From contig PMCS01000028.1 in the NCBI GenBank assembly GCA_003154195.1, forward strand, positions 1 through 62,400: 62,400 nt of DNA. Direction: 5' to 3'. Position numbers and translations under genes: made by a program. Below, piece by piece: positions 1 through 62,400 of the stretch; the stretch's first letter is position 1, and every line of letters begins with the position of its first letter. The notes beneath the pieces are model-generated. The model was not told the DNA's origin, ran no database searches, and saw nothing but the letters and a program-made list of their open reading frames with translations. Origin of the DNA: Candidatus Omnitrophota bacterium (GTDB taxonomy: Bacteria > Omnitrophota > Gorgyraeia > Duberdicusellales > 4484-171).

Positions 1-656
1 ATAGCATTGGCCTGATTCGTGATGGCGGTGGCTAAAGCAGTATTGGCCGTGGTTACCGCTTTTTGCGCGGTGGCGATAGCATTTGTCTGATTCGTGATGG
101 CGGTAGCTAAAGCTTTTTGTGCGTTAGTTAACGCGGTTTGAGCGTTAGTCAATGCTTTCTGCGCGGCGGTTTTTTGCGCCGGAGTTATAGCCGCGGCTAA
201 TGCGGCCTGGGCTGCGTTTACACTCGCTTGCGCTGTGCCGACCTTTGTCTGGGCAGCAGCTACCTTAGCGGCCTGGGCAGCGGTTACGGTAGCTACATTA
301 GCCACAGCTTTGTCTACTGCGGCTTGGGCTGTCGCTACCTTTGTAGCCTGGGCAGCGGTTACGGTAGCTACGTTAGCCACAGCTTTGTCTACTGCGGCCT
401 GGGCTGTCGCTACTTTTGTAGCCTGGGCAGCGGTTACGGTAGTTACATTGGCCTGGGCTGTCGCTACCAGCTTTGCCTGAGCAGCGGTCACCGTAGCCAA
501 ATTTTTTTGCGCGGCAGTTACTGGTGCCTGGGCCGTGACTACTTTAGCCCGGGCTAGTTTAGCCGCGGCAATAGCTTGGTCCAAAGTCATTGCGGCAAAA
601 ACCGGGTAAGAAGTAATTAATCCAAGAATAAGCGCTAATCCCATTACTTTTTTCAT
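1..656 (-). CDS. secreted Ala/Gln/Thr/Val-rich tandem-repeat protein (N-terminal part; runs off the left edge)
   Basis: Absent from the ORF track because there is no stop in the window. GGAGGTG lies 5 nt before the ATG at 654-656 (minus strand). Reads MKKVMGLALILGLITSYPVFA/AMTLDQAIAAAK (signal peptide), then stays open to position 1 as 25-aa units such as VTAAQATKVATAQAAVDKAVANVAT. Confidence 0.75.
   Translation of the reverse strand, partial: MKKVMGLALILGLITSYPVFAAMTLDQAIAAAKLARAKVVTAQAPVTAAQKNLATVTAAQAKLVATAQANVTTVTAAQATKVATAQAAVDKAVANVATVTAAQATKVATAQAAVDKAVANVATVTAAQAAKVAAAQTKVGTAQASVNAAQAALAAAITPAQKTAAQKALTNAQTALTNAQKALATAITNQTNAIATAQKAVTTANTALATAITNQANA
271..495. repeat. three tandem 75-bp (25-codon) repeats inside the repeat-protein gene
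   Basis: GCCTGGGCAGCGGTTACGGTAG recurs at 271, 346 and 421 with near-identical 75-bp units. The same 75-bp period is visible at 1/76 (ATAGCATT...). Confidence 0.85.
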
Positions 657-678
657 ATTTTCACCTCCGTAATATTAT

Positions 679-712
679 AAAAAAACAATCCTACCCTGAA
701 TCAAGGTAGGAT
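679..712 (-). terminator. intrinsic terminator-like hairpin inside the 5' leader of the repeat-protein gene
   Basis: The minus strand reads ATCCTACC-TTGATTCAG-GGTAGGAT followed by TGTTTTTTT. It sits only about 25 nt upstream of the SD/ATG at 656. Confidence 0.6.
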
Positions 713-930
713 CGACCGGCTTGCTCTTGTTATGCGTTTGGCAATTCAGCCGCCCTATCTTTTACCAGGGCCTGTAACTTTGCCGGCGTACTACCAAAGT
801 GCGCCGCCCTGAACCCGATACGATCCAGGGGTCCTCTGGTTACCCAGAGTTTGCCGTATTCCGCTATGACTCAGAACACTCCCCTCCCTATTATCTTATC
901 CAGGGGGGATTTATCACTCACACTCTCCAC
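713..930 (-). promoter_or_regulatory. structured leader or small RNA (candidate riboswitch/attenuator aptamer region, class unassigned)
   Basis: GC-rich segment with several clean hairpins on the minus strand: CUCUGG-GUAA-CCAGAG (834-849), CAGGGC...GCCCUG and ACUUUG...CAAAGU. It lies directly upstream of the terminator at 679-712. Confidence 0.35.
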
Positions 931-1040
931 TTATTTTATACCATATTTTACTCAAAAAAACAAATCTTAGTTTAAAATGATAATTGGCAAATGATCAATG
1001 CCCAATTTAAAATAACAGGGAGATTTTAAAATCAGCTGCC

Positions 1041-1892
1041 TTAGCGCCCCACATCAGCCAGGATGCTTCTGACCAAACTCTCCTTAATCTCATCAAACTT
1101 TACTCCCAGAAAATATTGGCCGCCCTTTTCAATATTGGAACGTATAACTTCAGCGATTAATTCCGTCTTTGGTTCTTTAGTGGGAAACTTTACTGAAATT
1201 TTTGCTTTCGGCGGCAGAAAAATAAACGTCTTTATGCCGATTGCCTTACCGCTTTCCGAAATATCGGTGCAGGTAGCGGAAATATACGAATCGGAGATAA
1301 GGCTTACTCTCCCATCCTGCGGCTTAAATTCTACCGGGAGTTTAATGGAAATCCGTTCCGATTCCCGCCAAAAAGGAATCAGGTTTAACCCCCGGGGAGA
1401 CACGACCAGGCCTTCCAAATCAAAATATTTATTGTCGGGCCCGAAAATTTTATTTATCTGGCTGACCATTGACGACGGGCTGGCAAATAACGGGCAGATC
1501 TCGGCCCCGGTCCGCATACCGATTGTATTAATAAAATCGCTGTCTAAGGGGTTGACCATGGCCACGTAGAGAGAGGCGTCTATTTTAAAGAGAGGTAAAA
1601 ATAAATGCTGCCGGTAGGCGTCTTCGTTGAATAGATTTAAGAGGCCCTCATCAAACTTATAATCGCTGAGCCGGACAAAAGGGATGGCGGCATGTTGAGC
1701 GAAAAAGATAAAAATATCCTCTTCGCTCAAAAATCCCAACTTTACGATTGCCGAGTATAAAGACTTCTTCGATTCTTTTTGCTCTTCTTTGGCTTTAAGA
1801 AATTCCGCCGGGCTAAGCCAATTTTCTTTAATTAACTTGTTTTCCAGGCTGTTTCTGTGATTTTCGTCCCAACCGGAAGGATGATTGTCCAT
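1041..1892 (-). CDS. GspE/MshE N-terminal (T2SSE_N) domain fused to a C-terminal PilZ domain; putative c-di-GMP receptor
   Basis: The N-terminal half resembles T2SSE_N (LYSAIVKLGFLSEEDIFIFFAQ..., LFLPLFKIDASLYVAMVNPLD). The C-terminal part carries the PilZ motifs RESER (RxxxR) and DISESG (DxSxxG). Confidence 0.75.
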   Translation of the reverse strand: MDNHPSGWDENHRNSLENKLIKENWLSPAEFLKAKEEQKESKKSLYSAIVKLGFLSEEDIFIFFAQHAAIPFVRLSDYKFDEGLLNLFNEDAYRQHLFLPLFKIDASLYVAMVNPLDSDFINTIGMRTGAEICPLFASPSSMVSQINKIFGPDNKYFDLEGLVVSPRGLNLIPFWRESERISIKLPVEFKPQDGRVSLISDSYISATCTDISESGKAIGIKTFIFLPPKAKISVKFPTKEPKTELIAEVIRSNIEKGGQYFLGVKFDEIKESLVRSILADVGR

Positions 1893-1927
1893 TTTAACGC
1901 GGCTTCCTTTTTAAGATAGGCGGCCTG

Positions 1928-2533
1928 TCACGCCGTTTTTTCCTTCGTCCCTTGTCCTTCATCCTTCGTTTTTTCCTGAGGGTAATATTTTTTAATAAAT
2001 TCTTCCACAATCGCCGAAACATGTTTTTCTTCCATCGCGTAAGCCATATCGCCGCTTATTTCTTTACCGACCATACCGGGATATTTTTCTTTCAACACGC
2101 GCAGCCACTCGGCTTGCTGACGGGCGATTTGTAAAAGCAAGCGGTTTTCTTTTAAAATACGGTAATAATCAAATGATTGTTTTATTAATGTCTTCAACTC
2201 TTCCACTTCGATGGGCTTAAGGATATAACGCCAGATATGCGCCTTGTTGATCGCGTCCATCGCGCTGTTCAAATCGGGGTAACCGGTAATAAGGATTCTT
2301 ATCGTATCCGGATAGAGGCGCTTCACTTTGATGAAAAAATCTACCCCCAGCATACCCGGTAATTTATTATCGCAAATGATTACCTCCATTTCTCCTTTTT
2401 CCTGAAGCGTTTTCCAACCCTCTTCCGCGTCTTTAGCCAGATATACTTCTCGCTCTTCGCCCTCAACAACCCGTTTTAACGAAGAAAGAATATTCGGCTC
2501 ATCGTCGATAATAAGAAGCGTATGCTTAGTCAT
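1928..2533 (-). CDS. response regulator (CheY-like receiver plus an uncharacterised C-terminal region of about 80 aa)
   Basis: LLIIDDEPNIL, the acidic pocket, CDNKLPGMLG and ILKP are typical REC signatures. Overlaps the upstream PilZ gene by 8 nt. Confidence 0.85.
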   Translation of the reverse strand: MTKHTLLIIDDEPNILSSLKRVVEGEEREVYLAKDAEEGWKTLQEKGEMEVIICDNKLPGMLGVDFFIKVKRLYPDTIRILITGYPDLNSAMDAINKAHIWRYILKPIEVEELKTLIKQSFDYYRILKENRLLLQIARQQAEWLRVLKEKYPGMVGKEISGDMAYAMEEKHVSAIVEEFIKKYYPQEKTKDEGQGTKEKTA

Positions 2534-2885
2534 TTTTATCCCACTTTTCTATTAATTCTCCTAAAAAGTTTTCCGATTCCCGGGGGAATATCTTAATAAA
2601 TTTTATTCCCATCCCCGGCGGTAGAACCTTGTCTTCCTTGACCGCGCCGGGCTCTCCCCTGTTCCAAACCACTACCGCTTTAGCCTGGATTTTTCTTGTA
2701 TCTTCTTTGCCGAAATCGAAAATAACTTCCAGGGTTGTGCCGGGAGACTCTATTTTTTTCGCAACAACAAACATCCCGCCCCGGGAAACATTCATAACTT
2801 GCGCGTTCTGCCACACATGATCACTTCGGTAATCAACACAAAATTTTACATTAATCCGGGGGTGCCGGCGGTTTTCCATACGCAC
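2526..2885 (-). CDS. single-domain PilZ protein
   Basis: Carries RRHPR (RxxxR) and NVSRGG (D/NxSxxG) motifs; 119 aa. Confidence 0.8.
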   Translation of the reverse strand: MRMENRRHPRINVKFCVDYRSDHVWQNAQVMNVSRGGMFVVAKKIESPGTTLEVIFDFGKEDTRKIQAKAVVVWNRGEPGAVKEDKVLPPGMGIKFIKIFPRESENFLGELIEKWDKND

Positions 2886-3018
2886 ACCAATCGTCTTTCT
2901 TAGCTAAAACGACAAAAAGCCGTAGGCTTCGCCCCCCCCATCATTTTAATATTAAAATACGGGGCGCCGGACCGCGCCTTAATATTGTCCTGGGATGGCA
3001 GGACTGCCGAATGAGCAA

Positions 3019-3219
3019 TTATTTAGGTTGATTCGCGTCGTGCAAATTCAAAGCGATACTGAAAAGCAAACACATCATTGACAGGAATAAACATTCTTTA
3101 TAATTTATGCCGAAAGGAACCTGAGAAAAACTTAAGATTCTCAACACTACTCCAATTACAAAACTGACAAATGCCAATGCTACGAAAAAATCATCGCCCA
3201 CACGATAAACATTCTTCAT
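3019..3219 (-). CDS. small membrane protein (66 aa, two hydrophobic helices)
   Basis: Strong SD (AAGGAGG) 5 nt upstream of the ATG; hydrophobic segments FFVALAFVSFVIGVVL and LFLSMMCLLFSIAL. Confidence 0.55.
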   Translation of the reverse strand: MKNVYRVGDDFFVALAFVSFVIGVVLRILSFSQVPFGINYKECLFLSMMCLLFSIALNLHDANQPK

Positions 3220-3415
3220 ACCTGCCTCCTTATTTTTTTACTTCGTAAAAAAAATATCCCCTCCGCTTCGCGGATAAAAAACTCTTAACCCTTAGCTATT
3301 CCCCTCTGCCTTCTACTTTCCCTATATTATAGCTTTATCGAATTTTTAATTCAACTATTTATTTTTTGGCAAAAACTGAATTGCCGCCGGCCGCAAAAAT
3401 ATTGGTTTTAGCAAA

Positions 3416-4216
3416 CTATTTAATAGAATTTTCGCTTTTCGGTAAAACCACCGTGAAGGTACTCCCCTTGCCCACGACACTTTGCGTCTCTATTCTTCCT
3501 TTATGCCTTTCGATGATATCTTTGCTTACCGATAAACCCAGCCCTGTCCCATTCTTCGTCGTGTAAAAAGGCTCAAAAATCCTGGGGTAATCCTGCGGTT
3601 TTATTCCGTCTCCCGTATCGGTTATTTTTATGAAAATATATTTGTCGTCTTCATGCGTCGAAAGGTAAACCGTTCCCTTATCTTTTATCGCCTGCACCGC
3701 GTTAAGAATAAGATTGAGAAAAACCTGGCTTACCTGATTAGGGTCAACCCACAATTGAGTCGAAGCCTTATAATCCTTAACCACATCTACTTTGTATTTT
3801 ATTTCATTCCACAATATCCTGATCGTAGAATCCAATAAATTGTTGATATCGGAAAAAACTTTCTTTCCCTGCGCCGGATGCGAAAACGATAATAAATCCT
3901 TAACAATCCTTCTTATTCTCTCCGAACCTTCCATACATTCGCTCAAAAGGACTTTTGCTTCTTCCTTATCTATATTCGCTTCATCCATATGTTTAAGCAA
4001 AAGGTTTAAATCCGTAATTAAAAAAGTCAGTGGATTATTTATCTCGTGAGCGACGCCCGCGGCTAATGTCCCCAGCGACGCCATTTTTTCCAGATGAATA
4101 AGCTGAGCCTTTTCTTCTTTTACTTTATTGATACAAAAACTCAATCTTTTTTTATAATAAAGATGGGTAACCGCGGCACCGGCCAGGGTTGTCAAAATAA
4201 TTAAAATAATATTCAT
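3416..4216 (-). CDS. sensor histidine kinase (one N-terminal TM helix, HisKA, HATPase_c)
   Basis: H-box GVAHEINNPL, N-box LILNAVQA, G-boxes DTGDGI and GTGLGLS. Confidence 0.9.
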   Translation of the reverse strand: MNIILIILTTLAGAAVTHLYYKKRLSFCINKVKEEKAQLIHLEKMASLGTLAAGVAHEINNPLTFLITDLNLLLKHMDEANIDKEEAKVLLSECMEGSERIRRIVKDLLSFSHPAQGKKVFSDINNLLDSTIRILWNEIKYKVDVVKDYKASTQLWVDPNQVSQVFLNLILNAVQAIKDKGTVYLSTHEDDKYIFIKITDTGDGIKPQDYPRIFEPFYTTKNGTGLGLSVSKDIIERHKGRIETQSVVGKGSTFTVVLPKSENSIK

Positions 4217-4303
4217 ATTCTTCCCTTTAAAAAAATTTATCCTTCAGCAATCTCGCTAAAATAATCTATCTGGTTTTCCCGCCGGCGTCGCGGGAAAAAC
4301 TGA

Positions 4304-5530
4304 TTACTGTTTTTGCATTGCCCCGATAAGATTCCACATCGGCATGAATATCGCCAGAGCCATGCCCATAACGGCAAGGCCGAGAACCGCCGTCATTAAA
4401 GGTTCGATCAATGAGGTCAAAGTTTTCATTGAGTTGCGCACTTCCGAAGTATAATAGTCGCATAAAGAATCAAGCATACTTGATAGAGAACCGGTTTTTT
4501 CTCCAATGGAAATCATATATCCTACCAGCCGGGGAAATAACTTGCTGTTAAGCACGCCTCCGGAAACACCCTTACCGTCGGCGACATCTCTTTTAATACT
4601 TTCGATATCTTTAGCCAGGACTACATTTCCTATGGTAATTTTGACAATATCAAGGATTTTTAATATCGGCAGCCCCGCCTGGTACAACACGCTGAGCATC
4701 GAAGAAAAACGCAGCATCACTATTTTATTATAAACCTTGCCGAAAACCGGCATTCGAAATTTAAAATTATCCCAGATTACCCTTACGCCGGGCATATTCA
4801 ATAACATCTTAGCGCCCACGGGTAAAGCCGCCAGCACCGGAAAGGTGATAAACCAGAACTTTCTAAAAGCAACGCTTATCGCCAACATTACTTGCGTAGG
4901 CAGAGGAAGCTGAGAACCTAAGCCGGAATACATCTTAACAAATTGCGGTAAAACCACTACCGACAAAACGAAAAGAGCGATGAATAGGGCGATCACTACC
5001 ATAATCGGATAGCGCAACGCCGCCCGCACATCGGTTTTAGTCGCCTCCTCTTCTTCTACCACTATAGATAAACGCAATAAAACTTTATCCAGAACGCCGC
5101 CGGTTTCACCGGCGACGACGGTATTGACATACAGGTCGCTGAAAACCCCCGGATGCTTGGCCATGGCTTCGGAAAGCCTGGCGCCTTCTTCAATATCATG
5201 GATAACTTGGTGCAGAGCTTCCTTCAAAGCTAGATCTTCGGCTTGTTCCGCTAAAACGCCTAAACCTTCCATAATGGGGACTGCGGCCTTAACAATCGTA
5301 GCAAATTGTCTGGTAAAAACGATAAGCGCTTTTGTCGATGCCTTGCTTACCCCTTTTTTCAAAAGCCGCTCTAGAAGAGGGGGGGCTTTCTCGCCCTTAA
5401 ATGATATGTTTATCGGCACATAATTTAGTTTTGCCAGCTGTGTCGAAACATCAAGTTCATCTTTTGCTTCAAGATTGCCCTTGACGATTTTACCCCGGGA
5501 ATCCGTAGCTTTGTAAGCGTATATACCCAT
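4304..5530 (-). CDS. pilC: type IV pilus / T2SS platform protein (PilC/GspF/MshG family)
   Basis: 408 aa with duplicated T2SSF-like cytoplasmic domains and three TM regions. Sequence is typical of GspF/PilC (LSEAMAKHPGVFSDLYVNTVVAGETGG, GEKTGSL). Confidence 0.9.
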   Translation of the reverse strand: MGIYAYKATDSRGKIVKGNLEAKDELDVSTQLAKLNYVPINISFKGEKAPPLLERLLKKGVSKASTKALIVFTRQFATIVKAAVPIMEGLGVLAEQAEDLALKEALHQVIHDIEEGARLSEAMAKHPGVFSDLYVNTVVAGETGGVLDKVLLRLSIVVEEEEATKTDVRAALRYPIMVVIALFIALFVLSVVVLPQFVKMYSGLGSQLPLPTQVMLAISVAFRKFWFITFPVLAALPVGAKMLLNMPGVRVIWDNFKFRMPVFGKVYNKIVMLRFSSMLSVLYQAGLPILKILDIVKITIGNVVLAKDIESIKRDVADGKGVSGGVLNSKLFPRLVGYMISIGEKTGSLSSMLDSLCDYYTSEVRNSMKTLTSLIEPLMTAVLGLAVMGMALAIFMPMWNLIGAMQKQ

Positions 5531-5648
5531 AGTATTAAAAAATGGTTAAGGCAACGGCAACGATGCCTGTATGGGCCAGGGTTAAGGTTAGGGCTGAAAT
5601 TTTCAGCCTCTTAACCTTTGCCTTAACCCATCCCTAGCCGTTACCTTA

Positions 5649-6491
5649 TTAACTAAGATTGAACTCTTTCACTATCGAAACGATAAAGTTGGCGTCAATT
5701 TTCGTAGTCTTCTTGGCGAAACCGGAAAGCAAAACCAAATCGCACAAAGTATTTATCCGGCGCGGTATGCCCCCGCTATAAGCAAAAATCGCCTTTACTG
5801 TTTCTTTATCAAAAAAAGCCTTTAAGTCCCCCGTCGGCGCCGCTTCGTTGCTTGCCGTTTTTATTCTGAACTCCAGATATTTAGCGACATCTTCTTCCGT
5901 GAGCGGGCCTAAATGACAGCGTATAGGTATTCTCTGAGTAAAAGGCTTTAAGGCGTCGATTTTATCCTTAAGCTCGGGCTGCCCCAGAAGGATAAGGGTT
6001 AAAAGGAATCTCTCCTCGGTCTGAAAATTCAAAATCATCCGTAACTGTTCAAAAACCCTGAGATCATCAATCGCGTGAGCTTCATCAATGATAATTATAT
6101 TTTCTTTACCGTCGCGGATATTATCCAGAAAAATATTATATAGTTTTTCTAAAAGGGGGTCGATCAGCATTTCCGTCTTCTTTTCCGGCAAACTTTGCGG
6201 CCTTAGAGAACGCACGATAGAGCGTATTATTTCTGCCGGTTCGGACACTACGGGATTGTTGATATAAGCCGTACAAAATTTCTGCGGGCCTAAATCCTTT
6301 AAAATAACTCTGGCTAAAAGGGTTTTCCCGCAGCCAAAGATCCCCGTAAGCATGCCGCAGCCTAAATTCTGGGCGATTACATAAGTAAGCTTCATCAAAG
6401 CATCCTCGTGCTGCGGCGACAAATAAAGATACTTCGGGTCGGGAGTATTTTGAAAAGGTTTTTCTTTTAGATTCCAGTATTGTTCGTACAT
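5649..6491 (-). CDS. ExeA/GspA/MshM-like AAA ATPase
   Basis: The N-terminus YWNLKEKPFQNTPDPKYLYLSPQHEDAL is typical of ExeA/MshM. Walker A GIFGCGKT; Walker B IIIIDEAH. Confidence 0.85.
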   Translation of the reverse strand: MYEQYWNLKEKPFQNTPDPKYLYLSPQHEDALMKLTYVIAQNLGCGMLTGIFGCGKTLLARVILKDLGPQKFCTAYINNPVVSEPAEIIRSIVRSLRPQSLPEKKTEMLIDPLLEKLYNIFLDNIRDGKENIIIIDEAHAIDDLRVFEQLRMILNFQTEERFLLTLILLGQPELKDKIDALKPFTQRIPIRCHLGPLTEEDVAKYLEFRIKTASNEAAPTGDLKAFFDKETVKAIFAYSGGIPRRINTLCDLVLLSGFAKKTTKIDANFIVSIVKEFNLS

Positions 6492-6590
6492 AGTTCAGAT
6501 GACAGTTAGGCAGATGCCAGATAAGCAGCCGACAGATATTCGATATTTGCCTAATCTGCTTATCTGTCTATCCGATATCTGATATCTGTA

Positions 6591-8408
6591 TTACTTATTG
6601 CTCAACCACTTGGTCATGCGCGATTTATATTCCTCCAAAGCCTTAGCGTCAACCTTGACGTCTTTTACTTGAGCAAGTTTTTCTTTTGACTCCTCAATGA
6701 CATTTAAGTAAGGTTTAACTTCTACCGTCGCCGGTTTATCGTCTTTTTTAATTTCCCCCTGCTCCTCGCAAACGCGGGCGACTTCTTCAAAAGTAGTCAT
6801 ACCTTTTAAAACTTTTTCCCGGCCGTCTTCCCACAAAAGCTTCATCCCTTTTTCCTGCGATTTTTTGCGCAGCGCTACTGCCGTGGCGTTCTGGTTGATC
6901 ATTTCTTTTAGTTCATCGTCTACCACCATCAATTCAAAAATACCGATTCTTCCCCTAAAGCCCGTGCCTTTGCAATCAGGACAACCCACTCCCTTATATG
7001 CCTTAACGTCTTTTATCTCTTCTAAATTCCATTTTTTAACCATGGCCTTGCTGGGATCATACGCTTGTTTGCATTTAGGACAGATAACCCGGACTAAACG
7101 TTGGGCCATAATCCCGGTGATAGAAGCGGCGGCTAAAAAAGGTTCGATGCCGATATCCACCAGCCGGGCGATCGAAGAAGGAGCGTCGTTGGTATGCAGC
7201 GTGGAAAAAACAAGATGGCCGGTCAATGCCGCCTGAACCGCCATTCTCGCGGTTTCCAAGTCGCGGATCTCTCCCACCATAACCACATCAGGGTCCTGAC
7301 GCAAAATCGCGCGCAGGCCGTTGGCAAAAGTAATCCCGGCTTTAGGGTTAACCTGTACCTGACGAATCAGGCCTAAACGATACTCCACCGGGTCTTCCAG
7401 GGTGATAATGTTTATATCCGGCGTGTTTATTCTCATCAGCGCGGAATATAATGTCGTGGTTTTACCGCTGCCGGTAGGGCCGGTAGAAAGGATGATCCCA
7501 TAAGGCCGGGAAATAAGCATTTCGTATCGTTTTAAATCTTCGTAGGTAGAAAAACCCAGCCGCTCTAAACCGATAGTAACAGAAGAGGTATCCAGCAAAC
7601 GCATTACTACATTCTCACCGTGTATCGTCGCCAGCGTGGATACACGGAAATCCACGACCTTGTCGTCGACTTTCGACTGGAAGTGGCCGTCCTGGGGAAC
7701 GCGCGACTCGGCGATATCCATCCCCGACAAAACTTTTATCCGGGAGGTGATCGCCGATTCCCACTCTTTGGGCGGAGAAGGGATTTCGTGCATGATTCCG
7801 TCAATGCGAAAACGCAGGCGCAGCATTTCACCCTCCGGTTCGACATGGATATCGCTGGCCCGGTCTCGAACCGCCTGGGCGATAATCAAATCGACGATTT
7901 TTACAATCGAAGTGGTTTCGCTTAAAGCCTTGCCCTCTTCTTTCATCTCTTTAAATTCCGTGAAGAGAGCCGCGCTTTCATCTTTTTTATAGATTCTATT
8001 TATCGTTTCTTCGATTTCATCGGGGCTGGAAAGAAGGACCTCAATGGCGTAGTTGGTGAACAACTGCACCTGGTCGATCAACGAAACGTTCATGGGGTCT
8101 TCCATAGCGATATGCAGAACGTCGTCTTTTATGAATAAAGGGACGGATTTGGTGGAACGGGCCAATTCTTCGGAATAAATCTTTAAAAGTTCCGGGGCAA
8201 CTTCCAGGCCGGCTAAATTTCTGTATTCGATTCCGATACGTTCGGAAATCACCTTATAAAGAGATTCTTTCTCTAAAAGGTGCATGTCGAGGACAACCCT
8301 TTCCAGCGGCCGTTTTAACTTCTGCGTTTCGCCTAAAGCTTTTTCTATTTCCTCGGGGTTGAGTAGATTAGCTTCGAGTAAAAAAATTTTTAATTCCGCA
8401 TCGTTCAT
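6591..8408 (-). CDS. pilB: GspE-family type IV pilus assembly ATPase (PilB/MshE-like)
   Basis: T2SSE_N N-terminus, Walker A GPTGSGKTTT, Asp and His boxes, tetracysteine CPKC...CPDC. Has a C-terminal extension of about 60 aa. Confidence 0.93.
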   Translation of the reverse strand: MNDAELKIFLLEANLLNPEEIEKALGETQKLKRPLERVVLDMHLLEKESLYKVISERIGIEYRNLAGLEVAPELLKIYSEELARSTKSVPLFIKDDVLHIAMEDPMNVSLIDQVQLFTNYAIEVLLSSPDEIEETINRIYKKDESAALFTEFKEMKEEGKALSETTSIVKIVDLIIAQAVRDRASDIHVEPEGEMLRLRFRIDGIMHEIPSPPKEWESAITSRIKVLSGMDIAESRVPQDGHFQSKVDDKVVDFRVSTLATIHGENVVMRLLDTSSVTIGLERLGFSTYEDLKRYEMLISRPYGIILSTGPTGSGKTTTLYSALMRINTPDINIITLEDPVEYRLGLIRQVQVNPKAGITFANGLRAILRQDPDVVMVGEIRDLETARMAVQAALTGHLVFSTLHTNDAPSSIARLVDIGIEPFLAAASITGIMAQRLVRVICPKCKQAYDPSKAMVKKWNLEEIKDVKAYKGVGCPDCKGTGFRGRIGIFELMVVDDELKEMINQNATAVALRKKSQEKGMKLLWEDGREKVLKGMTTFEEVARVCEEQGEIKKDDKPATVEVKPYLNVIEESKEKLAQVKDVKVDAKALEEYKSRMTKWLSNK

Positions 8409-9253
8409 CGTATATCTCTACTCTTAATGTAATCTACCCAATTTTTGATCGCCTCGCGATCTTTGCCTTTAGGGGCGTATTGTAAATACAGGTTATAATA
8501 GCTTATCGCCTTAACGTAGTCATTTAAGAAATTTTCGTAGATGATGCCTAAATTATAATAAGCGTCTATATCGCGCCGATTCAACTCGATGACTTTTTCG
8601 AACGCTTCGACCGCCTGTTGGTATTCAGCTCGATTCAGGTAAATAATGCCCAGATTATAGCGGATATTACGGTCACGAGGGCGGATCTTTAAAACCTGCT
8701 CGTAAAGTTTTATCGCCTCAGCGTACGCGCCCATCATTTCTTTTTGCGCGGCCGCAGCCCCCTCGTAATCCCTTATTTCTTCCTTCTGCGCCCTGGTTTT
8801 ATCCATCCGTAAACCTCTGACGCAAAACTTTTCCGCTTTAGCCAGAATATCTTCCGGGCTATCGGGTTTTTTAGCCGGCTCTGAGCCGACAAAAATAATT
8901 TTCTTTTTATCGTTCTTCTTCCCTGATCCGGGAGCGTTAACCTGAGTATCGGCGCCAACCGGGTAGGCGGCAGGAACAGCGTTAAGGGTATTTTCCTTGC
9001 CGGCGGATAACACATCTGCCGCGTCGGCCGGCCCCAAATCTTTGGCCTCTAAGCCGTTAAGCAAAACTTCGGCGCGTTTAAATGCCTCGTTGGCCTGTCG
9101 GTATTTTCCCTGAGCAATCAACTCTTTTCCCTGAAGATAATAATCCTGGGCGTTTTTTGCGCTAAATCCCGGCGCGGAAATTTCCTGCGGCTGCGCGTAA
9201 CTGATACCGCATATCCCCCAAAAAACTACAAGAATAACAACCTTTCTCAGCAT
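8405..9253 (-). CDS. secreted TPR-repeat protein (MshN-like position)
   Basis: Signal peptide MLRKVVILVVFWGICGISYAQ. TPR-like AxxYYxxG repeats (YNLGIIY twice). The stop overlaps the ATPase start by 4 nt. Confidence 0.75.
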   Translation of the reverse strand: MLRKVVILVVFWGICGISYAQPQEISAPGFSAKNAQDYYLQGKELIAQGKYRQANEAFKRAEVLLNGLEAKDLGPADAADVLSAGKENTLNAVPAAYPVGADTQVNAPGSGKKNDKKKIIFVGSEPAKKPDSPEDILAKAEKFCVRGLRMDKTRAQKEEIRDYEGAAAAQKEMMGAYAEAIKLYEQVLKIRPRDRNIRYNLGIIYLNRAEYQQAVEAFEKVIELNRRDIDAYYNLGIIYENFLNDYVKAISYYNLYLQYAPKGKDREAIKNWVDYIKSRDIR

Positions 9254-9398
9254 CTCAACCGCCTCCTATTCGCACGTATTATCAAAAAATGCCTACCGTG
9301 TATAGCCCTCAAAGCGTCAGAGCATCAAAGTGTCAGAGAGGTTGAGCTTTGGCACTATGACACTTTGACTCTATGACACTCTATCGCTCCCATTAATC

Positions 9399-10808
9399 CT
9401 ATTCGCCTTTCGCTTCGCTGCCGGCGCCGGCGGACTTTTTGCCGGAAGTATCTTCCTGCGCCGGGAAATCTTGCTTAACCTGAACCGATTCAATTTCCAC
9501 GTTTACCTGTTTATCTTTGGCCGTGCCGGGTTGAAGCAAGGTTCCCGACTTTGGGTTTTCCCGGGAAGGTAACGGCCCCGGGCCGGCGGCAACGCGGGAT
9601 ACACGGTCGGCATAATCTTTAAATTGAGAATTAAACTCGTTGATTTTAGCCACCTCGGCCCTCAACGCGTCAAGCGCGGCTTCTTTTTCTTTCAACCGGC
9701 CGCCCAGACGAGCGTTAAGCAGTTTAGACTTAACCGAGCTCTCTCTTAACGCAACCAGCTCTTTCAACTGGTCCTGGACCTTGACGGTCAAATCAAGCAA
9801 AACGCTGTTCTTTTCTTCCAGGGCGGTCTCCAGATTTACGATTTTTTCCGCGCGGCTTGCCAATTCCGATTCTACTCCCGCCTGCCGCTGTTTTACCTGC
9901 GCGTACCGCTCGTTGGCGCTCTGAAAATCTTTTTTCAACTTACCTGCTTCCTCATTTAATCCCCTGATAATATTTTCCTTCTCTTTTAAGGTCTGCTCAA
10001 AATTATCCGGGGAATTTAATTGAGCCGTCAATTTATCGAACTGGTCGCGGTACCGGCTCAACTGCGCCGACAAATCTTCTTTTTCTTTATTCAACCGGGC
10101 GATTTCATCAAGGTATGGCTGAACGCCTTTGGCTTTTTTCCGGCCATCCTCAACCAGCCGGACGTTTTCTTTTTCTAAAAGGGAAACCTTTTCCCATAGT
10201 TTTTTTATTTCTTCATCCCGGCGGGAAACCTCCTTTAAGATATCTTTATCGCTCGCGGGAATGCCTTCATTTTTTGCCGCGGCAAGCTTAACGATGTTTA
10301 AATCCAACGAATATAATTCATTGTAGATCGAACGCAGCGAGGCGTTTAATTGCGACTTCTGGCGCGAACTTGTATCGATTTTGTCTATAGCCGAGGCGAT
10401 TGCTTTGATCTTATCGGTGATTGCCGCCAGTTCCACCGACGGAGTTTTGGTTCCCGGCGATTCGCCCGCCGCCTTTTTGTTTTCTTTATCTTCGACGAGT
10501 TTTCTCTTGATCTCGATCAACTCCTGCCTTAATTTTATCGCGTCTTCCTGGAGGGTATGCGCGCCGGCTTTAAGAACCTGGTTTTCCTCTTCCAATTTAT
10601 TGTTCGCCGCCGTCAAAGCCTCCCTGGTCTGCGCTAAATCCTGCTTCTCCTTGAGGATACCGGTAATAGAGTTGCTGATTTCCGTTAAATGGTCTTTATA
10701 GCGCGTCAGCGCTTCGGTAGACAGGCGCGACTGGGAAAAAAACCCGAACGCGAGCAACGCTAAAAAAATTACCAGGATCACCAAAACGACGATTGTTGTT
10801 TTCTTCAT
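9399..10808 (-). CDS. membrane-anchored long coiled-coil protein
   Basis: N-terminal TM helix (IVVLVILVIFLALLAFGFF) followed by about 400 aa of heptad-like, E/K/L/Q-rich sequence. Confidence 0.7.
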   Translation of the reverse strand: MKKTTIVVLVILVIFLALLAFGFFSQSRLSTEALTRYKDHLTEISNSITGILKEKQDLAQTREALTAANNKLEEENQVLKAGAHTLQEDAIKLRQELIEIKRKLVEDKENKKAAGESPGTKTPSVELAAITDKIKAIASAIDKIDTSSRQKSQLNASLRSIYNELYSLDLNIVKLAAAKNEGIPASDKDILKEVSRRDEEIKKLWEKVSLLEKENVRLVEDGRKKAKGVQPYLDEIARLNKEKEDLSAQLSRYRDQFDKLTAQLNSPDNFEQTLKEKENIIRGLNEEAGKLKKDFQSANERYAQVKQRQAGVESELASRAEKIVNLETALEEKNSVLLDLTVKVQDQLKELVALRESSVKSKLLNARLGGRLKEKEAALDALRAEVAKINEFNSQFKDYADRVSRVAAGPGPLPSRENPKSGTLLQPGTAKDKQVNVEIESVQVKQDFPAQEDTSGKKSAGAGSEAKGE

Positions 10809-11084
10809 TTTTTTTACCCCTTATTTAATGAGACTTCGCCGACCGAGCGCACGCGTAGCACGCTCAGGGAGGCGGTAGCCGAATTACCCCCGAAGGGGTT
10901 TGCTGCGCAAAAAATAATACTATCCGCTTCGCGGATAAAAAAAGACATACTCAAACGTGAAGACTCTTCAAAAAAATACTACTGCATTGTTGCATTAATT
11001 TTGCCTTTAATTATGTGATGCAAAATTAATGTTTACAATCAGTTGTGCCGCGTACCATTATTTAATAGTTTAAGCAGCGCGGTG

Positions 11085-12698
11085 CTATTTATTTTTTTTG
11101 TCCTTACCTTCTAAAACGGCATCGCGCAATTTTAATTTCAACGGCCGCAGCGGCGAAAGCTTTAACCCGCTATCCATCGCCAATACCGAGCCTTCGTTCT
11201 CTTTAACCACGCGCGCGGTGACAAAAATCAACAGGTCACTCTTGGTAGGGCTTTCCTCCTTATGGCTGAACAATTTGCCGAGCAACGGTAAATCCCCCAG
11301 GAAAGGCACTTTAGTTGTGTTATAGGTTTTCTCATTAGTCACCAGGCCGCCGATAATAATCGTCTGGCCGTCTTTAATTACGACTTCCGTCTCCGCGGTG
11401 CGCTTGCCGATGATAGGAATACTGGTGCCGGAGTTGTAACCGACGATGGAAGACACTTCCGGTTTTAACTTCAGTTTAACGTGACCGTCCGGGCTGACCT
11501 GAGGCGTCACCGTTAAAATCACCCCCACTTCCTGTTTTTCATAAGTATATTTCGTCTGCTTAGTCTGCTCATCGTAAGTTTCCTGGGAAACGATGCGCAC
11601 GGTTTGCCCCACCTGGATGCTCGCTTCTTTATTATCGGTAGTGACAATACGCGGCGAAGAAAGAAGCTTGGTATCGCCCCTGGTCTTCAACATATCCAGC
11701 GTCGCCTTAAACTGGCTGAAATCCAACGCGCCAAAACTAAACATATCGCCGCCGACCTCGGGAAAAGAACCGATGCCGGCCGGTAAATTAGGAAAGGCGA
11801 CGTCCTGTACGGGGAAAGAAGAAGTTATCTGGGGAATTTGATAAGGATAGCTGATAGTTGTAGTACTAACTGGTTTGGTATAATCAACAGTTCCATCCGT
11901 CTGCAGATACGGATAGGTGACCGTAGGCGTCTCTACCGGCCTGGTATTATCCGGGGTATAGCTTATCGAATGTTCCTGGATAGGATAATATTGGCGGTCC
12001 GCGCCGAAACGGTTAAACGGCCAGGTGGTCGGCCGCTTCGAACCGGAAGCGGAAATCGTCGTATTCCAATCAATACCGAGTTTCTCCGTAGTACCCAGCG
12101 TAGTTTCGATAAACCGCGCTTCGATTAAAACCTGCATCGTGGTATCGTCGAGCTTAGGGATCATCCCCTCCAGTTTGCTGATCACCGCGACGTTATCGGT
12201 AACAATCAGCGCGTTAGAGCGGGTATCGGCTTCGATTTTCCCTTCACTGGATAAAGTCTTGGCTAAAGTATCTTTTAACTTTCCGGCGTCGGCATTGTTA
12301 AGCCGGAAAACCTTGGTCTGCTTGCCTTCTTTTTCCGCCTCGGCCGCCGTGGTTACTTTTATTACTTTACCTTTTTTGGTATACATAAAACCGTTAATGG
12401 TTACAATCGAATCAAGCGCTTCATCAATCGTTACCCCATGGAGCTGAACCGTAATCAGCCCCTTGACCGATTCGGAGAAAATGATATTCAAATTATACTG
12501 CTTGGATAACTGGCGCAAAACATCCTTGATATCAACCTCCCTGAATTCAAGATACTCGATGTAGTCTTCAAGCGAAGATTCTTTTTCTTCGGAAGCCTGC
12601 TTTTCCTGCGAAAAAACAAAAAAGTTCACAGGCGAAAGGTTAATGGTTAAAAACGCCGTCAGGCAAAAAATAACAAATATAATATTCTTTTTCTTCAT
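11085..12698 (-). CDS. pilQ: secretin (PilQ/GspD/MshL family)
   Basis: C-terminal secretin signature (VPFLGDLPLLGKLFS, LLIFVTARVV) and N0/N1-like domains. The ATG at 12698 gives the signal peptide MKKKNIIFVIFCLTAFL; the track's TTG at 12719 is the alternative start. Confidence 0.9.
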   Translation of the reverse strand: MKKKNIIFVIFCLTAFLTINLSPVNFFVFSQEKQASEEKESSLEDYIEYLEFREVDIKDVLRQLSKQYNLNIIFSESVKGLITVQLHGVTIDEALDSIVTINGFMYTKKGKVIKVTTAAEAEKEGKQTKVFRLNNADAGKLKDTLAKTLSSEGKIEADTRSNALIVTDNVAVISKLEGMIPKLDDTTMQVLIEARFIETTLGTTEKLGIDWNTTISASGSKRPTTWPFNRFGADRQYYPIQEHSISYTPDNTRPVETPTVTYPYLQTDGTVDYTKPVSTTTISYPYQIPQITSSFPVQDVAFPNLPAGIGSFPEVGGDMFSFGALDFSQFKATLDMLKTRGDTKLLSSPRIVTTDNKEASIQVGQTVRIVSQETYDEQTKQTKYTYEKQEVGVILTVTPQVSPDGHVKLKLKPEVSSIVGYNSGTSIPIIGKRTAETEVVIKDGQTIIIGGLVTNEKTYNTTKVPFLGDLPLLGKLFSHKEESPTKSDLLIFVTARVVKENEGSVLAMDSGLKLSPLRPLKLKLRDAVLEGKDKKNK

Positions 12699-12765
12699 AT
12701 AGTTTTTATTATATCCCAAATTTTTAAAAAAGAAATTAATCTTTCACAGTTTATCCACAATTTGT

Positions 12766-13230
12766 TCATTCCTCCGGCAAGACCAAATAAAATTTTTCGT
12801 TTCCTTTTTTTAAAAGAACTTTATTTTTGTGCACTTCGATGACTTTATAGCCGACAATCATATCGCCGACGGTTAAAATCTGATCGTTGACAAAGACATA
12901 TCCCGATTTCGCCCCCCCCATAGACACGCCTTTTAAAACAAAACTTGAACTCTGATAGATTTCAGTCTTTACCGCGTGATAAAAAGGATCTAAGCCCCAT
13001 TCTAGATTGGCTCTTTTTTTCTGATCGTCGATATCCTTCGCGGAAGCGACGGTCACGACATTGGACGATTTAGCCGCGGCCGCGGGGATTTCCGGCACAA
13101 CCGCCGACGCCGCCGTTTCCGCAACTGCGTAAGCCCGCTTCTTTTTTGGTTTAAGGGTGGCCATTGAAACGACGACCAAAACTAAAACCAATACGCCGGT
13201 AATGATTAATTGTTGTTTTTGTTTATCCAT
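12766..13230 (-). CDS. PilP/GspC/MshK-like inner-membrane-anchored pilus protein
   Basis: N-terminal TM helix. The C-terminal beta domain (VFVNDQILTVGDMIVGYKVIEVHKNKVLLKKG) resembles the GspC HR / PilP fold. Syntenic position between the PilO-like gene and the secretin. Confidence 0.5.
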   Translation of the reverse strand: MDKQKQQLIITGVLVLVLVVVSMATLKPKKKRAYAVAETAASAVVPEIPAAAAKSSNVVTVASAKDIDDQKKRANLEWGLDPFYHAVKTEIYQSSSFVLKGVSMGGAKSGYVFVNDQILTVGDMIVGYKVIEVHKNKVLLKKGNEKFYLVLPEE

Positions 13231-13558
13231 ATTTATTTTTTACTGCGTAAAAAATAAATATTCTTTAATTTTTCCGGCCGGCGATTTCGCCGGCGTGCAG
13301 CCGGAAAAATTAACCCCGGGAAAGGTCAAAGTTAACCCTTCGCTCACTCAGGGTAATTCGACTACAGATTTCCTCTGTCCCGTTACCCTGAATAAAATAT
13401 TCAGGTGCGGGACGCCCCGAACCTTAATCCGTATATTAAGGAAACGGGGCTGCGCTTTTCGAGCTTGTGCAGCGCAAGCGGAGTCCCGCCTATGGCGGGG
13501 AGAAAATCTAAGTCTCATTAAAAAATATTTTTGCCGAAACAAAAATTTAGCCTACCGG

Positions 13559-14155
13559 CTAAATCCGTGACATGGTATAACTGCTCAAAAGCAAATTCGC
13601 GATAACTTTGCCTTCTTCTTCTTTTTTCTTTTTAGACGCGTCCTCTTCCGTATTTTCGAACTTTTCCACCGAAATGCTTTCTACGGTATAAACTGTGGGT
13701 AAATCCACTAACGCCTTGAAATAAGAACCGATCACTTTATAGGGCGCCTTAAGAACAACTTCGATGTAACTTTTAGATATACCCTCGGGTAATCTTTCTT
13801 CCTTAAACGATAATTCTTTTATCGGTTTTATGGAAACTATCTCGATGCTCAATTCGCTGGTTTTTTTGGTAAGCTGCTGGATAATCCTGGGTAACTCCCT
13901 TTCCGAAACCGATTTACTCTTCAAATTTGCTATTCTTTCTTTAATTTCCTCCAGATTTTTATCGGGGTTGGGGTATTCTTTTATAAGTTTTTCCGTATCG
14001 GTCAAAGCCTGTTGTATTTTTTCCACATTCCCCTTCTCTTCATTCAACCCCCCGAATACTTTTCTGCCCAGAGTAAAATGCAGTATGGCAAATATCGTAA
14101 GATAAATACCGATGTTGAATACAACTTTTAAGGTTCTGTCTTTTATACCAATCAT
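13559..14155 (-). CDS. pilO: PilO-like pilus biogenesis protein
   Basis: One TM helix, a coiled-coil segment and a C-terminal ferredoxin-like part. Lies directly downstream of the PilM/N gene. Confidence 0.6.
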   Translation of the reverse strand: MIGIKDRTLKVVFNIGIYLTIFAILHFTLGRKVFGGLNEEKGNVEKIQQALTDTEKLIKEYPNPDKNLEEIKERIANLKSKSVSERELPRIIQQLTKKTSELSIEIVSIKPIKELSFKEERLPEGISKSYIEVVLKAPYKVIGSYFKALVDLPTVYTVESISVEKFENTEEDASKKKKEEEGKVIANLLLSSYTMSRI

Positions 14156-14173
14156 AAAGGATTTACCTAAATT

Positions 14174-15991
14174 TTATACCTTTAATTCACAAGCTATCTC
14201 AAAATTTGCCTTGGGTACCGGCGAATAGATATCGCGTTCACTGGTGACCAAGCGCACATTGCCGAAAAATGGCGATTCGCTTAAATTAAGCGTATACTGG
14301 GATATCGCTAAATCAAGGTTGGAATATTCGCTGATCACCTCGCCCTTGATATTGATCTCCCGGGGAACGGTGCCGCCCTTAACTTCCAGCTTATGCAAAG
14401 TTACTTCTTGCGGCGTCACGATGCTTAATTCTTTTAAAACTCCCCACCATAAAGGCTGCTTGCCGATCGCCCGGCCTAATAAAGATTCTTTTTCGTTAAT
14501 GGCACTTTTCAAAACAAGATAATCATTGATTTTTTTAATCGTAGGCGCAAGGTTGGCCATGTGGACCTCACTGCGCTTGGCTATTGTTTTTAAGATGATG
14601 GAACGGCCGTAAATAAAACTGTAAACGCCTAAAATAATCACGAGAAACAAGGGAAAAGTAATCCGCGCCAGGAACATTAAAAACAGCGCTTTCTGTTCGA
14701 TTTTTTCTTTGGGAGGGACAAGGTTGACTTCACCGCCCTTGTCGATACAAAGACCGAAAGCGACCGCTAAATGCGGGGCAGCCTCTTCCATCACCAGCTC
14801 TTGCCGGAATACGCCGGTGTCAAGCCAACCCTTGATCGCTTTCAACGGATTTAATTTCTCTATTGTTTTTATCGCTAAATTGTTCAAGTTCGCCGAGAGA
14901 AAACGGTCGATATTCTTCATCCGGGAAGCGCCGCCGGTAATATATAACGCGTCAATGGTTTCGATCTTGTAAGTGCGGAAATAATAGGTTACGGTTCGAG
15001 AAATTTCCGTGACCAACCGCTCTAAAATCGGCCGCAGCGCCGTAGTGATCTGCCCGCCCTCGACTACGCCGAAATCCGTATAAAACTCCGCGACTGCGTC
15101 ATCCGCCATCGGTATGCCGCACTGACGTTTGAAAGTCTCGGCGTCTTCAAAAGTTATATTGACGCCCAGGGGAGCAAGCGCCTTGAGGATCCCCTGGGTA
15201 AGCTGCTCGCCGCCCACGGGAACCTCGCGGCTGAACTGCAGTAAGCCTTTTTTGTAAAAATTAAGGATACTTTGTTTTACGCCCATATCCAAAACCGCCG
15301 TAATTTGCTCACTGCCGATTGCCGTAATCAAATTGCCCAGGGCGTCGGACGCGATATTTATCGTAACGGGACGAAGATTGAAAGCCTTTAAGAACTCAAG
15401 GTGTTTGTCCAAAGAACTATTATCAATAGCAATGCAAGTAACCATCGCCGAAGGATTTTCTTCTTCGAATTTATCGGTAACAAAATAATTATAAAAAATG
15501 TTTTTGAAATCCAATTGAAAGGGAAGCCTTTTTTTCAATTCGATGCCTACCGTACCCCTTAAATCTTTATCGGAAAGCGGCGGGACTAAAAAAGAAAAAA
15601 CAAATATCCCCGCGCCTTTTATCGTAAGCCTGCCCAAAGTGGTTTTTATTTTAGATTGAGCGATAAATTCGCTGATAAAATCTTTGATGAATTTCGCGCG
15701 TTCCTTAGGATTATCTTTTACCTTAAAAGGGATGGCTCTGACTTTATAATCGGTCAAAAGATACCCTCCCCTGCCTTTTTGCAGCTGGACTATCTTAATA
15801 TACCCCTGTCCGACATCAATACCGATGGTGTTTTGCGTAGAAAGAATAATATTCCTGAAAGAAAAAAGAACCTCCTTAAAATCAATCTTTTTTCTGGTAA
15901 CCGGGATGCTTACCTCGGCCGGCGCGCCGGATTGCGAACCGGGACCGGCGTTGGAATCGGGACTTAAGTTAGGGTTAGGCGTATTGTCCAT
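14174..15991 (-). CDS. pilM: PilM-PilN fusion (MshI-like): actin-like ATPase domain plus a TM helix and PilN-like C-terminus
   Basis: PilM-like blocks (IGIDVGQGYIKIVQL, ITGGASRM) followed by a TM segment (ALFLMFLARITFPLFLVIILGVYSF) and a fimbrial-assembly-like tail. ATG at 15991; the track's TTG at 16021 is the alternative start. Confidence 0.8.
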   Translation of the reverse strand: MDNTPNPNLSPDSNAGPGSQSGAPAEVSIPVTRKKIDFKEVLFSFRNIILSTQNTIGIDVGQGYIKIVQLQKGRGGYLLTDYKVRAIPFKVKDNPKERAKFIKDFISEFIAQSKIKTTLGRLTIKGAGIFVFSFLVPPLSDKDLRGTVGIELKKRLPFQLDFKNIFYNYFVTDKFEEENPSAMVTCIAIDNSSLDKHLEFLKAFNLRPVTINIASDALGNLITAIGSEQITAVLDMGVKQSILNFYKKGLLQFSREVPVGGEQLTQGILKALAPLGVNITFEDAETFKRQCGIPMADDAVAEFYTDFGVVEGGQITTALRPILERLVTEISRTVTYYFRTYKIETIDALYITGGASRMKNIDRFLSANLNNLAIKTIEKLNPLKAIKGWLDTGVFRQELVMEEAAPHLAVAFGLCIDKGGEVNLVPPKEKIEQKALFLMFLARITFPLFLVIILGVYSFIYGRSIILKTIAKRSEVHMANLAPTIKKINDYLVLKSAINEKESLLGRAIGKQPLWWGVLKELSIVTPQEVTLHKLEVKGGTVPREINIKGEVISEYSNLDLAISQYTLNLSESPFFGNVRLVTSERDIYSPVPKANFEIACELKV

Positions 15992-16176
15992 ATTAATAAA
16001 AAATAATTTTAAATTTAGCAATTAACATTTTAAAGTTAACATTTTTTAAAAAATGCTAATTGCTAATTGTTCCCGCCACCTTAATATTCGGAATCAGGCG
16101 GGTCAGCCTTAGGCTTAAAATGTCAAATTTAAAATTAGTTGAGCCCCCGGTATCATCAAGTACTTCAAGGGCTCAA

Positions 16177-17511
16177 CTATTTAGTTAGCGCCCACCTGCC
16201 AAAGGGAACATAGGTTATTTTTTTATTCTTTATTTTTTCCTCGCCGGCAAACCCTTCGGTAATGACCAGGGATCTATTCACCTTTAATTCCGCCATCGCG
16301 TTGACCAAAGGAGTAATATATTTTTCTTTTGCTTTAAATTCCTGCGGATCGGCGCATACCTGGATCAGTTCTCTTACCTTCCCTCTTTCCTGAAGGACAA
16401 AATCAACTTCATGGCGCCCGTCGCGCCAGTAAGCTATCTCCGAGAAAGGATATCCCGCCTGCGCACGGCGCAGCGATAGATACACGGAATTCTCCAAAAC
16501 CCTGCCTTTGTCTTTATTAAAATCAAACCCGTAAACCAAGCGCAAACCGTTGTCGATGATATAGGTCTTGCGCGGCCTTGAATTCCCGCCTTTTTCCGAA
16601 CCTTCACAACGCGTCTTCTTGGTCATAAAAATAATCCCGGCATCCTCAAGGTAAGAGAGATAATAAATCAGGGTCCGCTTGGTAATCGGATAGATTGTTT
16701 TGATCCATTTCCAAAAGGCATTTAGAGAAAAAATCCCCGCGGTATTCGAAACTAGAAACTTAAGCAGCTCGCGCATGACCATCTGGTTCTTGATGTTATA
16801 GCGTTCCGATAAATCTTTAAAAAACATCGCTTCCACGTAATCTTTCAAGATCCGCGCCTTCAGAGCCGGATCAGGCTGCAGCACCGCCTCAGGAAACCCC
16901 CCGCTGGTAAAATATTCCTCCTGGCACTTTGTGGCCGCAAAATGCGCCGGCGAAGACGGCGCCGATTTCGACAAAGCCACATTTTTTATCCGCAGGAATT
17001 CCGGCAAAGAAAAGGGTAAAATCTCAAAATTTAAAACACGGGAAGAAAATCCGGCGGCAATATCTTTATTCAAAAATTTCGAAGAAGAACCGGTGATAAA
17101 GATATGGAATTTTTTTGTCGCGTGAAGGCGCGAAACTGCCGATTCCCAGTTTTTTACATTTTGGATCTCGTCAAAAAACAAATAATTACTTTTATTTTGA
17201 TTTTCTGGATAAAGCTCCCAGTAAACCTCTAAAATCACCTCTAAGTCTTTCGCTGAGGCCGGTAAAAGACGAGGGTCATCAAAATTTATATAGACAATCC
17301 TGCGCTTTTCGATACCGGAATCGATTAACGATTGGATAAGAGAAAATAAAAGGTAGGTCTTGCCGCTGCGCCGAACGCCGGCCAGGACAACGATTTTTTT
17401 GGAATTTAACGGGACAGAAATATCGCGCGCGATTACCGGGGGTAATTTCGTTTGGTGAAATTCCCTTATCGCCTGCTTGATGATTTCTTTATTGATTTTG
17501 TATGATACCAT
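16177..17511 (-). CDS. AAA-family ATP-binding protein (AAA_14 + DUF4143 architecture)
   Basis: Walker A GVRRSGKTY, Walker B LFFDEIQ. The C-terminal region (VDFVLQ...) is typical of the DUF4143 family. Confidence 0.8.
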   Translation of the reverse strand: MVSYKINKEIIKQAIREFHQTKLPPVIARDISVPLNSKKIVVLAGVRRSGKTYLLFSLIQSLIDSGIEKRRIVYINFDDPRLLPASAKDLEVILEVYWELYPENQNKSNYLFFDEIQNVKNWESAVSRLHATKKFHIFITGSSSKFLNKDIAAGFSSRVLNFEILPFSLPEFLRIKNVALSKSAPSSPAHFAATKCQEEYFTSGGFPEAVLQPDPALKARILKDYVEAMFFKDLSERYNIKNQMVMRELLKFLVSNTAGIFSLNAFWKWIKTIYPITKRTLIYYLSYLEDAGIIFMTKKTRCEGSEKGGNSRPRKTYIIDNGLRLVYGFDFNKDKGRVLENSVYLSLRRAQAGYPFSEIAYWRDGRHEVDFVLQERGKVRELIQVCADPQEFKAKEKYITPLVNAMAELKVNRSLVITEGFAGEEKIKNKKITYVPFGRWALTK

Positions 17512-17788
17512 TTATTGATTAAAATGGTATCATGAAGGATACTTTTTGTCAAGATATAATTATGAATGATTATGGAATATTATAGATGGTTATACTAACA
17601 AAAAAATGCGTTTAAAAAGTATTCAAGCGATGCCGCGAATTCGCTCGTTTATAGATAGATTGGGGATTTACGGCACAGCTTGAATTAGAAGATTTCAAAA
17701 CATGGATGTCCCTAAGGCAGGCTTTTGCATCAAAGAACGTTTATGGCAAACTGTTTCGCAAGAATTGCGAAACAGTTTGAATTACGCC

Positions 17789-17817
17789 TTGACTTTCGCG
17801 GCGCCCTGCTATATACT
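17789..17817 (+). promoter_or_regulatory. sigma70-type promoter for the marR-efflux operon
   Basis: TTGACT (17789-17794), 17-nt spacer, TATACT (17812-17817). It lies 35 nt upstream of the marR ATG and is followed by TAGTTAATATACTA, a possible operator. Confidence 0.55.
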
Positions 17818-17852
17818 TAACCTCATAAATAGTTAATATACTAAACAATAAA

Positions 17853-18281
17853 ATGAATATTGACCGGTTTGTCGAGAAAATGATGGAATTATGCCCGCGG
17901 ATCGCCCGCAGCATTGCCCATCAGGAAAGCGACCATCTTTCGCAAGGTAAAATCACCCTGCCGCAGTTCTGGGCGCTTGACCATCTATACCGTAACGGCC
18001 CCGGCACGATGACCGAGCTTTCCCGGTTTTTAAAGATTTCCCGGGCCGCGACTACCGGCTTAATCGACCGGCTGCTCATCCAGAAACTTATCGTAAGAAA
18101 AGAAGATAAAAGCGATCGCCGGGTTGTGCGGATAGAAATAACTTCCCGAGGGTATCATATAATTAAAAACATCCACCGGCAAAAACACTTGAATTTTGCG
18201 CGTATTTTCAGTAAAATTTCTCCGGCCGACCGCGCGGAATACCTGCGCATATTGGAACGGATAGTGAAAATAGTAAGTTGA
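17853..18281 (+). CDS. MarR-family transcriptional regulator
   Basis: Winged-HTH block LPQFWALDHLYRNGPGTMTELSRFLKISRAATTGLIDRLLIQKLIVRKEDKSDRRVVRIEIT. Confidence 0.9.
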   Translation: MNIDRFVEKMMELCPRIARSIAHQESDHLSQGKITLPQFWALDHLYRNGPGTMTELSRFLKISRAATTGLIDRLLIQKLIVRKEDKSDRRVVRIEITSRGYHIIKNIHRQKHLNFARIFSKISPADRAEYLRILERIVKIVS

Positions 18282-18282
18282 T

Positions 18283-19599
18283 ATGAGAAAAAAAGTTACC
18301 TATATAATAATACCGCTGGCCGCTTTTATCTGCTTTGCCGGATTGCTCCTGCCGGCCCGGGCGCAAACAGCGCGGCAGGAAACTGCGCCGGTAGAAGCAA
18401 AAAACGCCATCACGCTGGAGGAATGTTACAAGTTGGCACTCAAGCAAAGCGAAACCCTCGCCATCAACCGCGAGAAAATCCGGGAAGCCGAAGCGCATTT
18501 CACACAGGCGCTGGGAACAGCCCTGCCCCACGTCAGTTTCGTGAGGACCGAAACCCTGCAAGACACAAGTGAATCTTCCTCCAACAAAAAAAGGAGCTTT
18601 GACCAGGGGTTCGCCTTCAGCCAAACCCTTTTTTCCGGCTTCAAGGAATTCGCAGGTATGGCAGGAAGCCGGGAAGAGGTAAAACAACGCACCTGGGAAG
18701 CTAAACGCGCCGCTCAACTTCTTTTTGTCGATGTCGCCGACGCGTTCTACCTGTTGGCCGAAATACAGGAAGACACCAAAGCCATGGAAACAACCCGGCA
18801 AGCGCTCAAAGACCGCATCAATGACCTTAAAGCACGCGTGGATATCGGTAAATCCCGCCCCAGCGAAATCTCCAGCACTGAAGTCCAGCTTTATACTCTT
18901 GAGGCTGAAACGGAAGCGGTCAAAAGCAGCGAGACCGTGGCGCGCGACCTCCTGGAATTTCTTATCGGAGAACCGGTCGGCTCGCTTACCGACGACAACG
19001 CCAAATTTACGCTGGAAAGCGAATCGGTATATCTCCGGGATGTTTTAAACCGCCCCGATGTTTTGGCGACAAACTACGCGTGGCAAGCGGACAAAAAAAG
19101 AGCTTATATTGCCAAAACAGGTTTTCTTCCTTCAGTAAGCCTGGGAGCCAATTCCTATACCCATAAAAGTTCATCTCCCCGCGTTGCCTGGGACGCCCTG
19201 TTATCAATCGATGTTCCTATTTTTGAAGGCACGGAAACTGCCGGCGCGGTCAAAGCGGCAAACGCCGTCGCCCGGGAAAGCGAACTCAGTTACCGGCGCG
19301 CGATACGCCTGGCCCTGGTGGACATCCATGATTCCTACGCTTTAGCTTCCGCGGCAATCACCCGTACCACCACGCTCGCTAAAGCCCTGCAGTCGGCCGA
19401 ACAGAATTACGCGCTCCAGAAAGAAGACTACAAGCTCAACCTGGTCAACAACCTTGAAGTCCTCTCCGCGATACAGGATTTGGAAAACACCCGCCGGGGT
19501 TACAATAACGCTTATTACGAAAGCCGGCGCCTTTGCTGGCAGCTTCGCGCCGCCGGAGGCGATATCCCGCAGGTGGAAGAAGCGGAACAAAAGAGATAA
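18283..19599 (+). CDS. outer membrane efflux protein (TolC/OMF family)
   Basis: 438 aa with a signal peptide and two OEP-type repeats (LTLEECYKLALKQSETL..., YNNAYYESRRLCWQL). Starts 1 nt after the marR stop. Confidence 0.85.
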   Translation: MRKKVTYIIIPLAAFICFAGLLLPARAQTARQETAPVEAKNAITLEECYKLALKQSETLAINREKIREAEAHFTQALGTALPHVSFVRTETLQDTSESSSNKKRSFDQGFAFSQTLFSGFKEFAGMAGSREEVKQRTWEAKRAAQLLFVDVADAFYLLAEIQEDTKAMETTRQALKDRINDLKARVDIGKSRPSEISSTEVQLYTLEAETEAVKSSETVARDLLEFLIGEPVGSLTDDNAKFTLESESVYLRDVLNRPDVLATNYAWQADKKRAYIAKTGFLPSVSLGANSYTHKSSSPRVAWDALLSIDVPIFEGTETAGAVKAANAVARESELSYRRAIRLALVDIHDSYALASAAITRTTTLAKALQSAEQNYALQKEDYKLNLVNNLEVLSAIQDLENTRRGYNNAYYESRRLCWQLRAAGGDIPQVEEAEQKR

Positions 19600-19696
19600 G
19601 CAATAGCATTTTAAAATTATCATTTGGCATTAACCATTTATCATTTTTAAAAAATTTAAAATGACAAATGGTCAACGAACAATTTAAAATATAATC

Positions 19697-22600
19697 ATGA
19701 ATCTTCCTAAGGTCTCGATAAAAAATCCCGTTTTTGCCTGGATGCTCATGGCCGGCCTTATGCTTTTTGGCCTGATCAGTTTCAACCGCATGGGCGTCAG
19801 CCAGCTGCCGGATGTAGACTTCCCGGTCATTTCCGTCGGCCTTACCTGGCAAGGCGCCGCCCCGGAAGTCCTTGAGTCAGCTGTAGTAGACGTAGTCGAA
19901 GACTCGATTATGAGCATCCAGGGCGTACGCGATATCACCTCTTCCATCAAACAGGGCAGCGCCAGCATCACCATCGAATTTGAGCTCGACCGCAACATCG
20001 ACGCCGCTTATCAGGATGTTCAGGCCAAACTCAATGAAGCCCAGCGTAATCTTCCCAAAGACATGGATGCTCCCATTATCAGAAAAAGCAACCCCGATGA
20101 CCAGCCGATTATCTGGATGACCGTGTATTCCGGCAAACGTTCGATGCGCGACCTGATGACCTATGTCCAGGATTATTTAAAAGACCAGTTCAGCACGATT
20201 AACGGCGTGGGCGAAATATTTCTGGGCGGTTTTCTTGACCGAAACCTGCGTATCTGGGTGGACGCGGCTAAACTTAAAACTTACCAGTTAACCGTCCAGG
20301 ATATTATCGACGCGGTTAATCTGGAACATCAGGAAGTACCGGGAGGAAAAATCGAAACAACGGCAAAAGAATTCAATGTCCGCGTGATGGGCGAAGCGCT
20401 CAGCGCGAAAGCTTTCGCCGACATTCTGATTCCCCGGCGCGCGGGACTACCGATTTACAAGCCGATTTATTTGCGCGACGTCGCTACGGTCGAAGACGGC
20501 CTTGATGATGTACGCCGGCTTCTACGCGCTAAAGGCATGCAAGCCGTAGGCTTAGGCATCCGTAAACAACGCGGCACCAATGAAGTTACTGTAGCGCATA
20601 AGGCTCTCGAACGCCTCGCCGAGATAAGGAAAACCCTGCCTGAAGATATAAAAATAGACATACGCTTTAATCGTACCCAGTTCAGCGAAGATTCGATACA
20701 CGAATTAACCTTTATGTTGATCCTTTCCGCCATCGTCACTTCGCTGGTCTGCTGGATCTTCCTCGGTTCCTGGAGCGCTACGGTTAATATTCTTTTGGCG
20801 ATACCCACTTCGATTCTGGGCGCCTTCATCGTCATTTATTTTCTCGGCTTCACCCTCAATACTTTCACCGTGCTGGCGCTTTCCCTGGCCATCGGCATTG
20901 TCGTAGACGATGCGATCATGGTCCTGGAAAATATTGTGCGCCTGCGGGAAAAAGGCATGGCTAAAGTTGAAGCGGCGCTCAAAGGCGCTACCCAGATAGC
21001 TTTTGCCGCTTTGGCCGCAACAATCGCTTTAATCGCTATCTTTCTCCCTGTCGCGTTTATGTCCGGGATCATCGGCAAGTTTTTTTATCAGTTCGGTATG
21101 ACTATTTCCATCGCCGTCGGCCTGTCATTGCTGGAAGCGCTGACCCTTGCCCCCATGCGCTGTTCGCAATTTTTACAAATCGGTGAACGCACTACATGGT
21201 TCGGCAAAACGGTAGAAACAACGTTCCGGCGGCTGGCAACCGGTTACCGCACAAGCCTCGGCAAAGCGCTGAATCACCCCTGGCTTATCCTGCTTACGGC
21301 TAATATATTTTTCTTCGCTTCGCTTTTCTTTGTTGGAATACTGCGCAAAGAATTTGTGCCGGCGCAAGACCAGAGCATGTTCCTCTGCCGCCTGCAAACT
21401 CCCGTAGGCTCAGCCTTACCCTTCACCGAAGACCGGGTAAAACAAGCGGAAGCATTTGTGAAAAGTCAGCCGGCGGTAGAAGGGTACTTCACGGGAATCG
21501 GTGGTTTCGGTGGCGGGGAAGTCAACACGGCAATGTTATTCGTCAATCTTAAAAAACCCGGGGAACGGCCGGTTGACCCCGGCCTGAAACGGCGAATGAA
21601 ACAAAGCGACATAATGGCCGTCTTTCGTGAAAGCCTCAACAAGATACCGGACATTAAAGCAACGATCCAGGACATGTCCGTTGCCGGATTTTCCGCGCAG
21701 CGCGGCTTTCCTATCGAATTTTATGTGAAAGGGCCGGACTGGCAGAAACTTGCCGATTATTCAGCACAATTGCGTGAAGAAATGGAGAAAACCGGCCTGA
21801 TGATTGATGTCGACACCGATTATCAGGCTAAAATACCGGAAATCAGGCTTATCCCCGACCGGGCAAAAGCTGATGAACGAGGCGTGAGTATCGATACTCT
21901 CGGAAACGCAGTCAATGCCCTAATTGGCGGCGAACGCATCGGTAAATTCACCCGGGATGGCCGGCGCTACGACATCCGCATCCGCCTTATTCCCCTTCAA
22001 CGCGCCAAAGCTGAGGATATAATGGAAACAGAAGTATGGAATAACCGCGGGGAAATAGTCCAGCTTAAAGAAGTTGCTTCTCTCAAGGAAGAACCGACGC
22101 CATTGACCATTACCCGGCGCGGCCGGGAACGGGCAATCACCATCTTTGCCAACGTCGCGCAGGGTAAATCCCAGGCTGACGCGCTCAAGGCGGTCGAGAA
22201 CATCGGCAAAAAAATCCTGCCCGAAGGTTATAAGGCGGTGTTCAGCGGCAGCACCAAAACTTTTCAGGAATCATTTTCCAGTTTGTTCGTTGCGCTGATC
22301 CTGGGAATCATCGTTGCCTACATGGTATTGGCTTCGCAATTCAACAGCTATCTTCATCCCCTATCGGTCTTGTACGCTCTACCGTTCAGTGTCTCGGGCG
22401 CCCTTATCGCGCTGTGGATGGCGGGGCAATCGCTGAACATCTACAGTTTCATCGGCCTTATCCTGCTGATGGGAATTGTAAAAAAGAACTCCATTCTCCT
22501 GGTAGACTTCACCAACAAATTGCGCGAACAGAAACTCCCCGTTCGCCAGGCTCTGGTAGAAGCCTGCCCGATAAGATTGCGTCCGATTCTGATGACCTCT

Positions 22601-22831
22601 ATTTCCACCATCGTCGCGGCCCTGCCGCCGGCTCTGGCCATCGGCCCGGGTGCGGAAACGCGTATCCCCATGGCCGTAGCAATAATCGGCGGCGTTACTA
22701 TTTCCACTGTCCTGACCCTGTACGTCGTTCCGTCGGTATATTTATTATTATCGCGGATAGAAAAAAAGAAATACGATTTACCGGGGGAGCTTGAAGAAAC
22801 AAACGAAGACAAAATTGAAATTAGCGCTTAA
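19697..22831 (+). CDS. RND efflux transporter (AcrB/HAE family)
   Basis: 1044 aa with 12-TM AcrB architecture. Conserved blocks include NPVFAWMLMAGLMLFG, AIGIVVDDAIMVLENI and GIVKKNSILLVDF. Confidence 0.93.
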   Translation: MNLPKVSIKNPVFAWMLMAGLMLFGLISFNRMGVSQLPDVDFPVISVGLTWQGAAPEVLESAVVDVVEDSIMSIQGVRDITSSIKQGSASITIEFELDRNIDAAYQDVQAKLNEAQRNLPKDMDAPIIRKSNPDDQPIIWMTVYSGKRSMRDLMTYVQDYLKDQFSTINGVGEIFLGGFLDRNLRIWVDAAKLKTYQLTVQDIIDAVNLEHQEVPGGKIETTAKEFNVRVMGEALSAKAFADILIPRRAGLPIYKPIYLRDVATVEDGLDDVRRLLRAKGMQAVGLGIRKQRGTNEVTVAHKALERLAEIRKTLPEDIKIDIRFNRTQFSEDSIHELTFMLILSAIVTSLVCWIFLGSWSATVNILLAIPTSILGAFIVIYFLGFTLNTFTVLALSLAIGIVVDDAIMVLENIVRLREKGMAKVEAALKGATQIAFAALAATIALIAIFLPVAFMSGIIGKFFYQFGMTISIAVGLSLLEALTLAPMRCSQFLQIGERTTWFGKTVETTFRRLATGYRTSLGKALNHPWLILLTANIFFFASLFFVGILRKEFVPAQDQSMFLCRLQTPVGSALPFTEDRVKQAEAFVKSQPAVEGYFTGIGGFGGGEVNTAMLFVNLKKPGERPVDPGLKRRMKQSDIMAVFRESLNKIPDIKATIQDMSVAGFSAQRGFPIEFYVKGPDWQKLADYSAQLREEMEKTGLMIDVDTDYQAKIPEIRLIPDRAKADERGVSIDTLGNAVNALIGGERIGKFTRDGRRYDIRIRLIPLQRAKAEDIMETEVWNNRGEIVQLKEVASLKEEPTPLTITRRGRERAITIFANVAQGKSQADALKAVENIGKKILPEGYKAVFSGSTKTFQESFSSLFVALILGIIVAYMVLASQFNSYLHPLSVLYALPFSVSGALIALWMAGQSLNIYSFIGLILLMGIVKKNSILLVDFTNKLREQKLPVRQALVEACPIRLRPILMTSISTIVAALPPALAIGPGAETRIPMAVAIIGGVTISTVLTLYVVPSVYLLLSRIEKKKYDLPGELEETNEDKIEISA

Positions 22832-22942
22832 AAATGTGGGGTATTTGCATAACTATTCGATAGCCCATGAGAAATAAAGAATAAAGGCAACAAAATAATT
22901 TTTTTCTTCTTCCTTCCCTTCCCTGGCTTCCTGTAGAAATTG

Positions 22943-23746
22943 TTATTTTTGGCAGTGTGGACAAAAAGTAGTACCGCGGCCGGCAACAACAATTCTTTTT
23001 AGCGGCGTTTTACATTTTAGGCAGGGCTGATTATCACGCTGGTAAACCTTTAAATAAGGCACATTCCCGCCCTTACTCCCATCTAATTGATAATAACTGT
23101 CGGCGGAAGTTCCTTTATTTTTTATCCCTTCCCGTAAAACTTTAAGCAGGCAATTATAAAGACGCACTAAATCTTCGGCGTTAAGTTTGTTCGCTTCCCT
23201 TTGAGGATGTATCCCGGCGCAGAATACCGCTTCCTGGGCGTAGATGTTGCCGATTCCGGCAATAAAGGCCTGGTCCATAAGAAGTGGCTTGATTTTAGTT
23301 TTTTTACCGGTAAAAAGTTTAACAAATCCCTGCCGAGTGAGGTCAAGCGGCTCCGGCCCCATAGTTTTTACAATCGGTAATTCCCGCCAATCATTGACCA
23401 GGCGCAGCTCGCCCAAAACCCTGCCATCGCAAAATTGCAGCCAGCGGCCGTCGGAAAGTTTAAAAATAATCCGGGCATAACGGCCTTCCTTCTTTCCTAA
23501 AAATAGCGAGCCGCTAATACGCAGATGAATAATAATAAATAATTTGTCGCTGAGCTTAAGAATCAGCACTTTACCGCGCCGGATAATCTCGGCGATTTTA
23601 CGGCCGGTTACTTGCGCCTTAAAATCCTGCGGCGAAATCCCCTTTAAAAGACGAGCGTCGTTAAAAACTACGTCCTTGATTGTCCGGCCGGCCGCTTCTC
23701 GTTTAAGTTGCTGTTGGATTGTCGTGACTTCGGGTAATTCAGGAAT
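22943..23746 (-). CDS. mutM: formamidopyrimidine-DNA glycosylase (Fpg/MutM), apparent ATT initiation codon
   Basis: The frame reads (ATT) PELPEVTTIQQQL...LRISG...GIGNIYAQE...C-terminal zinc finger CLKC...CPHC. No ATG, GTG or TTG lies upstream of the obligatory N-terminal Pro. AAGGAG sits 6 nt before the ATT at 23744-23746. Confidence 0.85.
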   Translation of the reverse strand: MPELPEVTTIQQQLKREAAGRTIKDVVFNDARLLKGISPQDFKAQVTGRKIAEIIRRGKVLILKLSDKLFIIIHLRISGSLFLGKKEGRYARIIFKLSDGRWLQFCDGRVLGELRLVNDWRELPIVKTMGPEPLDLTRQGFVKLFTGKKTKIKPLLMDQAFIAGIGNIYAQEAVFCAGIHPQREANKLNAEDLVRLYNCLLKVLREGIKNKGTSADSYYQLDGSKGGNVPYLKVYQRDNQPCLKCKTPLKRIVVAGRGTTFCPHCQK

Positions 23747-23868
23747 AATTTTCTCCTTTTTTAAGCTGCGCTTAATGCCTAAGACTGTGCCTCCGGCGGT
23801 GCCCTGCGGGCGGCGGTGCCATAAAGCGGCTTGCTTTGCGCTTTCCGCTCATAAGACAATTTCTTAAC

Positions 23869-23999
23869 GGTAAAAGGGTGGGGTAATTCAGGCGGCTGCG
23901 TAACTCGCCCCGCCTTTCGTTAAAAGGCAGGGCTCAAACACCCGCAGCCGTTTCGGCCTTCGGCTTACGAAATTCCCTGAATTACCCCACCCTTTTACC
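23869..23999. repeat. 131-bp extended palindromic element (MITE-like or structured RNA)
   Basis: Perfect 24-bp arms GGTAAAAGGGTGGGGTAATTCAGG (23869-23892) and CCTGAATTACCCCACCCTTTTACC (23976-23999). Further inner pairings: CGGCTGCG/CGCAGCCG and GCCCCGCCTTT/AAAAGGCAGGGC. Confidence 0.8.
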
Positions 24000-24330
24000 T
24001 AAAATTGTCAAATCGCGAAAACCGCAAAGCCAATCCTATTTTTATAGGTGAAAAATAAAAAAAGATTTTATTCAGTAATTTTTATTGCTCTTTACCATCA
24101 ATAACCCCAGCGCCTTCTTTATTTAATATCGTTAAAATATTTTTACAAAAATCTAATAAATCAGTCCCTTGAAATTCCTCCAAGGTCATTTCTTGAGCAA
24201 TTTCTCTATTTTTAGATTTAGCGCTAAATCCTAATTGTTCTTTCACCTTTTTGTCGGAATTTAACTCAGTTAACCCATCAGGAATTTGTAAATCTGGATA
24301 AATCTTTTTTATAGCCCTGACCGAAAGATA

Positions 24331-25575
24331 TTAGGTAGGCGTTTTTTCGGCTAATGTAAACTTCTTAAGCGCCAGGGAAAACCCGGTTAAATACCAGAAG
24401 ATTACCGTTACCCGGGGATAATACAGGTTGGTCTCGGTAAGCCCGTTGATCAGAAAAGCGATAAGGCAGGCGATTAAACAAAGAGCGGTTGTTTTTAAAA
24501 ATTCATCCGGCAGATTACGATATACCGTAATTGCCTGTTTAAACAGCATAAATAAAAAATAAAAAAAAGCGCCAAGCCCGAATAAACCGATTTCTCCGGC
24601 AAGGTGTAAATAAATATTATGCGCGTATACGTTCTTGCCGGTTATATAGGCTCCACTTTCCGGCAGTTTATACTTTGAATAGTTCTGGCTGAAAGTATTG
24701 ACCCCCACGCCGATAAAGGGGTGGTGGGCAATCATGTTCAGGGTATTTTTGTAGGTGCTGATCCGGTCACAGTTGCACATAAATATGATAGGGTTATAGT
24801 TTATTTCTTTTGCCCATTTTTTTATATTTTTCGGCATTACCAGGGGATAAGCCAACAAAGCGGCCAGCAAAATAACAATCATCGTTTTCCGTTTCTTGAC
24901 AATCGCGATGGCCAACAAAGCAAGATAGACACCCAGGCCCGCTCCCCGCGAAAGAGTTAGAACTACTCCCGCAACCGCCAGAAGGCCGGCGGCCAACATC
25001 GCGATTTTTGCTTTTCCGCGATAGTAAAATATCGCCAAACCGGCGATTAAAGGAGCAAGCGCGGCTAAATAAACCCCCAGGACATTAGAATTAGCGAAAG
25101 AAGCGGTCGGCCGGAAAAGGCTGATCACGCAAGTATCTAAAGGATTACCCCGGATGAAATCTTTACCGAAGATTAACTGCCAGGCGGAATCAACGCTTAC
25201 CAATGACACGGCCAGAGCCGTCGATACAATAATACGCCTGATCTGTTTTATGTCTTTAATTTCCTGCGCGCAGACTAAAAATATCAAAAGGTATTTAAGC
25301 AATTTCGTGATACCCTGGAAACTTGCCCTCAGGTCAATTGAGTTTATAAAGGAGAGCAGCGAAAATAGCACTATCGCGGCAAAAGCCCAATTCACCGGCG
25401 TAGGGATGAATAATCTTTCTTTCTTCAAAACCTTCTTCAGCAAAAAGAAAACACCCATAATGCCGATAAAAGAATCGGCCAAACCGGAACTAATCGCCGC
25501 CGAAAACGGCAAAATTACAATCGACCAATAAACCGCCGAATTAAAAATATAGGATGCTTTATCTTTCATAATCAT
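24331..25575 (-). CDS. O-antigen ligase / Wzy_C-family polytopic membrane protein (candidate pilin glycosyltransferase)
   Basis: 414 aa with about 10-12 TM helices and a periplasmic loop (LTLSRGAGLG). Its start overlaps the stop of the upstream prepilin gene by 4 nt. Confidence 0.75.
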   Translation of the reverse strand: MIMKDKASYIFNSAVYWSIVILPFSAAISSGLADSFIGIMGVFFLLKKVLKKERLFIPTPVNWAFAAIVLFSLLSFINSIDLRASFQGITKLLKYLLIFLVCAQEIKDIKQIRRIIVSTALAVSLVSVDSAWQLIFGKDFIRGNPLDTCVISLFRPTASFANSNVLGVYLAALAPLIAGLAIFYYRGKAKIAMLAAGLLAVAGVVLTLSRGAGLGVYLALLAIAIVKKRKTMIVILLAALLAYPLVMPKNIKKWAKEINYNPIIFMCNCDRISTYKNTLNMIAHHPFIGVGVNTFSQNYSKYKLPESGAYITGKNVYAHNIYLHLAGEIGLFGLGAFFYFLFMLFKQAITVYRNLPDEFLKTTALCLIACLIAFLINGLTETNLYYPRVTVIFWYLTGFSLALKKFTLAEKTPT

Positions 25576-26102
25576 GAAGCAGTATAAGCGACAAGCATAT
25601 ACACCGTTGTATTGGCCACACCGTTCGTATACCGCACCGACCCGGAACTATTATCCACCGCGCCGTCAAGCTGGAAGTTTATCCTCTGCGCGGCACTACC
25701 GCTCGTCCTCGCGGGGATGTTTGTTGACGTGATATAGCAACTCTGATCCGGCCTGCCGTCATTATTCCAATCAAAATCCATACTGGAGTTAATACTGTAG
25801 GCACCGTTCCAGGGGTTTCTTGCCGGCCATTTTTCTAAGTAAGGCCCGTCCCAGGAAGCGTTGGAAACCGATCCGGTAGTATTGTTGATCAAACCTGAAC
25901 CGTTGCTGGTATTATCCGGCCATGAACCGGTATCGGTATAAAATGCCAGGCATCCAGTCCTAAAAGACTTATAATCGCTGACGCCGGCGCCTACTTTTCC
26001 TTTTTCAAGCGCTTTAAAAGCATTGGGCGCAATAATAGCCGCGAGGGTCGCAATAATGGCGATGACGACAATCAATTCGGCCAAGGTAAATACCTTACGC
26101 AT
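25572..26102 (-). CDS. type IV pilin / pseudopilin with a prepilin N-terminal methylation motif
   Basis: MRKV/FTLAELIVVIAIIATLAAIIAP (class III signal peptide, Glu+5). GGGAGAGG SD before the ATG at 26102; the track's upstream start at 26135 is less likely. Confidence 0.88.
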   Translation of the reverse strand: MRKVFTLAELIVVIAIIATLAAIIAPNAFKALEKGKVGAGVSDYKSFRTGCLAFYTDTGSWPDNTSNGSGLINNTTGSVSNASWDGPYLEKWPARNPWNGAYSINSSMDFDWNNDGRPDQSCYITSTNIPARTSGSAAQRINFQLDGAVDNSSGSVRYTNGVANTTVYMLVAYTAS

Positions 26103-26179
26103 ACCCTCTCCCTTTGTTTGCTTTGCAAAAATCATTATGGTAAGTTAAACTAATCGTTTCCAACACCCACTTTACCAAT

Positions 26180-26207
26180 ATTATACTCCAAGATATCTTC
26201 CCTTCAA
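26180..26207 (-). promoter_or_regulatory. sigma70-type promoter for the pilin-ligase pair
   Basis: On the minus strand: TTGAAG (26202-26207), 16 nt, TATAAT (26180-26185). About 75 nt upstream of the pilin ATG. Confidence 0.5.
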
Positions 26208-26227
26208 TGGATTTCATAAGGCCGGTA

Positions 26228-26486
26228 AACAAATTTACTCCCCGCGGCAAGCCGCGGGATATCTAGCTTCATTTCTCCGAAGTTCTCCTTCGCTCTTTGA
26301 GCTTCGGGGAAATCTCGCCGAAGTTCTCCTTCGCCGTTATTGACTTCGGAGAAATCTCACCGAAGCTTTAGCGAAAGCGGACCTTGGCGAAGGAGAATAA
26401 GGCATTATTATTGGGGGGGGTAGGGTTTCTCGGCCGTCCGCCGCGAACAGTTATTTTTCCGTGATTTGTTTTAGGTAAAAAGAGCG
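26228..26486 (+). mobile_element. IS right-end fragment (structured C-insert plus right-end tail), no transposase
   Basis: Homologous to 33355-33613, 46470-46644 and 50125-50301 (TATCTAGCTTCATTTCTCCGAAGTTCTCC...GGCGAAGGAGAATAAGGCATTATTATTGGGGG). The tail matches 53731-53810. Confidence 0.75.
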
Positions 26487-26526
26487 CTGACCTTTTACTG
26501 TTTTACCGTTGCATTCCTCATAGTTG

Positions 26527-27948
26527 CTAGACAGATCTTTGCTCTTCTTCTAAAATATTTACAAAGGTATCCACTACTTGTTGATCAAATTGTACGCCGC
26601 TGCCTTGCTTAAGCTGAACAATAGCTTCTTCTTGGCTAAAGGATTTACGGTATGCCCTGTCTGACGTCATCGCGTCATAAGCATCGGCCACGGTAACGAT
26701 GGAAGTAAAAATATTAATATTATCGCCCTTAAGACGGTCGGGATAACCATTGCCATCAACGCGTTCATGGTGGCTGCGCACAACAGAAAGAATCCCCTCG
26801 TCTACGACCAATGACTTCAATATCTTCGCACCCGCAGCCGGGTGCTTCTTGATCTCGATCCACTCACCTTCGGTGAGCGGTGTAGTTTTATTCAAAATAT
26901 CCGAAGCAATACCGATTTTGCCCACGTCATGCAACATCGCCACGTTTTTAAAAAGATCGACCTTATCAGCAATAAACCCCATACGCCGGGCAATCTGTTC
27001 GGAATATTTCGAAACCCGTTCCGAATGGCCTTTGGTATATTCATCCTTCTCTTCAAGCGTTGTCACAAAAGAGATCATCACGTTATAAAAATATTCGTTC
27101 AACTTACGCCGGGCAAGGCACAAACTTCTAGCCATCGTGTTAAAAGCATTCGCCAAAATACCGATCTCATCATAACTATCGACCGTAATCTGATACTCTA
27201 AATTACCGCTGGTAATATGGTTAATGCCTTTGACCAACCTTTGCACTGGACGCGCAATCATATACGAAATATATTGGCCCACCAATATCGAAAAAATAAG
27301 GCTTATCAAAAATACAAAAAAGACGCGCCGATCGACCTCTCGCTGCATACGTTGAATATCGGATGCCAGCACATCGACACCAATAACTGCGATCGCTTGC
27401 CCATTGTTATTACAAAGCGGCGCGTATCCGGAAAGGGTTTTCTGCCAAAGGTCGGACTCGATCTTATCATCCGATCCGGCCCTTTCAAAAGCGTGCAAAA
27501 GCGCCGGGAAACGCCGCGCATCATAAAGCTTACCCGGGCCAAAAACCGAAGGCTCATTATTATACATCGTACCGGGAGGATCGGAGTCAGCAACAAACTC
27601 TAAAAACCCCGGTTCTACAGATTTACAAAAAATATAGACTGAAGATATTTCATGATTTAAATTTTTTATCCTGGTTATTGTTTTAAAAAGCTTATCGTAT
27701 GCCGGGGCACCAAAATATAAGCGGTTAGCCATCACCCACTCGACCGACGGTATATCAACCGTCAAAGCTGCCGTTTGAGCAACCAGGGTAAGCTTACTAC
27801 GCAGTTGTTCAAATTGAGAACGCAAAGCATAGCGATAAACCAAAAAGCTCCCCAAAAAGGCAGCCGCAACCATCGCGGTAATGCACGCAATAGTTACCTT
27901 AAGCTGAAATCTATGCAAAAAAACAGGGACGGTCTTTTTTACTTTCAT
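26527..27948 (-). CDS. HD-GYP domain c-di-GMP phosphodiesterase with periplasmic sensor and HAMP domains
   Basis: Two TM helices flank a sensor region of about 180 aa. HAMP domain, then HD (MLHDVGKI) and HHERVDGNGYP (GYP) motifs. Confidence 0.9.
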   Translation of the reverse strand: MKVKKTVPVFLHRFQLKVTIACITAMVAAAFLGSFLVYRYALRSQFEQLRSKLTLVAQTAALTVDIPSVEWVMANRLYFGAPAYDKLFKTITRIKNLNHEISSVYIFCKSVEPGFLEFVADSDPPGTMYNNEPSVFGPGKLYDARRFPALLHAFERAGSDDKIESDLWQKTLSGYAPLCNNNGQAIAVIGVDVLASDIQRMQREVDRRVFFVFLISLIFSILVGQYISYMIARPVQRLVKGINHITSGNLEYQITVDSYDEIGILANAFNTMARSLCLARRKLNEYFYNVMISFVTTLEEKDEYTKGHSERVSKYSEQIARRMGFIADKVDLFKNVAMLHDVGKIGIASDILNKTTPLTEGEWIEIKKHPAAGAKILKSLVVDEGILSVVRSHHERVDGNGYPDRLKGDNINIFTSIVTVADAYDAMTSDRAYRKSFSQEEAIVQLKQGSGVQFDQQVVDTFVNILEEEQRSV

Positions 27949-28229
27949 ATGATTTTATATAATTTACCGCGATTTTACGCAAGTAATAAAGTAAGGTAGG
28001 CGGTTTATCCAAACTATTATTTTTCATAAAGATAATCACAACAAATATTTGATTTGTAGCTGTTTGGTATATATACTAGTGCACTGTTAAATTAATTTTT
28101 AATGGTATCACTTGGAGAAAAATTAATTTTTACATGCACTTGCACCGCGTACCACTATTAATAATTAAGTTAACGCGGTACTAGTTACATAAACCGTCTA
28201 CTATACAAAAAGGGGGCAACAGGCACGTT

Positions 28230-28577
28230 TTATTCTGGGAAAAGGTGTCTGTCCCCTTTTTCTTTTTCAGACCCCTTTTCATTAGAGCTAACTGGAAATA
28301 CTCTATTCGTCACGCCAATAGATTTCGCTACCTCTTTTCCGCCAACATCGGCATACACTATTTCAACCATATTGCCTTCCTGGATATTATCTAAATTGAT
28401 ATTTTTGCCTGATTTTCTAATCTTTGTGCTTTTGTCAACAAAAACCACGACGGTCTTGGATTGATTGTCATCAGTAAAGACAACTAAGGAATTGTTCCGA
28501 AGATTTACCATTAAAGCAAACCCTCGGGCATGAGACACGCTAAATAATTTTTTTATTTTAAGGAAAAATTCCCGCAA
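28230..28577 (-). CDS. hypothetical small protein (beta-rich)
   Basis: ORF only, TTG start (an internal ATG is the alternative). The C-terminal codons overlap a GGGACAGACACC-type short repeat. Confidence 0.4.
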   Translation of the reverse strand: MREFFLKIKKLFSVSHARGFALMVNLRNNSLVVFTDDNQSKTVVVFVDKSTKIRKSGKNINLDNIQEGNMVEIVYADVGGKEVAKSIGVTNRVFPVSSNEKGSEKEKGDRHLFPE

Positions 28578-28732
28578 AGCAACACCTCACCCGGAAAAAT
28601 ATTATATCTGGATATTAACCTGCACCCTTTAAGCTATGTCAAAAGTTGTAATAGGATAATAGTAACAGAAGGCGGTGCTTATGGCAAAGAAAAAGTTCAA
28701 GGCGGAACAACTTGACGTTTTCCGTTGAATAT

Positions 28733-28852
28733 CTACCCGTGCCATACAGATCAACCAGGATTAGGGCTTGAAAACTAGTGTATCAGGTCTGTCGTCAAAA
28801 ATTGACCCCTTCAAGCCCCCCATGCTTTGCCGCTGAGTTCAGGGTTTAGTTC
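28733..28852 (+). mobile_element. IS left-end fragment, type A
   Basis: CTACCCGTGCCATACAGATCAACCAGGATTAGGGCTTGAAAACT...TGTCGTCAAAAATTGACCCC...GGGTTTAGTTC. Matches 33154-33269, 40112-40177, 52822-52890 and 60116-60243. Confidence 0.8.
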
Positions 28853-28977
28853 TTTTTTGATCACTGCGGCCATTTTCGTTACTATATCCTGGAGTTTCTC
28901 AATTTTCTCTTTGGCCATATAAGATGGCCTGTTGCCATTGGTTTTACTTCCATCTGACCCCGGAAGGTAGCAACTCA

Positions 28978-29244
28978 TTAAGGCTGGCTAAGAATATCAT
29001 GGGTGCCGATTCGGCGGAGAAAAATTTCCTCGGGAAAAACTTCAAAGGTAAGCCGGTAACTCATAGTAATACTCATTTCCCAGATCGTCTGCGTTCCTTT
29101 TATCTTTTTTACCCGCAATGAAGGATGGCCGGGGTTTTCTTGGAAAAGCTCCAGCTTCTCGTAGGCGGCTTCGCGAATTTGCTGAGGCAAGCGGGCAAAC
29201 GCTTTTTCAAACGGCCGGGTAATGACGAGACGTTTATCTTTCAA
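28978..29244 (-). CDS. RelE/ParE-superfamily toxin
   Basis: 88 aa. Its start overlaps the end of the upstream AbrB-type antitoxin gene by 11 nt. The FEKAFARLPQQIREAAYEKLELFQENPGHPSLRVKKIKG...RIGTHD pattern is typical of RelE/ParE-like toxins. Confidence 0.75.
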   Translation of the reverse strand: MKDKRLVITRPFEKAFARLPQQIREAAYEKLELFQENPGHPSLRVKKIKGTQTIWEMSITMSYRLTFEVFPEEIFLRRIGTHDILSQP

Positions 29245-29506
29245 AATGCCGCCTCATTTCTTTAACACTCTTGAATGCCCGGGTATGGCCTTTTCTCTTA
29301 GCCTGCTCGACTTCCTTTTCCCCTTCCTGCCACTGTTTAGACCAAAACCAGGCTTGGCCTTCATCTACCATGGTTTGCGGCTTAATAACAATCGCGCCCT
29401 TCTCCCAACAAAAACCGAGTAAACTGCCTACCCGGATATGCAGTCTTTTGCGCAACGCTGCCGGAATAGTTATCTGGAAATTCCTGGTAACTTTTGATAC
29501 TGTCAT
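29234..29506 (-). CDS. AbrB/MazE/SpoVT-family antitoxin
   Basis: The N-terminus VTRNFQITIPAALRKRLHIRVGS is a SpoVT-AbrB swapped-hairpin motif. Lies upstream of, and overlaps, the toxin gene. Confidence 0.8.
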   Translation of the reverse strand: MTVSKVTRNFQITIPAALRKRLHIRVGSLLGFCWEKGAIVIKPQTMVDEGQAWFWSKQWQEGEKEVEQAKRKGHTRAFKSVKEMRRHFER

Positions 29507-29843
29507 ATTGTTTATCCTCCATTACTAATTTACTATATTACTAGACATTTGTCAACCCCTTTTGATATTTTATTCCAGGAGTTTATACTCCGGCTGGTGC
29601 ATAATGCGTATACTATTGACCTGAAAGGCGAATCAATGAGAAAAACTGCCGGAAAAAAAGAAGCGCAAAAATAACCGATTCAGAAAATACGCTCTTTAAA
29701 AATAGAAACGATCAATAAAAGAATAAAATAAGAAAATCTTTTATCGTCGCTTAGCTCCGGGAAGAAAAAATTATCAGCTTAAGGCCAGTGGTAAAAGTTG
29801 AGCGGCTTTAGTGGTAAAACTTTTCCGGCACGGGTGGTAAAAG

Positions 29844-30575
29844 TTAGCGAGATTCGCAGACGAGCGGCTCTTCCCATCCGAAACAAGTATTTCCTATCCC
29901 GGTAAGCAGCTTGAATGCTTTAATACATTCGGGATCGATTCGCGCGTATTCCATCAATACCTGAACAACTTCGCGCATGAATCCACCCACAATACCGTTC
30001 GAGTCGTCTACGCCGCCCTCACATAGCTTTTTGTCCAATCGCAAAAGTAACTTTATCAGGATTTCTGCCGATGGTCTGTTAACCGGCAAATCAGAAACGA
30101 TGGCCGACAGTATACTGCATCCCTCCATCAAAGAATCCTGATTTGAAAACCATGTCCGCGAAGGCCCGGTATATGGCTTGATATATCTCATCCCCAGGCT
30201 GATGGACTTCTTAACGGATTTTATCTCTTCCCCGCTTAACGCTTCCCGCCTGCTGCCACATTCAACATGATGCGATTGCTTCTTGTCCTCAGCGCTTAAC
30301 AGCTGTCCGCCCCGAACCACATATAGCGCTAAAGCGACCATGTGCTTGCAAAGCGTGTCCTTTTGCCCAAAATAACAAGTGCAATTTCCGTGTTTGTAAT
30401 TCCGGGCAGACACCGACACGTGATATGACTCCGTGCCCAGAACAATCGCGGCATAACCCCTGCCAAATTCCTCAACTTTGGTAATTTTGCCGCCTTCATA
30501 TAAACCAACCGCGCGCTGGAAAGTCGGCCCATCCGTCGCAAATTTTATTTTATTTAAATCGTAATTTGGGAGCAT
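29844..30575 (-). CDS. SWIM zinc-finger protein
   Basis: CTCYFGQKDTLCKHMVAL matches the CxCx(n)CxH SWIM signature; 243 aa. Confidence 0.7.
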   Translation of the reverse strand: MLPNYDLNKIKFATDGPTFQRAVGLYEGGKITKVEEFGRGYAAIVLGTESYHVSVSARNYKHGNCTCYFGQKDTLCKHMVALALYVVRGGQLLSAEDKKQSHHVECGSRREALSGEEIKSVKKSISLGMRYIKPYTGPSRTWFSNQDSLMEGCSILSAIVSDLPVNRPSAEILIKLLLRLDKKLCEGGVDDSNGIVGGFMREVVQVLMEYARIDPECIKAFKLLTGIGNTCFGWEEPLVCESR

Positions 30576-30673
30576 AGAAAAAATAAATCACGAAACTTTT
30601 AACACATCAAATGAAGGGGACAAAAAGGTGTCTGTCCTCTTTTGACAAATACGAAAATATATCGTTTGGTTTT

Positions 30674-31177
30674 TCAATGATATTTAGGCGCTGCTGAACC
30701 CAATGTAACCATGGTCAAGCCCACCAAAAATAGCTTGATGCCCAGCAAAATACCCAGAGCCCATGCCCCCGAAAGAGGAAACTGATGCCACATCATCAGG
30801 CCAAGCAGGATCGAGACGATCCCTCCGAAAAGCAACCACCCCCCACCGGCGTTTGTTCCGATTTTGACGCCGATAAAAACCTCGGATATGCCGTCAAGGA
30901 TGAAGTACGCTGCCAAAAGAATTGTCAACATGCCGGATGCAAAAATCGGATTGCTGATAAGCACGATACCGCACAGTATGGTAAAACCGCCGATAGCCAA
31001 CCTTAGTATGTCCTTACCGATACTGCCGGCCTGAAACGCCCAAACGACTCGAATAATACCGGCGACCAAAACTAAAATTCCCAAGGCGGTCGTAATCGAC
31101 AATCCCGTCAAGCCGGGCGTCAGCAGCGCCAGTATCCCCAGGATAATACAGATGATGCCTAAAGTCGTCATACCCAT
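30674..31177 (-). CDS. HdeD/DUF308-family membrane protein
   Basis: 167 aa with six short glycine-rich TM helices of repeated GxxxLxGxxxI pattern, typical of DUF308. Confidence 0.7.
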   Translation of the reverse strand: MGMTTLGIICIILGILALLTPGLTGLSITTALGILVLVAGIIRVVWAFQAGSIGKDILRLAIGGFTILCGIVLISNPIFASGMLTILLAAYFILDGISEVFIGVKIGTNAGGGWLLFGGIVSILLGLMMWHQFPLSGAWALGILLGIKLFLVGLTMVTLGSAAPKYH

Positions 31178-31213
31178 AACTTCCTCCTTTCTCCTATTGC
31201 TATTTATTACCTT

Positions 31214-31771
31214 TCAATTTAATGTATTTCTTGCGACCCAAGCCGCAAACGCTTGCATAAACTTCTGTATAAACTCCCGGGTTGAATCATTGGTAAGATT
31301 GCCCTTTTCATCAAAGAGATTAGCGGCATTCCCGATATATGCTTCCGGCTGCTGCATAGTAGGAATATTAAGGAACACCAGTATCTGACGCAGGTGATGG
31401 TTCGCGCCGAATCCTCCTATGGCGCCTATCGATACGCTCACAACCGCTCCCGGCTTCCCATTCCACGCACTTTGCCCATAGGGACGCGACCCGACATCAA
31501 GAGCGTTCTTGAGCACGGCAGGAACAGAACGATTGTATTCGGGCGTGACAAACAAAACCCCATCGAATTTTTTTAACGATTCCCGGAATTGCGTATAGGC
31601 AACCGGCGGATTATCATCGAAGTCCTGGTTGTATAAAGGCAACCCGCCGATCTCAACTATCTCTAACTTAAGCGATTCGGGTGAAACCTTAATTAGTGCC
31701 TTGACCATCTTGCGGTTAAATGATTCCTTGCGCAGGCTTCCTACGAAAACAGCGATCTTTTTCTGTATCAT
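31214..31771 (-). CDS. NADPH-dependent FMN reductase (ChrR/flavodoxin-like)
   Basis: KIAVFVGSLRKESFNRK...LFVTPEYNRSVPAVLKNALD matches the FMN_red family signature. Confidence 0.85.
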   Translation of the reverse strand: MIQKKIAVFVGSLRKESFNRKMVKALIKVSPESLKLEIVEIGGLPLYNQDFDDNPPVAYTQFRESLKKFDGVLFVTPEYNRSVPAVLKNALDVGSRPYGQSAWNGKPGAVVSVSIGAIGGFGANHHLRQILVFLNIPTMQQPEAYIGNAANLFDEKGNLTNDSTREFIQKFMQAFAAWVARNTLN

Positions 31772-31844
31772 AAGTCTTTCCTCCCCTTTAAATATTCCCC
31801 TTTTAGCTGATGTAACAATTTATGGAATTCTTCGTGCTTACCAA

Positions 31845-32131
31845 CTACCCGTGCCGTTCAAATTGAGGCTCAAAAACTGGTGCATAATGTCTGTCGGCGA
31901 AAATTGACACAAATGAGAATTCTTGAAGGGATTTCAGCGGATTCAAGCTTTTTATTCATTCCCGCAGAAAACCCTGCTTTTCAAAGCGGGGATGAATGCG
32001 GAATGAATAATCCCGCTGCAGTTTAGCGGGATTATCTAGAAGAAGCCCCGCGTTTCAACGCGGAGCGATTCACTGCCAGGGGGATGCAGAAAAGATAAGA
32101 CTTCTAGCCGATGGTAAAATCAGCGTTTTTT
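31845..32131 (+). mobile_element. IS left-end fragment, type B, carrying a 120-bp triple-hairpin insert
   Basis: Starts CTACCCGTGCCGTTCAAATTGAGGCTCAAAAACTGGTGCATAATGTCTGTCGGCGAAAATTGACAC and ends GCCGATGGTAAAATCAGCGTTTTTT as at 62116-62137. Its last 12 nt overlap the 3' end of the Fic CDS. Confidence 0.8.
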
Positions 32132-33058
32132 AACCTCCGGCCCCCTGTCCTCCTTTATCTTTCCTTCTAACAGCCTGTATCCTACCATAACACTGTCGCA
32201 GACCATTTGAACGATATTTTTCATATCCCCATCATCAGCTTTGCCTAATGCCATGTAGTAATTATACCTATCCTCTATCCGTACTACCGCTGGGGGAAAA
32301 CCCTGGCTTAATAACTGGCTGGCCGTTAAAAGCCTTCCGGTTCGGCCGTTACCGTCAAAAAAAGGATGAATTACCTCAAACTCATAATGGTCATGGGCAA
32401 TTTTCCCTAAGGGATCCTTTCCGCAAGTATTGATATGTTTTATAAGGTTGTCCATGCGTAGCGGCACTTCCTGCGCCGAGGGAAGCGCCTTTTCGGTATT
32501 GGTCAAAATCACATGGCCGGTGCGGAATTTCCCCGGGAGTTTGTCGTTAAAATTATACATGATGATTTCATGTAGTTTCAAAACATAGTCCAACCCGATT
32601 TTAAACCCTGGCCTTATCGTTTCAAGCATATAGTTCATGGCGTTCTTGTGATTTATCGCTTCAAGAATTTCAAATACTTCTTTGCCTTTGACTTTTTCTC
32701 CGGCGATAGCGGCTTCGGTATCTTTTAGCGACATCCGGCTGCCTTCAATAGCATTGGAATGATAGGTCATATTAAGAATAAAACTTGCGCGTATTTCGTT
32801 ATTTGTTTTCAAAAAGTTCGGCGGCTCCGGACATTTTCCTCGCAGCTCTAAAACAACGCTACGGATATCGATATATTCCTTAAATAGCTGGTCGATATCC
32901 CGGCTCTGCCGTGGATGGGGATTGACGTCTTTTTTCAACCAGCGCCAGACGGTGACATACGGCACTTCCAGCCATTTCGCTAGGTTGGCGACGGAAGTAC
33001 CGGTTTTGGCTAATATTTTTTCGAGTTTCTGCTTGTCGGATAATTGTAGTATTTTCAT
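32120..33058 (-). CDS. Fic-family protein with an N-terminal HTH (class II, intramolecular inhibitory motif)
   Basis: Fic motif HPFFDGNGRTGR. SNAIEG matches the (S/T)xxxE(G/N) inhibitory motif N-terminal to the core. N-terminal HTH (TSVANLAKWLEVPYVTVWRW). Confidence 0.9.
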   Translation of the reverse strand: MKILQLSDKQKLEKILAKTGTSVANLAKWLEVPYVTVWRWLKKDVNPHPRQSRDIDQLFKEYIDIRSVVLELRGKCPEPPNFLKTNNEIRASFILNMTYHSNAIEGSRMSLKDTEAAIAGEKVKGKEVFEILEAINHKNAMNYMLETIRPGFKIGLDYVLKLHEIIMYNFNDKLPGKFRTGHVILTNTEKALPSAQEVPLRMDNLIKHINTCGKDPLGKIAHDHYEFEVIHPFFDGNGRTGRLLTASQLLSQGFPPAVVRIEDRYNYYMALGKADDGDMKNIVQMVCDSVMVGYRLLEGKIKEDRGPEVKKR

Positions 33059-33153
33059 TTCTTTAAAATAGTAAAGTTATTTGTTTTACATATGTAACAA
33101 CATTTATCTGATAAGAATATAACATATGTAATAAATAAAGTCAAGCTTAAACT

Positions 33154-33613
33154 CTCCCCGTGCCATTCAGATTAACCAGGATTAGGGCTTGAAAACTGTT
33201 ACATCAGGTTGTCGGCGAAAATGACCCCTCTAAGACCCTCCCTATGCTTTGCCGCTGGGTTCAGGGTTTAGGCAATGAACCGCCGGGATATAAAAACAGA
33301 AATAATTCAGGAAAACTAAAATGCCAATCGCGGATGGGTGGGATGATGAAGCACAAATGTACTCCCTGCGGCAAGCTCGCCTCGTTTCGCATTGGCGAAG
33401 CGGGCCGCGCTGGTATCTAGCTTCATTTCTTCGAAGTTCTCCTACGCTCTTTGAGCTTTGGAAAAATCTCGCCGAAGTTCTCCTCCGCCGTTATTGACTT
33501 CGGAGAAATCTCGCCGAAGCTTTAGCGAAAGTGGACCTTGGCGAAGGCGGACCTTGGCGAAGGAGAATGGGGCATTATTATTGGGGGTAGGGTTGGATTT
33601 TACATGAACAGCC
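33154..33613 (+). mobile_element. internally deleted, non-autonomous IS copy (left end A + transposase C-terminal codons + C-insert + right end)
   Basis: The left end (33154-33269) is joined directly to NEPPGYKNRNNSGKLKCQSRMGG-coding sequence. A 221-bp insert follows (33348-33568), then GGCATTATTATTGGGGGTAGGG...TTTTACATGAACAGCC. Confidence 0.8.
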
Positions 33614-33639
33614 GATAGCAAAAAACGTTTGGCGACAAG

Positions 33640-34188
33640 TCAAAATGATATCCCCATGGCGGGAGTAACACTACCTTCAGATGTACTTTTCAACTTTACC
33701 GGCGAGGCATCTTCATCCTTGTTATCAGATTTACCCTTAGCCCCAGCCTGCTTTAACAGGCGGACGATTTCAGTATCCCCGTTCTGTTCTGCCCACATTA
33801 AGGCTGTCGCACCATCATTAGCTTTAGAATTGACATCGGCACCCTTAGCCAGTAAAACCTTAACGATTTCAGTATGTCCTTTTAATGCCGCTATCATCAA
33901 AGCTGTCCAACCGGCGTTATTCTTCACACTAGCATCAGCACCTTTGGCCGATAAAGTCTCAACGGTTTCAGCATATCCGTTCTGCGCTGCCAATATCAAG
34001 GCTGTCGCACCATATTTATCCTGGGCATTAACATCGGCGCCTTGAGCCAGCAAAGCCGTGACGGTTTCCGTATGCCCGTTCGTTGCTGCATCAAGCAACC
34101 GCTGATTCAAGTCCTGCGCGAAGACGGTAACCGAAACCAGTAACATTAACAATACAATTCCACTGAATATTTTTATTGTTCGAAGCAT
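33640..34188 (-). CDS. secreted ankyrin-repeat protein
   Basis: Signal peptide, then four ANK repeats (GxTALxxAAxxGHxExVxxLLxxGADVNA). Confidence 0.9.
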   Translation of the reverse strand: MLRTIKIFSGIVLLMLLVSVTVFAQDLNQRLLDAATNGHTETVTALLAQGADVNAQDKYGATALILAAQNGYAETVETLSAKGADASVKNNAGWTALMIAALKGHTEIVKVLLAKGADVNSKANDGATALMWAEQNGDTEIVRLLKQAGAKGKSDNKDEDASPVKLKSTSEGSVTPAMGISF

Positions 34189-34395
34189 TTTTTGCTCCTA
34201 TTGCCGGGTATGAATAAACTTACCGCAAGATTCTTAATTATCAGTTTGCTTTGAATACATCCACCCCTTTGGCTGAATCAAGACATTGAGCGATTCTTCG
34301 CTCCTCGTTTTTTGTCAAAACGACTATGGAAATTAATGGTTTTCTTCGGATATTTCTTGTAGCATGATAATTCATTCCTTCCCCCGCGCTTAAAA

Positions 34396-35352
34396 TCAAT
34401 TCGCCGGTTTTGAAGCTAACTCGATATTCAGTTCTAATTGAAGACCGTTAAACCCTGTGCTATCACTATGCATTCTGTGGTTGCCGATCTCGCCGTCTTC
34501 TCCTTCGGGATTGCGCTTGCCCCCATGCATGCCATGGTCGCCATGCATGCCACCATGTCTACCCCCCGACATTCCCCCGCCCATCCTGTGTCCTCCCATA
34601 CCGGAATTATTGCCGTTTTCCGATTCCCCTTCAGATTTATTCCAAGTATTACCCGGATTATCACCGGACATTCTTTCTGATTTGGGCATTTCTGGTTCAG
34701 GGATTTCAAAACATACATCAACTTGCTTAAGATTATTGTCGCTTAAGGCATAGGGATGCTGGGAATTTTTAACAATGGGTATCTTAAGTTCATAAATGAT
34801 ATTGCCGGATGAATTGCCTATCGCTACCTCAAGGCCAATTTCTTTTAAAAATTCAAACTGGTTTCTGATGCTATGGGCGCCCTTCGCGTTTATTATCTCT
34901 ATTTTTTTAAACATATCTTCGAGTAATTTAACCGTTTGCTCCGGTTCCATAGGTTTTTGCTTGTCCGCGGAAAATCCCGGTATGTGTGTCATGCCTATAG
35001 GAAAACGAATTCCCAACTTTTTATCATCGTCATTATTATTGAACCATACGGTAAAACCCGACATCATCATCAAGCGGCATAAATTTTTATCCCAGCAATA
35101 CATATGCAGATATAAATAATTCTCGTCGTTGAATATACCGAAAACGACATCCTGACTGTTAATGCTTATTTTGCGGTCCTGCCATTCGTCGCTTTTACCA
35201 TCGATAATAATTGCGCGGTCTCGCCACCGGCTGGTTATTGTGGACGCCCCGCATTCCGCAGAAAAAATACCCGGCAGCGCTAAAATAAACAAAACCGATA
35301 CAAAGAATAATTTTAAGGTCTTTATATTATTCGTCAGAATCATTTGTTGCAT
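34396..35352 (-). CDS. secreted protein with a His/Gly/Met-rich C-terminal tract
   Basis: Signal peptide (LFFVSVLFILALPGIFSAE). C-terminal tract GMGGHRMGGGMSGGRHGGMHGDHGMHGG. Confidence 0.6.
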   Translation of the reverse strand: MQQMILTNNIKTLKLFFVSVLFILALPGIFSAECGASTITSRWRDRAIIIDGKSDEWQDRKISINSQDVVFGIFNDENYLYLHMYCWDKNLCRLMMMSGFTVWFNNNDDDKKLGIRFPIGMTHIPGFSADKQKPMEPEQTVKLLEDMFKKIEIINAKGAHSIRNQFEFLKEIGLEVAIGNSSGNIIYELKIPIVKNSQHPYALSDNNLKQVDVCFEIPEPEMPKSERMSGDNPGNTWNKSEGESENGNNSGMGGHRMGGGMSGGRHGGMHGDHGMHGGKRNPEGEDGEIGNHRMHSDSTGFNGLQLELNIELASKPAN

Positions 35353-35737
35353 TACCCGGCGCAGTAAGATTTGCTGCGTTATCCTTGTCGCTCACATCTG
35401 AGTTTAATGTACCGGTTTGATTATCTTCTTCATCATCGAAGACATAATCATAACTAGTTGCCTTTAACCCCATTTCGGTTTTTTCGATGGTTATTTCAAC
35501 TTTATCGCCTACCTCCACATAAGAATCTTCTAAGAATTCTTTGGTTGTGAAGATTTTTGTTCCGTCAACAATTATATAAGTTGAATCGGCGGCAATTTGC
35601 TTAACGGTTCCTTTGATTTTTGATTCCGCAGTTTTTTGTACGCTGGATGTCGCAGTGAAATTTCCCGCCTCTTTATTAATACCCGAATTTTGAGCGAAAA
35701 CCAGGGCTGGAAACAATACTCCCACATAGGAAAACAT
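35327..35737 (-). CDS. secreted small beta-domain protein with an acidic tail
   Basis: The ATG at 35737 gives the signal peptide MFSYVGVLFPALVFAQ (the track's TTG at 35773 is the alternative). The tail overlaps the next gene by 26 nt. Confidence 0.55.
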   Translation of the reverse strand: MFSYVGVLFPALVFAQNSGINKEAGNFTATSSVQKTAESKIKGTVKQIAADSTYIIVDGTKIFTTKEFLEDSYVEVGDKVEITIEKTEMGLKATSYDYVFDDEEDNQTGTLNSDVSDKDNAANLTAPGNATNDSDE

Positions 35738-35779
35738 GGCGATATTTATAACATTATCAAAAAATAATTCCAATTCCTG

Positions 35780-36217
35780 TTATTCCCCGCCGGAACCCTG
35801 GTCATTGCCGCTATGCCCGCCGCCGCGATTACCTCCGTGGTTATGGCCGTGTTTTCCGGCTTTTCGCTCCTCTCGTTTTTGTTTTAGTTTCGTCACCTGG
35901 TCAGCGTTCAAATACTTGGCTAATTTTGTATCCCTCTCCTGGTTTAGTTTTTCCATCTGTTCTTTGATTGCTTCGCGAGAGTCATGGCCCTGTTCTTTTG
36001 CTTGTTCCCAGAGGTCTTTACGCTTCTTCATGTCCTCGGTAATGATCGGTAGTATTTTAGCCGCCTGATCGTCGGTTAAATTAAGGTCGGCTTTCATTTT
36101 CTCTACCACTGCCTCCGGTGTTTGTTCCTTATGTTGGGCATGCACTACGCCGACGGCTAGAAACAAGGTTACCACTGCGAATAAAAATGCCGTGAAAGAC
36201 TTCCCCTTACCATTCAT
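35780..36217 (-). CDS. periplasmic Spy/CpxP/ZraP-like (LTxxQ) protein with a His/Gly-rich tail
   Basis: Signal peptide; LTDDQ and LNADQ (LTxxQ) motifs. Tail GKHGHNHGGNRGGGHSGNDQG. Confidence 0.6.
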   Translation of the reverse strand: MNGKGKSFTAFLFAVVTLFLAVGVVHAQHKEQTPEAVVEKMKADLNLTDDQAAKILPIITEDMKKRKDLWEQAKEQGHDSREAIKEQMEKLNQERDTKLAKYLNADQVTKLKQKREERKAGKHGHNHGGNRGGGHSGNDQGSGGE

Positions 36218-36310
36218 AACCCTCCTTTAACCCTGCGGCTTGTAGGTTGAGTCAAATCAACCTGCTTGCCGTAGGGAGGTTCGTTATATCCTTGTAAAAT
36301 CCGGTATGGC

Positions 36311-36937
36311 TTATTCGTTTTCCTCAGACACATTAGCCTCTTGTGCGGGAGGATTCTTATTTCCCTTTCCCCACGCTCCATGTTGCTTCCATCCCATTTC
36401 CATTGCGCGGTGAGAACGCATCTCTTTGAGCTTTTTCTGCTGATCTTTAGTAATAATTTTATTCAGGTTTACGCAGGCTTCAACTGCATCTTTAGCCTTC
36501 TGCGCCTTAGCGACGTATTCTTTGTCAAGAAGGCCATTGATGGTTTTGATATCGGCCTCGTCTTTTCTAAGCCCTTCTTTAATATCCAAAGCCAACAATT
36601 CGATGTCCGCGTTCTCCTTTATAATGGTCTTGAGAAAATTGTATTTCAGCGTTTCTACCTTTTCTTTCTGGTCATCGGTCAGGCCGATATCGGCGGAACG
36701 CCCTAAGATAAGACCGACTTTGAAAAAAAAGAGCCTGTCCATGCCATGTTCAGCCCCCATACCCTTATGCATACCCATCATATGATGCCCACCCATGAAA
36801 CCGCCGTCTTGCGGCCGCATCTTTTCACACCCTCCCATGGCGGAATTCTTTTTTAAATTTCCTTCGGCAAAAGCTACTGACGACACAGCTACCGCCGCAC
36901 AAAATAGTACCAGAAAAATCTTCCCCGCATGTCTCAT
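36311..36937 (-). CDS. periplasmic Spy/CpxP/ZraP-like (LTxxQ) protein with a His/Met-rich N-terminal tract
   Basis: Signal peptide; GGFMGGHHMMGMHKGMGAEHGM; LTDDQKEKVETL and ITKDQQKKL motifs. Confidence 0.6.
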   Translation of the reverse strand: MRHAGKIFLVLFCAAVAVSSVAFAEGNLKKNSAMGGCEKMRPQDGGFMGGHHMMGMHKGMGAEHGMDRLFFFKVGLILGRSADIGLTDDQKEKVETLKYNFLKTIIKENADIELLALDIKEGLRKDEADIKTINGLLDKEYVAKAQKAKDAVEACVNLNKIITKDQQKKLKEMRSHRAMEMGWKQHGAWGKGNKNPPAQEANVSEENE

Positions 36938-37089
36938 ACCGTTTCTCCTTTTTTGTTGCTACCAGCTCATAAACCCTATTTTTAATTCCCGTACATCACT
37001 TGTAATAGCTTATCTTTTGAAAATTCACTGATACAATTCCGCTACCGATTTTTATTACTTATTATCCAAGACGTTTTCCTACCCACCCT

Positions 37090-37665
37090 CTACTTTCCAT
37101 ACAAAACTGTTAACTGTTTAACGGTCGGATGGCCCTCGTAATATTCCCCCTGCGGGCCGATATAGCCCGTTTCGTTTTTAGTTAATGTAACCGGCGTGTA
37201 TCCGCCGTGCGCGTTAGGGATGTTGATTACTACCGATTCACCGGATGTCGCCTTAGGTTGCGCAACGGCAGGAACAGCTATCGCCGCAGTGGCGACAGGC
37301 GCGGTCACAACCGCAGTAGCTGCTGGAGCCGGGACAACGACATATCCGGTAGGACATGGCCGGTAGTAGATACTGTCATAATAATAGTACGGTGCTCCAT
37401 TTACATAGACGGTATCATGATGAGGCGGAAGCGTTGCGACTATTGTGTCAACTACCAACGCGGTTGAAAACCAGCCCCAAAACCATCCACTATCACACCA
37501 GCGACCACCACGATAGTGGTAGCCGCCGTGGCCACCGTAGCTACCATGACCGCCATGACCGCCATGGCCTCCCCACGCAAATGCATTCGATGAATAAGGT
37601 AGGCTGGAGGCCAAAAAAATAACTATAACTACCAAAAGTTTGTTTTTTAAGACTTGTTTTATCAT
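37090..37665 (-). CDS. secreted protein with (GGH)n and Tyr/Pro-rich regions
   Basis: Signal peptide; WGGHGGHGGHGSYGGHGGYHYRGGRW; YYYDSIYYRPCPTGYVVVPAP. Confidence 0.55.
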   Translation of the reverse strand: MIKQVLKNKLLVVIVIFLASSLPYSSNAFAWGGHGGHGGHGSYGGHGGYHYRGGRWCDSGWFWGWFSTALVVDTIVATLPPHHDTVYVNGAPYYYYDSIYYRPCPTGYVVVPAPAATAVVTAPVATAAIAVPAVAQPKATSGESVVINIPNAHGGYTPVTLTKNETGYIGPQGEYYEGHPTVKQLTVLYGK

Positions 37666-38065
37666 AGACCGTCCTCCTCCTTGGAATATATTTTACGCAT
37701 CCTTCTTGATGACTTAGACAAATATTCTATCAAAATAGTTCCCTAAAAGCGCACGGTACAAAAATTATATCTGGATCCACCGGTATAGTTACCGAACTGG
37801 CCATTGCTATAGTTACAGTTTTTTGGGGTAAGGCAAGGAAAAAATTTATTCTTCTTTTACCTCTATAAATACTACATTGCCGGCGGCCTTGAGAGGTTTG
37901 GCCTACGGAATACCTTTTGATAAATCGAAACAAATAAAAACCCCTGGCTGAATTACCAGCCAGGGGTTTCTTTATCTTTCGCTGTGATTCGAGAGATGAA
38001 AAGAATGGGGTGGCTGGGTAGACGAGGTTAGAACCTGCCGCCTCGCTTAAACCGCTGGTTCATAC

Positions 38066-38605
38066 TTATTTATCCATACTATCCAGAATCCTGTCTACAT
38101 CACCTTCTACGTGTAACACAATGGGAGCAATATCATCACCCCCATTTTTGATTAACATTGTTACCGGGAAACGGGCGAAAGGTTTAGTATCGGTCAACTG
38201 CGCAAGGATCTGTCCTTCGCTAATACCATCGGGAATTGTATCGAAGCTGAAAAACCCATTCTTATCAACGAACTCCGTCTGGTTCCCCAGACTGACTACG
38301 TATCCCGCCAAAGGCGATGCCGGCATAACCAACTTGTTTCCTTCGATTTTAGAGCCGGCGGCGGTCAGCGCGTCTTTATCCTGCGGGGTTAAATTAGCGA
38401 AAAAATCCGCTGGGTAAACCTGGTTAACCTGCGCCAAGACTCTCCCCACATAAAGCTTTTTCCTACCATCGATATCGTCCGCTTTTTTAGGCACATTGAC
38501 TGGGGAGCCGGCTTGTGTATTTAAACCGGGCGGTGCGCCAGCCCCGGCTGCCCAACATGGGCCAAAGCTGAATGTCAAATACACCCCTATCAAAAATAGT
38601 TTCAT
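38066..38605 (-). CDS. secreted protein with a carboxypeptidase-regulatory-like beta-sandwich segment
   Basis: Signal peptide; GYVVSLGNQTEFVDKNGFFSFDTIPDG resembles the CarboxypepD_reg pattern. Confidence 0.45.
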   Translation of the reverse strand: MKLFLIGVYLTFSFGPCWAAGAGAPPGLNTQAGSPVNVPKKADDIDGRKKLYVGRVLAQVNQVYPADFFANLTPQDKDALTAAGSKIEGNKLVMPASPLAGYVVSLGNQTEFVDKNGFFSFDTIPDGISEGQILAQLTDTKPFARFPVTMLIKNGGDDIAPIVLHVEGDVDRILDSMDK

Positions 38606-38823
38606 ACTATTCTCTCCCCTAGGAAGCTATATCCTGCATCCCTATTAAAATAAGACTTGGTTTACTATAAATACTGATTTTTGAGCTAAATTTATTTTTT
38701 GCACTGCGCGGCAAATTGAGCTACGAAATGCTGATTTTTTAACCTTAGTCATTTTTTGTACCGCGCGGTTGGCGCGTTCAAGAGCGGAGGGCTAGTGTTA
38801 AGAATAAGAAAGAACGGGAATCT

Positions 38824-38991
38824 CTACCGGCGGTAGCCTGTTGCCTTTAAGCCGGATGAGTTAATTATACACCTAAAAGAAAGCTAAAAAAATGATAATT
38901 TTGGAAGGAGTTTCAGGGAGTTTGGGCTTGTCCGGTACCAGGGGGATGCCAAAAAAATGAGACTCATAACCGATGGTAAAATCAGCGTTTT
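38824..38991 (+). mobile_element. IS left-module fragment (3' part of the type B module)
   Basis: CTACCGGCGG...TTAATTATACACCTAAAAG...ATGATAATTTTGGAAGGAGTTTCAGGGAGTTTGGGCTTGTCCGGTACCAGGGGGATGCC...CCGATGGTAAAATCAGCGTTTT aligns with 61966-62135. Weaker similarity extends back to about 38670. Confidence 0.7.
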
Positions 38992-39175
38992 GCCCGGGTT
39001 TAATGAATCCCGTGAACGGGGCAGGTCAAACCCCTACCGCAAATGATTACATACCGGGCAGCGCAAGACCCGCCCCTGCACGAACAAAATCCGAGATTGC
39101 CACGCCGCGCAATGGTTCGACTGAGCCCAACACGAGTAGTGCGGCTCGCAATGACGACCTTGATAATAACCTAGC

Positions 39176-40090
39176 TTATTTTAAACCCTCAATATCCGTG
39201 ATCGGTGCGATATCCTGCAAGGATAAGCCTAGCGGGTCATGCTGCAATTTGGCGTTGATTCCTCTGTCGATAAAAAGTTTACGGCCGCTTCCAAACTCAA
39301 TAGAAATATTTGGTTCATTATTTTTTGCCATTTCGCTCGCTGTTAAATCGAGATATTCTTTATAAGCATATTCCCGGTAAGTTCTGGTATCGAGGTTAAA
39401 AGCCGTTCCTTTCCCGTTCTCGGGATAGTAATAGATCTCTCTTCCCCGATAGCCATAGTATTGCGTAATCGGACCGGCTACAACGATCGGAGCGCTCCCG
39501 GGGTATTTAACGGCGAGCGACGGTTTGGACCATTTAGGGTTTGCGGCAGCATTGTTGATTATTACTATGGTACCCTGACTATCCACCAAATGGATATTTA
39601 CCGCATCATAACCAAGACCGCGGATATCGTCATTCAGCGGCGCAGGCGTTAATTTTCCGGTTTTAAGATCGAACCAGCAATAATCACGGGGTTGGCGTAT
39701 AAGTATTTTATCTCCTTTTACGCCGCTAATATACAATTCACTATAATCATCGTGCGCTCGTTTATCAAGGAGGTTTGCGGCATAGACAATCTTAACGTTT
39801 TTCGAATTAATATCGTATGTGGCTATATATACCCTCTTGACAATAGTCCTTGAGCCTCCTCCGTCAGGAAACGCGTTTAATCCCGCGGCGGGTTGATAGA
39901 TGCAGCGGTTAAATGTGAATAAAACTGTATGTTGGTCGTCCAGCAGATTAGCCGATAAAAAGCGGCTAATGTCATGCGGGTCACCCCAGCCGATCAAGAA
40001 ATTACCATGATCTACTTTTGAAGCGGCAAAGGAATGGATCGGTTGCAAAATTAAGGCAAGCAATAACAAACAAAATATTTTTTTCATCAC
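39176..40090 (-). CDS. secreted hypothetical protein
   Basis: 304-aa ORF with signal peptide MMKKIFCLLLLALILQPIHSFA and AGGAGG-like SD (AAGGAGGCATTTGTG ATG). No family recognised. Confidence 0.6.
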   Translation of the reverse strand: MMKKIFCLLLLALILQPIHSFAASKVDHGNFLIGWGDPHDISRFLSANLLDDQHTVLFTFNRCIYQPAAGLNAFPDGGGSRTIVKRVYIATYDINSKNVKIVYAANLLDKRAHDDYSELYISGVKGDKILIRQPRDYCWFDLKTGKLTPAPLNDDIRGLGYDAVNIHLVDSQGTIVIINNAAANPKWSKPSLAVKYPGSAPIVVAGPITQYYGYRGREIYYYPENGKGTAFNLDTRTYREYAYKEYLDLTASEMAKNNEPNISIEFGSGRKLFIDRGINAKLQHDPLGLSLQDIAPITDIEGLK

Positions 40091-40111
40091 AAATGCCTCC
40101 TTGCTTAGAAC

Positions 40112-40177
40112 CTACCCGTGCCATTCAGATTAACCAGGATTAGGGCTTGAAAACTACTGTATCCGGTCTGTCGTCGA
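40112..40177 (+). mobile_element. IS left-end fragment, type A (66 bp)
   Basis: CTACCCGTGCCATTCAGATTAACCAGGATTAGGGCTTGAAAACTACTGTATCCGGTCTGTCGTCGA. Confidence 0.75.
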
Positions 40178-40235
40178 TAGATGCGTCCCCTTTTCAATTC
40201 TTTCCTAGATCTAGCCCAATTGCAATACCTATGGG

Positions 40236-41684
40236 TTAACCTTGCGTTTTCGGCAGGATAAAAATAAGCTTACTGCCCTTGCCTATCTCACTTTCGATCC
40301 AGATTTTCCCCTTGTGCAGCTCGACAATACCTTTTACTATAGACAGTCCCAGGCCCGTGCCTTCGTATTTCTCGGCGGCAACGCGTTCAAATTTATCAAA
40401 TATCTTTCCAAAATATTCTTTGGCAACACCGGGGCCGGTATCGGAAATTTCAAAGCGCATATCTTTGTCCGGTCCCTTAGCAAGCTGAACGGTTATGCTG
40501 CCGCCGCCGGGTGTGTACTTTATGGCATTATTCAGGAGGTTAATAATAACCTGGCTTATCTTATCCCGGTCAGCCTGGATTGGGCCGATGCCTTGCTCAA
40601 TATTGATTTTTAGCGTAAGCTGCTTTTTCGATATTTCGTTTGCGTAGTTATTTAATATTTCTGTGATCAGGAGACCCATCTCGAATTGTTCCTTTCGCAT
40701 ATTGGTCTTACCCGATTCTATTTTAGCGAGATCAAGCAGGTCGGTTACCAAACGGATAAGCCGCTCTGTGCTCTGCTTGCCGGCCTCAAGGATACTCTTC
40801 TGTTCCGCGTTTATTTCACCGGCCAAGCCTTCGGTAACTATGGCCAGAGATTCTTTTATAGCCGTCAGGGGATTTTTGAATTCATGGGAGACGTTAGCGA
40901 CAAAGTCGGATTTGCGATTATTTATTTCTTCGAGATTTTTTATGATCTCCGACCGGAAAATGCCAAGGATGCTGATTATTGACCACCCAATCGTTATCGC
41001 GCAGAGAGCCCGGAACACCTGGGTAGGTATCGCGATTATTGAAAAAAAATATTCGTCATTTAAAAAGGTTAAAACACCGCCCCGGCTTTTATTAACAATC
41101 AGGCCGGCCAGGATGGCGTAGGCTAAAAAAGATATGCCGGCGGCGAGGAAATATTTTTTTACCTTAAACGGCGCGAGCGCGGCCTCTTCGTATTTATAGT
41201 ATAGAAAAAAACCGATACCGCTTAATACTCCTCCCGGAAACGCGAGAAGATACCGCGTCCAGGCGGACCATGTTTTCAACAAACCTTGGTTAAAGACGCT
41301 GATAATACAGATAGTAGTGATTGCGATCAGGGTTGTTGCCCCTGTCAACAGATCGGCAAATTTTTTTAATCCGGCCGGGTATTTTTGCCTTTCGAGACGA
41401 AAGAACTGCCGCCCGAATTCAAATAAAAAAACAAAAGAAATCGATAGTACGAATAATCGAACGCTATCCAAAAAATCGCTTCGGCCCTTTATTATCGCCA
41501 GATTGTCCAGCCATTCGTTTATGCCGTGGATTAACCCGAACCATCCTAAAAATCCCAGGATACCAGCCAACCTAAATTTGCTTTTACTGACCGTATGGGA
41601 AAAAATAACAATGCCCATAGTAAAAAAAGCGAGGCCATAGATAAAATATACCGCTTCTAAATTGTTTTTTAATATAGCGCCCAC
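40236..41684 (-). CDS. membrane sensor histidine kinase (about 7 TM helices, HisKA, HATPase_c)
   Basis: H-box VSHEFKNPLT, N-box LLNNAIKYT, G-boxes DTGPGV and GTGLGLSIV. GTG start. Confidence 0.9.
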   Translation of the reverse strand: MGAILKNNLEAVYFIYGLAFFTMGIVIFSHTVSKSKFRLAGILGFLGWFGLIHGINEWLDNLAIIKGRSDFLDSVRLFVLSISFVFLFEFGRQFFRLERQKYPAGLKKFADLLTGATTLIAITTICIISVFNQGLLKTWSAWTRYLLAFPGGVLSGIGFFLYYKYEEAALAPFKVKKYFLAAGISFLAYAILAGLIVNKSRGGVLTFLNDEYFFSIIAIPTQVFRALCAITIGWSIISILGIFRSEIIKNLEEINNRKSDFVANVSHEFKNPLTAIKESLAIVTEGLAGEINAEQKSILEAGKQSTERLIRLVTDLLDLAKIESGKTNMRKEQFEMGLLITEILNNYANEISKKQLTLKINIEQGIGPIQADRDKISQVIINLLNNAIKYTPGGGSITVQLAKGPDKDMRFEISDTGPGVAKEYFGKIFDKFERVAAEKYEGTGLGLSIVKGIVELHKGKIWIESEIGKGSKLIFILPKTQG

Positions 41685-41770
41685 CGGTATAACCTCTCTT
41701 AATTATAGCATTATGGTAAATATAACTCTTAAATGTATGCTAACCAAAAAATATTTTCACCACCCGCTTG

Positions 41771-42110
41771 CTACCCGTGCCATTCAAATTGCGGCTCAAA
41801 AACTGGTGCATAATGTCTGTCGGCGAAAATTGACACAAAAGTATATGCTCGATTTTCCGCTGATTTGACCTTGAAAACCGATTCCCTTAAATGGCCCAAC
41901 GTTCTGCCCGCACCCAAGGGGTAAAAAAGCTGTAGTTTTTAGGATAGAAAAAGGAGACATACCGCCGGCAGAGAGAAACACACTATCCTCTACCCTATCC
42001 AGCTTGGCTAATTATACACCTAAAAGGAGCCTAAAAGAATGAGAATTTTTGAAGGGATTTTAGTAATTTTGAGCTTTTCTGTTACTAGGGGGGTGCCGAA
42101 AAGATGAGAC
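41771..42110 (+). mobile_element. IS left module, type B, copy without a transposase
   Basis: About 98% identical to 45389-45660 over the first 270 nt or so. Begins CTACCCGTGCCATTCAAATT. Confidence 0.85.
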
Positions 42111-42133
42111 GGGGTAAATTACACCCACTTTAT

Positions 42134-42397
42134 TTATCTAAACTCACGCAGGTAACGTTTTACTCCATCGTGGTTGCTAACTAATACAAGATAATAAATA
42201 TCATTCTCGGCCTTCACGACAATTCTTAAACGCAGCCCGGCGCGGAACTCATATTTGTTGTGGTTTATCTTCTTAAAGCCTAAACCAGCGGGAGCGCGGC
42301 CGTAAAGAACAAAATCATTAAACTACTCAAGGCTTCCGGCGAGTTGTTCTTTTTCTCCGGCACTCAAGCGTTTAACGCTCCGCTCAAAAGAAGGCAA
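42134..42397 (-). pseudogene. RelE/ParE-like toxin gene interrupted by an in-frame TAG
   Basis: Reads (TTG)PSFERSVKRLSAGEKEQLAGSLE*FNDFVLYGRAPAGLGFKKINHNKYEFRAGLRLRIVVKAENDIYYLVLVSNHDGVKRYLREFR. The TAG is at 42323-42325. Paralog of the intact toxin at 45831-46133. Confidence 0.7.
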
Positions 42398-42402
42398 TAT
42401 TA

Positions 42403-42684
42403 TTATCTGTTTGATTTAGCCAGTTTTTTCACATACCCTGAGAAATCTTTACCGGCCTTAAATGCTTTTCCGTGTTTCTTTTCTTTTTCCACTATCGCAT
42501 CGACGGCTTTTAATTCCTCGGCGGTATAGCGTTCCTTTACCTCGATAGGGATGAGCTTGATGTAATTTTTTTCCACATCCACCGCGAATAATTCCTGTGG
42601 TCTCAACCGGAGCCTCTGGACAATCGCATGAGGCAAAGTAATTTGGTTTTTGGCTTTTAACCGGGCAATGGTCATAGTTTGCAC
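42403..42684 (-). CDS. AbrB/MazE-family antitoxin
   Basis: KAKNQITLPHAIVQRLRLRPQELF is a SpoVT-AbrB motif. Paralog of 46136-46393. Confidence 0.8.
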   Translation of the reverse strand: MQTMTIARLKAKNQITLPHAIVQRLRLRPQELFAVDVEKNYIKLIPIEVKERYTAEELKAVDAIVEKEKKHGKAFKAGKDFSGYVKKLAKSNR

Positions 42685-42761
42685 CTCCGATTAATATATA
42701 ACATAAGTTAGAAAGTATGTTAAGTTAGAAATTCTTACTTGTTAATTTCCTACCTACCCGT

Positions 42762-43052
42762 CTCCCCGGGTCAGCCAGAGTGCCGACAAATGTTTTTGGA
42801 CCTTTAAGTGCTAATCGCAGAAAACATCTACAGTGGATACTTTTAGAGGTTGTTTGGCATTTTATCCGTAAGCAGCCGGACAAACTTAGTAAATACGAAG
42901 TTATTTCAAAAAGGAAAAACGTCAATACGGCAAAAGTGGCTATCGCCAGGGATATGTTAAAAGTAATCTATCATATCCTTAAAGAAAAACGGCCGTTTTA
43001 CAAGAAAGAACAAATTCAGTCAGTGGCAGCGCCTGTGCTCATAGGGGTCTGA
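42762..43052 (+). pseudogene. IS110-family transposase, C-terminal remnant only
   Basis: ...LQWILLEVVWHFIRKQPDKLSKYEVISKRKNVNTAKVAIARDMLKVIYHILKEKRPFY matches the Transposase_20 C-terminal pattern (GxKxAxVAxARKLLxxIYHxL). The N-terminal DEDD domain is absent. Confidence 0.7.
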
Positions 43053-43320
43053 AGCTCCGATTTACCGGGGGCTCCCCGAGGTCTGATTAGCAAGGCGCTT
43101 GCTGCTCCGATATTATCATGCAGGTTAGCTAATCTAACGCTGCCGATAGGTGACTGAAGGCTGGATTTGTCCAGTGCTTCATATGATATCCACAGAGCGG
43201 CTGGATTTTTAAAAATGTTTTTACAAAGAATATAGATTCAAAAAAACTTTAGCGGGGCCGCTTTGTTTATTGTTGACTTTTATTTCCGTAGGTGACCCCT
43301 ATGTTTTTTCAAGGCAACAG

Positions 43321-43845
43321 TTAATCGTAAGAAACAACCATTTGCATTGCTGTGTTGGCATTCGGGAAGGGATACCGCACGGTTCCCGTACCATTGCCGA
43401 GGACGCCATCAAGCTGGAGGTCAACCCTCCCCGCCGCGCTGGTGTTTGTTGTCGCGGGAATGTTGGTTGCGACGATATAGCGCGCTTGTTCGAGAGTACC
43501 GTCTCCGCTCCAATCATACATCGCACTGGAGTTAAAACTATAGTTGCCACTCCAAGGGTTTCTCCTCGGCCATTTTTCTAAGTAGGGCCCATCCCAGGAA
43601 AGGTTGGAAACCGATCCGGTAGAATTGTTAATAAAACCTGAACCGTTGCTGGTATTATCCGGCCAGTAACCGATATCGGAATAAAACGCCATCGCCGAGG
43701 TTTTCATGGCCTTATAATCGCCGATAAAAGCGCTTACCTTGCCTTTTTCGATTGCCTTAAAAGCGTTGGGCGCGACAACTGCCGCGAGTACCGCGATAAT
43801 GGCGATAACAACGATTAGCTCGACCAAAGTAAAGGCCTTTTTCAT
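43321..43845 (-). CDS. type IV pilin / pseudopilin (paralog of 25572-26102)
   Basis: MKKA/FTLVELIVVIAIIAVLAAVVAP prepilin motif. AAGGAGG SD. The C-terminal domain aligns with the first pilin (WPDNTSNGSG.INN.TGSVSN.SWDGPYLEKWP.RNPW). Confidence 0.9.
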   Translation of the reverse strand: MKKAFTLVELIVVIAIIAVLAAVVAPNAFKAIEKGKVSAFIGDYKAMKTSAMAFYSDIGYWPDNTSNGSGFINNSTGSVSNLSWDGPYLEKWPRRNPWSGNYSFNSSAMYDWSGDGTLEQARYIVATNIPATTNTSAAGRVDLQLDGVLGNGTGTVRYPFPNANTAMQMVVSYD

Positions 43846-43912
43846 TTAGCACCTCCTTCTTACTTATACTTTGCAGACCCAAAAACCCACCGTTTACCAT
43901 CCCCATGCAGTC

Positions 43913-43955
43913 GAAAAAAATCCTGGCGTAAGACAAAAGAGCAATCCAGGATTTT
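43913..43955 (-). terminator. intrinsic terminator inside the leader of the second pilin gene
   Basis: The minus strand reads AAATCCTGG-(19 nt)-CCAGGATTT followed by TTTTCGAC. It lies 68 nt upstream of the pilin ATG and downstream of the predicted promoter. Confidence 0.6.
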
Positions 43956-44098
43956 TAGTGTTAGGATAAAAGAGAAAGCCGCCACCCTGCATTTGTATGC
44001 AAGATGGCGGCCCGACCATCTTAAATCCTCCAGAAGTTATTCTTCTGGACCCTTATACATTACCCTTATTTTTTTGATAAAAAATTAGCTTACAATTA

Positions 44099-44127
44099 AG
44101 TATAGGATATTTTACTAATTTTGTCAA
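44099..44127 (-). promoter_or_regulatory. near-consensus sigma70 promoter upstream of the second pilin
   Basis: On the minus strand: TTGACA (44122-44127), 17 nt, TATACT (44099-44104). Confidence 0.6.
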
Positions 44128-44279
44128 GATATGGAAAATGCGGTTAGCTTAAGGCTGGGGAAACACAAGCAAGGGGGTGCTTGCATTTCTTTCGCAACCT
44201 ACCCGTGCCATCCAAATAACCATTGCTTTCCAGATCCATTCTCAAGTCATATCTCAAGGGAGATAACCTTCTTTATTTA

Positions 44280-44753
44280 TCATGGTTGCAATCCGCGGGA
44301 GATCATATAGTTCTTTATCCTGTCGGCATGGTCTTTATCCCCGCTGTTCAAATCCTGGAAGAGATTGTCGACGGCGGATTCCGCTTTACCGGCCATAAAT
44401 TCCTGGTAATGGATTTCGTAGCCGGATGTTTCGATATCGATAGCCACGCGGAAAGTTTCTTCTCTTTGCGGAGGGTTAGCCTTATATTTTTCGATTAAGG
44501 CGGTTAATTTCTTATTGGTGTCTACCATTTTCGGCAAGCTAAAGGATAACAGTTTTTTCGGGAAAATACCGGCCGGCTGGAAATGTTCTTTTACGCTCCT
44601 GATAAGTGAAGCGTGGTTATTTTCCTCCAGGGCAAGATTCCACCAGAAATCGTAGTCTTCCTTGAACCAGGAAGCGAACAGGGAGTATAATTCACCAACC
44701 TTCAGTTCTAATTTTATCGCTTCGTCAAACAATAAGGTCTGGTCTGTATCCAT
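44280..44753 (-). CDS. ferritin-like / rubrerythrin-like four-helix-bundle protein
   Basis: 157 aa. EAIKLELKVGELY and LALEENNHASL resemble paired ExxH-type helices. Confidence 0.5.
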   Translation of the reverse strand: MDTDQTLLFDEAIKLELKVGELYSLFASWFKEDYDFWWNLALEENNHASLIRSVKEHFQPAGIFPKKLLSFSLPKMVDTNKKLTALIEKYKANPPQREETFRVAIDIETSGYEIHYQEFMAGKAESAVDNLFQDLNSGDKDHADRIKNYMISRGLQP

Positions 44754-44861
44754 CTTGGCGGTTATTTACTTAAAATCTTACTTCACAAAATCATGGATCA
44801 TAAAAGCCTATTTATTCTCTGCAATAATCTTTTTGGTTTATTTAACATATTCGGGAAAACG

Positions 44862-45218
44862 TTAACTTTTATTGTTTTTATACTTTTTAACGATACGGAT
44901 TATCTCGGCATTATCAAAAGGTTTAGAGAGATATTCGTCGGCGCCGATTGTGTGAGCAAGGAGAAAATTGGCATAATACCCGGATAGCATTATTGTTCTG
45001 GTTTTCAGGCCATTGGCTTTAACGTATTTGACCAATTCAAGGCCGGTCGGCGGAGGAATACTATAGTCAAAGATAGCTAAATCATAGCTCTTGGTTTTTA
45101 ATAAATCCAGAGCCATTTCTCCGTTGGAAGCAATATCTGCCAGGCAACCTTCTTTCTCCAACAGCTTTTTCAATTCTTCTGCTATCTTAGGCTCATCGTC
45201 GACGATAAGTATTTTCAT
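44862..45218 (-). CDS. stand-alone response regulator receiver domain
   Basis: MKILIVDDEPKIAEELKKLL...DLAIFDYSIPPPTG...LSKPF. The ATG at 45218 is preferred over the track's upstream start at 45332. Confidence 0.85.
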   Translation of the reverse strand: MKILIVDDEPKIAEELKKLLEKEGCLADIASNGEMALDLLKTKSYDLAIFDYSIPPPTGLELVKYVKANGLKTRTIMLSGYYANFLLAHTIGADEYLSKPFDNAEIIRIVKKYKNNKS

Positions 45219-45388
45219 ACTGGAAATGCCTTTATGCCAACAACTTCTTTTTTCTATTGGTTTACCACAACCGCGCGGCCGTTTATAAGTCGATGCTGCT
45301 GCCAGCATTACGTTAACCAGCCAGCGGCACATTTATAAAATTCAACGCTATTACATATATTTTTTCAGCTTAGGATAAAATTCGGCAT

Positions 45389-45729
45389 CTACCCGTGCCA
45401 TTCAAATTACGGCTCAAAAACTGGTGCATAATGTCTGGCGGCGAAAATTGACACAAAAGTATATGCTCGATTTTCCGCTGATTTGACCTTGAAAACCGAT
45501 TCCCTTAAATGGCCCAACGTTCTGCCCGCACCCGAGGGGTAAAAAAGCTGTAGTTTTTAGGATAGGAAAAGGAGACATACCGCCGGCAGAGAGAAACACA
45601 CTATCCTCTACCCTATCCAGCTTGGCTAATTATACACCTAAAAGGAAGCTAAAAAAATGAGAATTTTGGAAGGGATTTCAGCGGATTGAAGCTTTTTTGT
45701 TACCAGGGGGATGCAGAAAAAATGCCGAC
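45389..45729 (+). mobile_element. IS left module, type B, second copy without a transposase
   Basis: See 41771-42110: nearly identical 5' 270 nt and a diverged 3' 70 nt. Confidence 0.85.
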
Positions 45730-45830
45730 TTTACGCTATTGGCTTACGCCGATAAAATATTTCTCCAAAAGTTAAAAATTTATCCCTAAAACATGATTTT
45801 TAAGCCGGATTTATTTCCGTGCCGCTTGAT

Positions 45831-46133
45831 TTAACTTTCAGCTAAAAATCTGCGCATTTGGTCATGATTGCCGGCAAGAACGAGTAAACACTGTTCACCT
45901 TCACGACGGATAACTACTCGTAAATTCCGTTCCACTCCGGCTTCATAGTATGGTTTACGTAACTGTTTATAGAAAAATCTGGGCGCTATCGCCGAAGCCT
46001 TATTTAAATCGCCGTTGCTCTCATAATACGCATCCAAGGCTTCCAAAATTAAACCCACGATCTTTCTCTGTTCATCGGACAAACGCTTAAGGCACCTGTA
46101 AAAAGAAGGTCGATAATATAGCCCGAGCGACAT
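45831..46133 (-). CDS. RelE/ParE-like toxin
   Basis: 100 aa. PSFYRCLKRLSDEQRKIV...LRVVIRREGEQCLLVLAGNHD. Immediately downstream of the AbrB antitoxin gene. Confidence 0.75.
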   Translation of the reverse strand: MSLGLYYRPSFYRCLKRLSDEQRKIVGLILEALDAYYESNGDLNKASAIAPRFFYKQLRKPYYEAGVERNLRVVIRREGEQCLLVLAGNHDQMRRFLAES

Positions 46134-46135
46134 GC

Positions 46136-46393
46136 TTAGATTTTTCCCCGTTTCAGACCAGTGATAAATTTCTTGGAGACTTTGGCCTGACGGCCTTTTT
46201 CTTTAATGCATAGGCCGTCGATTCGGCGATATTCTTCATCAGTAAATTCTTTTTCTCTGACTTCCAACGGTATAAGCTCGATACGGTTACGGACAACCTC
46301 CACGTTAAACAAAGAACCTTTGGCAAGTCCTAAAGTCTGGGCTATACGCTTAGGTATCGTTATCTGGTTTTTAGCCGTCATCAATATCGTCAT
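46136..46393 (-). CDS. AbrB/MazE-family antitoxin
   Basis: TAKNQITIPKRIAQTLGLAKGSLF is a SpoVT-AbrB motif. Confidence 0.8.
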   Translation of the reverse strand: MTILMTAKNQITIPKRIAQTLGLAKGSLFNVEVVRNRIELIPLEVREKEFTDEEYRRIDGLCIKEKGRQAKVSKKFITGLKRGKI

Positions 46394-46469
46394 ATTTCAC
46401 CTCCAATCCGAATATACCATATAAACCGATAATCGTCAAGGTAGAAAGTAAGGTAGCCTTACTGTCTCC

Positions 46470-46644
46470 TACTCGGGCCGTGCGGGTATTCTCCTACGCT
46501 CTTCGAGCTTCGGAGGAATCGCGCCGAAGTTCTCCTTCGCCGTTATTGACTTCGGAGAAATCTCGCCGAAGCTTTAGCGAAGGTGGACCTTGGCGAAGGA
46601 GAATAAGGCATTATTATTGGGGGTAGGTTGGGTTTTTACACAAA
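46470..46644 (+). mobile_element. IS right-end fragment (C-insert plus right end)
   Basis: ...CGCCGAAGTTCTCCTTCGCCGTTATTGACTTCGGAGAAATCTCGCCGAAGCTTTAGCGAAGGTGGACCTTGGCGAAGGAGAATAAGGCATTATTATTGGGGGTAGG...TTTTTACACAAACAGG. Confidence 0.75.
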
Positions 46645-46668
46645 CAGGAACGTCTTGTTTATGTTTAT

Positions 46669-47799
46669 TTACGCTTCTTTCAACAGATAACTCGTACTGC
46701 GCCCTCCGGCAGAATCTTTAATCAGAATCCCCTTACCGGCGAGATCGAGTATATCTCGTAACGCCGTATCCTGTGAGCATTTGGTAATTTTCGCCCATTT
46801 AGAAGTAGTAAGCTTACCTTCAAATCCGTCCAATAATTTATTAAGCATGACGTGTTGTCGTTCATTAATCGTACCGGCCGGATGCTTTTCCCAGAATCGC
46901 GCTTTCCTGAATATACCCGCCAGTGTATTCTCGGTAGCCTCAAGCGCGCGGCCCATGCAACCCAAAAACCACTCCAGCCACATCGTTATATCGATGCCGA
47001 CCTTTGAATCGACGGTATTTTTTTGTGTTTTTTCTAAGATATCATAATAAGCGTTTCGCTCCTGCCTTATCCGGGCCGACATACTGTAAAAACGTTCCCG
47101 GCTTCCATCGGAACGGGCAAGCTGCATATCCGCGACGGCGCGCGCAATGCGGCCGTTACCGTCATCAAAAGGGTGCAGCGTAACAAACCATAGGTGCGCG
47201 ATCGCCGCTTTGATTACAGGGTCTATCTCCCCGGCACCGTTGAACCAGGTTAAAAATTTTTTCATCTCCTCATTAAGACAACCGGCCTCAGGCGCCTGAA
47301 AATGCACTTTCTCGCGGCCGACTGCCCCGGAAACAACCCTCATCGGGCCGTGACTGTCGGTGCGCCATGCTCCGGTGATGATTTTATGCATCCCGCTGCG
47401 CCCCGCGGGAAACAAACTGGCATGCCAGCCGAACAACCGGTCTTTGGCCAGGGGCTTATTGAAATTCCTGACCGCGTCCAGCATCATTTCGACAACCCCA
47501 TCAACATGGCGATCGGAGGGGATAAGCCCGCCGATTTCCATCCCCAGCTTTCGCGCGATCGATGAACGCACTTTGGCCGGATCAAGTTTTTCCCCTTCGA
47601 TTTCGCTGCTTTTTAAAACATCCAGGGTAAGGGTGCACAGCGTCGCCTCCGAACGCAAAGCCAGGCCCAAGGCTTCCATTCGTCCCATCAAACGCCCCTG
47701 GCGATTACGAACACTTCCCAACGTCGAAGCGATCCGCTCCTGGTTCCAGGTAAATTTCGGCCAAGTATCCAATTGATAAATGTATGCCGTCTTCTTCAT
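46669..47799 (-). CDS. Fic-family protein (DUF4172-type N-terminus, C-terminal wHTH; class II)
   Basis: HPFDDGNGRIARA Fic motif; inhibitory-type motif SSEIEG; 376 aa. Confidence 0.9.
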   Translation of the reverse strand: MKKTAYIYQLDTWPKFTWNQERIASTLGSVRNRQGRLMGRMEALGLALRSEATLCTLTLDVLKSSEIEGEKLDPAKVRSSIARKLGMEIGGLIPSDRHVDGVVEMMLDAVRNFNKPLAKDRLFGWHASLFPAGRSGMHKIITGAWRTDSHGPMRVVSGAVGREKVHFQAPEAGCLNEEMKKFLTWFNGAGEIDPVIKAAIAHLWFVTLHPFDDGNGRIARAVADMQLARSDGSRERFYSMSARIRQERNAYYDILEKTQKNTVDSKVGIDITMWLEWFLGCMGRALEATENTLAGIFRKARFWEKHPAGTINERQHVMLNKLLDGFEGKLTTSKWAKITKCSQDTALRDILDLAGKGILIKDSAGGRSTSYLLKEA

Positions 47800-47822
47800 A
47801 TGGCAGGCTAAGGATATATATT

Positions 47823-47868
47823 ATATTCTCCGCACCTCTTGCGGAGAATATACCACATATTCTCCGCA
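47823..47868. promoter_or_regulatory. triple 12-bp operator-like repeat upstream of the Fic gene
   Basis: ATATTCTCCGCA (47823-47834), its inverted copy TGCGGAGAATAT (47840-47851), then ATATTCTCCGCA again (47857-47868). Lies 24-70 nt upstream of the Fic ATG. Confidence 0.55.
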
Positions 47869-47981
47869 GATGCAAGGGGGATGTTTACACGCGGCAGGAA
47901 GAATTTGGGGGCGCGATAAGATTAAAGGGCGCTGTCCCCTTTTCCTATCCTTGCGGGCGCTTCCGTTAAAGGCTACAACTT

Positions 47982-48749
47982 TCATTTATTATACTCCTTC
48001 CATATCGCATCCAGCGCCTCGGCCGCGCGCATATGCAATTTTATATCCACCAAATCAGATATTTCGGTATCTTCGAGATTGATTTCAATCGTTGGCCGGC
48101 CTAAATGCTTCGCTGCTATCATCGGCTGACTGATATACGGAAAAATGCTGCTCGTGCCTATTGAAAAGTAGATATCGAATCCCCGCGTTAATTCTCGTTC
48201 AAGCATCGCCAGCTTATCGATCGGTAGCATTTCTCCGAAGAAAACCACTTCTGGCCGGGCGATGCCGGCGCAATCAGGGCATCTGGGTGGTATATTAATT
48301 CCACTGTAATCTTTGACTACGCCTCGCCACTCGCAGTTCGTACAGACTAATTTGTGCATATCCCCGTGGATATCGATGATATTGCGCGAACCGGCAACAC
48401 AATGAAATCCATCAATATTCTGAGTAAGCACCCAGACACGCGCAAAGTGCTTCTCCATCTCGGCAATCACTTCATGACCACGGTTAAAGGTAGTATTGCG
48501 GCAATTATTTTCTATCTGGGAAAGGTATTTCCAAGTTACTTGCGGCCGCTTCGCTAACGTTTCTCCGGCCAGAGCCGTTTCTACCGAGATACCATCTTCG
48601 GTTAACTTATCATTATACAATCCGCCGATCCCGCGATATGTCGGCAACCCTGAATCCGCGGAAATCCCCGCTCCCGTAATAAACAGGATACTTTTACAAT
48701 TTTTTAAAAGCTTCGCAATTTGGCCTATCGCTCCCGGATGGCTATTCAT
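47982..48749 (-). CDS. cobB: NAD-dependent protein deacylase (Sir2/CobB family)
   Basis: GAGISADSGLPTYRG, QNIDGFH and the zinc ribbon CTNC...CPDC. Confidence 0.9.
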   Translation of the reverse strand: MNSHPGAIGQIAKLLKNCKSILFITGAGISADSGLPTYRGIGGLYNDKLTEDGISVETALAGETLAKRPQVTWKYLSQIENNCRNTTFNRGHEVIAEMEKHFARVWVLTQNIDGFHCVAGSRNIIDIHGDMHKLVCTNCEWRGVVKDYSGINIPPRCPDCAGIARPEVVFFGEMLPIDKLAMLERELTRGFDIYFSIGTSSIFPYISQPMIAAKHLGRPTIEINLEDTEISDLVDIKLHMRAAEALDAIWKEYNK

Positions 48750-48758
48750 CGGCTATGC

Positions 48759-49139
48759 CTATTTTAACTGCTCGAGGGTTATCGTATCGCCGGCTTTGAT
48801 ATCTTTAAGGATCGATATCTCACTGGTTACCTTACCTACAATATTTACCTCTGATGCCGGCATTGGTTTGTTGTCAATGCTTACGGGAGTTTTTCCAAAA
48901 AAGATACAGAGGCAATGGCCTTGCGGCCAATAAGCGATAGCGCCTACTTCTACATCTAAAGTGGCATTTTCTGGTTTTAAGCTAACCGGGATTTTAAAAT
49001 ATATCTCATCGCCCCAGGTACTTGCTTTTGCTTCAAGGGGAAGTTTTTCGTAAATCTTTAGGGCGGTTTGGGAGTTGTTAAGTTCGCCTTCGATGGTTAC
49101 CTTGGAAGTTTTAAAAACAATATTCATAGTGCGTAGCAC
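48759..49139 (-). CDS. cyclophilin-like-fold protein
   Basis: 126 aa. WGDEIYFKIPV...GAIAYWPQGHCLCIFFG pattern as recalled for the cyclophilin-like superfamily; family not verified. Confidence 0.5.
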   Translation of the reverse strand: MLRTMNIVFKTSKVTIEGELNNSQTALKIYEKLPLEAKASTWGDEIYFKIPVSLKPENATLDVEVGAIAYWPQGHCLCIFFGKTPVSIDNKPMPASEVNIVGKVTSEISILKDIKAGDTITLEQLK

Positions 49140-49434
49140 AGCGGTGCCTTCCCTTAGGCGAAGCCTGGCGTAGCCGGGCGAAGCCCCGAGAGCTTCGGAG
49201 AAATGTCCAAAGGAGATTTCTCCGATATATAGGCGTATCGGGGGATTAATTATGCGAGTAAGTGTGTCTGTCCCGTTTTAAAGAAAATATTTCATCTCTC
49301 GCTCAGAGTACTTCGCTCAAGGGCACGAAGTAAAAAAATTAAAGGGCATTGACCCCTTTATCCCAACGAACAAGAAAATTCCTCACAAACTATCCCTGCG
49401 GTAAAAAACCGCAGGGAGTTATCGATGAAGCGAC

Positions 49435-49583
49435 TTAAACCGCTTTCCGACCGCTGATGATACGCAGGGCAACAACGATAATAGCGATAACAAGCAAGAT
49501 ATGGATAAACCCGCCCATCGTGTATGATGTAACCAACCCCAATAGCCAAAGCGCAATCATAATAACTGCAATTGTGTATAACA
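49435..49583 (-). pseudogene. lmo0937-type small membrane protein with an apparent 1-nt frameshift near the start
   Basis: GGAGG SD + ATG at 49583 gives MLYTIAVI then TGA. Shifting one nucleotide continues as IALWLLGLVTSYTMGGFIHILLVIAIIVVALRIISGRKAV. An internal ATG at 49560 would give an intact 41-aa product. Confidence 0.5.
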
Positions 49584-50052
49584 TATCCGACCTCCTTTTT
49601 AATGGTAGCTCAATGCTAACTCTTTTTTTATTATCCCTGGGAACCGGAGATTTTTTGCACCGGCAGGTTATCCGGCACAGCGCTGAAAAATTATTCCGGC
49701 TTCATAACATCATTTTATAGAGTATTCAAAATAGAATCAATTGTACCTGGGTACACTCATCGGATTTTGCTGTGTCGCATGGTAAAATTTTACGCTAAGC
49801 GGTTGCGACAAATTATCGATCTGCGCGTGCTGCTGTAGACCATGGCCTTCCCGTGCAAATATATGCTATAAACATATCCTGTCCGTCCGCATAGCCCTAT
49901 TAAAAACATGACTCCGCCAGAGTTTGCCGGAAGATATAAAAACCTGGCCTTAGAAGGCAAAAATCTAAAGTTGCCATTGGTCTAGTTTTCGGGGCGCAGT
50001 CAAAGACTAAAAAACTCCAATTAACTTTGGCACAAAGAATGGGGTAAGGTCA

Positions 50053-50301
50053 ATGGGGTATAAAACCGGAAAAAATTCAGGAAAACTGAAATGCCAATCG
50101 CGGATGGGTGGGATGATGAAGCACAAATGTACTCCCCGCGGGGCTTACCGCGGGGTATCTAGCTTCATTTCTCCGAAGTTCTCCTTCGCCATTATTGGCT
50201 TCGGAGAAATCTCACCGAAGCTTTAGCGAAGGTGGACCTTGGCGAAGGAGAATAAGGCATTATTATCGGGGGGGATAGGGTAGATTTCTACACGGGTAGG
50301 G
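50053..50301 (+). mobile_element. IS right-end fragment with the best-preserved right terminal repeat
   Basis: Transposase C-terminal codons (SGKLKCQSRMGG), a 136-bp insert (50118-50253), then GGCATTATTATCGGGGGGGATAGGGTAGATTTCTACACGGGTAGGG. The end is the reverse complement of the left terminus CCCTACCCGTG. Confidence 0.8.
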
Positions 50302-50311
50302 ATTTATTTTT

Positions 50312-50836
50312 TTATACTGCGCGAAGGGAAATATTTCCCCGGAGTTCAAGCGTCAATTCTTCAGCCGGCTTAATATACCTGCCGTTTTTCTGGTACAAGC
50401 CGTTGGTAAGCCTTTTTTCTGAATCCTTAAAGTTTTCTTCCGCTCCATAACCGCCGACGTTCATGTTATTGCTGAATTCAAAGATCATCTGATTGATAGA
50501 ACCAAGGGTCTTCTTGTCTATAGTCCGAGCGCATACGACATTCCCGGCCTTCTCAAGAAAACCCTTTATAGTATCCGCGCTAAACCCGTCTTCATACAAC
50601 CTGCGCCCTAAATTATTACTGAAAAGCGCATCAAGCCTCTTTATCTGTTCACGCTTTACATCATAAGCCACAACCGCGTACAACGTCGCCACGTGACAAA
50701 AAATCACACATTTACGCCGCTGCAAAAAGAACAGGTGCGCGTACCACTCGTCAAATCCAGCATCCTGGATATCAGCAAGGGAAGTTTTGCTTATCCCCAT
50801 TTCTTTCAGTAATTTTGCGGTGCAGCGAATAGTCAT
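50312..50836 (-). CDS. hypothetical protein (possibly the DUF6933-like family)
   Basis: 174-aa ORF. The KLLKEMG...WYAHLFFLQRRKCVIFCHVATLY pattern was recalled from an uncharacterised family; not verifiable here. Confidence 0.5.
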   Translation of the reverse strand: MTIRCTAKLLKEMGISKTSLADIQDAGFDEWYAHLFFLQRRKCVIFCHVATLYAVVAYDVKREQIKRLDALFSNNLGRRLYEDGFSADTIKGFLEKAGNVVCARTIDKKTLGSINQMIFEFSNNMNVGGYGAEENFKDSEKRLTNGLYQKNGRYIKPAEELTLELRGNISLRAV

Positions 50837-50896
50837 TTATATGGTTTCCCTAGAACAATTAATTTGTGTGTCCCCGGAATTCTATATTCCCAGTGC

Positions 50897-51226
50897 TTAA
50901 ACCCGGCAGGCGCATTTTTTATTTTTCAGGATAATCTTCTGCTGCTGGATGGTATTTATAAAACTATCCTGGCTTCCCGCGCCCTTAGCCAGTCTTTTAT
51001 CCAGGGGGCTTTGGTGGCGATAACCGCGGGCCAGCATCTCCCCTGCTAATGATTCATGTCTCAAATAAAGCGCTTTTAGTTTGCCTTGCCAGCGCAGTGT
51101 CTCGGGATGACGGGAATAGCCTTTTTTATTGCCGGTAATCACCGCCCAGATAGCGTGCAATTCGCGGTGTTCGCCCAATAAATGGTTACGGCATAATTTT
51201 TCCGGCGCGATATCCCAGATGCGCAT
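50897..51226 (-). CDS. pyrimidine dimer DNA glycosylase (DenV / endonuclease V-like, Pyr_excise family)
   Basis: MRIWDIAPEKLCRNHLLGEHRELHAIW...HPETLRW is typical of the family. The ATG at 51226 is preferred over the TTG at 51256. Confidence 0.7.
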   Translation of the reverse strand: MRIWDIAPEKLCRNHLLGEHRELHAIWAVITGNKKGYSRHPETLRWQGKLKALYLRHESLAGEMLARGYRHQSPLDKRLAKGAGSQDSFINTIQQQKIILKNKKCACRV

Positions 51227-51554
51227 AAAAATCACAAGTTTAATGACAAATACCAAAGCGCGAATAACAAAACAAATAATTTTTAACCACCCGCTCTCCC
51301 GCCTTTGGCGGGATCGCTAGAGGACAGCGCAGAGCGAAGCGGAGCCTCCCGCAAGGGACGAAGGTCAGTGCGAAGCTAGCGAAGCGTATCCCGGAAGCTT
51401 CCCGGAAATATCCAAAGGAGATTTCCGGGATATCCAGGCGAAACGGGACTCCCTGTGGGACGGAGAAAAATTTAATTTCAAGATTCCCGCCAAAAGCAAG
51501 ATACGGCGGCTAGGCAGGGGCTGACCCCGTTATTCTTATTCCCTTTTTCCAAAA

Positions 51555-52562
51555 CTATTTCTCATTCAAGCGGTATCGAACAGCCCTTGCCGCCCCTTCT
51601 CTTATGACGATACCCAGGCGGACAAGCGGGCTGATGAGCTGATTAACGCGGGCGCGGTTGATCTTCATGGCATGCCCGATCTCTGACGCGCCCAAAACAT
51701 TTTTTTTCTCCAGTAGCCCTAAAAGCTCTTCCTGTTTGGGTGTGAGTGATACCCCTTGCAACGAAAGAGTCCCGGCCTTGATTCTTTTTTGCACATCATC
51801 ATGTGCCCAGGCCAGGCCTTCGGCAACATATTCCACCCAGTGAGTAAAATCACCATCCATGTCACGCGTCTGCTGAATCATGTCGTAATAACGAGGCCTG
51901 TCTTGAGCAAAGAAATCATCAAGGCCCAAAGTGCAAAGCGGGTCAAAACCCTTTTCCCAAAGGAGCCACTGTCCAACCGCGCGAGCCACACGACCATTGC
52001 CATCCACAAAGGGATGGATCGTCAAAAACTCGTGCGCAAAGATGGCGCTACGAATAACCGGATGTAAGGATTCATCCTTTGACCAGGCAAAAAGGGCCTT
52101 CATCCGTCCCGGAACCCGGGCAGGAAGCGGCGGGGTAAAAATAACTTTATTGCGGGCATCCACGATATAGTTCTGGACACTGCGATACCGGCCCGTTCGA
52201 TCTCTGGCCAAAAGCCCCTTGATCATTCGCGCATGCACCGCCAAAAGCCCAAGTTCGGTAACCGGCTTATGTTTACTCTTTAAAATCTGGCGCATGGCCC
52301 CAACGCAATTGGCGACCTCTGTCTTTTGCTTCTCTTCAACCAGGAGATCCCGGCCGTCCACCACCGCTCGAACCTGGGCCAGGGACAGGAGATTACCTTC
52401 GATCCATGTCGATGAGTGAACGCTCCGGGCAAAAGCATCCCGCTCCAAGGGGGCCTTAACAGACACTTTCAGCCGCGAGTTTCTGACCAGCGCGCCCACG
52501 ATGGCGATTTGCTCAAACAATTTTAAAAGGTGTGGCGCTATGCGATATTGGGCCTTAAACAT
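51555..52562 (-). CDS. Fic-family protein with a C-terminal wHTH (class II)
   Basis: HPFVDGNGRVARA Fic motif; STWIEGN inhibitory-type motif. Confidence 0.9.
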   Translation of the reverse strand: MFKAQYRIAPHLLKLFEQIAIVGALVRNSRLKVSVKAPLERDAFARSVHSSTWIEGNLLSLAQVRAVVDGRDLLVEEKQKTEVANCVGAMRQILKSKHKPVTELGLLAVHARMIKGLLARDRTGRYRSVQNYIVDARNKVIFTPPLPARVPGRMKALFAWSKDESLHPVIRSAIFAHEFLTIHPFVDGNGRVARAVGQWLLWEKGFDPLCTLGLDDFFAQDRPRYYDMIQQTRDMDGDFTHWVEYVAEGLAWAHDDVQKRIKAGTLSLQGVSLTPKQEELLGLLEKKNVLGASEIGHAMKINRARVNQLISPLVRLGIVIREGAARAVRYRLNEK

Positions 52563-53118
52563 AATATAAGTTTACCATATCGTATAGGTATTGTATAGGG
52601 AATTGTCTAGGACAATTCACATTTTCCGCCAAAGGCCAGCGGCCTTGCCGCTAGGCAGGCGAGACCTCGCCATCTCGTCATCATTGATGACGGATGGCGG
52701 GCAAAGGCTGGCCCCGTTATTCTTTCAGGGCCTAAATGGAATCATTCTTGCCTTTCAGGCCTTGTTCGATTTTTTGGACCGGCACGCGGATAAAGCCAGG
52801 GCGGTAATGACCATGGCAATACCTGCCAGTGCCATTTAGATTAACCAGGATTAGGGCTTGAAAACTGTTACATCAGGCTGTCGTCGAAAATGACCCCGAA
52901 GGTATTCCATGTCTTGTTTTTTATTCTTCTTCGCCGAATACCCCGCGGCTTACCGCGGGGATGAAGGCGTAAGAAGAACTGCTGCGAAGCCACGAGCGAA
53001 GCGAGGGCGAAGCAGAGCTATACAGGCATTCGGCTTCGAAGAAATGAAGCTAGATACCCTGCGGCAAGCTCACCTCGCTTCGTATTGGCGAAGCGGGCCG
53101 CAGGGAGAACATCGGTGC

Positions 53119-53750
53119 TTCATTAATATAAGGACCAGGAAGGTATATATTGCCGGGATTAGCCAGAAACCGGACCGTAAATGGGTAGTTGACGCGGCAA
53201 GAAGCGTTTCCTTCTTGTTCCAGGACAATACCAAAAAGCTCCTTGTCCGGGATGGGGATGGTAAATTCTCCCAAGAATTCGATGAATTATTCAAAGAATT
53301 TAACATGACGGTAAAGAAACTACCTTACCGCTCCCCCAATCTTAATCCTTATGCCGAAGGGTTTGTGGGGACGATACGCAGAGAATGCTTAGACCATTTT
53401 TTTGTATTCGGACAAGAACATTTTAAATATTTAACCCAAGCTTTGTATTAGGCGTGGATGAAGAATGCTAATGCTTTGGAGCGAAAGGGGTTACAAAAAA
53501 CACAGGCATACTTGAAAAGTATGTCGAGTATTTTTGTAACCCTTTGTAGCCCAAATGATTAGCGTTATTCGCCATGTCCTAATGCAAAGGTTGGGTTTTA
53601 ACCCGGGAATATGTAGAGCATTACATTACTAAAAGACCTCATTCGGGAGTGGGTAACGAACCGCTGGAATATAAATCGGAGAAAAATTCAGGAAAGCTCA
53701 AATGCCAATCGCGGATGGGTGGATTGATCAGGCATTATTATTGGGGGTAG
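53119..53750 (+). pseudogene. rve (integrase-core) DDE transposase, C-terminal two thirds, disrupted
   Basis: FINIRTRKVYIAGISQKPDRKWV...LLVRDGDGKFSQEF...YRSPNLNPYAEGFVGTIRRECLDHFFVFGQEHFKYLT / REYVEHYITKRPHSGVGNEPL...KCQSRMGGLIRHYYWG*. The N-terminal part is missing and a 160-bp insertion lies between the two pieces. Confidence 0.8.
53438..53604. mobile_element. 160-bp palindromic MITE inserted in the transposase remnant, with target duplication TTAACCC
   Basis: TTAACCC occurs at 53431-53437 and 53598-53604. Removing the insert restores ...FKYLTREYVEHY. Arms of about 60 bp are roughly 80% complementary, around a central CATACTT-gaa-AAGTATG hairpin. Confidence 0.75.
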
Positions 53751-53885
53751 GTTTTCCGGCCGTCCGCCGCGGACAGTGATTCTTTTCATGATTGGTTTTA
53801 GATAAAAAGGCATCCGTTTCCCCATTCATCTTTTGCCCTACGCAAAAAACATTTTAATTACCCTTAATCGTTCCAAAATGCTTGT

Positions 53886-55229
53886 CTATTTATGCTCTTT
53901 AGCCTGTATGTTCTGGGAGATAATACCTACTGATTTTTCGTATTTTGCCTGCGAGATAAGATAATCCGAAATCGCTGACGTACGGCTTTGTTTGGCCGAA
54001 ATAAGTTGAGTTTCGGCATCGGTCACCTCAATGATCGAGCCAAGGCCTTCCTGGTAACGCGCGTTCGCGATTTCAAGGTTTTCCGCCGACTGTTGCAGAA
54101 GTTTTCCCGTCACTTCCAGCCTTTCTTTAGCCTCCCTTAAACTCAAGACAGCATCTTGAACTTCGAGAATTACCTTAAGGGTCTCATTCTCTATTGCGTA
54201 TTGGGCTATTTTCAAATTTTCCTGCGCAGCTTCCATCTTGGCCTTGGTCCGGAAGCCATCAAACCAGGGAAAGTTAACCGACACACCCGCATTCCAGTTC
54301 TTAACATTGCCTATTCCTTTGGCGCTGGTATCACTTACCTGATGCGCGCCGCCGGCGGAAATCACCGGCCAGTTACCTTTCTTCTTTGCCTCAAAATCAG
54401 CCTGCGCAGCGCGCGTCTGCGATGTCAATTTGGCAAGCTCAACACGGCTATCCATCGCGGTCTTCAGCGACCGCTTTAAATCAATATCAGCAATCATGGG
54501 AATGCCTGACTTCTCGACCACAAAATCGGGATTATCTTTCCTTCCCATAATATTATTAAGTAACACCTTCGCCAGTTTATAATTTTTTTCGGCCGTTACT
54601 AAGCTGAGCTTCGCATTTAATAACTCGACCTCGGCTTTAGTGACATCATATTTTTGCTTGTAGCCGACCTCAAATAATCCCCTTGCCCGGTCGAGATGAG
54701 CCCGTGACTGCACCAGTCCTTCCCTGGCTACGTCCAGCATAAGCTGGGCATTCAATACGCCGTAATATGCCTTTTTTGCCTCAAGTATTATATTCTCTTG
54801 CGTCTCCAGGAAAATACATTGAGCCGACGTCATATTTTCTTCCGCAAGCTTGATGTCGTTAAGGGTCTTTCCAAAATCCCAGATAAGCTGTTCGATTCCG
54901 CTGGACTCCGCCGCAACGTTGTACCTCTTTAATGAGCCGTTGTTTAACCCTGACGCCGCGCTTACCGGAACCGTTATTTTAGAAGCATCATAATGTGTGT
55001 AGCCAAGATTCGTCGACGCCTGCGGCAGGTAAGCCGACCTTGCCGCACCCGCCATCGCTTTATTGAAATAGACATTGCTGACAGATTCTTTAAGTACGGG
55101 ATTATCCGCCAGCGAAGCCTTGACACAATCTTCGAGCGTAAGAACGGGGGGCTCCGCTGAAAATCCCACCCCGCCTTTCATCATCGTTAAAACCATTATA
55201 AACAATAATGCCTTTTTTCTAAATTTCAT
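53886..55229 (-). CDS. TolC-family outer membrane efflux protein
   Basis: MKFRKKALLFIMVLTMMKGGVGFSA signal peptide and two OEP repeats. The ATG at 55229 overlaps the permease stop (TGATG). Confidence 0.85.
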   Translation of the reverse strand: MKFRKKALLFIMVLTMMKGGVGFSAEPPVLTLEDCVKASLADNPVLKESVSNVYFNKAMAGAARSAYLPQASTNLGYTHYDASKITVPVSAASGLNNGSLKRYNVAAESSGIEQLIWDFGKTLNDIKLAEENMTSAQCIFLETQENIILEAKKAYYGVLNAQLMLDVAREGLVQSRAHLDRARGLFEVGYKQKYDVTKAEVELLNAKLSLVTAEKNYKLAKVLLNNIMGRKDNPDFVVEKSGIPMIADIDLKRSLKTAMDSRVELAKLTSQTRAAQADFEAKKKGNWPVISAGGAHQVSDTSAKGIGNVKNWNAGVSVNFPWFDGFRTKAKMEAAQENLKIAQYAIENETLKVILEVQDAVLSLREAKERLEVTGKLLQQSAENLEIANARYQEGLGSIIEVTDAETQLISAKQSRTSAISDYLISQAKYEKSVGIISQNIQAKEHK

Positions 55230-56341
55230 CACATCGTCCTCTTGAAAGTAGCAGTAGCAATACAAAGCATAACCGCGGTAAATACCAGCAAAAACAATAT
55301 GTCCCCCTGTATGGCGACAAAACCCGTGCTTTTCAATATTAAGGACTTCAAAGCATGCACGGCGTAGGCTTCGGGATTAACCCTGGCAAAAGCCTTCAGC
55401 CATCCGGGAAGGCTTTCGATGGGGTATACCGCGCCGCTGGGAAAAAAGAATATAACATTTAAAAAACCTATTGTAACGCCGACGATACGGGGATGATCGG
55501 CTCTTCCCAGCACAACAAATACCATGCTAAGAAGCCCAAGCGCAGTAAGAACTATGGTCAGGAGAAGCAGCGCAAATGAAACCAGGCCGCCGGCAAGTTT
55601 TACCCCCGTCATAAACATCCCGCCCATCATGACAATAAAAGACAATAACGTGGTAACCAATACGCCGCTGATGATAATGCCGGCTACGATATCCATCTTT
55701 GTTAAAGGAGTCGAAAGGTAACTCTCGTGTATTCCGAGAAACTTGTCCATCACCAGGCTGAACGCGCCGGTAAACGTCGTTCCCATAAATATCGCCATAA
55801 CGATAATACCGGGCACAAGCGAGGCGTCATAGTCTATTTTCTTATATAGTTCAACCGGCCGGAACTGGGATTGGGCCAGAGTACTGCGCACCGAAACATA
55901 TCCCGACTTCAAATAGCTCATGGAACGGGATACTACGCTGGATACCCCGGCGGCAGATATACTGTCGGTGTTGTCGAGAAAAAGGCCTACCTGCGGGTTA
56001 ACATGTTTGACCACGTCTTCGCTGAACCTGGGAGGTATTATCAGGGCGCCTTTGTAAAAACCGTTTTTGACCCCTTCAATCGCCGCCCGCTGGTCGCTCG
56101 ACCGTGTCATATCTAAAGTATGCGGCCCGTCTTGTATCGCCTGAAGCAACTCTAACATCCTCCTGGCATACGGGCCATTATCCTGGTCAACCACCACTAT
56201 CGGCAAATGCTTCAGCTCACCCTGAAAAGAATTGCCCATTATCACCAGGTAAACCAGCGGCATCAGGATACTCGCTATTAAGACTATCGGGTTCCTCGAA
56301 AATCTTCTCAGGTCCCTTTCGGTTATCGCTAAAGCTCTCAT
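55229..56341 (-). CDS. ABC-2-type transporter permease
   Basis: 370 aa with an N-terminal TM helix, a large extracytoplasmic loop and five C-terminal TM helices. Overlaps the ATPase gene by 4 nt. Confidence 0.8.
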   Translation of the reverse strand: MRALAITERDLRRFSRNPIVLIASILMPLVYLVIMGNSFQGELKHLPIVVVDQDNGPYARRMLELLQAIQDGPHTLDMTRSSDQRAAIEGVKNGFYKGALIIPPRFSEDVVKHVNPQVGLFLDNTDSISAAGVSSVVSRSMSYLKSGYVSVRSTLAQSQFRPVELYKKIDYDASLVPGIIVMAIFMGTTFTGAFSLVMDKFLGIHESYLSTPLTKMDIVAGIIISGVLVTTLLSFIVMMGGMFMTGVKLAGGLVSFALLLLTIVLTALGLLSMVFVVLGRADHPRIVGVTIGFLNVIFFFPSGAVYPIESLPGWLKAFARVNPEAYAVHALKSLILKSTGFVAIQGDILFLLVFTAVMLCIATATFKRTM

Positions 56342-57348
56342 AGCCTGCCCCCGGGAAATTGCCTGGGCGCTCCCGCGCCAAGGATGAAGTTAGTTTTCTG
56401 AGCCTCTGCCTCTCTTATCGTCTTACCGGTATAATGTATAAAGACATCCTCAAGCGACTGCTTTTGTATGGCAAGGTAATCTATAGACCCATGCATCTTT
56501 TTAATGTCTTCGATGATTACCGGCATAGCCTTTGCCGCATCCGTGACATAAACCCTGGTATATTCATCTTTTTTGGTTATATTTTTCACAAACTGCATCG
56601 CCTTGAGGCTGGCTTCAACTTCTGGCGTATAGTTGCTCAACAACATTTCGATTATATCGAAACCGCCGATGCTTCTCTTCAGGTTAGAAGGAGAATCGAG
56701 TACGACGATCTTGCCATAATCGACGATTGCTATCCGGTCACACAAAAAATCAGCCTCATCCATATAATGCGTAGTTATAAATATAGTCAGTTTCGTTTCC
56801 TTGCGTATCTTATTCAAAAGATCCCAGATAACACGACGCGATTGCGGATCAAGGCCGGTGGTCGGCTCATCAAGAAAAAGTATATACGGCTTATGTATAA
56901 GGCCGCGCGCGATCTCCAACCGCCGCCTCATACCCCCCGAGTATGTGGCTACGAGTTCCTGGGCGCGGTTTGCCAGGCCTACGGTCTCAAGCAGATATTT
57001 TATAGTCTCATGACGCCGGGTTTTAGGTATATCAAAATACTTACCATATATATCGAGGTTCTCCCAAGCGGTCAAATCCAGGTCCGAGGTCATCGCCTGC
57101 GACACGACGCCGATGTTCCGCCTTACCCGCACGGGATATTTCACCACATCCAACCCGCGGATATTTGCCTGGCCCGACGTAGGCTTGATAAGACAGGTAA
57201 GCATCCGGTTAAGCGTCGTCTTTCCGGCGCCGTTAGGCCCCAGAAGGCCGAAAATTTCGCCTTCGTCGACGTTAAAGCTTACGTCGTCTACCGCCGTCAC
57301 GGATGGGAATTTTTTAACTATATTTTTTACTTCAACGGCATATGCCAT
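56338..57348 (-). CDS. ABC transporter ATP-binding protein
   Basis: Walker A GPNGAGKTT, signature YSGGMRRRL, Walker B ILFLDEPTTGLD. Confidence 0.93.
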   Translation of the reverse strand: MAYAVEVKNIVKKFPSVTAVDDVSFNVDEGEIFGLLGPNGAGKTTLNRMLTCLIKPTSGQANIRGLDVVKYPVRVRRNIGVVSQAMTSDLDLTAWENLDIYGKYFDIPKTRRHETIKYLLETVGLANRAQELVATYSGGMRRRLEIARGLIHKPYILFLDEPTTGLDPQSRRVIWDLLNKIRKETKLTIFITTHYMDEADFLCDRIAIVDYGKIVVLDSPSNLKRSIGGFDIIEMLLSNYTPEVEASLKAMQFVKNITKKDEYTRVYVTDAAKAMPVIIEDIKKMHGSIDYLAIQKQSLEDVFIHYTGKTIREAEAQKTNFILGAGAPRQFPGGRL

Positions 57349-57362
57349 ATCTGGTAAATCCT

Positions 57363-58277
57363 TTATTCCCCGAATCCTACGGTAGCGGTCATCCCCTCTT
57401 TAAGCATTCCTTTTGGTTCGTCAAGTTTTACCTTAACCCGGTAAGTTTTGATATCCTGCCGGCCGCGCTTTACGTCCCTCTGCGTGGCAAATTCGCCTTC
57501 GCTGTTGATCTCACTCACATGCCCCCCAAATTCCTGACCGGGAAGAGAATCGATTTTTATGCTGACGGCATCACCTAACTTTATCCGGGAAACAACCGTC
57601 TCCTCGACATCTACGCGCACCCATATATCCGAAAGATCTACAACGGTCAGTACGGTCGAACCGGCCGAAACCATTTCCCCCGGCTCAAAAGCCCTAAGCG
57701 TTACCACACCGGATAAGGTCGGATGGACAACCGTATCTTCCAGGTTAGTCCCGGCAACTTTAAGGGCTGCCTGCGCCTGCTTTACACTCGCTTCGGCCAA
57801 CGACTTCTGCGCCTGCGCCCCGTTTAAATCAGCGACAGCCATGTCACAGGCGGTCTGGGCCTTGTCGACGTCATTCTGGGCAATAAGGTTCTTTTCCAGC
57901 AACCGGCTGTTACGTTCAAGATCCCTTTTGGTATCCTTGATTTTTACTTTCGCTTTTTCTATTGCTGCCGCCGCGGATACCACAGCGGCCTGTTCGACTT
58001 CAAGATTCGCCTGGGCCTGGTCTAATTCAGCCGCCTGTTTCCGGTCATCCAGGATTATTGCTGTTTCACCGGCCTTGGCATAATCACCCTCGTGGAATTT
58101 AATTTCCTTTATCCTCTCCGATATCCTGGGAGCCAGGTTTACCTCTGTGGCCTGTACTATTCCGGTGACTTGGAATACACCTTTCGCCGGCCGATGCGGC
58201 ATTATGTAAAACACGGATGCCGCTAAAGCGACAGCGGCAATTGTTAAGGCAACTGCTTTCTTTAATTGTTTATTCAT
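57363..58277 (-). CDS. HlyD-family periplasmic adaptor (membrane fusion protein)
   Basis: N-terminal TM helix, coiled-coil hairpin (AELDQAQANLEVEQ...), barrel-sandwich and beta-barrel blocks. Confidence 0.85.
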   Translation of the reverse strand: MNKQLKKAVALTIAAVALAASVFYIMPHRPAKGVFQVTGIVQATEVNLAPRISERIKEIKFHEGDYAKAGETAIILDDRKQAAELDQAQANLEVEQAAVVSAAAAIEKAKVKIKDTKRDLERNSRLLEKNLIAQNDVDKAQTACDMAVADLNGAQAQKSLAEASVKQAQAALKVAGTNLEDTVVHPTLSGVVTLRAFEPGEMVSAGSTVLTVVDLSDIWVRVDVEETVVSRIKLGDAVSIKIDSLPGQEFGGHVSEINSEGEFATQRDVKRGRQDIKTYRVKVKLDEPKGMLKEGMTATVGFGE

Positions 58278-58864
58278 TTCAGGATACCTCCAAAAAATAC
58301 CTGCTTGATTGAATCGACTGCGGCCTCAGCGGAAAACCCGGCCTGGCCGAAATGCATGATAAGCGCCGGCAGCTGCATCATCCCCAGAAGGTTAAATGAC
58401 GCAATCACCGGGTTGATCTCCTTAAACTCCCCCGATTTTATCCCCTCTTCGATTATCCCGGCAATAATCTTTGAGTAGGGGACTATCGCGATCTTGGCTA
58501 CCTGCTCTTTTATTACCGGCGCATCACCTGACCTATCGAGCACGCCGTTGAAAATACTATTCTTGCCGGTAAAATTCACGAAATGGAAATCGATAAGCTT
58601 CTTAAGTTTATTTTCGCAGCCGTCCACTTTTTCGAGCTCTTCCGTCAGGGCCTGCCTGTACTTATCGGCCTTCTCCCTGATCATGCTCATATAGAGATCC
58701 TGCTTGCTCTTGAAATAATGATATATTATCCCCTCGGAAACCCCGGCGGTGCGCGATATCTCACCCGTAGTAGCCCGGTCAAAACCGTTCTTGGCCGCTA
58801 CGCGTATGGTAGCATCGATTATTTTCTGTCTTGTATCGCTGTGTGAGGCTAAAGCGGTAGCCAT
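58274..58864 (-). CDS. TetR-family transcriptional regulator
   Basis: HTH block FDRATTGEISRTAGVSEGIIYHYFKSK. The ATG at 58864, with an AGGAGA SD, is preferred because the track's GTG at 58891 lies inside the operator palindrome. Confidence 0.88.
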   Translation of the reverse strand: MATALASHSDTRQKIIDATIRVAAKNGFDRATTGEISRTAGVSEGIIYHYFKSKQDLYMSMIREKADKYRQALTEELEKVDGCENKLKKLIDFHFVNFTGKNSIFNGVLDRSGDAPVIKEQVAKIAIVPYSKIIAGIIEEGIKSGEFKEINPVIASFNLLGMMQLPALIMHFGQAGFSAEAAVDSIKQVFFGGILK

Positions 58865-58872
58865 AATCTCTC

Positions 58873-58898
58873 CTATTGAGTGAGCGCTCACTCAATAG
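58873..58898. promoter_or_regulatory. perfect 26-bp palindrome; probable TetR operator
   Basis: CTATTGAGTGAGC|GCTCACTCAATAG, 9 nt upstream of the preferred TetR start. Confidence 0.65.
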
Positions 58899-58950
58899 AA
58901 AGTATATACCTGCGCCGACCTATTGTCAATAAAAACCATAAAGCTCAGCG

Positions 58951-59097
58951 CCTACCTGTGCCGTTTAAATTACCGGCCGGACATCCGCCGGTATAAGACC
59001 GGAAAAAATTCAGGAAAACTCAAATGCCAATCGCGGATGGATGGGATGATAAGGCATTATCATTGGGGGTAGGATTCGGGTTTTTGCACGGGCGGTT
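58951..59097 (+). mobile_element. 147-bp MITE-like derivative of the IS (left end fused to right end)
   Basis: CCTACCTGTGCCGTTTAAATTACC... is joined to ...AATTCAGGAAAACTCAAATGCCAATCGCGGATGGATGGGATGATAAGGCATTATCATTGGGGGTAGG...TTTTTGCACGGGCGG. The site where other copies carry the C-insert is empty here. Confidence 0.8.
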
Positions 59098-59321
59098 ACG
59101 CACGGAAGAACTCTGCCAGAATGGGCTTGAAGGTTTTGTTTTTTGTTATTATTTTAACTATGCAAAGTAATTAAATAACGAAAATTTAACTCACTGGCTA
59201 AAAAACTGCTTTCTATGGCGCTCAAAGATACTGTATATAATTTTTGCATCGGCCGGCTTGTTGTTCTGCCCAGAAAGAAAAATGGGCAGCCCCCGCTATG
59301 CAATGACTACCCTAAAATTCC

Positions 59322-59618
59322 TTAAGGATGTGGAAGAATAGTATAAATCGTTAGATAATTTTTATCGGGCCCGTAATAAAAAAATACTCTGTAGGCTTTG
59401 GGCGTATTATTTTCCGCGTAAGCTTCAAAGACTTTCTCGCCGTTAGGGCCGAAAATACTCTCGTATTCATGCGTCTGCAAGCTGGGGTATCGGGGATTTT
59501 GGGAGAGTTTATCTAAAGCGTTCAATACTGCTTTATAGCGTTTTCCCAGATTGCGGCTATATTTGAGCTCCCGCAATTTTTCTTTGGCTTCAGCGGAAAA
59601 GATAAGTTCAAAGCTCAT
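59322..59618 (-). CDS. RelE/ParE-superfamily toxin
   Basis: 98 aa. AEAKEKLRELK...LSQNPRYPSLQTHEY...YRVFFYYGPDKNYLTIYTILPHP. Overlaps the antitoxin gene by 4 nt. Confidence 0.7.
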   Translation of the reverse strand: MSFELIFSAEAKEKLRELKYSRNLGKRYKAVLNALDKLSQNPRYPSLQTHEYESIFGPNGEKVFEAYAENNTPKAYRVFFYYGPDKNYLTIYTILPHP

Positions 59619-59929
59619 AAAGAATCGGCAAATTTTTTAAGGTTTTTAACCCGGGTTATTCGCCCTTCCCGGACATCGCGCATACCTTTTTGTAAGCTAG
59701 CCATAGCTTTCGGATTATTATGTAGCCATAATTCTCGGCTTGGTATGCTGGCTAAGGGGCGCAGGAGAATATCGCCGTCTTCACCGACAAATATATTCAG
59801 AGAATCTACCGGCATATTCCTATCGCTAAGCCACTTAAGTATTTGAACGCCTAAAGTCATCCGGCTTTTAGAATCCAAAGAACTTTTTCCTATTAACGTG
59901 AAATTTTCATTTATCTTTTCTTTTAACAT
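59615..59929 (-). CDS. antitoxin (AbrB/MraZ-like N-terminus, C-terminal toxin-binding tail)
   Basis: 104 aa. SSLDSKSRMTLGVQILKWL is SpoVT/MraZ-like. Position and overlap are typical of a type II TA pair. Confidence 0.6.
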   Translation of the reverse strand: MLKEKINENFTLIGKSSLDSKSRMTLGVQILKWLSDRNMPVDSLNIFVGEDGDILLRPLASIPSRELWLHNNPKAMASLQKGMRDVREGRITRVKNLKKFADSL

Positions 59930-60115
59930 ACTTTTCTCCTTACTTACGTTTTTCGCATTGTTAAAGAGCCCGCCTGAATTTTACCTCTCTTCAAGCGCAT
60001 TTTTTGCATTTTTGAAGAGATTAACCGACAACCCGATTGTCAGGCCCAGTTAATATATACCATATTATGGGAAAAGTGTCAAGTGGGAAAGTGGGAATTT
60101 GTATATCTTCAGTTA

Positions 60116-60243
60116 CTACCCTACCCGTGCCATTAAGATTTACCAGGATTAGGGCTTGAAAACTGTTACATCAGGTTGTCGGCGAAAATGACCCCCTTCA
60201 AGACCCCCCCCTATGTTTTGCCGCTGGTTTCAGGGCTTAGTTC
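60116..60243 (+). mobile_element. IS left-end fragment, type A
   Basis: CTACCCTACCCGTGCCATTAAGATTTACCAGGATTAGGGCTTGAAAACTGTTACATCAGGTTGTCGGCGAAAATGACCCCC...CAGGGCTTAGTTC. Confidence 0.8.
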
Positions 60244-60331
60244 TTTTTAGGGCAAAGGGGCTTTACCCCGGAGAGACTGTCGGGCCGGTTGCCGGTGAAG
60301 CTTCACCGCCTTATGGTTCGCGGAGTTTATC

Positions 60332-60847
60332 CTACTCAAACCTCACCGTTAATTTTTTATCTAACACCCCGGCGATTGCGGCCAGGGTTTCAACAGAAAA
60401 ATTTTCCCGGCCGGATTCGATAGCAGAGATGTATTGTTGGATTACATTCATCTTATCGGCCAGTTCTTTTTGGGTATAGCCTTTTTCCTTGCGGATTATT
60501 TTGATCTGCTCGGCCACAACCAGGCACTCCGATAAGATGCGTTTTTTCCCCACGCGGATTTTTATTCCCTCCGCTCTCAACCCGTCCTTTACCGTTTCAT
60601 AAATTGTCTGCCAGAACTTAGGCGCGTCGGAGTTCCAGGCATCTTTCCTGATGAGTTTTTTTATTGCCGGCCATTTTTTACAAAAGGTTATTTTATCAAC
60701 GTAGCAAAAAGCCTCTTTCGCTTCGCGTACACGGGAAAAAAGCTTAGCCGCGTAAATCAAAAATTTAGGATGTTCGCCGTTGCTTAAGGCTTCCTTAATT
60801 TTTTCTTCGCCGACCGGAATATCCCAAAACCAATTTTTTTTCATCAT
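60332..60847 (-). CDS. XRE-family HTH protein with an uncharacterised N-terminal domain (candidate partner of AbiEii)
   Basis: C-terminal HTH KGYTQKELADKMNVIQQYISAIESGRENFSVETLAAIA. Overlaps the upstream AbiEii-like gene by 4 nt. Confidence 0.75.
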   Translation of the reverse strand: MMKKNWFWDIPVGEEKIKEALSNGEHPKFLIYAAKLFSRVREAKEAFCYVDKITFCKKWPAIKKLIRKDAWNSDAPKFWQTIYETVKDGLRAEGIKIRVGKKRILSECLVVAEQIKIIRKEKGYTQKELADKMNVIQQYISAIESGRENFSVETLAAIAGVLDKKLTVRFE

Positions 60848-61539
60848 TCCACCAATTTTTTGGGAATAATTTTCAGTATTTCGTTGTCCAAATGCGTTAA
60901 CACCGTGCCGGTGTCTACCTTAGGAACAATATCCAGGAGCTCCATCTTTAAATTCATGCGGTTAAACCCCCGATACCAGTTGATCAGCGTATACGCTTTA
61001 TCGTAAGAAAAATATTCAAAGAAAAATTTTGAAAGAGAAAAATAGTGCTGCGACAAATAATAGAGGTCGAAAATATCTTTAGCGGCTTGGCGGCCCATCG
61101 CAGCTACGCGACCGGTATCGTCCTCCTTTACGCGTCCGGTTGCGATGGTTAACTTACGGTAGTAAATATCATCGATAGAGTGAAGGCCGCCCTCAATTGG
61201 CTTCAGGTTTTTGTAAACATCTTTGACAAAGTCTATTTTTAATGAACTGCCTCTTCGAATATCCAGCATATAAACCGCCATTTCCACAAATCGAGAACTT
61301 TTTCGTTTAACTTCCAGACTGGCGGTAAAGCCGGTTTGGGCGGCGATATATTTGATGATTTTTGCTGCCGCAGCATTAGTATGCTCTGGGCTGAAAAAAT
61401 CCAGATCTTCAGAAAAGCGGTGGTTAAAATATATAGAAAGCGCCGTTCCTCCGGTAAGGTAATATTGAGGAAACTCATCAACCACCAGCTTAAACAATTT
61501 TTTCTGCGTATCTATTATGTATTTTTGCTTTTGCTCCAT
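60844..61539 (-). CDS. nucleotidyltransferase AbiEii/AbiGii-family toxin (DUF1814)
   Basis: YLTGGTALSIYFNHRFSEDLDFF matches the AbiEii NTase motif; 231 aa. Confidence 0.75.
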   Translation of the reverse strand: MEQKQKYIIDTQKKLFKLVVDEFPQYYLTGGTALSIYFNHRFSEDLDFFSPEHTNAAAAKIIKYIAAQTGFTASLEVKRKSSRFVEMAVYMLDIRRGSSLKIDFVKDVYKNLKPIEGGLHSIDDIYYRKLTIATGRVKEDDTGRVAAMGRQAAKDIFDLYYLSQHYFSLSKFFFEYFSYDKAYTLINWYRGFNRMNLKMELLDIVPKVDTGTVLTHLDNEILKIIPKKLVE

Positions 61540-61658
61540 AAAAGCCTCACTTTAAATATACTATATATAGATAGTATTGTCAAGTAATAAATCAAAAAAT
61601 GTGATAAAATAAAAGGCTTATTATTACTATCTATGAATAGTGTTTTTAACATAAACCC

Positions 61659-62400
61659 TACCCGTGCCGTTAAAATTACCGCTGCTTAAGGTTACTTTCG
61701 CCTAATCAGATACGCGTAAACAGGAATACGGTCACTTGCTTTTGTTGTCCGCGGGCGCAACAGGTGCCTAGAAACTGATGTATCAGGTCTGTCGGCGAAA
61801 ATTGACACAAAAGTATATACCAAATATATACGAAATATATACTCATATATAAAAAGTATATACTCGATTTTGCGCTGATTTGAGGGCTTAAGCGCTCTGA
61901 CGCAGGCTGAAGGGGTAAAAGCTGTAAATTTTTTTCAGTCTTTAATTATTTTACCAACCGACAGAGACAACCACTCTACCGCCTTACCCCTACTATCCAG
62001 ATGGCCTAATTATACACCTAAAGGGAAGGTAAAAGAATGAGAATTTTGAAAGGAGTTTCAGGAAGTTTGGGCTTGTCGGTTACCAGGGGAGTGCCATAAA
62101 GATGAGACTTATAGCCGATGGTAAAATCAGCGTTTTTTAGGGAGGAAACCGGATGAACTATACCAATTCTTATACCATAAACAGTAACCTTTTCCAAGAG
62201 TTTTTATTTCTTTTAGGCAGGGTGACCCAGGGCAACCTGATCCGGCAGATGGAGTATCTAAAGGTAGAAAACGAGATATTAAGGTCTAAGTTACCGGAAA
62301 GGATAACTACTACGGCCAGCGAGAAACGTAGAATTATTAAATACGGCTTACCGTTAGGCGGTCAAATCAGGGATATTATCTCTATCGTAAACTATTCTAC
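61659..62400 (+). mobile_element. the only IS copy in the window that retains a left end plus a transposase start (continues past the right edge)
   Basis: Left terminus CTACCCGTGCCGTTAAAATT at 61659, a 494-nt non-coding module, GGAGG SD, and ATG at 62153. Confidence 0.8.
62153..62400 (+). CDS. transposase, N-terminal part (family of HTH + rve DDE transposases)
   Basis: Not in the ORF track because there is no stop in the window. MNYTNSYTINSNLFQEFLFLLGRVTQGNLIRQMEYLKVENEILRSKLPERITTTASEKRRIIKYG. The LKxENxxLR leader is typical of IS481-like rve transposases. The C-terminal remnants at 53119-53750 belong to the same family. Confidence 0.7.
   Translation, partial: MNYTNSYTINSNLFQEFLFLLGRVTQGNLIRQMEYLKVENEILRSKLPERITTTASEKRRIIKYGLPLGGQIRDIISIVNYS

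Follow-up and report, generated by a model that had tools for sequence, protein, structure and literature searches.

Anatomy of the left arm

The window, that is, the whole 62,400-nt stretch of DNA analysed here, ends inside an insertion sequence (IS) whose transposase gene is preceded by a long left arm. The left inverted repeat (IRL, CTACCCGTGCC) begins at 61658, one base ahead of the start given in the preliminary description (61659), and the transposase ATG lies at 62153. The distance from the left end to the start codon is therefore 494-495 nt, in agreement with the long gap noted in that description. No ORF of at least 50 aa was found on the + strand between the left terminus and this ATG. 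The features of this copy are as follows.

61658..61671, + strand: IRL, CTACCCGTGCCGTT, common to 11 co-oriented copies in the window and the inverse of the right terminus
61672..61770, + strand: variable segment after the terminus, ~75 nt longer than in L047 and in the copies at 41771 and 45389 (alignment A4)
61790..61807, + strand: conserved subterminal palindrome TGTCGGCGAAAATTGACA, present in all W-type copies
61814..61863, + strand: five TATATAC repeats, about one helical turn apart
62006..62023, + strand: conserved block CTAATTATACACCTAAAG, from the alignment of copies
62037..62099, + strand: block 1 (AATGAGAATTTTGA), found in subfamilies A, B, C and W, and the 20-codon mini-ORF that follows from it (MRILKGVSGSLGLSVTRGVP, then stop)
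62083..62108, + strand: block 2, CCAGGGGAGTGCCATAAAGATGAGAC, the most widely conserved element of the arm
62102..62140, + strand: second mini-ORF (MRLIADGKISVF, then stop), which starts 2 nt past the first stop and whose own stop overlaps the transposase Shine-Dalgarno (SD) sequence
62117-62132, + strand: shared block GATGGTAAAATCAGCG
62119..62127, + strand: TGG+TAAAAT, an extended -10-like box and second promoter candidate; the GCGGTAAAAT block in A, B and C
62139-62145, + strand: SD sequence of the transposase, AGGGAGG
62153..62400, + strand: first 82 codons of the transposase gene, which runs past the end of the window; recognised from its homologues

All of the shared blocks listed in the preliminary description are present: TGTCGGCGAAAATTGACA, CTAATTATACACCTAAAG, GATGGTAAAATCAGCG and a stretch free of insertions and deletions, which corresponds to the 65-nt interval between the ATGAGA motifs at 62037 and 62102. 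The three variants of the segment following the terminus are likewise real, including the segment of the 61658 copy that is longer by ~75 nt. The palindrome TGTCGGCGAAAATTGACA contains a perfect TTGACA at 61802-61807. The five TATATAC repeats reported earlier were recovered with starts at 61814, 61825, 61836, 61846 and 61857 (spacing 11, 11, 10 and 11 nt), the fourth reading TATATAA. The array is also found in L046 and L047, and a single repeat of it is left in the 41771 and 45389 copies.

The transposase and its family

Full-length homologues of the 82-aa fragment are 353-356 aa long and are encoded by a single uninterrupted ORF (L004, L012 and many others). Pfam identifies HTH_32 and rve_3 within the one transposase ORF, and HTH_32, rve_3 and rve_2 are the only domains matched. 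Neither of the NCBIfam models for related families names this transposase, as both scores fall far under the cut-offs: 79.9 bits against 160 for NF033516 (IS3) and 79.5 bits against 224 for NF033577 (IS481). At E <= 1e-20 the family comprises 1,403 protein clusters from Omnitrophota, Planctomycetota and related metagenomes. Where its members have public names at all, these are "integrase core domain-containing protein" or "putative transposase". Relatives with ~30% identity occur on plasmids of Streptomyces, Leptospira and Bradyrhizobium, and these are likewise without a family name.

The ends of the element read CTACCCGTGC...GCACGGGTAG. The right end lies at or just past the transposase stop codon (...CATTATTATTGGGG...), and in the window's lineage a terminal ...TTTTTGCACGGGTAG is found ~25 nt further on, which is the inverse of the left terminus. 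Within the window the right terminus (..TGCACGGGTAG) is seen at 50283-50296 and 59088-59100. The left-end 14-mer occurs 16 times in the window with up to three mismatches, compared with 4.3 +/- 2.0 times in shuffled sequence, and all 11 of its matches with up to two mismatches are on the + strand. Four intact elements were searched for subterminal repeats of the left arm that recur inverted at the right end, with short, inconsistent matches only. No convincing hexamers were seen for a junction promoter across abutted ends or for an outward promoter. A strong minus-strand promoter is present at 61583-61555, outside the element.

The host element, which is common in Omnitrophota and Planctomycetota, is an unclassified DDE insertion sequence related to IS3 and IS481. 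It shares with both families an rve-type catalytic core preceded by a helix-turn-helix (HTH) domain and short terminal inverted repeats, and with IS481 the single transposase ORF made up of an N-terminal HTH and the rve DDE core. It differs from both in that its transposase scores under the two NCBIfam cut-offs. In the IS3 family the transposase comes from two overlapping ORFs through a programmed -1 frameshift, and the termini are 5'-TG...CA-3'. The element described here has no -1 frameshift but a single ORF of 353-356 aa, and its termini are CTACCC...GGGTAG rather than the TG...CA type.

Conservation of the long arm across the family

DDE insertion sequences usually have less than 100 nt before the transposase gene. 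Among 124 related loci taken from genome and metagenome collections, those in which the left terminus was found have it (C[CT][AC]CCCG..) 150-640 nt upstream of the ATG, and the long left arm is thus a trait of the family. Arm length differs by subfamily: in A and B it is ~350 nt, in C 480-600 nt and in W, to which the window copy belongs, 427-494 nt; in L013 it is ~150 nt. The position of the transposase start is conserved among the homologues, which argues against a start much further upstream in intact copies.

The closest relatives outside the window, L045-L047 (N-terminus 89-90% identical), were aligned with the window copies in A4. In the alignment of subfamilies A, B, C and W, conservation over the 190 nt before the ATG is confined to short blocks between which the spacers vary freely. 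Conserved across all four are block 1 (AATGAGAATTTTTGA), block 2 (YAG(n)GGGGT[GA]C, then 9-10 A/T-rich nt, then ATG[AC]GAC), CTAAC and GCGGTAAAAT; in the last of these the A at hexamer position 2 is invariant in A, B and C. The interval from block 1 to block 2 is 63-73% identical between subfamilies, to be compared with 65-76% for transposase codons 10-82 and 43-53% for their third positions. Since its identity is close to that of the codons and well in excess of that of their third positions, this interval is under purifying selection. The distal arm behaves differently: it is unrelated between subfamilies, and even between copies of one genome, and it has absorbed insertions of 75 and 123 nt as well as a 43-nt deletion. 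In subfamily C, three to four direct TTTGTCC repeats are present and are confined to the arm.

A ParB-HTH gene in the arms of sister lineages

In some sister lineages the arm is not non-coding. In L002, L090, L020 and L014 it consists of a gene for an HTH_ParB protein of 114-144 aa that scores above the Pfam cut-off, and in L002 this gene begins at the terminus itself. The arm of L017 codes for a 161-aa distant homologue (E 1e-7 to L020). The last codons of this ORF read through block 2 (...AFQRGALILRPDF, then stop), and its tail resembles that of the mini-ORF found in arms with a 66-nt spacing of the ATGAGA motifs (...FCSQWGTVIMRPVK, then stop). The HTH part of the L017 protein also gives a weak match to the transposase N-terminus (E 5e-4 to 0.1). 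In the IS3 family the ORF ahead of the catalytic one codes for a separate DNA-binding regulator, OrfA, and the HTH proteins of the sister arms (114-161 aa) are similar to it in this respect. They differ from OrfA in that the HTH is of ParB type, the gene is separate without a frameshift, and the protein is absent from the window's lineage.

A six-frame search of the A, B, C and W arms and of the window copies with an HMM of the arm proteins returned only hits with E > 0.1, and tblastn together with the HMM gave nothing below E 0.1 for the window's arm. A remnant of the ParB-HTH gene in this arm was accordingly rejected, the weak similarity of the tail being all that was seen. Since the sister arms encode the protein, the window's lineage most likely has a non-coding descendant or replacement of the gene; its loss or replacement in this lineage is a plausible reading.

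Copies without a transposase

The preliminary description had held that the module is conserved and kept even where no transposase is present, and blastn of the module against the window did recover all of the copies it listed as homologues (31845-32132, 38862-38991, 41771-42110 and 45389-45709, all on the + strand). The derivative copies in the window are the following.

31845..32132, + strand: rearranged copy with the arm's first 70 nt, block 1, an insert, block 2 and the TAAAAT box
33154..33612, + strand: MITE of ~460 nt with left and right ends, no transposase and a nested small repeat
38824..38994, + strand: transposase-proximal fragment of the arm, from the TTAATTATACACC block through the TAAAAT box
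41771..42110, + strand: left-arm copy ending just past block 2, followed by a diverged antitoxin/toxin-like pair
45389..46647, + strand: cassette-type derivative without a transposase, having a 341-nt left arm that ends just past block 2, and a right end
58952..59100, + strand: mini-MITE of ~150 nt without a transposase
28733, 40112, 44199, 52823 and 60121, + strand: solo left ends

The insert of the 31845-32132 copy is 123 nt long and rich in hairpins, and in the mini-MITE ~25 nt of the left end are followed directly by the final ~90 nt of the transposase gene, with the right terminus after them. On the minus strand, 45389-46647 carries a MazE-type antitoxin together with a toxin-like partner; a right end was not detected for the 41771-42110 copy. 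The antitoxins beside the two copies are 45% identical. Pfam places one of them in MazE_antitoxin above the cut-off and matches the other only weakly, and the toxin-like ORFs downstream of both have no Pfam match. The mosaic of the 41771 and 45389 copies noted previously is real: their first 270 nt are 97.4% identical and their final 71 nt 79% identical, the values given earlier being about 98% and 70%.

The derivative copies have their breakpoints immediately past block 2 or past the TAAAAT box. In total, 11 left and six right ends are present in the window, all 17 on the + strand and in gaps between minus-strand genes. No matching flanks indicating a target-site duplication were seen by eye at three complete copies. 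IS ends enclosing no gene are known as MITEs, and those enclosing passenger genes as mobile insertion cassettes; 33154-33612 and 58952-59100, with both inverted ends and no transposase, are like the former, and 45389-46647, with both ends around an antitoxin/toxin-like pair, is like the latter. They differ from these known forms in that no target-site duplications were identified, several solo left ends accompany them and all 17 ends are co-oriented. We conclude that the copies lacking a transposase belong to this same IS, as deletion derivatives of MITE or cassette type and as solo left ends, and the independent mobility of the module proposed earlier is not needed to explain them.

Block 2 as a candidate promoter and end-like operator

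Nearly every lineage has block 2, between -50 and about -190 relative to the ATG, and the nested locus L020 has it twice. It contains a -10-like hexamer, AAAGAT, at 62098-62103, and its invariant A87, A90 and T91 (alignment A3) are positions 2, 5 and 6 of nAnnAT, the sigma-70 -10 pattern. A TTGnC motif lies 15-16 nt upstream of nAnnAT, as read by eye in the alignment; a sigma-70 promoter would have its -35 hexamer at 16-18 nt. The evidence for a promoter is weak, and this -10 reading is our own and is looser than the rule of the promoter scanner. The consensus scan of the + strand called no promoter in the window copy, L047, L004 or L009, and its sole + strand call was TTGGCC-17-TAAAAT, at the TAAAAT box of L064. 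A hairpin, identified by eye, directly follows the conserved ..GAC in several lineages; a transcript 5' end at this place would fit.

Block 2 also resembles the left end of the element. It has a G-run where the left end has its terminal C-run, and in the window copy the sequence after the G-run (GTGCCGTTAAAA) matches that after the C-run of the left terminus (GTGCCATAAAGA) at 9 of 12 positions, which ranks first among 465 arm positions. The same comparison with the 12 nt past the C-run of the IRL gives 9/12 in L089, 11/12 in L091 and 10/12 in L092, again rank 1 in each. Block 2 is thus the arm's best match to the left end in four loci from two lineages. In L047, L003, L017 and L002 the match is 7-8/12 (rank 3-8), and in subfamilies A and B it is unremarkable (5-6/12, rank ~40 of 320). 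The inner motif is absent from the right end in A and B. On account of its likeness to the left end past the C-run, we read block 2 as a putative internal, non-cleavable copy of the end that carries a promoter. Block 2 would then be a candidate transposase promoter combined with an end-like operator, as far as can be judged from the sequence.

RNA structure and short ORFs in the arm

The non-coding region beside the recombinase gene of IS110/IS1111 elements encodes a bridge or seek RNA (PMC11187229, PMC11208158). Because such regions encode programmable RNAs, a long conserved non-coding arm deserves a check for RNA. For 40 non-identical diverged sequences (-190 to +25), RNAalifold gave a + strand consensus of -1.67 kcal/mol with five invariant and no covarying pairs, and the minus strand of this proximal half gave 0.0; the distal half (32 sequences) gave 0.0 on either strand. 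RNAalifold thus gave neither a consensus structure nor a covarying pair on the + or the minus strand. The window module does not fold more stably than shuffled sequence on the + strand (z -0.16) and is somewhat more stable than shuffles on the minus strand (z -2.79). No Rfam family was found in the module at the gathering score, the best E-value within it being 3.1. The sole Rfam match in the window, nhaA-I (44002-44052), does not fall in the module. Between the TAAAAT box and the SD sequence, subfamilies A and C have a hairpin with 59 double-change cells, compared with 34 +/- 6 in shuffles and lower values in slid controls, which implies RNA-level constraint on at least part of the leader. 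This hairpin is deleted in the window copy. A structured RNA was rejected given that RNAalifold, the + strand z-score and Rfam are all null except for the lineage-specific hairpin before the SD.

The preliminary description had asked whether the variable segment is complementary to flanking target DNA. One such segment, AACCAGGATTAGGGCTTG, is common to five copies whose flanks are unrelated, and it cannot therefore be a target-matching guide. A guide-like role of the variable segment was ruled out, as identical segments adjoin unrelated flanks. A literature search on long leaders in rve-type IS gave work on IS110/IS1111, TnpB and IS1 only.

The two ATGAGA motifs (62037 and 62102 in the window copy) are 65-66 nt apart in nearly all copies. 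In many members of W, C and A the first mini-ORF has 20-22 codons, with a stop that overlaps or abuts the second start (ATGA or TAAnnATG), and its length in relatives ranges from 7 to 31 codons. Throughout subfamily B only 7 or 16 codons of it are left. In three lineages with relatives whose transposases are intact, codon 11 is an in-frame TGA, and the 66-nt variants carry a frameshift in this ORF. These truncations, stops and frameshifts show that the peptide is not conserved, and a conserved micropeptide was rejected for this reason. Variation at the motifs is restricted to the starts ATG, GTG and TTG, and codon 2 is mostly an Arg codon (AGA, CGA or AGG). The second ATG has become AAG, AAA or CAA in the L013, L093, L105 and L109 lineages, with the rest of block 2 kept. 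No SD sequence precedes block 1 in A, B or C.

Alternative explanations

An arm that encodes a non-coding RNA on either strand, regulating the transposase or guiding the choice of target, would be comparable to the bridge or seek RNAs of IS110/IS1111 or to RNA-OUT of IS10, and the regulatory or guide-like RNA of the preliminary description falls under this heading. The resemblance to IS110/IS1111 lies in the long conserved non-coding region adjoining the recombinase or transposase gene (PMC11187229), and the stability of the minus-strand fold and the covarying hairpin of A and C also speak for an RNA. The IS110/IS1111 systems, however, combine a DEDD recombinase with a structured RNA and loops matching target and donor, none of which were found here; the enzyme is an rve DDE transposase. 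With no consensus structure or covariation on either strand, no Rfam match, an unremarkable + strand fold, a covarying hairpin that the window copy lacks, conservation in short primary-sequence blocks with freely varying spacers and one variable segment shared by copies with unrelated flanks, we judge an RNA of this kind quite improbable. We regard as unlikely, if less so, that two leader ORFs are translated with blocks 1 and 2 as their starts (Met-Arg-Ile-Phe-Glu... for ~20 codons, then Met-Arg-Pro/Leu...) and that their stop-to-start coupling sets transposase translation, or that the hydrophobic 20-22 aa peptide is itself functional. The near-constant ATG-to-ATG distance, the contact of the first stop with the second start and of the window copy's second stop with the transposase SD, the restriction of changes to alternative starts and mostly Arg second codons, the intact 20-22 aa form in W, C and A and the likeness of its tail to the C-terminus of the L017 arm protein speak in favour of this explanation. 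It is opposed by the shortened, interrupted or frameshifted first ORF in B, in the three TGA lineages and in the 66-nt variants, by the lack of an SD before block 1 in A, B and C and by the loss of the second ATG from an otherwise retained block 2; furthermore, a transcript that begins at block 2 or the TAAAAT box would not include the first ORF. Translational control by the mini-ORFs remains a partial and non-exclusive rival to the promoter/operator reading.

The arm could also be a functionless relic, made up of a decayed upstream gene and nested debris and carried along passively. A ParB-HTH gene does occupy the same place in sister lineages, the distal arm is unrelated between subfamilies and even within one genome, and sizeable insertions and a deletion are tolerated there. 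But the block 1-block 2 interval is as conserved as coding sequence, block 2 is kept across nearly all lineages, and the HMM of arm proteins detects no remnant in A, B, C or W, and we give this explanation very little credence. Equally doubtful in our estimate is that the block 1-block 2 unit makes a trans-acting product needed by, or controlling, the DDE transposase. Such a product might be a short unstructured RNA, or a 20-22 aa peptide descended from the tail of the ParB-HTH arm protein; if true, this would give elements of the IS3/IS481 type an accessory factor of a kind that is not known from them.

A probable cis-acting leader of the transposase gene

Of the two options offered in the preliminary description, transposase-binding or regulatory sites fit the evidence best. 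We consider it reasonably probable, with moderate confidence, that the arm is cis-acting 5' leader or regulatory DNA of the IS rather than a structured or guide RNA. The outer terminus at 61658 would be the end that is cleaved, and block 2, ~430 nt inside, would repeat the inner, presumably transposase-bound part of the left end. Block 2 would thereby serve as the transposase promoter, with a sigma-70-type -10 hexamer, and at the same time as an end-like operator, and the binding of transposase to it would limit the enzyme's own synthesis (autoregulation). Between block 2 and the start codon, the second -10-like box (TGGTAAAAT) and the two short upstream ORFs may add translational control. The distal arm, with its palindrome, TATATAC array and variable segment, is specific to the lineage and probably provides accessory protein-binding or bending sites. 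Most likely, the window's lineage keeps only the 3' tail of the ParB-HTH gene, where the promoter would lie. The sequences establish the anatomy of the arm, its conservation across the family, the lack of a conserved RNA structure and the likeness of block 2 to the left end, whereas promoter and operator activity and a role for the mini-ORFs are inferred.

IS1, IS2, IS30 and IS911 are autoregulated, with the transposase promoter located within the left end. The element described here is similar in that its promoter-like element coincides with sequence resembling the transposase-bound part of the left end. It differs in that this sequence lies inside the element as a copy of the end, 170-490 nt away from the true terminus, and in that binding and repression are putative.

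These results define a large group of insertion sequences without a name, comprising more than 1,400 transposase clusters, together with its MITE and cassette derivatives, among them one with an antitoxin/toxin-like pair as cargo. The architecture of the group is unusual, since an outer terminus is combined with an internal end-like promoter block (as we read it) and with an arm that codes for a ParB-HTH protein or is non-coding depending on the lineage. For this type of IS, the outcome of the RNA check is against an RNA guide. The description of the group aids the annotation of poorly studied genomes of the Omnitrophota and Planctomycetota type, and it provides a concrete, testable case of possible transposase autoregulation through an internal copy of the element's own end.

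Transposase start and mini-ORF codons

Across subfamilies (40 loci), the nucleotides of transposase codons 6-10 (TCTTATACCATAAAC, window 62168-62182) are nearly invariant and synonymous changes are scarce. This sequence comparison suggests that these codons are under additional constraint at the DNA or RNA level. Besides these codons, TATACC is also found within the TATATAC repeats of the arm. In the mini-ORF that starts at block 1, one of the conserved arm blocks, codon 11 is an in-frame TGA in three separate lineages (window 45687-45689, and the same codon in related loci L047 and L004/L087), and the frame beyond the TGA is retained.

Hairpin and nested elements

The long-form elements of subfamily C (L050, L054, L062, L063, L067 and L088) start with CCTAACTCC, and in the same six loci AGATAAAAA followed by a hairpin lies about 110 nt upstream of TGGGGTCCC. 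Compensatory changes in this hairpin are clear when the loci are compared, and its minus-strand sequence has the form of an intrinsic terminator.

In L020 (1800-3000), the leader of one IS copy houses a nested L002-type element, consisting of terminus, ParB-HTH gene, block 2 and transposase; as a result of this nested insertion, block 2 occurs twice in L020, at -686 and -82. Nested in the rearranged 31845 copy and in two right ends are members of a second family of small repeats, which abounds in CCCGC...GCGGG hairpins (window 31953-32075, 33371-33571 and 50141-50255).

Genes and other features around the arm copies

The toxin-like ORF adjoining the 41771 copy (window 42126-42400, minus strand) is broken by an in-frame TAG (...AGSLE*FNDFVLYGR...) and is probably a pseudogene, unlike its counterpart at 45831-46133, which is intact. 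An ORF fragment that separates the 41771 cassette from the genes beyond it may be a C-terminal piece of an IS110-type transposase, to judge by its appearance; a Pfam search at E 0.01 gave no match for it. The riboswitch listed below is located upstream of the minus-strand ORF 43321-43845. An AbiEii-type toxin gene is found near the related IS in L002 (874-1719) too, as in the window.

Features of the window
1-503, start of window: tandem repeat, 75-nt unit, about 6 copies
33764-34089: tandem repeat, 99-nt unit, 3 copies, within minus-strand ORF 33640-34188
42780-43052, plus: 90-aa ORF fragment
44002-44052, minus: nhaA-I riboswitch (Rfam RF03057, 55.9 bits, gathering score 37)
60844-61539, minus: AbiEii-type toxin gene, directly left of the IS

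Orientation and placement of the IS ends

Within window 26400-62400, all 11 left ends and all six right ends of the IS family are oriented on the plus strand.

IS ends in the window
28733, 31845, 33154, 40112, 41771, 44199, 45389, 52823, 58952, 60121 and 61658, plus: left ends
26403, 33573, 46609, about 50260, 53733 and 59055, plus: right ends

In this same interval, the left ends lie upstream of a minus-strand gene, 20-260 nt from its start, and the right ends 20-220 nt past the stop of the next minus-strand gene. This placement, together with the uniform strand, suggests that the IS family inserts into intergenic regions in an orientation-specific manner.
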